Source: Nostoc punctiforme PCC 73102 (GTDB taxonomy: Bacteria > Cyanobacteriota > Cyanobacteriia > Cyanobacteriales > Nostocaceae). Taken from it: DNA of 32,000 nucleotides. The DNA is taken from assembly GCF_000020025.1 (NCBI RefSeq), contig NC_010632.1, positions 120,001-152,000 on the forward strand, read 5' to 3'. Made by a program: the position numbers and the translations under genes. The notes under the pieces were generated by a model. It did not search any database. It saw only the letters and a list, made by a program, of their open reading frames with translations, and was not told the DNA's origin. Positions 1 to 32,000 of the stretch are shown piece by piece (position 1 is the stretch's first letter; each line of letters starts with the position of its first letter).

Positions 1-1
1 A

Positions 2-361
2 ACTCTCAAAACACCAACCTATGTCCAGCTGATGAACTGGCAAGCTCAAACTGCTGCTACTCGCTTACTTGAAACTGGACAAATCACCGCGATCATTCAT
101 GATAATGCCTCTGTCCATAAAAGCTCTTTGGCTTGCCAACAGCACCAACGTTGGCAGCAACAAGGTTTGTACATCTTTTTTCTTCCTCCCTATAGTCCCC
201 AAATGAATCGGATTGAAGATGAATGGTTGCATCTCAAGCGTGACGAGCTTGCTGGTCAAGTTTTTGAGGATGAATATGAATTAGCGATCGCTATTATTGA
301 TGGTATAAATAACCGAGCTAACCACGGACATTATCAAGTTGAGCGTTTTACGTTTAATTAA
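2..361 (+). CDS. IS630-family DDE transposase, C-terminal part (5' end lies outside the window)
   Basis: The frame is open from the window edge. ...AIIHDNASVHKS...FFLPPYSPQMNRIEDEWLHLKR is the typical IS630/Tc1-mariner catalytic C-terminal region. Confidence 0.8.
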   Translation, partial: TLKTPTYVQLMNWQAQTAATRLLETGQITAIIHDNASVHKSSLACQQHQRWQQQGLYIFFLPPYSPQMNRIEDEWLHLKRDELAGQVFEDEYELAIAIIDGINNRANHGHYQVERFTFN

Positions 362-369
362 ATTGATCT

Positions 370-1028
370 ACTTATCAGAACAGTCGAAGTTTCAGTATCA
401 TTCTGCAAACTTTGGAACTTGAAGGATATTCGGTCAGTTACAGCGTCGTCAATATGGCAGGCGAGATAATTGCCCCAGGCGCGTCGGCGGGTAGTTCTGA
501 TTGCAAACAAGGGTTTTCAGGTTGGTTTACCTTTGGGAACTACACCTTGTGATTGGTACGAAGCGTTCACGAAGTGTGCCGAAGGTATCGCCCATCTCAT
601 CCCCACGATGACCGATTCCCAACTACTCCTCAAACAACAGCAAGCTTTGGAGAAATTTTTAGCCGGGAATGCGCCTACACCTCTGTTAATTGAAAGAGTT
701 GGAGGGCGCACAGAGTCCAAGTATAAACCTGGACATTTACCCTGCAATACCATCTTGCGATCGCCTCCGGCGGGCGGGTACGCCATCGCACTTCACGGAT
801 CACAAGGGTTGCAACCGGAGCAAGTTCGCTGATATCTGGTTGCCTGATGGGACAGTCAAATCTTTGACAATCCAAGGTACAGCCATTTTGCAAGGTTTTC
901 CCAGTTGGTATGAGTTCCCAAAAGAGACTACTACGGCTGGGTCAATTATCGGCTATTCTGTACCTCCCAGTTTTGCCGCGCAGTTATTTACTCACATACA
1001 GAAACAATTATCAGGAGCATTTTTATGA
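370..1028 (+). pseudogene. Cytosine-5 DNA methyltransferase remnant: C-terminal half only, with two frameshifts
   Basis: Three frames read in succession. LELEGYSVSYSVVNMAG starts at about 415. PQARRRVVLIA (motif VIII-like) lies in ORF 470-832. SLTIQGTAILQGFPSWYEF...IGYSVPPSFAAQL (motif IX/X-like) lies in ORF 690-1028. The N-terminal motifs are absent, and the remnant starts directly after the IS630 fragment. Confidence 0.6.
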
Positions 1029-1569
1029 CAAACCAAGAGCAACTCACTTAAAATGTGTTGGTACAGGTAAGGAAGAGGACAACCAACAAGCAGGGGACAG
1101 AAAAGAAGAAGCACAGAGGTTGTGCGGTGGGAGCGAATTTCCGCCTGCCTTAATGGTTTTCTTTCCTTAGCGACAGTTTACATCTGGGTTCGCAGAATTT
1201 TATTCGTGGGATAGATTCATAGCTGCCTTCAGCAAGAACTGCCCTCTGCCTTTCTCAATAAGTTATCTCAAAAAGATTAAGGGTAAGTAATTCGGATTAA
1301 CGACCAACAGTTTTAAAATCATTTTAGTTAAAATGCCCTAATTAAAGTGCCTAGAGTTGGCGTACCTAAAACTGAAGAGGCTAAATTCCCTGGGATATTC
1401 CCATCAATTATCCAGCAGTCAATCCCTAAGTTAGAAATAGTCAAAAACTCCTCAACTTTCTTAGCCATCCCGCCAGTAACATCTACTGATTTGCTCTTGC
1501 CCAAGAAAGGTTTAATCTGAGAATAGTTAGCTTGAGTAATATTGGAAACTACTTGCCCATCTCGATCAT

Positions 1570-2751
1570 CAGAAATGTTGAATGCTGATACAAAAGTTTA
1601 CATATCTAGTTACACTAACTCTAAAAAGCCTAAAATAGTCAACATGACATCATCTCTTCAAACCAATGAACATAACTTATTTTCTGACACATACAAGATT
1701 GTAAATAGCGGAATTTATCTAATAGCGTATGTCCCCATTGTTGTGGTACAGATAATATCTGTAAAATTAGATAAGCTATTAAAGTAACGTAAATTTGTAT
1801 GGTGATACCATTAACATTTTTAGTAATTAACTTGTCAAGTTTTAAGTGCATTTTCAAAAACTTCCACAACAATTCAACTCCCCAACGCAATCGATAAATA
1901 TCCCTGATTTCATAATCACTAACGGCAGCCTCTCCTAATGTTGGTAAATTGGTTACTAATCGAAACTCAGTTTTCGTTTCTAAATCACAAAAATTAATCA
2001 CTCTATAGGCTTGAGCATCATTAGATGCACCAACTTTAATTAATCCAGTTTGCTCCTCAAATTCTAACTTCCAATTGTTTTTTACCCGCAAAACAAAGTA
2101 TTTGTTTTCTTGGACTAATTCTTGGATAAATTTTAATCCAGCAAAACCTCTATCCATTACACCAACAGCATTATTTGGTAGACTAGACATCATTTTACAA
2201 CCAAATTTATAGTCATGGTCATGTCCAAAGTTTATGAAGTTATCTGATGGACTTCCAGTAGCTAAATTTAGAGAACTGAAAAGTTTTACTTGATGGTGTC
2301 CTAGTACCCATAACAATTTACTTGTGAGAGTAATAATTGTTGAATCTATTGGACAAATTGCATATTTATCATGTAACTTTTTTTGAACTTTCTTCTGTAC
2401 TAATTCATTTAATTTTTGGTAAATTTCTTGAAAAGGTTTTTGACTTCGATGTAAGTTTGCTTTAGAGAAAGTAGAAATATCTACCGGAAATCCTGTGTTG
2501 TTTAATCTGTTAAATAAATCTCGCATACTTGTTAAGCTGTTATCCATAGCATAAGATAACCAGCACTCAAAGAACAGACGACTGTTCAATACTGGATAAT
2601 CGTTTTTTGGCAGTCCTCTCAAGATATCTTTGACAATCTTGGGAAATGAATTTATAATCACTATTAAATAGATATACTTTAATCTTCCGCCCAAAATTTA
2701 ACATATTTTGGGCTGTTTTTATCGGATTTTTCTTAACATTCAACACTTTTG
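1570..2751 (-). mobile_element. IS4-family insertion sequence (1182 bp)
   Basis: The terminal inverted repeats are CAGAAATGTTGAATGCTGAT (1570-1589) and the reverse complement of 2732-2751, CAAAAGTGTTGAATGTTAAG (15 of 20 identical). A perfect 9-bp direct repeat CTCGATCAT flanks the element at 1561-1569 and 2752-2760. It carries one transposase ORF. Confidence 0.85.
1639..2694 (-). CDS. IS4-family DDE transposase
   Basis: 351 aa. DDE context is present (CPIDSTIITL, VMDRGFAG), and the IS4 signature Y-x2-R-x3-E-x6-K appears in YRLRWGVELLWKFLK. Confidence 0.9.
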   Translation of the reverse strand: MGGRLKYIYLIVIINSFPKIVKDILRGLPKNDYPVLNSRLFFECWLSYAMDNSLTSMRDLFNRLNNTGFPVDISTFSKANLHRSQKPFQEIYQKLNELVQKKVQKKLHDKYAICPIDSTIITLTSKLLWVLGHHQVKLFSSLNLATGSPSDNFINFGHDHDYKFGCKMMSSLPNNAVGVMDRGFAGLKFIQELVQENKYFVLRVKNNWKLEFEEQTGLIKVGASNDAQAYRVINFCDLETKTEFRLVTNLPTLGEAAVSDYEIRDIYRLRWGVELLWKFLKMHLKLDKLITKNVNGITIQIYVTLIAYLILQILSVPQQWGHTLLDKFRYLQSCMCQKISYVHWFEEMMSC

Positions 2752-3562
2752 CTCGATCATATACACCTGCATAATTCCCAACATTTATTAGTCTAACTTT
2801 AAACTTACCTTGAAGATAGAAGTATTTCGCTAGTTCTGCAAGCATTGCATCTGTCGAAAAGACAGTACCACCAATAGCTTGATCTAGAACGACATCACCG
2901 AAAACTAAAGGAATTAAACCTGCTTGTAGACTGCTTTCTATCCCACTAAAGTCACTCTTCAATAGTTTTTTGTTGTGAGTAATTATCATACTAATAGGTG
3001 GCAAACTTACCACTGGTAAACCTACTTGTAAAAAACTTTTAGCTAGTAGGAAATTTAAATCTAAAGCATCTTGGTGGACTAAGCAGAACCCTAGTTTTTC
3101 TTCATCACCTGAAAAACCGTTAATTGTATTATATTTATTCGCTGATTGGTGGGCGAAAGAACCAGCACCGTTACCAATAATCAGTTTCAGATTAGGATTT
3201 TCACGTTTGATTAGGCTCACTTGCTCAACCAGTTGTGTTATAACTTCTCTTCGAGCAGTATAAGGTTTATCCTTGTCAGTAATTAAGGAGCCTCCTAGCT
3301 TCACTAATACTAATTCCATAATCAAATATTAAATGAGGGAAGACAAAAACTTATAAAAAACTAATCCTAGACAAAAAAAATCAAAATTGCTAATAATTTC
3401 AACACAATTTAACAAAATGCATGAAAGTAAACAGTAAATTTTGGTTACAAAATAATGCAGAATTTATCGACCAGAATACATATGTCAGTCGTCAGAAAAC
3501 AGGTATGAATTCTGTACGACACAACGACTGCAGTCAGTGCATCACTGAAGAATGAATAAGGG

Positions 3563-3601
3563 GGTTTAAGACCCCCACAAAACTAGAATTTTTGGTGGTC
3601 T
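3563..3601. repeat. Short hairpin repeat, copy A (GGTTTAAGACCCCCAC-N16-GTGGTCT)
   Basis: Nearly identical to 9873-9912 and related to 27519-27559. The arms AGACC..AC and GTGGTCT can pair. Confidence 0.7.
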
Positions 3602-3693
3602 AGTTGAAATGTAGGCGATCGCTATTACTCCTACGCTTGTTAGCAGCAGTTTTGGAGTATTACTATATACCATGTTCCTAAAGTTATTTTCCA

Positions 3694-4341
3694 CTACTGC
3701 CGGGTTAGTGCGTGATTAAGCTTTTTTTTCTCGAAGCTTTTTATCTTCATAGCAATCATCCCCGCATATATTAGATCAAAAACAAAAATCGCAGTATATA
3801 AAAATATAAATAAAAGTGATCTACCTTGTGTTGGATGATTAATATAAAAACCAATGGAAGCCAGCAAAGTTCCTATCATTTTGAAGATAGCAATAAAGAT
3901 TGATTGACCTCGGACAGTATTACGTTTGGTCAACATATCAATAAAGAGAATAGACATGAGAAGATTTTGCCCAAAAGCTGTATACGCACCGCTCCAATCT
4001 TGAAATTCATCTGTGATTAACAGGACACAGCAAAAGCTAGTAAATAAAGTTAATATAAACACTGGATAAAATAATTTATTTGGTATGTCCTTCAACTCAG
4101 ATTGCCCAAACTTGAAAAATCCATACAAGATAATTAAATCAAGCATCAACCACACAATATTGATTTGAAGTTGTGGTGGCTGATGAGGATGAATAAAAGA
4201 AAATATAAATTCCCAGGAAAGATTGGCACACAACGCAACCAATGGCATTCCATACGTTTGATCTTTAAAGCCACGTTGAATCAACAAAATATAAGTCAGT
4301 ATCCAAAATGCTCCGCTGCCAAGCATTAAATAAGTTCCCAT
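3694..4341 (-). CDS. 7-TM integral membrane protein, putative Pyr4/PaxB-type membrane terpene cyclase
   Basis: 215 aa with about 7 hydrophobic helices. A Shine-Dalgarno AAGGAGG sits 9 nt upstream of the ATG. The segment FKDQTYGMPLVALCANLSWEFIFS resembles the remembered hallmark KD.TYGM..PLC.N..WE of Pyr4/PaxB. There is an acidic residue in TM2 (E44) and one in the last TM (D189). Confidence 0.55.
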   Translation of the reverse strand: MGTYLMLGSGAFWILTYILLIQRGFKDQTYGMPLVALCANLSWEFIFSFIHPHQPPQLQINIVWLMLDLIILYGFFKFGQSELKDIPNKLFYPVFILTLFTSFCCVLLITDEFQDWSGAYTAFGQNLLMSILFIDMLTKRNTVRGQSIFIAIFKMIGTLLASIGFYINHPTQGRSLLFIFLYTAIFVFDLIYAGMIAMKIKSFEKKKLNHALTRQ

Positions 4342-4570
4342 AAATCATTACCTCCTTTATGCTTTTTAAAAATCCAAATTCTTACGGGCTGTAATACAAT
4401 TATTCCTCTTATACAAAGTAAATAATGCACTGCATGTCTAATACAAAGTTACTGAGCATGAGTGTTAACTCTAGTTAACCGCCTGTGCAATGAAAAACTG
4501 CCCTAGGGCAAGGAGTCCAGAGCAGTGCTTGTAAAAAAAATTAAATATGGGAGTTTTAAACTGTTGCCCC

Positions 4571-4830
4571 CCTCTTTACATCTAATTTGTTCGCTATGTA
4601 ATACTCTTCAGTTCAAGTTTTGTACTTTATGCAAAAAGAGCGAAAAACTGTGAAATCTTCACTATACAAGGGTTAGGCGCAATAAACCAAGCTCAATACA
4701 ACACCCTTGGCTGAATACGTACAACCAATGGTTATCAAAATTTGGTCAAACATAAATGCACCATTACCCCAAAAAACAATCGCAGGCTGTGGAGGGGCGA
4801 TTGTAACAAGGGCACAGGAGAGGCGATTGC
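4571..4830 (+). ncRNA. Conserved intergenic element copy 1: candidate promoter plus structured RNA
   Basis: Homologous to 10153-10492. It has a -35 TTTACA (4575-4580), an 18-nt spacer and a -10 TAATAC (4599-4604). Stems AATGGT/ACCATT (4727-4732/4760-4765) and CAATCGC/GCGATTG (4777-4783/4797-4803) are conserved. No ORF is conserved between the two copies on the + strand. Confidence 0.4.
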
Positions 4831-5043
4831 TTACGATAGATGCACTTTCACAAAAATACTCTACCGATTTATTCACATCAATAGAGTATATAAATTTACT
4901 ATAATCATCTTTTACCAACATTCAGTTTATGACTTAGTAATTATTTATACCCCTGTATAAATACTGCAAATCTTGCCTATAGTTTACGTGGGGTTTCCCT
5001 TGCGTCGGCACGGCAACTCACAACCGAACACTAAAAAAAACCT

Positions 5044-5139
5044 ATGTTTCGACTCGGTGAGTTGGTCGAGTTTCGATTTTACGGTGATGGGTCATCGATT
5101 CAGATTGTCCAGCGAATTTTTAAGCTATGCAGGCAATAA
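5044..5139 (+). pseudogene. Truncated paralogue of the small ORF at 8281-8456
   Basis: MFRLGELVEFRFYGDGSSIQIVQRIFKLCRQ*. Positions 5080-5118 match 8283-8321 at 31 of 39 nt (YGDGSSIQIVQRI versus YGDRPPIRIVQGI). Confidence 0.3.
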
Positions 5140-5307
5140 CTAAGGCTCTATTCCTTCATCAATCCAAGCATCAATTGCTGTTTTTACCTCTAATTCAGTC
5201 ACGGCAGACCATTCTCTTTCGTTGATAGTTGTTTTAAATACCGCTCTTTTACCGTAACCAACTTTTTCCATTGAGTGTCCGCGATACACATTTTTAGGCT
5301 TAATCAT
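5140..5307 (-). CDS. Hypothetical small protein (55 aa)
   Basis: ATG-to-TAG ORF MIKPKNVYRGHSMEKVGYGKRAVFKTTINEREWSAVTELEVKTAIDAWIDEGIEP, below the ORF-track cutoff. No clear RBS and no recognised family. Confidence 0.25.
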   Translation of the reverse strand: MIKPKNVYRGHSMEKVGYGKRAVFKTTINEREWSAVTELEVKTAIDAWIDEGIEP

Positions 5308-5443
5308 TTTTCTTAATCATATTTAGAGAATATTATAAACTTTCGCTCAATAAGAAGAGTAGTTTGATTTTCTATGATGGCTGCTGATTGAGGAGATTAT
5401 CATAACTGTAGTGTTAGGCTTGTAGTGAGGACATGACATCAGC

Positions 5444-6613
5444 CTAGAGGAGATTAGTAATTAACGGTGCGAGTTTAGAAGCCATAACCTCTATACTATA
5501 TTTTTCTACACATCTTTGTCTGGCTTTAATACCTCGCTGGTTTGCTGATTCTAAATTCTCAAATATTAATCGAATTTGTTTAACAATTTGTTCAGGACAA
5601 GAAGGCTCAACTAAATAACCAGTATCACCTAAAATTTCGGGAATATCTCCAACACGTGTTGATAATACAGGTTTAGCCATTGCCATTCCATCAGTCAACT
5701 TCAAAGGAAATTGAGCGCGAGTTTCTGGAGTATCTCGCTGGGGAACGACAACAATATGAGCAGCAGCAACTAGATCCGGCATGGCATCAACTGGATACTT
5801 TGGTAGTTTGATAATCCAGCGTCCCCAACGTTGTTGAAGTTGTTGATCGTAATCATCATAAGGACTGCCACCAATAATCACTAATTTTAAGTCTGGCTGA
5901 TTAATTTTTTCTAACGCTATAAGAACATCTTCTAAACCTTTATAAGGTCTAGGTGCACCAGGAAACATTAAAATTCGGTATTCAGATAAATTATAGCGAC
6001 TTCTACTAGAATCAGGATTACATTGAGCCGGATCAAATAAAGAGGTATCCTTGCCATTAGGAACCAACATACCACCAAAACGCTGCTGCAAAAATTTAGT
6101 ATGCACCGTCACAGCATCCGCATGATTTACTAAACCTTCCATCCATTTAACGTACAAAGGATGATATGGGCTCCTGAGTGCGCCGTCTGATTTCAATAAA
6201 TCCCTAGCTAATTGTTTCAGTGTCGGACAATAACGCCAGTTGTCACCACCATGCCAGCTAAGTTCCCAATCATCTATGTCTAAAATCACTGGTTTTCTGC
6301 TGTATAAACTTTTTAACAGTGCAACTCCGAAACTCGCTATCTGTGGTTTAATTGCATAAATTATATCTCCATCAATATGTTTTAAAACTTTGTTGACTGC
6401 TGGAAAAAATTTCGGATAATTTCCACCTTCTATAGCAAAAAGTTTCGTATCAGATGGAATGGCAGCAGAGAGATTTTTGTTAAATAAAAATCCTAATATT
6501 TCTGTTTCATAACCCAATTTTTCTAACGCTGATTTCAATAACGATGCTCGAATGAAACCATCATTAGTAGACAAATTCCATACAAGCAGCGATATCTTTA
6601 GTTTAGTTTTCAT
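5444..6613 (-). CDS. Glycosyltransferase, family 4 (GT-B fold, group 1)
   Basis: 389 aa. The C-terminal half (...LKLVIIGGSPY...VVPQRDTPETRAQFPLKLTDGMAMAKPVLSTRVGDIPEILGDTGYLVEP) is typical of the GT1/GT4 nucleotide-sugar binding domain. Confidence 0.85.
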   Translation of the reverse strand: MKTKLKISLLVWNLSTNDGFIRASLLKSALEKLGYETEILGFLFNKNLSAAIPSDTKLFAIEGGNYPKFFPAVNKVLKHIDGDIIYAIKPQIASFGVALLKSLYSRKPVILDIDDWELSWHGGDNWRYCPTLKQLARDLLKSDGALRSPYHPLYVKWMEGLVNHADAVTVHTKFLQQRFGGMLVPNGKDTSLFDPAQCNPDSSRSRYNLSEYRILMFPGAPRPYKGLEDVLIALEKINQPDLKLVIIGGSPYDDYDQQLQQRWGRWIIKLPKYPVDAMPDLVAAAHIVVVPQRDTPETRAQFPLKLTDGMAMAKPVLSTRVGDIPEILGDTGYLVEPSCPEQIVKQIRLIFENLESANQRGIKARQRCVEKYSIEVMASKLAPLITNLL

Positions 6614-6762
6614 TTCGATAACATTTGATAATTATGATTTAAGAAAAAACTGCCAAATCAAAAACCTACATTACTTATTGTAAATATTTCAGGAATTAGC
6701 TGAATAATTTATAGCTAAAAGTACTTTTTTAATCTTTCAATAAATCAATCTTTTTACTGTAT

Positions 6763-6972
6763 TTACGATGAAATTTCAGTAATTCTATATAAGCTAATGG
6801 TACTACTATGGGCCAAAAAAATAGTTATTAATACTAAAATTATTCCAGATAAAAAGTACTGCTTTCGGCTCATGTCTTTATCATCTATCAAGAAAAATAA
6901 CCATTGATTCAACAAATACCAAGCAAATACTAAATAAACGGTTATTCCGATATATATTAGAAGTAAATTCAA
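6763..6972 (-). CDS. Hypothetical small membrane protein (2 TM)
   Basis: 69 aa with two hydrophobic segments. It lies upstream of the GT4 gene on the same strand. No recognised family. Confidence 0.35.
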   Translation of the reverse strand: MNLLLIYIGITVYLVFAWYLLNQWLFFLIDDKDMSRKQYFLSGIILVLITIFLAHSSTISLYRITEISS

Positions 6973-7463
6973 TACTAAACCTCTATTAATAGTAAAGTTT
7001 GAGTCAGCATTAGAAATAGAAAAAATATTTTTTTGAATATCTAATTAAAAAACTAATTGATTTTTATAAAAGCCTAACCTTTATTTTATAAATTTTACTC
7101 TTTGGCCATAAACCTCTGAATTCGTGTGAATGTTAGAAATTTTTATAAAATAGATAATCTAAATATTGTGAAACTAAAATTTTCACAATAATATCTCTTA
7201 AAATTTAAAATTTACAGAATATAAGCTGCGATTGCAATGAATAATCCTTTGATTAACTTGTCAATTTTTTATTAGTGCTGGATAGTTTGCCTTTTTTGCT
7301 TAACTTCGACAAACTCCAAGTCCAGTAAGCTGTCTAACTCGGATTTCTCACCACACCTCTCAAAGCCTGTGCTTGTGCAGGGGAGAGTTCAAATACTAAG
7401 TTCCTTCCCCTCTGCCCCTCTGCTCTATCAAACGCCTGAAGCTTGTGAGAAATGCGGGTCTAG

Positions 7464-7814
7464 ATATCTCCTAGTCACAATCACGACTTTGCTACGAATA
7501 ACCAGAAATCCCAATCCACACAGATATCGCCAAGTACCACTGCCATCGGCAACAATCCAACATCATCTGCGGCGGATTTCTTTGCCTCGGCACAACTAAC
7601 TCAGGCAATAAACTTGCTCTCTCATGAAAACCGAAGCTATCAACCCGGCATTCGTGAGGTGGCTTTTGGGATTCCCGTTGGAGTAGCCAAGGGGATCAAG
7701 GGTAATTATGATGCCCGTCGTGCTTATGGTTTGAGTTGTTCTCCCCGGCAAGCTGCGATCGCTTGGAAACGGATTGATTATTTGTGGAGTCTAAACTCCT
7801 GTCAGGAGGCATAA
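7464..7814 (+). pseudogene. ORF remnant of unknown function
   Basis: The frame is open from 7464, but the first possible start is TTG at 7614. It overlaps ORF 7369-7599 in another frame, which is consistent with a frameshifted gene. The stop overlaps the RBS of the next ORF. Confidence 0.2.
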
Positions 7815-7879
7815 GCATGATTAACCAAGTCCCGAATCTAGAAACTTGTTGGTATCTTTCACCTCCTTGGGGTCAAACC

Positions 7880-7904
7880 AATTCGCAATTCGCAATTCGC
7901 AATT
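7880..7904. repeat. Heptanucleotide tandem array (AATTCGC)x3 plus AATT
   Basis: Read directly from the sequence. It is the reverse complement of the array at 8213-8280. Confidence 0.9.
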
Positions 7905-7924
7905 TTAGGAAAGGAACTAAATGT

Positions 7925-8212
7925 ATGAGTCAACAATTTAGCATTACTGAGAGAACGCAAGCTTTGGCAATAAGAATAGTTAAAGCTTGTAGTTTCTTAT
8001 ATGAAAAACCTGGAGTTTGTCGAACATTATCGAAGCAATTACTACGAAGTGGAACAGCTATCCAATTCGCAACTCGCTTTTTCGCCCTTCGCAGTTAAGT
8101 CAGCAATGATTTTAAGCTTATATCAATTTAAAGATAGTGAGTATTTAATTAAATTGGAATTGATAAACCAACTGAACATTAAATTGCTTGCAATAAGTAT
8201 TTTGTATTTTAC
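7925..8212 (+). pseudogene. Four-helix-bundle protein gene (23S rRNA intervening-sequence protein / Avd-like family), decayed
   Basis: MSQQFSITERTQALAIRIVKACSFLYEKPGVCRTLSKQLLRSGTAI matches the usual N-terminus of this family. After about 8070 the expected continuation appears only in fragments across frames with stops (SNDFKLISI*, EYLIKLELI). Confidence 0.6.
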
Positions 8213-8280
8213 AATTGCGAATTGTGAATTGTGAATTGCGAATTGCGAATTGCGAATTGCGAATTGCGAATTGCGAATTG
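8213..8280. repeat. Heptanucleotide tandem array: 9 units of AATTGCG (two are AATTGTG) plus a partial unit
   Basis: Read directly from the sequence. It is inverted relative to 7880-7904. Cyanobacterial STRR-like. Confidence 0.9.
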
Positions 8281-8452
8281 TTTATGGTGATAGGCCACCG
8301 ATTCGTATTGTCCAGGGCATTCAACTGATTAACGATTGCTGGTTTTACAGTATCGAATGGATATCACCTGCTATATCGGAAAAAGGTGACGAGGTTTTTA
8401 CATCCAGAGATTCCATTGCACGGGTAACTGATTACGATTTGGAGCGTGTGCG

Positions 8453-8901
8453 ATGACAATCTATACCTTATATTATCGTGGCGAAATCCGAGGTGAGGGG
8501 ATCTCCATCTCACTTTATCCTCCACACAATTGGAAGGGTTTGCACCTGCCTCTCTTTGCCCCAACTCCAGAACTGCTCAAGTGGTGGAAAGCCTCTGCCC
8601 AGGATGCTGAAGCTGAACTTGAGTACGAGCGCCAGTTTCTGCTGATTCTTCACCTCCCGGCGGCAATTGATTGATCTTTGGGTAAGAAAGCAGCGCAACT
8701 CAGACGCAGATATTACGCTGTGCTGCGCGTGAAAAAACCGAAGACTTTTGCCATCGCCACATCGTCGGGCAGGGGGTGGTACTGCGTGATCTGCCAGAGT
8801 TATGGGGTGGTGAAGTTGCAGCAGCTAATCAAATGTCCACAAATTGTAGACAAAATAAGGGTAACGAGTTAGTTGATTTACGAACTATAAAGCCAAAATG
8901 A
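8453..8901 (+). pseudogene. DUF488-like protein gene with two +1 frame changes
   Basis: Frame 2 reads MTIYTLYYRG..ISISLYPP..LFAPTPELLKWWK. Frame 0 reads SRRQLIDLWVRKQRNSDADITLCCA*. Frame 1 reads REKTEDFCHRHIVGQGVVLRDLPELWGGEV...*. Together these reproduce the DUF488 pattern (..isIS..P...LaP...l....LLC.E....FCHRh.v). Confidence 0.5.
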
Positions 8902-9144
8902 ATACTACTGTGAACATCTACTCATGATTGACTTTCAAATGGAATCGATAGCAGATATCAAGTAGCTTATCTGTAAAAGCCTCAATTGAAAGACCTTGTA
9001 CGCGCCTTTGTACGGTATCGCACAGAATTCTTAGTCCGAATGTGTGTAATATAGAAACAGTCACCTATAAAGTCCGAGAGATTTTAAGCCGTAACTCTTA
9101 AATATTTCCTCACAAATGCTAGCTACTTCATTGATACATTAGGG

Positions 9145-9564
9145 TTATAAACAAGGCGATTGCCGTAAGGTTGCTTGAACATATTTTATTAATACATCCG
9201 GCTCAACAGGCTTTCGGATAAATCCATCCACCTTCACATCAATTTCTTTCCGAAAAAATTCCCTTTCATCAGCTGTGATCAATACAATAGGTAGAGATTC
9301 TAAAAGAGGATTATTTTTAATGTGGTGAACTACTTCGTACCCATTCATAACAGGTATCATTACATCCAGTAGAAGTAGAGCAGGTCTTTTAGATTCTAAA
9401 AAAGCAAGTGCTGCTGCTCCCGAATCGACAGTTTCAACTTGATAACCCTCTATTTCTAAGACTGTTTGAAGGAAAAAGCAGTTATCAAAAATATCATCAC
9501 AAACTAGAATCAGCTTACTAGCATTACAGCACTTCCGGCTCTTATGAAGCACAATTTTACCCAT
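9145..9564 (-). CDS. Single-domain response regulator (CheY-like receiver)
   Basis: ILVCDD...LLLLDVMIPVMNGYEV...PIVLITA...FIRKPV contains the canonical receiver-domain acidic pocket, the phospho-Asp position and the K-P motif. Confidence 0.85.
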   Translation of the reverse strand: MGKIVLHKSRKCCNASKLILVCDDIFDNCFFLQTVLEIEGYQVETVDSGAAALAFLESKRPALLLLDVMIPVMNGYEVVHHIKNNPLLESLPIVLITADEREFFRKEIDVKVDGFIRKPVEPDVLIKYVQATLRQSPCL

Positions 9565-9872
9565 ATCCCTTTTCTATCCTAACTTTTGAGACTGTGTGCG
9601 TACCTCATAACAGACGCAAGTGCTGTATCTTGCTTGACTTCCTTTTTCATTTCCATGTTTAAATAAAGACTAAACCATTGTTTAATCACTTGTAGCTAAA
9701 TACATAATTCTTTTCGTCTTACCTTGGTATTAGTTACTACATAAGAATCTGCATAAGTATTTATCAGGAAAGTCGGGGGCAGTTCTTAATAGGGGCTCAG
9801 TTGGGAATACTGCACTTTTGCTATGCTCAGTGCAAACTTTCTGCTCTCTGCCGCGATCGCTAGCGAACTTGC

Positions 9873-9912
9873 GGTTTAAAACCCCCACAAAACTGGAATT
9901 TTTGGTGGCTCT
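9873..9912. repeat. Short hairpin repeat, copy B
   Basis: GGTTTAAAACCCCCACAAAACTGGAATTTTTGGTGGCTCT differs from copy A at only a few positions. Confidence 0.7.
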
Positions 9913-10152
9913 GGTTAATACCAATTCACAATACAACTCTTGGAGAGGCTATGCTTAGGGCGTAGCTATGCCGCAGGCTTTACGGCTGCGCCCTTCTCCT
10001 GTCGCAGACGCTATGCGTAGCTTGCTTCCACAAAGTGGTACGACTACGCTCACGCTGAACTCAGTACAAGGAGATCAATTCGCAATAGGCTACGCCTATA
10101 GGTAGATAAATTAAAAATTTTCTCTCTTGTTTAGTATTTATTATTACGTCCC

Positions 10153-10492
10153 TTCGTTTACATATAATTCGTTTGGTATGTAATATTCTTCAGCTAAAGT
10201 TTTGTACTTTATGCAAAAAGAACTATAAACGAATGGCACTAAGTTAAACGTAAACCCTACCCCCAACAAGATAGCCCTGACAAGTTTTCTTAGTGACATT
10301 CAACTATAAACCTTGAAAACTGTATCCTATAAGGATTAGAGACAATAAACCAAGCCCAACACAATCCTATCAGTTGTATGCGTGTAAACCAATGGTTATC
10401 AAAATCTGGTCAAGCGTTGCACCATTACCCCAAGGAAGCAATCGTAGGCTGTGGAGAGCGGTTGTGGCAAGGGCAAAGGTGAAGGCGATCGC
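10153..10492 (+). ncRNA. Conserved intergenic element copy 2: candidate promoter plus structured RNA, with an insertion of about 90 nt
   Basis: It has TTTACA (10157-10162), an 18-nt spacer and TAATAT (10181-10186). It is homologous to 4571-4830. The stem CAATCGT/GCGGTTG (10439-10445/10458-10464) keeps pairing through two G-U wobbles, but only if the + strand is transcribed. Confidence 0.4.
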
Positions 10493-10578
10493 ATGAAGGA
10501 ACTGGGCAAAAGCTCAATCACCACAGGCACTTTGTAACTTTGTAACTTGTCGCAGACATCACTTCCTAAACACTTGGC

Positions 10579-10695
10579 TCAAGTGGCTCGCCCGCTCATT
10601 GCTAACATGGCCAGGATGATCTGGTTCAATTGCCGCATTGTTGTAGCGTTTATCTGCGGTAGCAAGCATTGTAAGAGTGATAAGATGTCTGGCAT
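10579..10695 (-). pseudogene. Transposase N-terminal remnant (38 codons)
   Basis: MPDILSLLQCLLPQINATTMRQLNQIILAMLAMSGRAT* resembles, from memory, the N-terminus of a cyanobacterial IS4-like transposase family (..AMLAMSGRVTMLG..). It ends in a premature stop and I could not find a downstream continuation. Confidence 0.4.
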
Positions 10696-11110
10696 GGGTG
10701 GCTTGCAGTTTTTGAGTTGTCGTTGTGAGAGACAATAACTCTACTACGAAGCGCCCTACCTCTTCATGCTCTTATTTTGGCTAAGGTATTGTTAGAAGAA
10801 CCACAAAGGACGCACAGGAAGAGAAAAAAAGAGAAATTGAAAAATTGATTCATACCTAAAATTTTTATTGACAGACTAATACCATGACTAGGAGCGAGCG
10901 TAATGAGTATCCAGCATCATCTGTTTTCCTATGAATTTGTACTCTTAACAGTAAAATTTACGGATTTTTTCTCGCCTAGATTTAACATTGAGATAAGTAT
11001 CCCTTTACCCCTTAACTTTTTTCCCACTTCTGCAAGAAGTCTAATATACTTTTTAATCTTTACATAGTTTTTTCATAAACATATCTTAACATTTTGCCAA
11101 TATCATTAGC

Positions 11111-11409
11111 TATCTAGTTATTTATCAAGTTGACAATAAGCCCAAAAAATATTTAGCAGTAAACCAAATACCAAATATAGGATTTACGCACTAGATAAAT
11201 GGAATATTTGATGAATTAACTAATATTAGTTGTTTCAGATTTTTGGGAACTACTTTTAAATGAGTGGTAATTGGACGTGTTACTCATTGAATGTTTTCCT
11301 TGCTTATGCTGCGACAAATCGAAGGTTAGTTAATATCTAAAATTCCTACTGTATATCTAGTGAGTTCTGTCCATGCGTAATTCTTAAGTGACTAGATAAT
11401 AACTAGATT
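11111..11409. promoter_or_regulatory. Cluster of five ACTAGATA/ACTAGATT motifs upstream of the RTX-phosphodiesterase gene
   Basis: ACTAGATA occurs at 11190-11197 (+), 11391-11398 (+), 11111-11118 (-) and 11354-11361 (-). ACTAGATT occurs at 11402-11409 (+). The last two are direct repeats 11 bp apart, 32-50 nt upstream of ATG 11441. Confidence 0.4.
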
Positions 11410-11440
11410 TAGATATTTACTTCCAAATTCAGAGGAATTT

Positions 11441-14400
11441 ATGGCATCTACAACCATTTTTACTCCTGGCAATCTATTGGTTAGCCGTAGTGTATATACT
11501 GGCACGGCTTCAACAGTAACTTTTCCTGGGACATTGCCAAACGGAGTAGCGTCAGTTGCTGATGGCACATATCCGAATGTATTTTCAAACGAAAGCGTAG
11601 ATGGTAGTTTTGGTGTAACTTCGCCGATTTTTCTCGATCAAGTTACGCCCTCTGGGACATTAGTCAACTTTGAAAATGTGACGCAGACAGTAAGCAACCA
11701 GCTTGGGAAAAACTTGTCTACCAGCTTCCCATCTAAGTCAGAGTTAGCACTGAACTTAACTCCAGATGGTACGGGTGTTACATTCGTGTCATATCTAGCT
11801 GCATCAAACACACTAGACGTATCAAACTCGAACACACCCGGACACGTAGACAATACTAACCCCGTATCAAGCGTCGGCACAATTCAACGTGCAATTACTC
11901 AAATTGATAGCAATGGTAACGTTGTCGATCTAACTCCAATCAATGCCTATAGCGGAAATAACGGTCGCGCTGGTCTTTTGGGTAGTAATGGTCTTTACTA
12001 TACAGTAGGAAATGCTGGCAATGGAGGTAGTATTTCTATTGCTGGAGCGACCACTACTGAAGGCAGCACAACGATCGGGACTACCGATATCACTGGTTTG
12101 GTTGTAGGACAAGCGATCGCCGGAAGCAATATTCCCGCAACTGATGCCAATGGTGTTCCTGTGACTGTGGTTTCTACTGACCCAACCACTAATACTTTCG
12201 TCATTAGTGCGCCGGCTACAGTTACCGGTGTCGATGCCAAAGCAAAGATTATCCAAACAGGTACTACACTATCTGATTTAAGCGCCAACACTGGTGTACA
12301 AGCAATCCAACCTGGAGATACAACAGGTAATACAACTGTAGTTGGGATAGAAAAAGGCTCTGTAGGATCTACCACTGGTAATCAGTATGGTTTCTCAATC
12401 ACTGATTTACCAGGTATTACCACTGGGGATAAAACAGGTAAAGACGACAACTTCCGTGGTCTGACACTGAACCCCTATGATAACTCCCTTTACGTCTCCA
12501 AAGGCAGTGGTAGTAATGGAGTCAACACTGTCTACAAAGTGACTCCAACTAGCGGTACTCTTCCTACCCTTGACAATGCGAGTACTGCTAGCATCACTAT
12601 TTTGCCTGGTTTCCCAACGGATTTAGCAAATGGTTCGACCAACTTCTATCCCTTTGGGCTGTGGTTTGCCAATCCGACAACCTTGTATGTTGCTGATGAA
12701 GGCGCTGGAATCAAAAATGAGAAATCAGCTGCCGATCTGCTTCTAGCTGCAAACGATGCTAATGCTGGTTTGTCAAAGTGGAGTTTGGCTAATGGCACAT
12801 GGCATCTAGACTACACTTTACAAAATGGCTTGAATCTTGGTCAAGATTACAGTTCTAGCGTTGCTGATGGGCCTAACGGAGAAATTTATTCTGCTCCAAC
12901 TGCTACTGCTGGTCTTCGTAACATTACAGGTCAAGTTAATGGTGACGGAACTGTGACAATTTATGGTGTAACTTCAACAGTTAGCACCCAAACCGATCAG
13001 GGTGCAGACCCAAATAAAGTTGTGGCAATTACTGATCTGGTGTCAGCGACGAATTTACCCATAACCGAAAGCTTTAACACAGTAGAGTCAGCCAAATACG
13101 GTGAAGTCCTTCGCGGTGTTTCCTTCACACCCTCGTCAACACCTGTTTCTCCACCAGTTGTTTCTACCCAACCTCCGGCAAGTCCTACCTTTAATCATGT
13201 TCTAATTATTTCCATTGATGGATTACACAACTCTGACCTCTCAGTTGCTAATCTGCAATCTTCTTTAAGCAATATCAAGCGTTTGCAAGGCGAAGGTGTT
13301 ACCTACACCAATGCTTTCACCTCTGCACCCTCTGACTCCTTCCCTGGCGAACTAAACTATATCACTGGTGCGAATCCTGGCACGACTGGTGTATTTTATG
13401 ACAAATCCTACAGTCGCACCTTGTATGCTCCAGGTACTACTGCTGCTGAAATCGCCGCCGGTACTGCTAAACCGGGTACTGGTGTGGAATTTGCCGAAAA
13501 CGTTGATGCATCTTGGGCTGCTGGTGGTACTTTAGATGGTGGTCAAGGGTTTGATACCAGTCAACTGCCTGTTGATAGCAATGGCAACCCTGTTTATCCC
13601 AACCAATACCTCAAGGTCAATACAATTTTTGATGTGGCTAACGCGGCTGGACTGAGTACTGCTTGGTCTGACAAGCATCCCGCAGCTTATACAATTCTTG
13701 CTGGACCGTCTTCAGATCCCACGCAGTTTAATTTTGCTACGGGAAAGGTTGGTAGTATCGACGATTACTCTTCCCTAGAAATTAATGCCGCAGTAGCGAT
13801 CGATCCAACTAAGCCCGGTACTCTCCCAACTAGCACGGGTGCTTTAGTCGATCAGTCAACAGGGACTCCTTACTCCAATACCAACCCTGATATTACATCC
13901 AATTTCTTTAACGACGCGACAAAGGGTAATCCGGCTCTGTTTAAGGCTCCACCCACTGGTTTTAGCGCGAATCAGTTCACCAGTGTGGCAACAACCTCCG
14001 CCTACGACGATCTCAAGGTTAAGCAAATACTCAACGAGATCGATGGCTTTAACGCTGCGGGGACGACAAAAGTTGACACTCCAGCAATTTTTGGCTTGAA
14101 TTTACAAGCTGTGAGTGTAGCCGAGAAAGAGCCAGCTACTCAATTTAACGGTGGCGGGATTGACGCTAATGGAAATGCTCGTCCCGATCTGGTAACGGCA
14201 ATCGATCATACCGATCAGAGCATTGGTCTGATTTTGGATGAATTACAAAAGCAAGGATTGGACAGTTCAACTCTGGTGGTTTTAACCGCCAAGCACGGAC
14301 AAAACCCAGTCCAAGATCCTACCGTTGGTTTGAATAGTACATTTGATAGTGTGACTGGTGCTGTCGGTGGTGATGGCAACCTGACTGCTTTTGGCGCACT

Positions 14401-15703
14401 TCTCGCACAGAATGGTATTCAGCTTGATGCTGAGAGAGGTGGCGATACTTCATCCTTGCTCTTCTTGAAGAATCCATCCGATGTTCAAAAAGCTGTAGCA
14501 CTACTGAATGATAAGAATTACTCATTTGATAGTGCGATCGATCCAAATACCGGGGTGGCCTTTTCTACAGAGGATGCTGCTGCTCAGGGAACGGTACTGT
14601 ATGGTCAAGGGATTATCAATGCCGGATTGGGAGATCCAGCAACCAGCGATCGCACTCCTGATATTGTTGTCGAACTCAATAATGGCTACTTTTTTGGTAA
14701 TGCTACCAAGAAACGTGCAGAGCATGGTGGATTTACTGATGCTGACACTCATGTAGCCTTGATTGCTGGTAGTAGTGGATTAGCCAGCAGTCTCCAAGGG
14801 ACGACCAACACTCAAACCGTTTCTACTACCCAAATTGCCCCGACTACACTACAGTCTCTAGGCTTAGATCCTAACCAACTTCAAGGTGTGCAGATTGACG
14901 GAACTCAGTTATTACCTGGCTTAACCCAGCCAGCACCAGACATCACATTTGGTTCAACTAATAGCGATGATGTCACCGTCAACTCCAACCAAATTCTCTT
15001 TGCTGGTAACGGCGCAGATACAGTAGAATCTGCCAATCCTAACACCACAGTTATGGCGGGTAACGGTGATGATACGGTGTTTGTAGGCAGTGACTCTTCA
15101 GTGTTTGGCAATGATGGCAACGATCAAGTCTTTGTTGGTGCAGACGGTCAAGCTGGTAATACCAATGTTGATGGTGGAAATGGTAATGATACCATCACCG
15201 TAGTAGAAGCCAAAGCAGATAATAATCTGTTTGGTGGTGCTGGTAATGACAACCTCCAAGTAGTTGAGGGTTCTGGACAATTCCTGTTTGGGGGTTCCAA
15301 CGATGATACTCTCCGTAGTGGTGGCAGTAATAACCGTCTCTATGGTGGTTCTGGAAATGATACACTTTACGCCAATCACAATGATTTTCTGTCTGGTGGC
15401 GATGGTGACGATCACCTATTTACTGGTAATGGAGGTGGAAATCGCCTGACTGGTGGCGCTGGTGCTGACCAATTCTGGATTGCCAATGCCGGACTACCAA
15501 CCAGCAAGAATATTGTTACCGACTTCATTCCAGGAGTTGATCTGTTGGGAATTGGCGGTATTGCTAGTGCTACTAAATTCAGCGATCTAACGCTGTCACA
15601 AGTTGGCAGTGATACCTTACTGAAGGTAGGATCTACTGAATTAGTTTCACTGCTAGGTGTAACATCTAGTACGCTGACTGCTAACAACTTTACTTTCGCT
15701 TAG
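11441..15703 (+). CDS. Large secreted multidomain protein: unknown N-terminal domain, type I phosphodiesterase/nucleotide pyrophosphatase-like domain, and RTX Ca-binding repeats
   Basis: 1420 aa with no Sec-type signal peptide. A P/S/T linker ([20 protein letters not shown]) follows the N-terminal domain. [43 protein letters not shown] and [13 protein letters not shown] form an alkaline-phosphatase-superfamily (NPP-like) core at about 13190-14770. At least 9 GGxGxD-type nonapeptides ([40 protein letters not shown] and others) lie at about 15000-15480. Confidence 0.85.
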
Positions 15704-15716
15704 TATTGTGGTTTAG

Positions 15717-15817
15717 CCCCTGACTGTCTGATTAGTACACAACACAAATTTGAAAGCTTAAACCCTACTAAAATTGTTAGTGGATAAGCTTAAACATACC
15801 AATTAGACAGTCAGGGG
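15717..15817. terminator. Long inverted repeat between convergent genes (possible bidirectional terminator)
   Basis: CCCCTGACTGTCTGATT (15717-15733) pairs with AATTAGACAGTCAGGGG (15801-15817): 17 bp with one G-U position and a 67-nt loop. The loop contains an inner AAGCTTA/TAAGCTT palindrome. The structure starts 14 nt after the stop of the 1420-aa gene. Confidence 0.35.
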
Positions 15818-16016
15818 TTGTCAGTGGTTCGGGAGCTAAGGCTTGGGCAAGGTTTGCGATGTGCTGGTCGAGTTCGGCTTGAACTTTGGTTTGTTCGTCA
15901 GCGATTTTGTGAGCCTCAAATTCAGCATCTACAGTCATGTATCGATTCTCTTCGATAAAGCTGGATAGATTTGTACGAAGGCCTTCTAGAAAAAAAGTAA
16001 GTTCTGGAAAATCCAC
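15777..16016 (-). CDS. Hypothetical protein (79 aa)
   Basis: ATG ORF with an acidic, helical-looking sequence and no recognised family. Its 3' end overlaps one arm of the inverted repeat. Confidence 0.3.
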   Translation of the reverse strand: MDFPELTFFLEGLRTNLSSFIEENRYMTVDAEFEAHKIADEQTKVQAELDQHIANLAQALAPEPLTTPDCLIGMFKLIH

Positions 16017-16194
16017 TTCATTCTCGTAACCAATACACGAACATAATTTCTCTATTTTTAGCCTTTATTTTCCTTAACCGAGCAATATTAAGAGTAATTT
16101 AAATGCTCTTGCCCTGGCTAAAATCTTTTCTAGTTCTTGACTTTTCATGTCTATTGTAGAGTCAAATAGTTAAGATTTCAAGAGGCTTTACGTC

Positions 16195-16506
16195 ATGAAA
16201 ATTTCGACAAAAATTGTTCTGTCAACAGTTTTTATAGGTATTTTGGGGTTTGGTAGTTTTACACGAGCAACTTATGGCAATCAATTACCATCTCAACTTT
16301 TAGCTACACAGCAATATAAAAGCGGTATCAAACTCGCTGAAGCTGATAGCCCTAATGATCGTGACAGCAGTCATGAAGATGGGGATACAGAAGCTAGTGA
16401 TGTTAGAAGAGTGCCTATTACAAAGATCCATAGAATCACCCATACTAAACATCAAAACATACATCATCAAAAATCTCATCATGCAAGGAGGCATCACACT
16501 AAGTAA
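16195..16506 (+). CDS. Secreted small protein with a histidine-rich C-terminus
   Basis: The N-terminal signal-like segment is MKISTKIVLSTVFIGILGFGSFTRA. The C-terminal 25 residues (HRITHTKHQNIHHQKSHHARRHHTK) contain 10 His. Confidence 0.55.
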   Translation: MKISTKIVLSTVFIGILGFGSFTRATYGNQLPSQLLATQQYKSGIKLAEADSPNDRDSSHEDGDTEASDVRRVPITKIHRITHTKHQNIHHQKSHHARRHHTK

Positions 16507-17126
16507 CAGCGCTTTATTTTCACTGCCATAGGTAAGGGGAAAAGGTATTAGTTTTTAATCCCTGCCCCCTTTCCCCAGCCTCTTCGTTAGACCAGAATAA
16601 GTAGCTAGACGTAAATAAATTAAAGTTTGTAGTCAGGACTTTAGTCGTAATAATCCTTGCTTTGAGCGATAAATCGCTCACTACTAACTAGGATTTTACT
16701 TTATGTTTAATTATGCCTACCTACTTAATTAATGCCCAACCTTTCAAATACAAATTAATTCCCCAATCAATTCTGCCGCCCGCTCTCCATATTTTTTCTG
16801 AACATCATTGTTATATGGCAAGTTACCTTCACTCAAAAAATCGCTCCTAAATAGAGAAAAATTTAATCCTCTCTTTGAGTTCACCTATTCTACCAGTTCA
16901 ATACCAAACAAGGATTTAAATTCGTCTTCTCTTTGTTTTATATCTGAATATTTAGTTAGGTTGTTTTGTTGAAAGATTGGGCTGACTGCCTCGTTAAACA
17001 TACAAGAATAATATTGCTCCACACCACCATACATAAACCCATACAGGTTGTCAAATCTTGGCGATTAACCGCCCTTTCTAGTGGCATCGCTTTTTTAGTT
17101 CTCTGACAAAATGCTAAGTTTTCTTA

Positions 17127-18359
17127 ATGGAAGCTCATCTGGTTAAGGTAATAGCAACAGTGACAAGAAAAACTTTTCAAACCATTCCTCGTAATGTCTG
17201 GGTTTTGGGATTTGTCAGCTTGTTAACTGATATTAGTTCCGAGATGATTCATTCAGTGTTGCCGTTATTTCTAGTTTCGGCATTAGGAGCAGATTTACTA
17301 ACAGTTGGCTGGATTGAGGGAATTGCAGAATCAACTGCTTCTGTGTTCAAAGTTTTTTCAGGGGCCTTAAGCGATTATTTAGGACAGCGTAAGAGATTGG
17401 CTGTCGCTGGTTATGGGCTATCTACCTTAGTTAAACCCCTGTTTGCATTGGCAACTAGTCCTGGGTGGGTATTGATGGCTCGTTTTGGCGATCGCGTTGG
17501 CAAGGGAATCCGTGTAGCTCCCCGCGATGCAATAGTAGCAGATGTTACCGATAGCGCTAATCGTGGAGCCGCCTACGGTTTGCGCCAGTCTCTGGACACC
17601 ATCGGCGCATTTACTGGGCCACTAATTGCATTTATGTTGATGTCTTTTTCAGGACAGAACTTTCGTCTAGTTTTCTGGTTAGCGGTGCTTCCCGGTATCT
17701 TAGCAGTAGCTCTTTTAGCAATTGGCGTGCGGGAACCCAGCAATATCAACAGTCAAAGACAGAATAATCCTCTACAGTGGTCTGCTTTGCAAAGTTTAGG
17801 TAAAAGCTACTGGGTGCTAGTTGCAGTTGCGCTACTATTTAATCTTGGTAACTCTAGTGATGCTTTTTTATTGCTGCAAGCACAGCAAGCTGGAATATCT
17901 GCCTCGCTAGTACCACTTACCCTGGTTGTAATGAATGTAGCTTACTCTCTCAGCGCCTATCCAGTAGGATTGCTATCTGACCGCATTGGTAGATTGGGAC
18001 TATTAGTAGGTGGATTTTGTGTGTATGCTTTAGCATATCTAGGTTTTGCCTTTGTTGATGCTCCTTGGCAGGTGTGGGGACTGTTTGGGCTGTATGGACT
18101 GCATCAGGGAATGAGTCAGGGCATATTGTTAGCACTAGTAGCAGATAGAGTTCCGTCCCATCTACGGGGTACTGCTTTTGGGTTAATTAATTTGGCTATT
18201 GGTGTAGCGCTTTTACCAGCTAGCCTGTTGGGAGGTATTTTGTGGCAAACAATCAGTCCAAAAGCAACTTTCATTGCTGGAAGTGTTTTCGCTGCGAGTG
18301 CAATTGTATTACTGCTGGTATTTGAAGGCGGAAGACGGAAATCAGTAGGTAGAGAGTAA
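17127..18359 (+). CDS. MFS transporter
   Basis: 410 aa with about 12 hydrophobic helices. The MFS loop motif GALSDYLGQRKRL lies between TM2 and TM3, and the second half repeats it as GLLSDRIGRLG. Confidence 0.85.
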   Translation: MEAHLVKVIATVTRKTFQTIPRNVWVLGFVSLLTDISSEMIHSVLPLFLVSALGADLLTVGWIEGIAESTASVFKVFSGALSDYLGQRKRLAVAGYGLSTLVKPLFALATSPGWVLMARFGDRVGKGIRVAPRDAIVADVTDSANRGAAYGLRQSLDTIGAFTGPLIAFMLMSFSGQNFRLVFWLAVLPGILAVALLAIGVREPSNINSQRQNNPLQWSALQSLGKSYWVLVAVALLFNLGNSSDAFLLLQAQQAGISASLVPLTLVVMNVAYSLSAYPVGLLSDRIGRLGLLVGGFCVYALAYLGFAFVDAPWQVWGLFGLYGLHQGMSQGILLALVADRVPSHLRGTAFGLINLAIGVALLPASLLGGILWQTISPKATFIAGSVFAASAIVLLLVFEGGRRKSVGRE

Positions 18360-18497
18360 AAATCTTCATTGTCAGCCATATCTTTCCAAGTTCTTGACTT
18401 TTTCTCTCTACGATGAGCCTTCAAGTTCAGATGTTGTTTGTACCAGACTGCGCTCATCTAAACTATGATTACTTACTATTTTTCTTGTGAAAAAGAA

Positions 18498-19241
18498 ATG
18501 AACAAAGTTGCAAAAGTCACAATTTTCTTCTGGATCATGAAGATCATCGCCACGACGCTCGGCGAGACAGCAGGTGACTTCATCTCAATGTCTCTTGGGC
18601 TGGGGTATTACGTAGCTTTTGCTATAACGTTCGCCATTCTGGCCATTCTCCTGTTTTTTCAAATTCAATCCGACAGATATCGTCCAGCCCTTTACTGGAC
18701 GGCCATCATCGCGACAACCACAGCCGGAACCGAAGTTTCAGACCTGATGGATCGATCTTTCGGGCTGGGCTACGCAGTGGGATCGCTTATCCTGGTAGCT
18801 GGTCTGTTGAGCGTTCTTGCTATCTGGTACTACCGGGATCGGGATCTGAGCGTTTATCCGATCGTGAGGAAAGACGCAGAGACCACCTATTGGCTAGCTG
18901 TCGTGTTTTCCAACAGTTTGGGAACCGCCTTTGGTGACTTTCTGACAAGCAACTTGGGACTGAGCTATATCCAGGGCGCATTCGTGACGGCCAGCGTCAT
19001 TGGTGTTGTCATCGCCCTTCACTACGTAACAAAGTTGAGCGATGTTCTCCTATTCTGGCTCGCGTTCATCTTCACGCGACCCTTCGGAGCCACCTTCGGA
19101 GATTTTCTGACCAAACCAGTCAAAAGTGGCGGTCTATCACTGCCAAGGGAATATGCTTCCGCGATCGCCTTTATTCTGCTGGCAGTTGTCCTATTCTTTT
19201 CTGTGCGAAACGAGAAAAAAGTGCGTCACCCAATTGAGTGA
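18498..19241 (+). CDS. Polytopic membrane protein with four internal repeats (COG4705-like, from recollection)
   Basis: The likely start is MNKVAKV at 18498. Four repeats of a G-x-x-x-GDF/SDL-x(3-4)-LGLGY-like motif are present (GETAGDFISMSLGLGY, GTEVSDLMDRSFGLGY, GTAFGDFLTSNLGLSY, GATFGDFLTKP). Its G+C content is clearly higher than that of the neighbouring genes. Confidence 0.7.
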   Translation: MNKVAKVTIFFWIMKIIATTLGETAGDFISMSLGLGYYVAFAITFAILAILLFFQIQSDRYRPALYWTAIIATTTAGTEVSDLMDRSFGLGYAVGSLILVAGLLSVLAIWYYRDRDLSVYPIVRKDAETTYWLAVVFSNSLGTAFGDFLTSNLGLSYIQGAFVTASVIGVVIALHYVTKLSDVLLFWLAFIFTRPFGATFGDFLTKPVKSGGLSLPREYASAIAFILLAVVLFFSVRNEKKVRHPIE

Positions 19242-19300
19242 TGCGTTTAATCAGGCAGATGACTATTTTTTGTTAAATACAAAATAAATAGTATAGAGAG

Positions 19301-19987
19301 ATGAGAATTTTAATAATTGAAGATGACGAACGCATCGCTAAACCCTTAGCCGAAGATTTAAAACACCAGCATCATGTTGTTGATATTGCTTGTGATGGGA
19401 TTGAAGGTTGGGAATATGCCCAAGCAGGGAATTATGATTTAATTTTATTAGATTTAATGTTGCCACGCTTAGATGGAATTACTCTGTGCAAACGGTTACG
19501 TGCTTCTAATTATAACGCTTTTATTCTGATGCTGACAGCACGAGATACAACACCAAATAAAATAATTGGACTTGATGCTGGTGCAGATGATTATTTAGTT
19601 AAACCATTTGATCTAGAAGAATTAGCAGCACGAATTAGAGCTTTATCTCGGAGAAGCCAAGAAACTCGCCAATTAATTTTAATGCACGGTGATTTACAAT
19701 TAGACCCTAGGAATTGTCATGTAACCTATGGCAACAAGCCTTTATCATTAACACATAAAGAATACATGATATTAGAATGTTTTTTGAAAAATCCTACTCA
19801 AGTTTTAACTCGCTCTGCAATTTTAGATAAATTGTGGGAGTTTGATAAATTATCTGGGGAAGAAACCGTTAAAACTCATATAACAAATTTAAGAAAGAAA
19901 CTCAGAGCGGTAGGAAGTTCAGAAGATTTTATTGAAACCGTCTACGGTATTGGTTATCGTCTTTGTCCTAAAGAAGGGCAAATCTAA
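19301..19987 (+). CDS. OmpR/PhoB-family response regulator (receiver plus winged-helix domain)
   Basis: MRILIIEDD...DLILLDLMLPRLDG...LMLTARD...DDYLVKPF, followed by a C-terminal ...TLRKKL...IETVYGIGYRL winged helix. Confidence 0.9.
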   Translation: MRILIIEDDERIAKPLAEDLKHQHHVVDIACDGIEGWEYAQAGNYDLILLDLMLPRLDGITLCKRLRASNYNAFILMLTARDTTPNKIIGLDAGADDYLVKPFDLEELAARIRALSRRSQETRQLILMHGDLQLDPRNCHVTYGNKPLSLTHKEYMILECFLKNPTQVLTRSAILDKLWEFDKLSGEETVKTHITNLRKKLRAVGSSEDFIETVYGIGYRLCPKEGQI

Positions 19988-19990
19988 CTG

Positions 19991-21235
19991 ATGTTTGAAA
20001 AAATTCGCCGTCGTTTACTGTTGTCTTATTTAATTGTATTATCATTAATTTTAGGTGGATTTGCAATTGCCGTTCGGATTGTCTTTATTCATAGCCTCTA
20101 TAAACAACAAACACAAAAACTTGCTGCATTAGCACAAGTTGCTGCTGCTAATGCTGAGTTTGATAACGGTAGAATTAAAATTGAAAATGACTTACCTCAA
20201 GATAAATTATTTGAAAATCATCAAGAGTTAAATTGGTTTGATACTAAAGGTAATCTCATAGAAAAACAGGGACAATATCTTTTAAAATTACCTGTTCATG
20301 TAAAAGAAGGAGAACAAATTAATCCAGTTGGTAAAAATCGTGTCCAGTCTGTCACTTTACCAATTATTAGTAGTGACGATAAACAATTCATTGGATATGT
20401 AAGAGCTAGTCAATCTCTAGAAGAATTAGATGAAACTTTAAATAAATTAGATTTTGGATTAGGTGGTGGAATTATTGTAGCTTTGATTATTAGTGGTGTT
20501 GGTGGAGTTTGGCTAACTCGTCAAGCAATGCAACCAATTGAAGAAAGCTTTGAACGGTTAAAACAGTTTACTGCTGATGCTTCCCATGAACTCCGCAGTC
20601 CTTTAATGGCAATTAAGAGTAATGTAGGGGTAGCACTAAAGTATCCAGAAGGAATGCGAGAAACTGACGTAGAAAAATTTCAGGCTATTTCTAGTGCTAC
20701 TAACCAAATGACTCGGCTTACAGAAGACTTACTATTTTTAGCTCGTCATGATAATATTCCTAAGCAGAGTAAAGAAACTGTTAATCTTAGTTCAATTTTA
20801 AATAATTTAGTGCAACTACATCAGCCGCAAGCGCTCGCTAAACAAATTCATCTGAAAAGTCAATTGACTGAAAAGATTGATCTGTTATGTGATCCAAATC
20901 AGATAACACGGTTATTTACTAATTTAATTCAAAATGCTATATATTACACACCGTCAGAAGGAATAGTAGAAATCATAGCTAATCGTTCTGTTTCCGATAT
21001 AGTAGTTAATGTCCAAGATACAGGTGTAGGAATTGCACCAAAAGATTTAGAAAATATTTTTGAGCGTTTTTGGCGAGCAGATAAATCACGTTCTTATAAT
21101 TCTGGTGGTTCTGGTTTGGGATTGGCTATTGCCCAAGCTATTGCTCAGAATCACGGTGGACTAATTACTGTCACAAGTCAATTGGGAATTGGTAGTTGTT
21201 TTACAGTGCGTTTCCCAGCAGGCTCACTTAATTAA
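19991..21235 (+). CDS. Sensor histidine kinase (2 TM, HisKA, HATPase_c)
   Basis: H-box FTADASHELRSPL, N-box LFTNLIQNAIYYTP, G1 DTGVGIAP and G2 GGSGLGLAIA. The gene starts 4 nt after the regulator gene. Confidence 0.9.
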   Translation: MFEKIRRRLLLSYLIVLSLILGGFAIAVRIVFIHSLYKQQTQKLAALAQVAAANAEFDNGRIKIENDLPQDKLFENHQELNWFDTKGNLIEKQGQYLLKLPVHVKEGEQINPVGKNRVQSVTLPIISSDDKQFIGYVRASQSLEELDETLNKLDFGLGGGIIVALIISGVGGVWLTRQAMQPIEESFERLKQFTADASHELRSPLMAIKSNVGVALKYPEGMRETDVEKFQAISSATNQMTRLTEDLLFLARHDNIPKQSKETVNLSSILNNLVQLHQPQALAKQIHLKSQLTEKIDLLCDPNQITRLFTNLIQNAIYYTPSEGIVEIIANRSVSDIVVNVQDTGVGIAPKDLENIFERFWRADKSRSYNSGGSGLGLAIAQAIAQNHGGLITVTSQLGIGSCFTVRFPAGSLN

Positions 21236-21675
21236 TGTTTATAAAAATGCCTTATCAAATACCATAATCCAGCTAGATTAACTAGAAAGACTAAAAGTTT
21301 TAAAATTGTTACTCCTTTAATTAACTCATATATTTCGGGAGGCATACTAATACTAACTAATCCAATAACTAATATCTTTGTCCAGGTTGTTTCATACCAT
21401 AAACCTACAGATTCAATTGCAGTTACTAAGGCATAAAGTCCTATAGCTATACCACTAAACTTTAACGTCGAATGTTTGACATTGATAACTTCTTCTAATG
21501 ACCATTCAATAATCTCCAGTTTTCCTTCTAAAACATACGATTGAGAGAGCGTTACGAGAGCTGCGTGATTTCTCAAAGCTAAAAGTAAAACGAGGGATGT
21601 TGTAGCCAGTAGTAAAGCAACAAAGCCCTTATAGATTACGATTGCTACTAAACCAGTAGGACGCTTCTTTTTCAT
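21232..21675 (-). CDS. DUF2127-like membrane protein
   Basis: 147 aa with 4 TM helices. RPTGLVAIVIYKG...ESVGLWYETTWTK...PPEIYELIKG matches the remembered DUF2127 pattern. Its stop overlaps the kinase gene stop tail-to-tail. Confidence 0.6.
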   Translation of the reverse strand: MKKKRPTGLVAIVIYKGFVALLLATTSLVLLLALRNHAALVTLSQSYVLEGKLEIIEWSLEEVINVKHSTLKFSGIAIGLYALVTAIESVGLWYETTWTKILVIGLVSISMPPEIYELIKGVTILKLLVFLVNLAGLWYLIRHFYKH

Positions 21676-23326
21676 TTAAATATTATTTGTGTTCCCCCTC
21701 CTGGCGCTGCATCTGCCGATACTCCAATACCTGTTGGGTGAACACGACAGACATCTTTAGTATTGAGGCGATAGTACCTAATGCGCTTGATTTTATAAAG
21801 TAAGTAGAACAGGTGGGAAAAACCAAACTATGTTAATAAAAGTAAAGTGGGCTAAAACCCTCTTTCTCCCTGCCTTCTGCTTCCTGCCTCTTGCCTAAAC
21901 CTGATGATAAATATTCACACCGACTTACTTATCCCTCTTCTGTCACTTTCCGGAATAAGCAAGTAGTAAAGAAGCTAAATCATCCAGAAGCATAACAGGG
22001 TTTAAATTGATTCATGGCTGCAATTAAATGATTGAATCCCAGTAATAACTGTGAATTAGGGAAAATATCGAGCCAAGGATAAATCAACCAAAATAGTAAG
22101 AGTGGTTGGACGATTAGACGCAGATTATTTAAAACATTCTTCCATCCAGATTCATGATTCCATTGTTGATGATTAGAAAAGTCAATATGACTAGTTCTTT
22201 GCCCCTCAGCCTCAATTTGGCGAGATTGATTTAAGGCTAACAAGGCTGGAGAATTCAAACTAATCATCGTGTAAACGCAAAAAATAATCTCCCACCACCT
22301 CTCAATATGTTGAAAATTTGTGAAACGATAATCTGTCCAGCCTAGTTCTTGTTTACACTGTCGAAAACCATATTCAACCCAGGTTCTTAATCCATATAAG
22401 TCGCCTAAAGTCTTTTTCAAATTCCCTTGAAGATTCGTCATCACGAAGGAGGTAGAATTTTCTGGCATGGTTTCTGGGTCAGTAGTTATTTCCCAGTAAG
22501 TTATGGTTCTTTTTTTACCATAAATTATTTCTCTAATGTATCTAGTCTCTGATTTTTGATTACTAAATGTTCTCTCAAATTTACACCAATTGTTTGCTCT
22601 AACACTTTGCCCTGCTGGCAACCAGACTCCATGATTACTTCTAATTGCTACCACATAGGCTAAGTTATATTCATCCAGTTTTCTAATAAATTGGCTACTT
22701 TCACCATATAAACTATCTGCCAGTACCAGTTCAATCTGAAAGCCCTCTTCCATTAACTCTGTAATCATTTCTGACGCTAACTCTATTTTAGTTTTATATT
22801 TATCTCCCTCTTTCAGCGTCCCTTTTGGTTTAAACACTTTTACCATTAATGGAAAGGTTATATTAGAGTAAACTCCATAAGCATTGACTGAAACTATTCC
22901 ATTATCAATTTTTCCCACACTTCCTAAGTATTGTCTCGCCACATAGTCAGTCTTTTTACCTTTTTTTCTATCTCCAGTTTCATCTATTACTACTGTAATC
23001 GCCTGACCATTCAATACTTGCTTAAGTTTATTTAATCTTCGTTGTTTTAATTCATCTACTGACCAATCTGAATTTGCCAGGAAATGATGTAATGATTGGG
23101 CTGAGTTTATACTTACTACCTTCGCTATCTCTGGTAATGATTTCCTTTTTATTGTTGATATGATTCCTAAGTGTAAATATTTGAAACACTCATAATTTCT
23201 TACTTCCTTAAATAGGTCTTTATAATCTGCACAATATTCATCTATAGCAATCCTAAATGAGTTGTGAAAAATTACACATAACGATAAGCTGGATCTAATT
23301 AATATAGAAAATATACAACTCCCTAT

Positions 23327-23776
23327 ATGAAAGAATTGATAGATTTTATCCAAGGGAACCCAGATAAAAGAGAACTGAAACGAGCACTGGCTGTACAAAT
23401 GGTGATGGAAAGTTACACTCATTCTCAAATTACAGAAATTTTGCACGTATCTTTAGGTTTTGTCAATAAGTGGAAATATATTTTTGTGGAACAGGGGGTT
23501 GCAGGGTTAAAACTTAAATATCAAGGTTCGAGGGGTTATCTTGATAGCAAACAAAAACAAACAGTGATTGAATGGCTTAAACAAAAAGATTACTGGCATT
23601 TAAATGAACTAAAAAAGTACATAGAATCAAGTTTTAATATAGCATTTGAGTCAAACCAAAGCTATTATGACCTATTTAAAGAAGCATCTATAAGTTGGAA
23701 AAAAACACAAAAAAAGAACCCACGCAAAGACGAGGAGTTAGTAGCAAAAAAAACTAGAAATTACAGCATGGCTTAA
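23327..23776 (+). CDS. IS630-family transposase orfA (HTH, DNA-binding part)
   Basis: 149 aa with helix-turn-helix-like segments (SQITEILHVSLGFVNKW). It ends just after an A8 tract. Confidence 0.8.
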   Translation: MKELIDFIQGNPDKRELKRALAVQMVMESYTHSQITEILHVSLGFVNKWKYIFVEQGVAGLKLKYQGSRGYLDSKQKQTVIEWLKQKDYWHLNELKKYIESSFNIAFESNQSYYDLFKEASISWKKTQKKNPRKDEELVAKKTRNYSMA

Positions 23777-24335
23777 TGCACATAAAAGTGAGATTGTGTC
23801 TGGAGAAATGGTTGTATTTTTTGAGGATGAGTGTCATTTGTTGTGGGGAGACATTTGTGGTTATATTTGGGGTAATACTCAAGAAAGAATTGAAGTTCCA
23901 GTTCTTAACGAAAGACAAAGACAGACATACTTTGGCGCACTGAATTATTACACACAAGAATTTTTAATTAAGCCGTTCAAAAAAGGTGATTCTAAATCGG
24001 CAATTGCATTCGTAGAATACTTACTTACTCAATATCCGAAAAGCCGTATAGCTTTGATTTGGGATGGTGCTAGTTATCACCGTTCAGTTGAATTTCAAGA
24101 TTATTTAAAATCTGTAAATCAGGGGCTAAACGAGAACGAATGGAAAGTTACTTGTATTCGCTTCGCTCCTAATGACCCGACACAAAACCCAGTGGAAGAT
24201 ATTTGGTTGTCTGCTAAAAAGTTTATTAGAGAATTTTATCATCTATGTAAATCTTTTACTATTGTCAAGCGTTTATTTGAACTCGCTGTTCACCATGAAA
24301 TATTTAATTTCCCAAAAATATTTATGTATGATTGA
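23745..24335 (+). CDS. IS630-family transposase orfB (DDE catalytic part); frame open from 23745
   Basis: VVFFEDECHL...TYFGALNY...IALIWDGASYHRS...FAPNDPTQNPVEDIWLSAKK is the DDE region. Its frame is offset by one nucleotide from orfA across the A8 tract at 23746-23753. Confidence 0.8.
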   Translation, partial: QKKLEITAWLNAHKSEIVSGEMVVFFEDECHLLWGDICGYIWGNTQERIEVPVLNERQRQTYFGALNYYTQEFLIKPFKKGDSKSAIAFVEYLLTQYPKSRIALIWDGASYHRSVEFQDYLKSVNQGLNENEWKVTCIRFAPNDPTQNPVEDIWLSAKKFIREFYHLCKSFTIVKRLFELAVHHEIFNFPKIFMYD

Positions 24336-24509
24336 TTTTCACAAATGATTTAGGATTGCTATATGATGGCAACTGTTGGGTGGGCATCTCTTGCCAAATG
24401 TTTCAGTATTTGTAACTCTACATCCATTGCCCCACTTACCTTTCAAGGTTTTCTTTTTTTATTCTTTTATTCAGAATACCCGGAAAGTGACAGAAGAGGG
24501 TTATAGGGT

Positions 24510-25061
24510 CTAGAAAGACTGCAACTTAATTTGAATGTCTGTTTCTAAGCCAACGACAAAGACTGCCGAATCTCCAAACTTGGGTGGGCCTGCCACAATT
24601 TGAGGATTTTGAGAAAAGCCAAATTCTTCAGTCGGAATGCCAAACACGCTTCGTTTGAGCTTGCCGTCTCCATTGACATCGTGAAAAGCGGCCACCGCAT
24701 AGCTTCCTGGCTGCAAATTTTCAAATGCGACAACTAAAGAAATGCTGGTGACTTTGACACAGCGAGCTTGCACAGCATCAGTTTCTCTATCTGGAAACCC
24801 TCGTCCATTGGCAAACAAACTTAGACATACTTGTCCTCGCTGGCTCTTCAATCCCTGAACCGTAATTACTAAGTTACTTTTAGGTAGTGCTTCAGCCTTT
24901 GAGGAAGACATGAGTTCTCTACTGAGGTTAATGGACATTACCCCTGCTGGTAGTAAGCTGCGGGTTGGTGCTGCAAAGCTAGGCAGGCTACCTGAAACCA
25001 TCACAGCAATTGGTAATAATGTGCCAACTGCTGCTTGAATTCTGTTACACAATGCTTGCAT
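24510..25061 (-). CDS. DUF2141-like secreted protein
   Basis: A signal-like N-terminus is followed by GQVCLSLFANGRGFP...YAVAAFHDVNGDGKLKRSVFGIPTEEFGFSQNP..GPPKFGDSAV, which matches the remembered DUF2141 pattern. Confidence 0.65.
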   Translation of the reverse strand: MQALCNRIQAAVGTLLPIAVMVSGSLPSFAAPTRSLLPAGVMSINLSRELMSSSKAEALPKSNLVITVQGLKSQRGQVCLSLFANGRGFPDRETDAVQARCVKVTSISLVVAFENLQPGSYAVAAFHDVNGDGKLKRSVFGIPTEEFGFSQNPQIVAGPPKFGDSAVFVVGLETDIQIKLQSF

Positions 25062-25569
25062 GAATTTATTTACCTTCAGATGAAAATGGACAAACTTGCC
25101 CTGTTTAATTTCTCAGTTCGCCAACTGTCACGGTCAAGCTACTGTTTGAATTATTTTCAAACGAGTGCATTAGTTGCTAATGTAGTCAAGAATGCCGTGC
25201 GACAATATTCCCAAGACGCACGAAAAAACATGACTGGGGTCATACCCACGGCAGGAGCAGATACGGTACAGTTATGAGGGCAAACAACTAGGGTGTTGTT
25301 TCAGTGCCCGGAGATATCATTGCTCTGTTATGCTGCCTCGCCTCAAAATAGAGTTTTATCGTTTTCCTTATGGTATGAGCAATGCATCTTCAGCAGATAC
25401 AACTGTTGCTGTGCTTCAATTTGCGCGTATAGACTAGTTTACTGAGGGGTTTCTGTTTGGCTTAAGCCTAAAAGCCATGTGAAGTTTTTTAGCTGATCTC
25501 TCTGCTAAAGTCGCACAAGCAAAACGGTAGAATCCAAAATAGCAAGTATTTTAACCCATAGAAATTTCA

Positions 25570-26718
25570 GTGATGATATTCCTTCGCTCTCTTCCCCGGA
25601 CTTTTCGATATCTGGAGTGGATTTTCATCACCGTTCATTTTGGAGTGTGGCTGAGTAGACCAGAGGATAGCCTGCCTACCCTGCTTGGATTTTATGGGAT
25701 TTTGTTCGTCCTGGGTTGGTTGTTCCCGTGTGAACGCCCCTACTGGCAACGCTTTAGCTATATCGTTCTAGGACTCACGATAACGGTGTGGGCTAGACGT
25801 GTTGGAATTGACCTCGGTCTATTTTTGTTTTTCTATATTTCCAAGAGCTACTTTCTATTGAATCGTCGCATGACGATTATCATCACTGCTTTCACCGCAA
25901 TGCCTTGGGTAATCAGCGAATATTTTGCGGAGGTCGAGCGAGCAAAATCCTCTCTTGAGATCGCTTCTGTGTCTGGAGTAAACTCTGACAATTCCCTAAA
26001 TATTATGATCAGCACTTTAGCGGTTTATACCGCTGCCAGTTTCTTTGTGATCATGTTTAACTCGATGCTAATTGCAGAGCAGAAAAGCCGCCAACGGGTA
26101 GAGGAACTATCGGAGCAGGTTGAAACACTGGCTGCAACACTGGAACGAACCAGGATTGCTCGCGAGATTCATGACTCGCTGGGGCATACCCTAACTGACC
26201 TCGATATTCAACTTGCAGTCGCCCAACAGTTGCGGTTCCGTAATCTCGAACAGGCATTTCAGGCAGTTGATACTGCAAAAATACTTGCTGGGCAGTGTAT
26301 TGAGGATGTAAGCCAAGCCTTAGCTCGGATGCGTCAGTCCGACTTTGATCTCAATCAAGCCTTAACTGCGCTGATGGAACAGGTGCGTCACAACTCGGCT
26401 CTACAAGTTGAATGGCAGGTCAATCTCCCTAAGCTTTCCGTTCACAAAAGCTATCAAATCTACTGCATTGTTAAAGAAGGCATGGTTAACGTGCAAAAGC
26501 ACGCTCACGCTTCTCAAGTTAATTTTTGTGGACGGTTAACGTCGGAGGGGATCGTCCTCAATATCAAGGATAACGGCGTTGGTTTTGACCCGGAAAAGTT
26601 ACATATAGGATTTGGCATCCAAGGCATGGTAGAGCGAGTACAACTTCTAGGTGGTAAGCTTGAACTCAAAACCGCCCTCGCGCAGGGAACACAAATTCAA
26701 GTCAGACTTCCCCTATGA
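25570..26718 (+). CDS. Sensor histidine kinase, NarL-partner type (multi-TM N-terminus, HisKA_3, HATPase_c)
   Basis: H-box RIAREIHDSLGHTLT, VKEGMVNVQKHA, DNGVGF and GFGIQGMVERV. Its stop overlaps the start of the regulator gene (ATGA). Confidence 0.85.
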   Translation: MMIFLRSLPRTFRYLEWIFITVHFGVWLSRPEDSLPTLLGFYGILFVLGWLFPCERPYWQRFSYIVLGLTITVWARRVGIDLGLFLFFYISKSYFLLNRRMTIIITAFTAMPWVISEYFAEVERAKSSLEIASVSGVNSDNSLNIMISTLAVYTAASFFVIMFNSMLIAEQKSRQRVEELSEQVETLAATLERTRIAREIHDSLGHTLTDLDIQLAVAQQLRFRNLEQAFQAVDTAKILAGQCIEDVSQALARMRQSDFDLNQALTALMEQVRHNSALQVEWQVNLPKLSVHKSYQIYCIVKEGMVNVQKHAHASQVNFCGRLTSEGIVLNIKDNGVGFDPEKLHIGFGIQGMVERVQLLGGKLELKTALAQGTQIQVRLPL

Positions 26719-27347
26719 TTCGTCTGTTGCTTGTGGATGACCAAGATATTTTTCGGCAGGGATTAGTCGCTTTACTTTCGGTTGAAACCGATTTAGAGGT
26801 GGTTGGGCAGGCAAGAAATGGCTTGGAAGCGATCGCCAGAGCGAAGGCGCTCCAACCCCATGTGATTTTAATGGATGTGCGTATGCCTGTTTGTGACGGT
26901 GTGCAGGCAACCCGCGAGATCCATCAACATTATCCCTGGATTCGGATTTTGGTCTTAACCACGTTTGATGATGATGAATATATTTTGCAATCACTCCAAA
27001 TGGGCGCATTAGGCTACCTGCTCAAACGCACTCCGGCTCAAGAGATTGCCTCTGCCATTCGCTCAGTTTCTCAAGGCTACAGCCAATTGGGGCCAACAAT
27101 TGCCCTTAAAGTTTTTTCCCAACTAAAATCTTCACAACCTTCACCCAATTCCTATCAGGACTTACTGAGCAAACGAGAAATTGGGGTGTTAAAATTGGTC
27201 GGTCAAGGTAGAAATAATCAAGAAATTGCACAGGAACTGCATTTAAGTGAAGGAACAGTGAAAAATTATGTTACCCAAATTTTGAACAAACTGGAGATGC
27301 GCGATCGCATCCAGGCAGCTCTCTGGTCACAGCAAAACTTGCTTTAG
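26715..27347 (+). CDS. NarL/LuxR-family response regulator
   Basis: The receiver reads IRLLLVDDQ...VILMDVRMPVCDG...ILVLTTFDDD. The C-terminal LuxR HTH reads LSKREIGVLKLVGQGRNNQEIAQELHLSEGTVKNYVTQILNKL. Confidence 0.9.
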   Translation: MIRLLLVDDQDIFRQGLVALLSVETDLEVVGQARNGLEAIARAKALQPHVILMDVRMPVCDGVQATREIHQHYPWIRILVLTTFDDDEYILQSLQMGALGYLLKRTPAQEIASAIRSVSQGYSQLGPTIALKVFSQLKSSQPSPNSYQDLLSKREIGVLKLVGQGRNNQEIAQELHLSEGTVKNYVTQILNKLEMRDRIQAALWSQQNLL

Positions 27348-27518
27348 CTAAGACACGCCCATATCGGTGTTTTCCTGTAAACTTCAGGATGTCTACCTAA
27401 CCTGGTACTCCAATACACCAAATCGCCATCATAGGGACTTCTATCACCTTTTACCAACTACATAATTATTGCTACTGCTATCCCGTGCAGTCAATCCGTC
27501 TGTACTCTCTGCCAAAAA

Positions 27519-27575
27519 GGGTTTAAGACCCCCACCTAAGTTTTGAATTTCAGTGGTCTGCAATTGGGTGGGGTC
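27519..27575. repeat. Short hairpin repeat, copy C (diverged, with an extended stem)
   Basis: GGGTTTAAGACCCCCAC..N17..GTGGTCT. In addition, GACCCCCACC (27527-27536) can pair with GGGTGGGGTC (27566-27575). Confidence 0.55.
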
Positions 27576-27693
27576 AGAATCCCCGTCCAATTCCCTTCTG
27601 ACTTGAAAATCAAACTTTGGCTAAAAACCAAGAAGGATATGTGGCTGAAGTCGTTCAATGACGACAGCCTAAACTGAAACATTAATTGTGGGT

Positions 27694-28160
27694 CTAACTT
27701 GCAACTGGAACAGGCTCAAGATTAACTTGATAACCAAGCTTTTCTAAGCGCAAAACCCAAGCGTTTCTTGACACTTTCCGGTCGTTGTTTGTCAAAATAA
27801 TCAGCTCCTAAATCTTTATAAGGTTCTTGGCGCGATATTAAATGATATGCGATCGTTAAAATAGAATGTGCAACAGCAACAGCTGCGCGTTTTTTGCCTC
27901 TTCGCCCACTAATACGACGAAACTGAGCAGCAAGGTAAGTTTTAGTATGAGCTAGGGCATGAGCAGCTTGAACCAGAATTGTTCGTAAGGAACGATTGCC
28001 TTTACGGGTATTAGTTGAAAGCGTTTTACCAGCACTTTCGTAGTTACCAGGAGCAACCCCAGCCCAAGCAGCTAAATGTTCAGCACTTGGAAAACGGCTC
28101 ATATCCATGCCGATTTCAGAGACAATAATCTCCGCAGTTCGACTAATACGTGGATATCTA
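27694..28160 (-). pseudogene. IS110-family transposase remnant: 5'-truncated and frameshifted near the 3' end
   Basis: ..PRISRTAEIIVSEIGMDMSRFPSAEHLAAWAGVAPGNYESAGK...RRGKKRAAVAVAHSILTIAYHLI is the C-terminal IS110 domain. The usual tail LEKLGYQVNLEPVPVAS* is present but in another frame, ending at 27694. The N-terminal catalytic domain is absent. Confidence 0.75.
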
Positions 28161-28788
28161 AATAGTAGATTCTGACTTGCGTGCTCACTAAAACCTCAAA
28201 AATTGCTCAGTGGCGACAATTGGTAATTCCTCTCGATATCTAGGTTAGACTGCCCTTCAGGCTCTAGTGCTCTAATAAGGAAACAACCTCGCTTGTATCA
28301 GCCTTATCTTGGAAATTACCACATTTTCATTCATGGTGATGAAATTTTTTCATTGGGACTGCCCTCTGCCTTCCCCCAACCTAGATCACCAAAAGTTGCT
28401 AAGAACCACATTATCCTTTAAGTGACACTTTTGGTCACAGTATGGTTCACAATTTGGTCATGCAATGGGTAAAAGCACAGTAAACCTACGCATAACAAAT
28501 TTGAGTAAATCTTTTCGAGTTCTTTACTTTTAGTGTGTAAAGTGCAACTACTTACCAGAGATTAATGATTAATAACCATAAACTTGAGTTTTAGTTGTGC
28601 TATTGAACAATGGTTGAAAAACATAACTCAACATCCACCTCTTGCTTGCATCTTCTCTACCTCTACCTTCAACGATATAGAAAACTGATTTTAGAGGAAT
28701 TTGACAATAATATTGGACTAAATTTCCAAGTTCTTAAGTTTTATTATCCAGAGTAAATTTGCTCACTATATTTTTCAGGAAGGTTAAC

Positions 28789-29262
28789 ATGAAAAAGCTA
28801 ATTCATGCTGTTGCATTAACTTTAACAGTTGCATCTTTATCATCTGCTGCCTATGGCTCAACCACGATGAAAACTAGCAGATTTCCTGAGATTGTTGGAG
28901 CAGTGCAATTTCCTGAAAAGAAGGCAAAAGTTGTCAGACATTCTTTTCAGCTAAAAATTCCCCAAGATAGCAGAGCTTTATCCCAGATGACTATTGCTGT
29001 ACCTCAAGGTTTAACTGTAAGGAATGACATTAACTTATCTGACCAGTCTGGTCAAAAAATTGCTGCCAATATTACTGTCAATGACAGAACCATTACAATT
29101 GCTTTCCCTCAACAGGTAGTTCCTGGAACTGAACTCAACATTGATCTCAATCGTGTCTTAATCTCAGGGACTTCTAATGCTTGGCTCTATCCAGTTTCTG
29201 TCAGGCTTGTGGGGCTGAATGCAGATATCCCAGTGGGTGTATTTCGGCTACGAATTTACTAA
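28789..29262 (+). CDS. DUF2808-like secreted protein (cyanobacterial family)
   Basis: An AGGAAGG RBS precedes ATG 28789. The signal peptide is MKKLIHAVALTLTVASLSSAAYG. ...FQLKIPQDSRALSQMTIAVPQGL...ITIAFPQQVVPGTELNIDLNRV...YPVSVRL...VGVFRLRI matches the remembered DUF2808 pattern. Confidence 0.6.
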   Translation: MKKLIHAVALTLTVASLSSAAYGSTTMKTSRFPEIVGAVQFPEKKAKVVRHSFQLKIPQDSRALSQMTIAVPQGLTVRNDINLSDQSGQKIAANITVNDRTITIAFPQQVVPGTELNIDLNRVLISGTSNAWLYPVSVRLVGLNADIPVGVFRLRIY

Positions 29263-29334
29263 CAGGTGTTTTTGATAAAAAGTTGAACAGCAATTTTAGC
29301 CGTGATGGTTGTGATAACAGGAGTATGACTGCGG

Positions 29335-30678
29335 GTGTCAAGTGTATTAGTATTGTCTTTATGCATAACAATTGAGTCGCTAGTATGTTTATCCATTTCC
29401 TTGCCAGTTTTTGCTCAGACAGCTAGAGTATCAAACCTTACCCTGGAGACGGCAATAAACCAAGCTGAAGCAAATAATCCTCAATTGCTGGCAGCACAGC
29501 GCAGTATTTCTGTTACTCAGGCAGGAGTCGCCATCGCTGGAGTTATATCAAATCCACGACTAGCAATAGATATACCTTTTGGTCAAGCTGAAACTAAGCG
29601 TACTATTGGTATCGAGCAAGCGATTGAACTGGGTGGTAAACGCGGAGCACGTCTAGCTTTAGCCAACTCCGAGGTGCAACAAGCCCAGTTACAATTAGAC
29701 TCTTTACGTTGGCAAATTCGTATTCAGGTACGTCAGGCTTATGCAGAGTTAGCGGTCGCTCAAGGAGCGCAGCAGAATACAGAACAATCTCTTGCTATCA
29801 ACAAACAACTTGTTGATATTGCTAAGATACGTTTTCAAGCAAACGATGTAGCACGAGCAGATGTTGTCCAAGCTGAGTTTGCATTTACTCAAGCACAACA
29901 AAAACTTGAACCAGCAGTTAACCGCGTTCGTCAGGCTACCATTCGTCTTAATACCCTTTTAGGTCAACCTACTGACACAGCGATTAATTTAGTGGATGGC
30001 AAGGCGTTCCGATTTTCTGTGAAAGACTCACAGCAAAAGTTGGCTACTTTAGCAAAGCTTCCAGATTTAAGCGTGTTAAAAAAGTTAGCGAAAGCGTCAC
30101 GATTAGATTTAGCTCTAGCTCAACAACAAATACAAGTTAATAATAAACAGATTCAAGTGGCTTATTCAGCCCGTATTCCAGATATCACCTTTGCAGCATC
30201 TTATGTTTGGGACCCTGGTTTAAGTACATCTGGTGCGCCACCTCCTACAACGACAACAGCTGTCATTTTGGGTGTGCGAGTGGATCTGCCTTTGTTCAAT
30301 AGCGGAGGGAGTGGAGTCAGACAAGCTCGTGCTAATCTTTCTGTGTCTGAAGCACAGAACGCAGCTTTAGGATTACAAACGGATTCTGAGGTGGCAACAG
30401 CCTACGAAAATGTTTTGAGTACCCAACGAGTATTAGAACGCGATCGCACAGTTTTATTACCGCAAGCTCTAGAAGTCCTTAATTTATCCCGCAAAAGTTA
30501 TGAGTATGGTCAAACTGGTTTGAGTGATGCTTTACTCACACAGCAGTCTGTGCAAGCTGTGTTTGATAACTTCTACACTGATATCCTCTCCTACCAAACG
30601 GCTTTAGGCACATTAGAGCAAGCCGTCAATCTACCCTTGTCTGTGATTTACAACACCAATGCCCCCAAAACACCTTAA
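29335..30678 (+). CDS. Outer-membrane efflux protein (TolC/OEP family, CzcC-like position)
   Basis: 447 aa, with the start (GTG 29335) uncertain. There is a signal-like N-terminus ending in AQT. The two-repeat OEP architecture with long coiled segments (LTLETAINQAEANNPQLLAA..., ...LSDALLTQQSVQAV...YQTALGTLEQAV) is typical. Confidence 0.8.
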   Translation: MSSVLVLSLCITIESLVCLSISLPVFAQTARVSNLTLETAINQAEANNPQLLAAQRSISVTQAGVAIAGVISNPRLAIDIPFGQAETKRTIGIEQAIELGGKRGARLALANSEVQQAQLQLDSLRWQIRIQVRQAYAELAVAQGAQQNTEQSLAINKQLVDIAKIRFQANDVARADVVQAEFAFTQAQQKLEPAVNRVRQATIRLNTLLGQPTDTAINLVDGKAFRFSVKDSQQKLATLAKLPDLSVLKKLAKASRLDLALAQQQIQVNNKQIQVAYSARIPDITFAASYVWDPGLSTSGAPPPTTTTAVILGVRVDLPLFNSGGSGVRQARANLSVSEAQNAALGLQTDSEVATAYENVLSTQRVLERDRTVLLPQALEVLNLSRKSYEYGQTGLSDALLTQQSVQAVFDNFYTDILSYQTALGTLEQAVNLPLSVIYNTNAPKTP

Positions 30679-30691
30679 ACAATCGGGGTGT

Positions 30692-32000
30692 TTGCCGGGG
30701 AAACTTCCCTTGCCAAACATCTTTACTACTATCTTGCTGATGCTGTTGCTAATTGGTTGTCAAGGAAAAGACCCAACAGCCACTGAAACCCCTCCTATAG
30801 TATCCTTACCTATTGTTGACGTGCAACGCCAGGATATACCTGTGGTAGTAAACATTCGCGGCACAGTTAGCGCTTCTCCGAATGCAAATGCTAAAGTTAG
30901 CCCAGCTGTAGCGGGAAAACTTGTAGCTGTTACCGTAGTAAGTGGTCAACAGGTGACTAAAGGGCAAATAATAGCTCGTCTGGATAATCGTCAGAATCTC
31001 GATCAGGTAAACCAAGTAACAGCAGCGTTACGTTCAGCCCAAGCGGGTGTTGCTCAAGCACGCACTAATTTGGAACTTGCACAGAAAAATTTCGCGCGAT
31101 CGCGCCGTCTCTATAACGAAGCTCTTAATCCGACGCAAAAAGCAACAGATCCCGGTATCCAAGGAGCAAGAGGAGGTGTTGCTCAAGCTCAAAGTAATCT
31201 CATTTTGGCTCAAAATAACTTACAACGACAACAACAACTCTTTAAAGAAGGCATAACACCTAAAAAAGACTTGATTGCTGCCCAAAATCAGATCGAAACC
31301 GCTCAAGGTGCTCTGGTAACTGCCCAAGCAGCTGTACAACAAGTCGCGCCCGATAAAGATGTGATTGCCGCTCAATCTCAAGTGGAAACGGCCAAAGCTC
31401 AACTTGCTGCTGCAATTGCTCAAGAGAAACAGGCTAATGCTTCCCGCGATCAAGCCCAAACTCAACTCAGCTTTACTGATATCCGCAGCCCCATCACTGG
31501 AATTGTAGCTAACCGCTTTTTGAATAATAGTGATACCACTGACCCTAATACACCAGTCATTCAGGTCGTGAACTTATCAAAGGTAATAGTCAATGGCAAC
31601 ATCAACGCTGACAAAAAAGCTAATATTCGTGTTGGTCAAAGCGCCAAAGTCCTTAGTTTAACTGGCAGCAGCTATTCCGGTGTTGTCACTGCTGTTAGTC
31701 CGATTGTCGATCCCCAAAGTAATACCTGGAATATCCAAATCCGCGTTGAGAATTCTGGCGGACAGTTAAAAGAGAACCAAATTGTTACTGCGTCTATTAC
31801 TACAGATATTCATAAAGCCGCAATTACAGTGCCCCAAACGGCGTTGGTTCCAGACCCAGAAAATCCAAATGGACGTATGGTTTATACAGTCAAAGCTGGG
31901 AAGTTGGAAAGAAAAAAAGTGCAAATTGGCATCCAGCAAAGCGATTTACTCAGCGGCGATCGCTCTGCTTCCCGCGTTGAGATTGTGTCAGGATTAATGG
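30692..32000 (+). CDS. Efflux-pump periplasmic adaptor (membrane fusion protein, HlyD/RND-MFP family); 3' end lies outside the window
   Basis: It is missing from the ORF track because it has no in-window stop. The frame is open from TTG 30692 to 32000. The lipoprotein signal is MPGKLPLPNIFTTILLMLLLIGC (lipobox LIGC). GTVSASPNANAKVSPAVAGKLVAVTVVSGQQVTKGQIIARLD is the barrel-sandwich lipoyl motif. Long coiled-coil Q/A-rich hairpins follow, then FTDIRSPITGIVANR. Confidence 0.8.
   Translation, partial: MPGKLPLPNIFTTILLMLLLIGCQGKDPTATETPPIVSLPIVDVQRQDIPVVVNIRGTVSASPNANAKVSPAVAGKLVAVTVVSGQQVTKGQIIARLDNRQNLDQVNQVTAALRSAQAGVAQARTNLELAQKNFARSRRLYNEALNPTQKATDPGIQGARGGVAQAQSNLILAQNNLQRQQQLFKEGITPKKDLIAAQNQIETAQGALVTAQAAVQQVAPDKDVIAAQSQVETAKAQLAAAIAQEKQANASRDQAQTQLSFTDIRSPITGIVANRFLNNSDTTDPNTPVIQVVNLSKVIVNGNINADKKANIRVGQSAKVLSLTGSSYSGVVTAVSPIVDPQSNTWNIQIRVENSGGQLKENQIVTASITTDIHKAAITVPQTALVPDPENPNGRMVYTVKAGKLERKKVQIGIQQSDLLSGDRSASRVEIVSGLM

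Follow-up and report, generated by a model that had tools for sequence, protein, structure and literature searches.

A probable stand-alone Pyr4-family membrane terpene cyclase on a plasmid of Nostoc punctiforme PCC 73102, next to an IPK gene split by an IS4-family element

Introduction

The closest described relatives of the gene analysed here are the fungal cyclases Pyr4 (Aspergillus fumigatus, pyripyropene), PaxB, AusL, AndB, AscF and MacJ. They have in common with the Nostoc protein the Pfam family PF25129, a length of about 215-245 aa, seven transmembrane helices, the motif KD.(T/S)YGMPL..LC.N..WE, and an aligned Glu and C-terminal Asp-x-x-Tyr. The fungal enzymes act on epoxy-prenylated scaffolds, and their genes are clustered with a PKS or PaxC, a UbiA and an FAD epoxidase, whereas the Nostoc gene is accompanied by none of these. 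They are only 23-34% identical to the Nostoc cyclase, and the prokaryotic clade of the latter has extra conserved acidic residues (D68, E112 and D115). The active-site residues reported for Pyr4 are E63 and D218 (PMC6486709), and the conserved Glu is proposed to serve as Bronsted acid in Pyr4-like cyclases (PMC13307353).

Several bacterial Pyr4-like cyclases have also been characterised, namely TylF (tolypodiol) from Nostocales cyanobacterium HT-58-2, XiaH/XiaE (xiamycin), DmtA1 (drimentines), GroF and ZigF (zigralones); the proposed catalytic Glu is conserved in this group (PMC13307353). A survey of the bacterial family assembled 1107 sequences, but for only 264 of them are there genes of terpenoid metabolism no more than 20 kb away; the filtered set of the survey includes 13 cyanobacterial sequences (PMC13307353). 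The stand-alone cyclases were set aside by the authors of the survey because they come without clustered partners (PMC13307353), and the stand-alone genes were suspected to be uninvolved in meroterpenoid biosynthesis (SI of PMC13307353). The genes of TylF, XiaH/XiaE, DmtA1, GroF and ZigF belong to multi-gene clusters that also encode a polyprenyl synthase, a prenyltransferase and oxygenases; the Nostoc gene stands alone. Stand-alone homologues were reportedly first discussed in the work on tolypodiol (Back et al. 2023).

Results and discussion

An intact and conserved gene for a Pyr4-family protein

The window, that is, the whole stretch of DNA that was analysed, comprises 32,000 nucleotides of Nostoc punctiforme PCC 73102. 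An intact gene of 215 codons for amino acids, found in the ORF list and assigned through PF25129 to the Pyr4-family transmembrane terpene cyclases, lies on the minus strand at 3694..4341 and starts with ATG. Its protein is an exact match to ACC85260.1 / WP_012413268.1 of the same strain, and its replicon is one of the large plasmids of PCC 73102 (a 254,918-bp record). The sequence upstream reads as a Shine-Dalgarno-like AAGGAGGT (4350..4357, minus strand), the GGAGG core of which ends 9 nt before the ATG. A 215-aa protein with a ribosome-binding site had been proposed in a preliminary description of this DNA, and both are borne out. Copies of the cyclase in other strains are 96-97% identical at the protein level, and dN/dS against relatives ranges from 0.04 to 0.25. 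Together the PF25129 score, the homologue counts and the dN/dS values indicate an ORF far beyond chance. Likewise, the intact ORF and the low dN/dS, which signifies purifying selection, indicate that the gene is maintained.

Comparison with Pfam placed the protein in PF25129 (Pyr4-like transmembrane terpene cyclases) with E=1.8e-30 and 106.7 bits, where 27 bits suffice; cyclase residues 4-193 cover profile positions 19-218 of 227. The preliminary description had named the Pyr4/PaxB family, and the profile search upholds that call. NCBIfam contains no model matching the cyclase and a PDB sequence search returned no relative; sequence and fold searches of the PDB together reveal no solved structure of any family member. 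We found 700 homologues, and an exhaustive profile-free search with the cyclase yielded 1172 cluster representatives at E<=1e-3. Eleven fungal Pyr4-family proteins (PMC11109268, Supplementary Data 7) are 23-34% identical to the cyclase with BLASTP E values of 1e-13 to 6e-29. These sequence comparisons place the cyclase firmly within the Pyr4 family (PF25129).

Modelling with AlphaFold2 from 48 homologues gave a confident structure (mean pLDDT 92.5, pTM 0.86) of seven long helices spanning residues 2-26, 34-50, 57-82, 88-112, 119-140, 148-173 and 176-214, in agreement with the seven hydrophobic helices predicted earlier. The protein thus falls, with its seven helices, into the compact integral-membrane size class (about 200-250 aa). 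Foldseek searches of the PDB with this model returned seven-helix carriers and receptors, namely the KDEL receptor, cystinosin and SWEET, all as weak matches (TM-scores of about 0.52-0.62, one SWEET entry at 0.46; E 5e-3 or worse; 10-12% identity). The structural likeness to Pyr4 and PaxB is one that rests on sequence profiles.

The putative catalytic residues are strictly conserved. E44, located in helix 2 of the model, and D189, located in helix 7, are invariant together with Y192 in all 46 aligned members (35 prokaryotic and 11 fungal). E44, which lies within the segment FKDQTYGMPLVALCANLSWEFIFS (cyclase residues 25-48), aligns with an invariant fungal Glu (E62/63 in Aspergillus and Penicillium homologues), and D189 aligns with an invariant fungal Asp (D216/217 in Aspergillus and Penicillium homologues). 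The two acidic residues sit where they had been placed before, and by their position in close fungal homologues they correspond, as far as alignment can tell, to E63 and D218 of Pyr4. Within the prokaryotic clade D68 and E112 are also invariant and D115 nearly so, whereas E112 and D115 are missing from most fungal members.

Most members of the prokaryotic clade are stand-alone

A genome scan, in which each species was represented by one genome, recovered 49 loci with cyclase homologues in Nostoc, the cyanobacterium Zarconia, Nitrososphaeria, Methanoperedens, Chloroflexota, Bacillota, Bacteroidota, Planctomycetota and others. Identity is 50-60% between the clade members of Nostoc, soil Nitrososphaeria, Methanoperedens, Clostridia, Bacteroidota and Chloroflexota. 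At 42 loci we compared the 124 ORFs closest to the cyclase with Pfam and obtained matches to 211 families. The most frequent neighbour is the UbiA prenyltransferase with 3 loci, and no family occurs in more than 3 of the 124 ORFs. UbiA is encoded directly upstream of the cyclase in Methanoperedens, Methylocaldum and Zarconia navalis, relatives with 42-55% identity, and a polyprenyl synthase lies 1.5 kb from the cyclase in relatives from Anaerolineales and Chloroflexia. The uncharacterised cyclase of Zarconia navalis LEGE 11467 (L030) is 50% identical to that of Nostoc, belongs to the same prokaryotic clade and is part of a UbiA-cyclase-P450 series on one strand; the N. punctiforme gene is flanked by neither UbiA nor cytochrome P450. 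A neighbour-joining tree nests the members linked to a prenyltransferase or a polyprenyl synthase in the same clade as the Nostoc cyclase. The UbiA and polyprenyl synthase neighbours support a terpenoid role for the clade.

Most clade members are stand-alone, in agreement with the published survey (PMC13307353). A link between homologues and isoprenoid genes, which the preliminary description had put forward as a check, is seen at a few loci (UbiA or polyprenyl synthase) and is lacking at most. The Nostoc homologues with 67-76% identity (L050, L052 and L054) reside among unrelated housekeeping genes, with no meroterpenoid partner genes near the cyclase in any of the three contexts. Likewise, the context of the Streptomyces clavuligerus pSCL4 homologue (36% identity) displays no clear isoprenoid genes. 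Among the ORFs of our window that were examined we found no prenyltransferase, polyprenyl synthase, epoxidase or scaffold genes, and the earlier statement that such partners are missing here is correct.

The neighbouring IPK gene is split by an IS4-family element

The ORF downstream of the cyclase (2567-3325, minus strand) matches the IPK model NF040647 with 127 bits, above the cut-off of 120 bits, over model positions 2-195 of 259 only. The incomplete match is due to an IS4-family insertion sequence of 1182 bp (1570..2751, minus strand), recognised by its ends and by terminal inverted repeats that agree at 13/15 positions. It encodes an IS4 transposase (ORF 1639-2694, minus strand; NF033592, 191 bits) and is flanked by two copies of a perfect 9-bp target-site duplication, ATGATCGAG, at 2752..2760 and 1561..1569. 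The 5' part of the IPK gene reaches to about codon 189; it lies at 2752..3319 (minus strand) and is annotated in RefSeq as a 250-aa IPK (WP_234711207.1), the reading frame of which runs into the IS4 element. The 3' part, which harbors the DVTGGM motif, lies at 1328..1560 (minus strand), and a 58-aa piece of it is annotated as a hypothetical protein (WP_193372292.1). The insertion cuts off ~77 C-terminal codons, DVTGGM included, and the frame is no longer intact.

Removing the IS4 element and one repeat copy in silico restored an IPK ORF of 266 aa. The restored protein scores 179.2 bits against the NF040647 equivalog over model positions 2-259 of 259, thus matching known IPK from end to end, and has the amino-acid-kinase fold in common with it. 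Nostoc sp. C057 (L057), the JGI metagenome contig L064 and the Logan contig L070 have the site uninterrupted, and the same IS4 element is present on other Nostocales plasmids. These observations indicate that the IPK of PCC 73102 is a recently inactivated pseudogene derived from a formerly functional, separate gene. The preliminary description was right that the next gene on the same strand is IPK-like and overlooked that it is interrupted. IPK is an enzyme of the archaeal mevalonate pathway. Cyanobacteria are expected to use the MEP pathway, and the role of an IPK in a cyanobacterium would therefore be salvage rather than main-line synthesis. The present gene differs from known IPK in being split by IS4, and the spread of IPK among the Nostocales is independent of the cyclase.

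The cyclase-IPK pair is confined to close relatives

We examined whether the two genes belong together. Plasmid and exact-protein look-ups show the pair in relatives, so adjacency unique to the PCC 73102 genome is rejected. The cyclase followed by IPK, in the same order and on the same strand, recurs in six to seven Nostoc assemblies (L057, L064, L065 and L068-L070), in all of which the cyclase is at least 96% identical. Plasmid p057_N of Nostoc sp. C057 carries the cyclase with an intact IPK; further pairs are found on the JGI metagenome contig L064 and the Logan contigs L065 and L070, as well as in two Peltigera-cyanobiont assemblies (L068 and L069), where one copy resides on an 8.2-Mb chromosome. 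Sequences outside the pair differ between these assemblies. In the chromosomal copy of L068 the IPK is truncated independently, beside a different transposase, and the cyclase is intact.

Other genomes of this lineage separate the two genes. Strain NMS7 and N. linckia FACHB-391 have the cyclase without an IPK nearby, while XA013 and plasmid pC052_D of Nostoc sp. C052 have the IPK without the cyclase. What pC052_D lacks is exactly the segment with the cyclase (about window 3465-4478); C052 and NMS7 contain both genes, unlinked. Two further contigs, L066 and L067, initially looked like cyclases without IPK and were rejected, as both end inside the spacer. No IPK was found within 10 kb of the cyclase in the 49 genome loci of bacteria and archaea that were searched, about 45 of them with a more distant cyclase, and none was called in the three Nostoc contexts with a 67-76%-identity cyclase. 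Homologues of IPK are widespread in Nostocales, several of them on multi-megabase (chromosome-sized) contigs. A cyclase was absent beside the chromosomal Nostocales IPK in 2/2 contexts examined, and there is none near the IPK at loci L059, L061 and L063. Adjacency is thus seen at cyclase identities of at least 96% and not across divergent homologues, and the linkage is confined to one shallow, mobile Nostoc lineage.

The genes of PCC 73102 are separated by a spacer of 368 bp from the cyclase stop codon to the IPK start (3326..3693, minus strand). It contains, 118 nt beyond the stop codon of the cyclase, a terminator-like G+C-rich hairpin (3560..3576, minus strand), GGGGGTCTTAAACCCCC, with a T-rich tail after it. 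An indel of 206 bp (3472..3677) inside the spacer, which includes this hairpin, is present in the window and in C057, L064 and L069. L068 and L070 lack it; their spacer measures only about 167 bp and has no hairpin. The split IPK and the 368-bp spacer with its terminator-like hairpin weaken the case for the cryptic terpenoid locus envisaged in the preliminary description. Its cyclase-plus-IPK module is only partly supported: the pair does recur in close Nostoc relatives, but the IPK is broken here and none is found within 10 kb at the distant loci. The IS4 split, the truncation in L068, and the existence of cyclase without IPK and of IPK without cyclase argue that the cyclase does not require the IPK.

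A stand-alone cyclase and the alternatives

We suggest, with a probability of roughly 60%, that the gene encodes a functional, stand-alone Pyr4-family seven-helix integral-membrane terpene cyclase and that the IPK is a separate gene that it does not need. Judged by homology, a membrane-soluble polyprenyl chain would enter the helical bundle of the cyclase. Glu44 in helix 2, helped by Asp189 and Tyr192 in helix 7, would act as Bronsted acid and protonate a terminal double bond or epoxide, setting off a class-II-type cationic polycyclisation. Enzymes whose genes lie elsewhere in the genome would supply the substrate, which could be a small molecule bearing a prenyl group or else a ubiquitous prenyl lipid. 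The IPK would travel with the cyclase in the shallow Nostoc lineage, yet be dispensable for it. Since the IPK is inactivated and not needed by the cyclase, the locus would be an orphan cyclase gene rather than a self-contained pathway.

A different account, in line with the preliminary description, takes the two genes for a true mobile isoprenoid module and the PCC 73102 copy for a recently damaged example of it. By converting IP/DMAP to IPP/DMAPP, or by acting on longer prenyl monophosphates, the IPK would increase or recycle the pool of prenyl phosphates behind the cyclase substrate. The pair keeps its order and strand in p057_N of C057, the JGI contig, two Peltigera cyanobionts and the Logan contigs while its flanks differ; a pair in six to seven assemblies with varied flanks is more than a single accident and could reflect a functional link. 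Chance juxtaposition of two isoprenoid-related genes is improbable in itself, both genes are under purifying selection, C052 and NMS7 hold both although unlinked, and the ~167-bp hairpin-free spacer of L068 and L070 is compatible with co-transcription. All pairs, however, belong to one shallow lineage in which the cyclase is at least 96% identical and may go back to a single ancestral juxtaposition. No IPK lies within 10 kb in the 49 loci, nor in the three more divergent Nostoc contexts; IPK homologues are widespread in Nostocales, and the gene occurs without a nearby cyclase in the two chromosomal contexts that were examined as well as on two contigs of plasmid type. Two independent events disabled the IPK and left the cyclase intact both times, and the cyclase segment (about 3465-4478) behaves as an indel of its own when compared with C052 and XA013. 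Direct chemical coupling is not expected either, because a protonation-type cyclase neither consumes nor releases phosphate. We therefore regard such a module as unlikely, and we are similarly doubtful that the linkage reflects a functional association.

Two other accounts concern the cyclase itself. The stand-alone clade may not consist of cyclases in practice and may instead use the seven-helix scaffold for transport or binding, with the acidic pair serving proton-coupled chemistry. The best PDB fold matches are indeed the KDEL receptor, cystinosin and SWEET, genes related to isoprenoids are missing beside most clade members, and 50-60% identity across distant phyla looks more like housekeeping than specialised metabolism; stand-alone copies perhaps lie outside meroterpenoid biosynthesis (SI of PMC13307353). 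The fold matches are nonetheless weak (E 5e-3 or worse, 10-12% identity), and the sole recurrent neighbours are UbiA, plus polyprenyl synthase and P450. Furthermore, the Glu, Asp and Tyr common to proven cyclases are invariant and prenyltransferase-linked members are nested in the same clade, all of which makes a non-cyclase function highly unlikely. Still less probable is non-functional cargo, the remnant of a decaying cluster in an IS-eroded plasmid region. The decay around the gene, seen in the split IPK, the remnant of a methylase and several transposases, and the lack of partner genes in 32 kb would suit this explanation. Such a remnant would hardly be expected to retain a full-length ORF with a strong ribosome-binding site, 96-97% protein identity to the copies of other strains at a dN/dS of 0.04-0.25, and all invariant residues of the family.

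Assuming that the stand-alone members are cyclases, their hosts bear on how the reaction might start. Methanoperedens, Syntrophomonas, Formimonas and Orenia, which host close clade members, are generally regarded as strict anaerobes. In this clade, therefore, the reaction may usually begin with olefin protonation rather than with opening of an O2-derived epoxide. A bolder extension, which we consider a long shot, is that the stand-alone clade comprises oxygen-independent cyclases acting on a ubiquitous membrane polyprenyl, and that the IPK was co-mobilised in symbiotic Nostoc, where it tunes the prenyl-phosphate pool. If this were true, bacteria and archaea would possess in this clade a widespread and previously unrecognised means of making cyclic isoprenoid lipids.

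What the locus adds to a described family

The preliminary description had regarded the family as known mostly from fungi and a few actinomycete pathways, with no cyanobacterial cyclase-plus-IPK module known to it. The novelty is overstated, as TylF is already characterised from a cyanobacterium and stand-alone bacterial homologues have been surveyed (PMC13307353). The family is known already from Pfam, from NCBI names, from TylF and from the survey; close homologues bear the NCBI and UniRef name 'transmembrane-type terpene cyclase', and the IPK neighbour is annotated. Three minor points appear to be undescribed in the literature searched: the disruption of the IPK by an IS, the pairing of cyclase and IPK within a shallow, mobile lineage of symbiotic Nostoc, and the breadth of the stand-alone clade together with its high conservation in archaea. 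Because the IPK is broken by an IS element and the pair is limited to close Nostoc relatives, the locus represents an orphan cyclase gene with no demonstrated new pathway. It is one more uncharacterised member of a described family, and it documents the IPK link as shallow and dispensable. If the cyclase is active, N. punctiforme PCC 73102 would be a genetically tractable model cyanobacterium for finding the substrate of the stand-alone Pyr4-like cyclases of bacteria and archaea.

Plasmid context and minor features of the window

The surroundings of the locus comprise, besides the split IPK and several transposases, the remnant of a C5 DNA cytosine methyltransferase (373..1028, plus strand), identified by a match to the C-terminal part of PF00145. 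This remnant is part of a DnaB-ASCH-methylase-IPK plasmid backbone that is collinear with L058, L063 and L064, and on this backbone the cyclase and the IPK each also occur alone. The plasmid of PCC 73102 that carries the cyclase is a mosaic rich in IS elements.

We also considered how the cyclase gene might be regulated or transcribed. An Rfam scan of window positions 1-8000 gave no match, and we found no support for a riboswitch or leader upstream of the cyclase or for an operon of the cyclase with the small ORFs upstream of it. The 206-bp spacer indel holds a short dispersed repeat, a further copy of which lies at window positions 9873-9908. The stretch 3562-3601 also matches another Nostoc plasmid.

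Possible mobility of the cyclase segment and decay of the linked IPK

The gene for the Pyr4-like cyclase lies on a segment of ~1 kb (window 3465-4480), which we compared with the relative C052 (L058 9625-10062) and with the ends of contigs L065-L067. Among relatives the segment behaves as a discrete presence/absence unit. C052 carries 437 bp of unrelated sequence in its place, the homology of XA013 to the window ends at 3464, and position 4480 is the shared endpoint of the three short-read contigs (L065-L067). This pattern suggests that the edges of the segment are repeat or mobile boundaries. A short dispersed repeat with a GGGGGTCTTAAACCCCC hairpin is found twice in the window (3562-3601 and 9873-9908) and also on another Nostoc plasmid; the copy at 3562-3601 is contained in the 206-bp indel of the cyclase-IPK spacer.

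On the chromosome of Nostoc sp. 'Peltigera membranacea cyanobiont' (CP026681), the IPK adjoining the cyclase is truncated (L068 9816-10406), stopping at ~residue 195. The break adjoins a DDE transposase that differs from the IS4-family element splitting the window's IPK, and lies ~20 nt from the insertion site of that element. This truncation is a second case, independent of the first, in which the cyclase-linked IPK was inactivated. Four relatives (C057, C052, XA013 and a JGI metagenome contig; L057, L058, L063 and L064) share a conserved plasmid backbone made up of a DnaB-ASCH-methylase-IPK block. What remains of a C5 DNA cytosine methyltransferase in the window is its C-terminal part (373-1028).

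Relatives and fold of the cyclase

Zarconia navalis LEGE 11467 encodes, on one strand, a compact cassette of a UbiA prenyltransferase, a Pyr4-like cyclase and a cytochrome P450 (L030 3828-7085), with unrelated genes flanking it. We regard it as a candidate minimal cyanobacterial meroterpenoid cluster. The fungal sequence closest to the Nostoc cyclase (34% identity) is HDV00_012830 of the chytrid Rhizophlyctis rosea, taken from Supplementary Data 7 of PMC11109268. In a neighbor-joining tree it clusters with the prokaryotic clade and not with other fungi, a placement that could reflect horizontal transfer. The Pyr4 family has no solved structure. Among solved structures, the AF2 model of the cyclase comes closest in fold to the KDEL receptor, cystinosin and SWEET transporters, at 10-15% identity and with TM-scores that are mostly 0.52-0.62. 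This resemblance hints at a seven-helix architecture common to the Pyr4 family and these carriers.

Other genes of the window

Further transposase genes or fragments lie at 32-361, 21980-23446, 23327-24335 and 27722-28108, one confirmed as DDE_5 type and the rest judged by eye, and are consistent with an IS-rich mosaic plasmid. A 1420-aa ORF (11441-15703) has domains of both the type I phosphodiesterase/sulfatase-like and the RTX calcium-binding repeat kind; its product is probably a secreted phosphoesterase.
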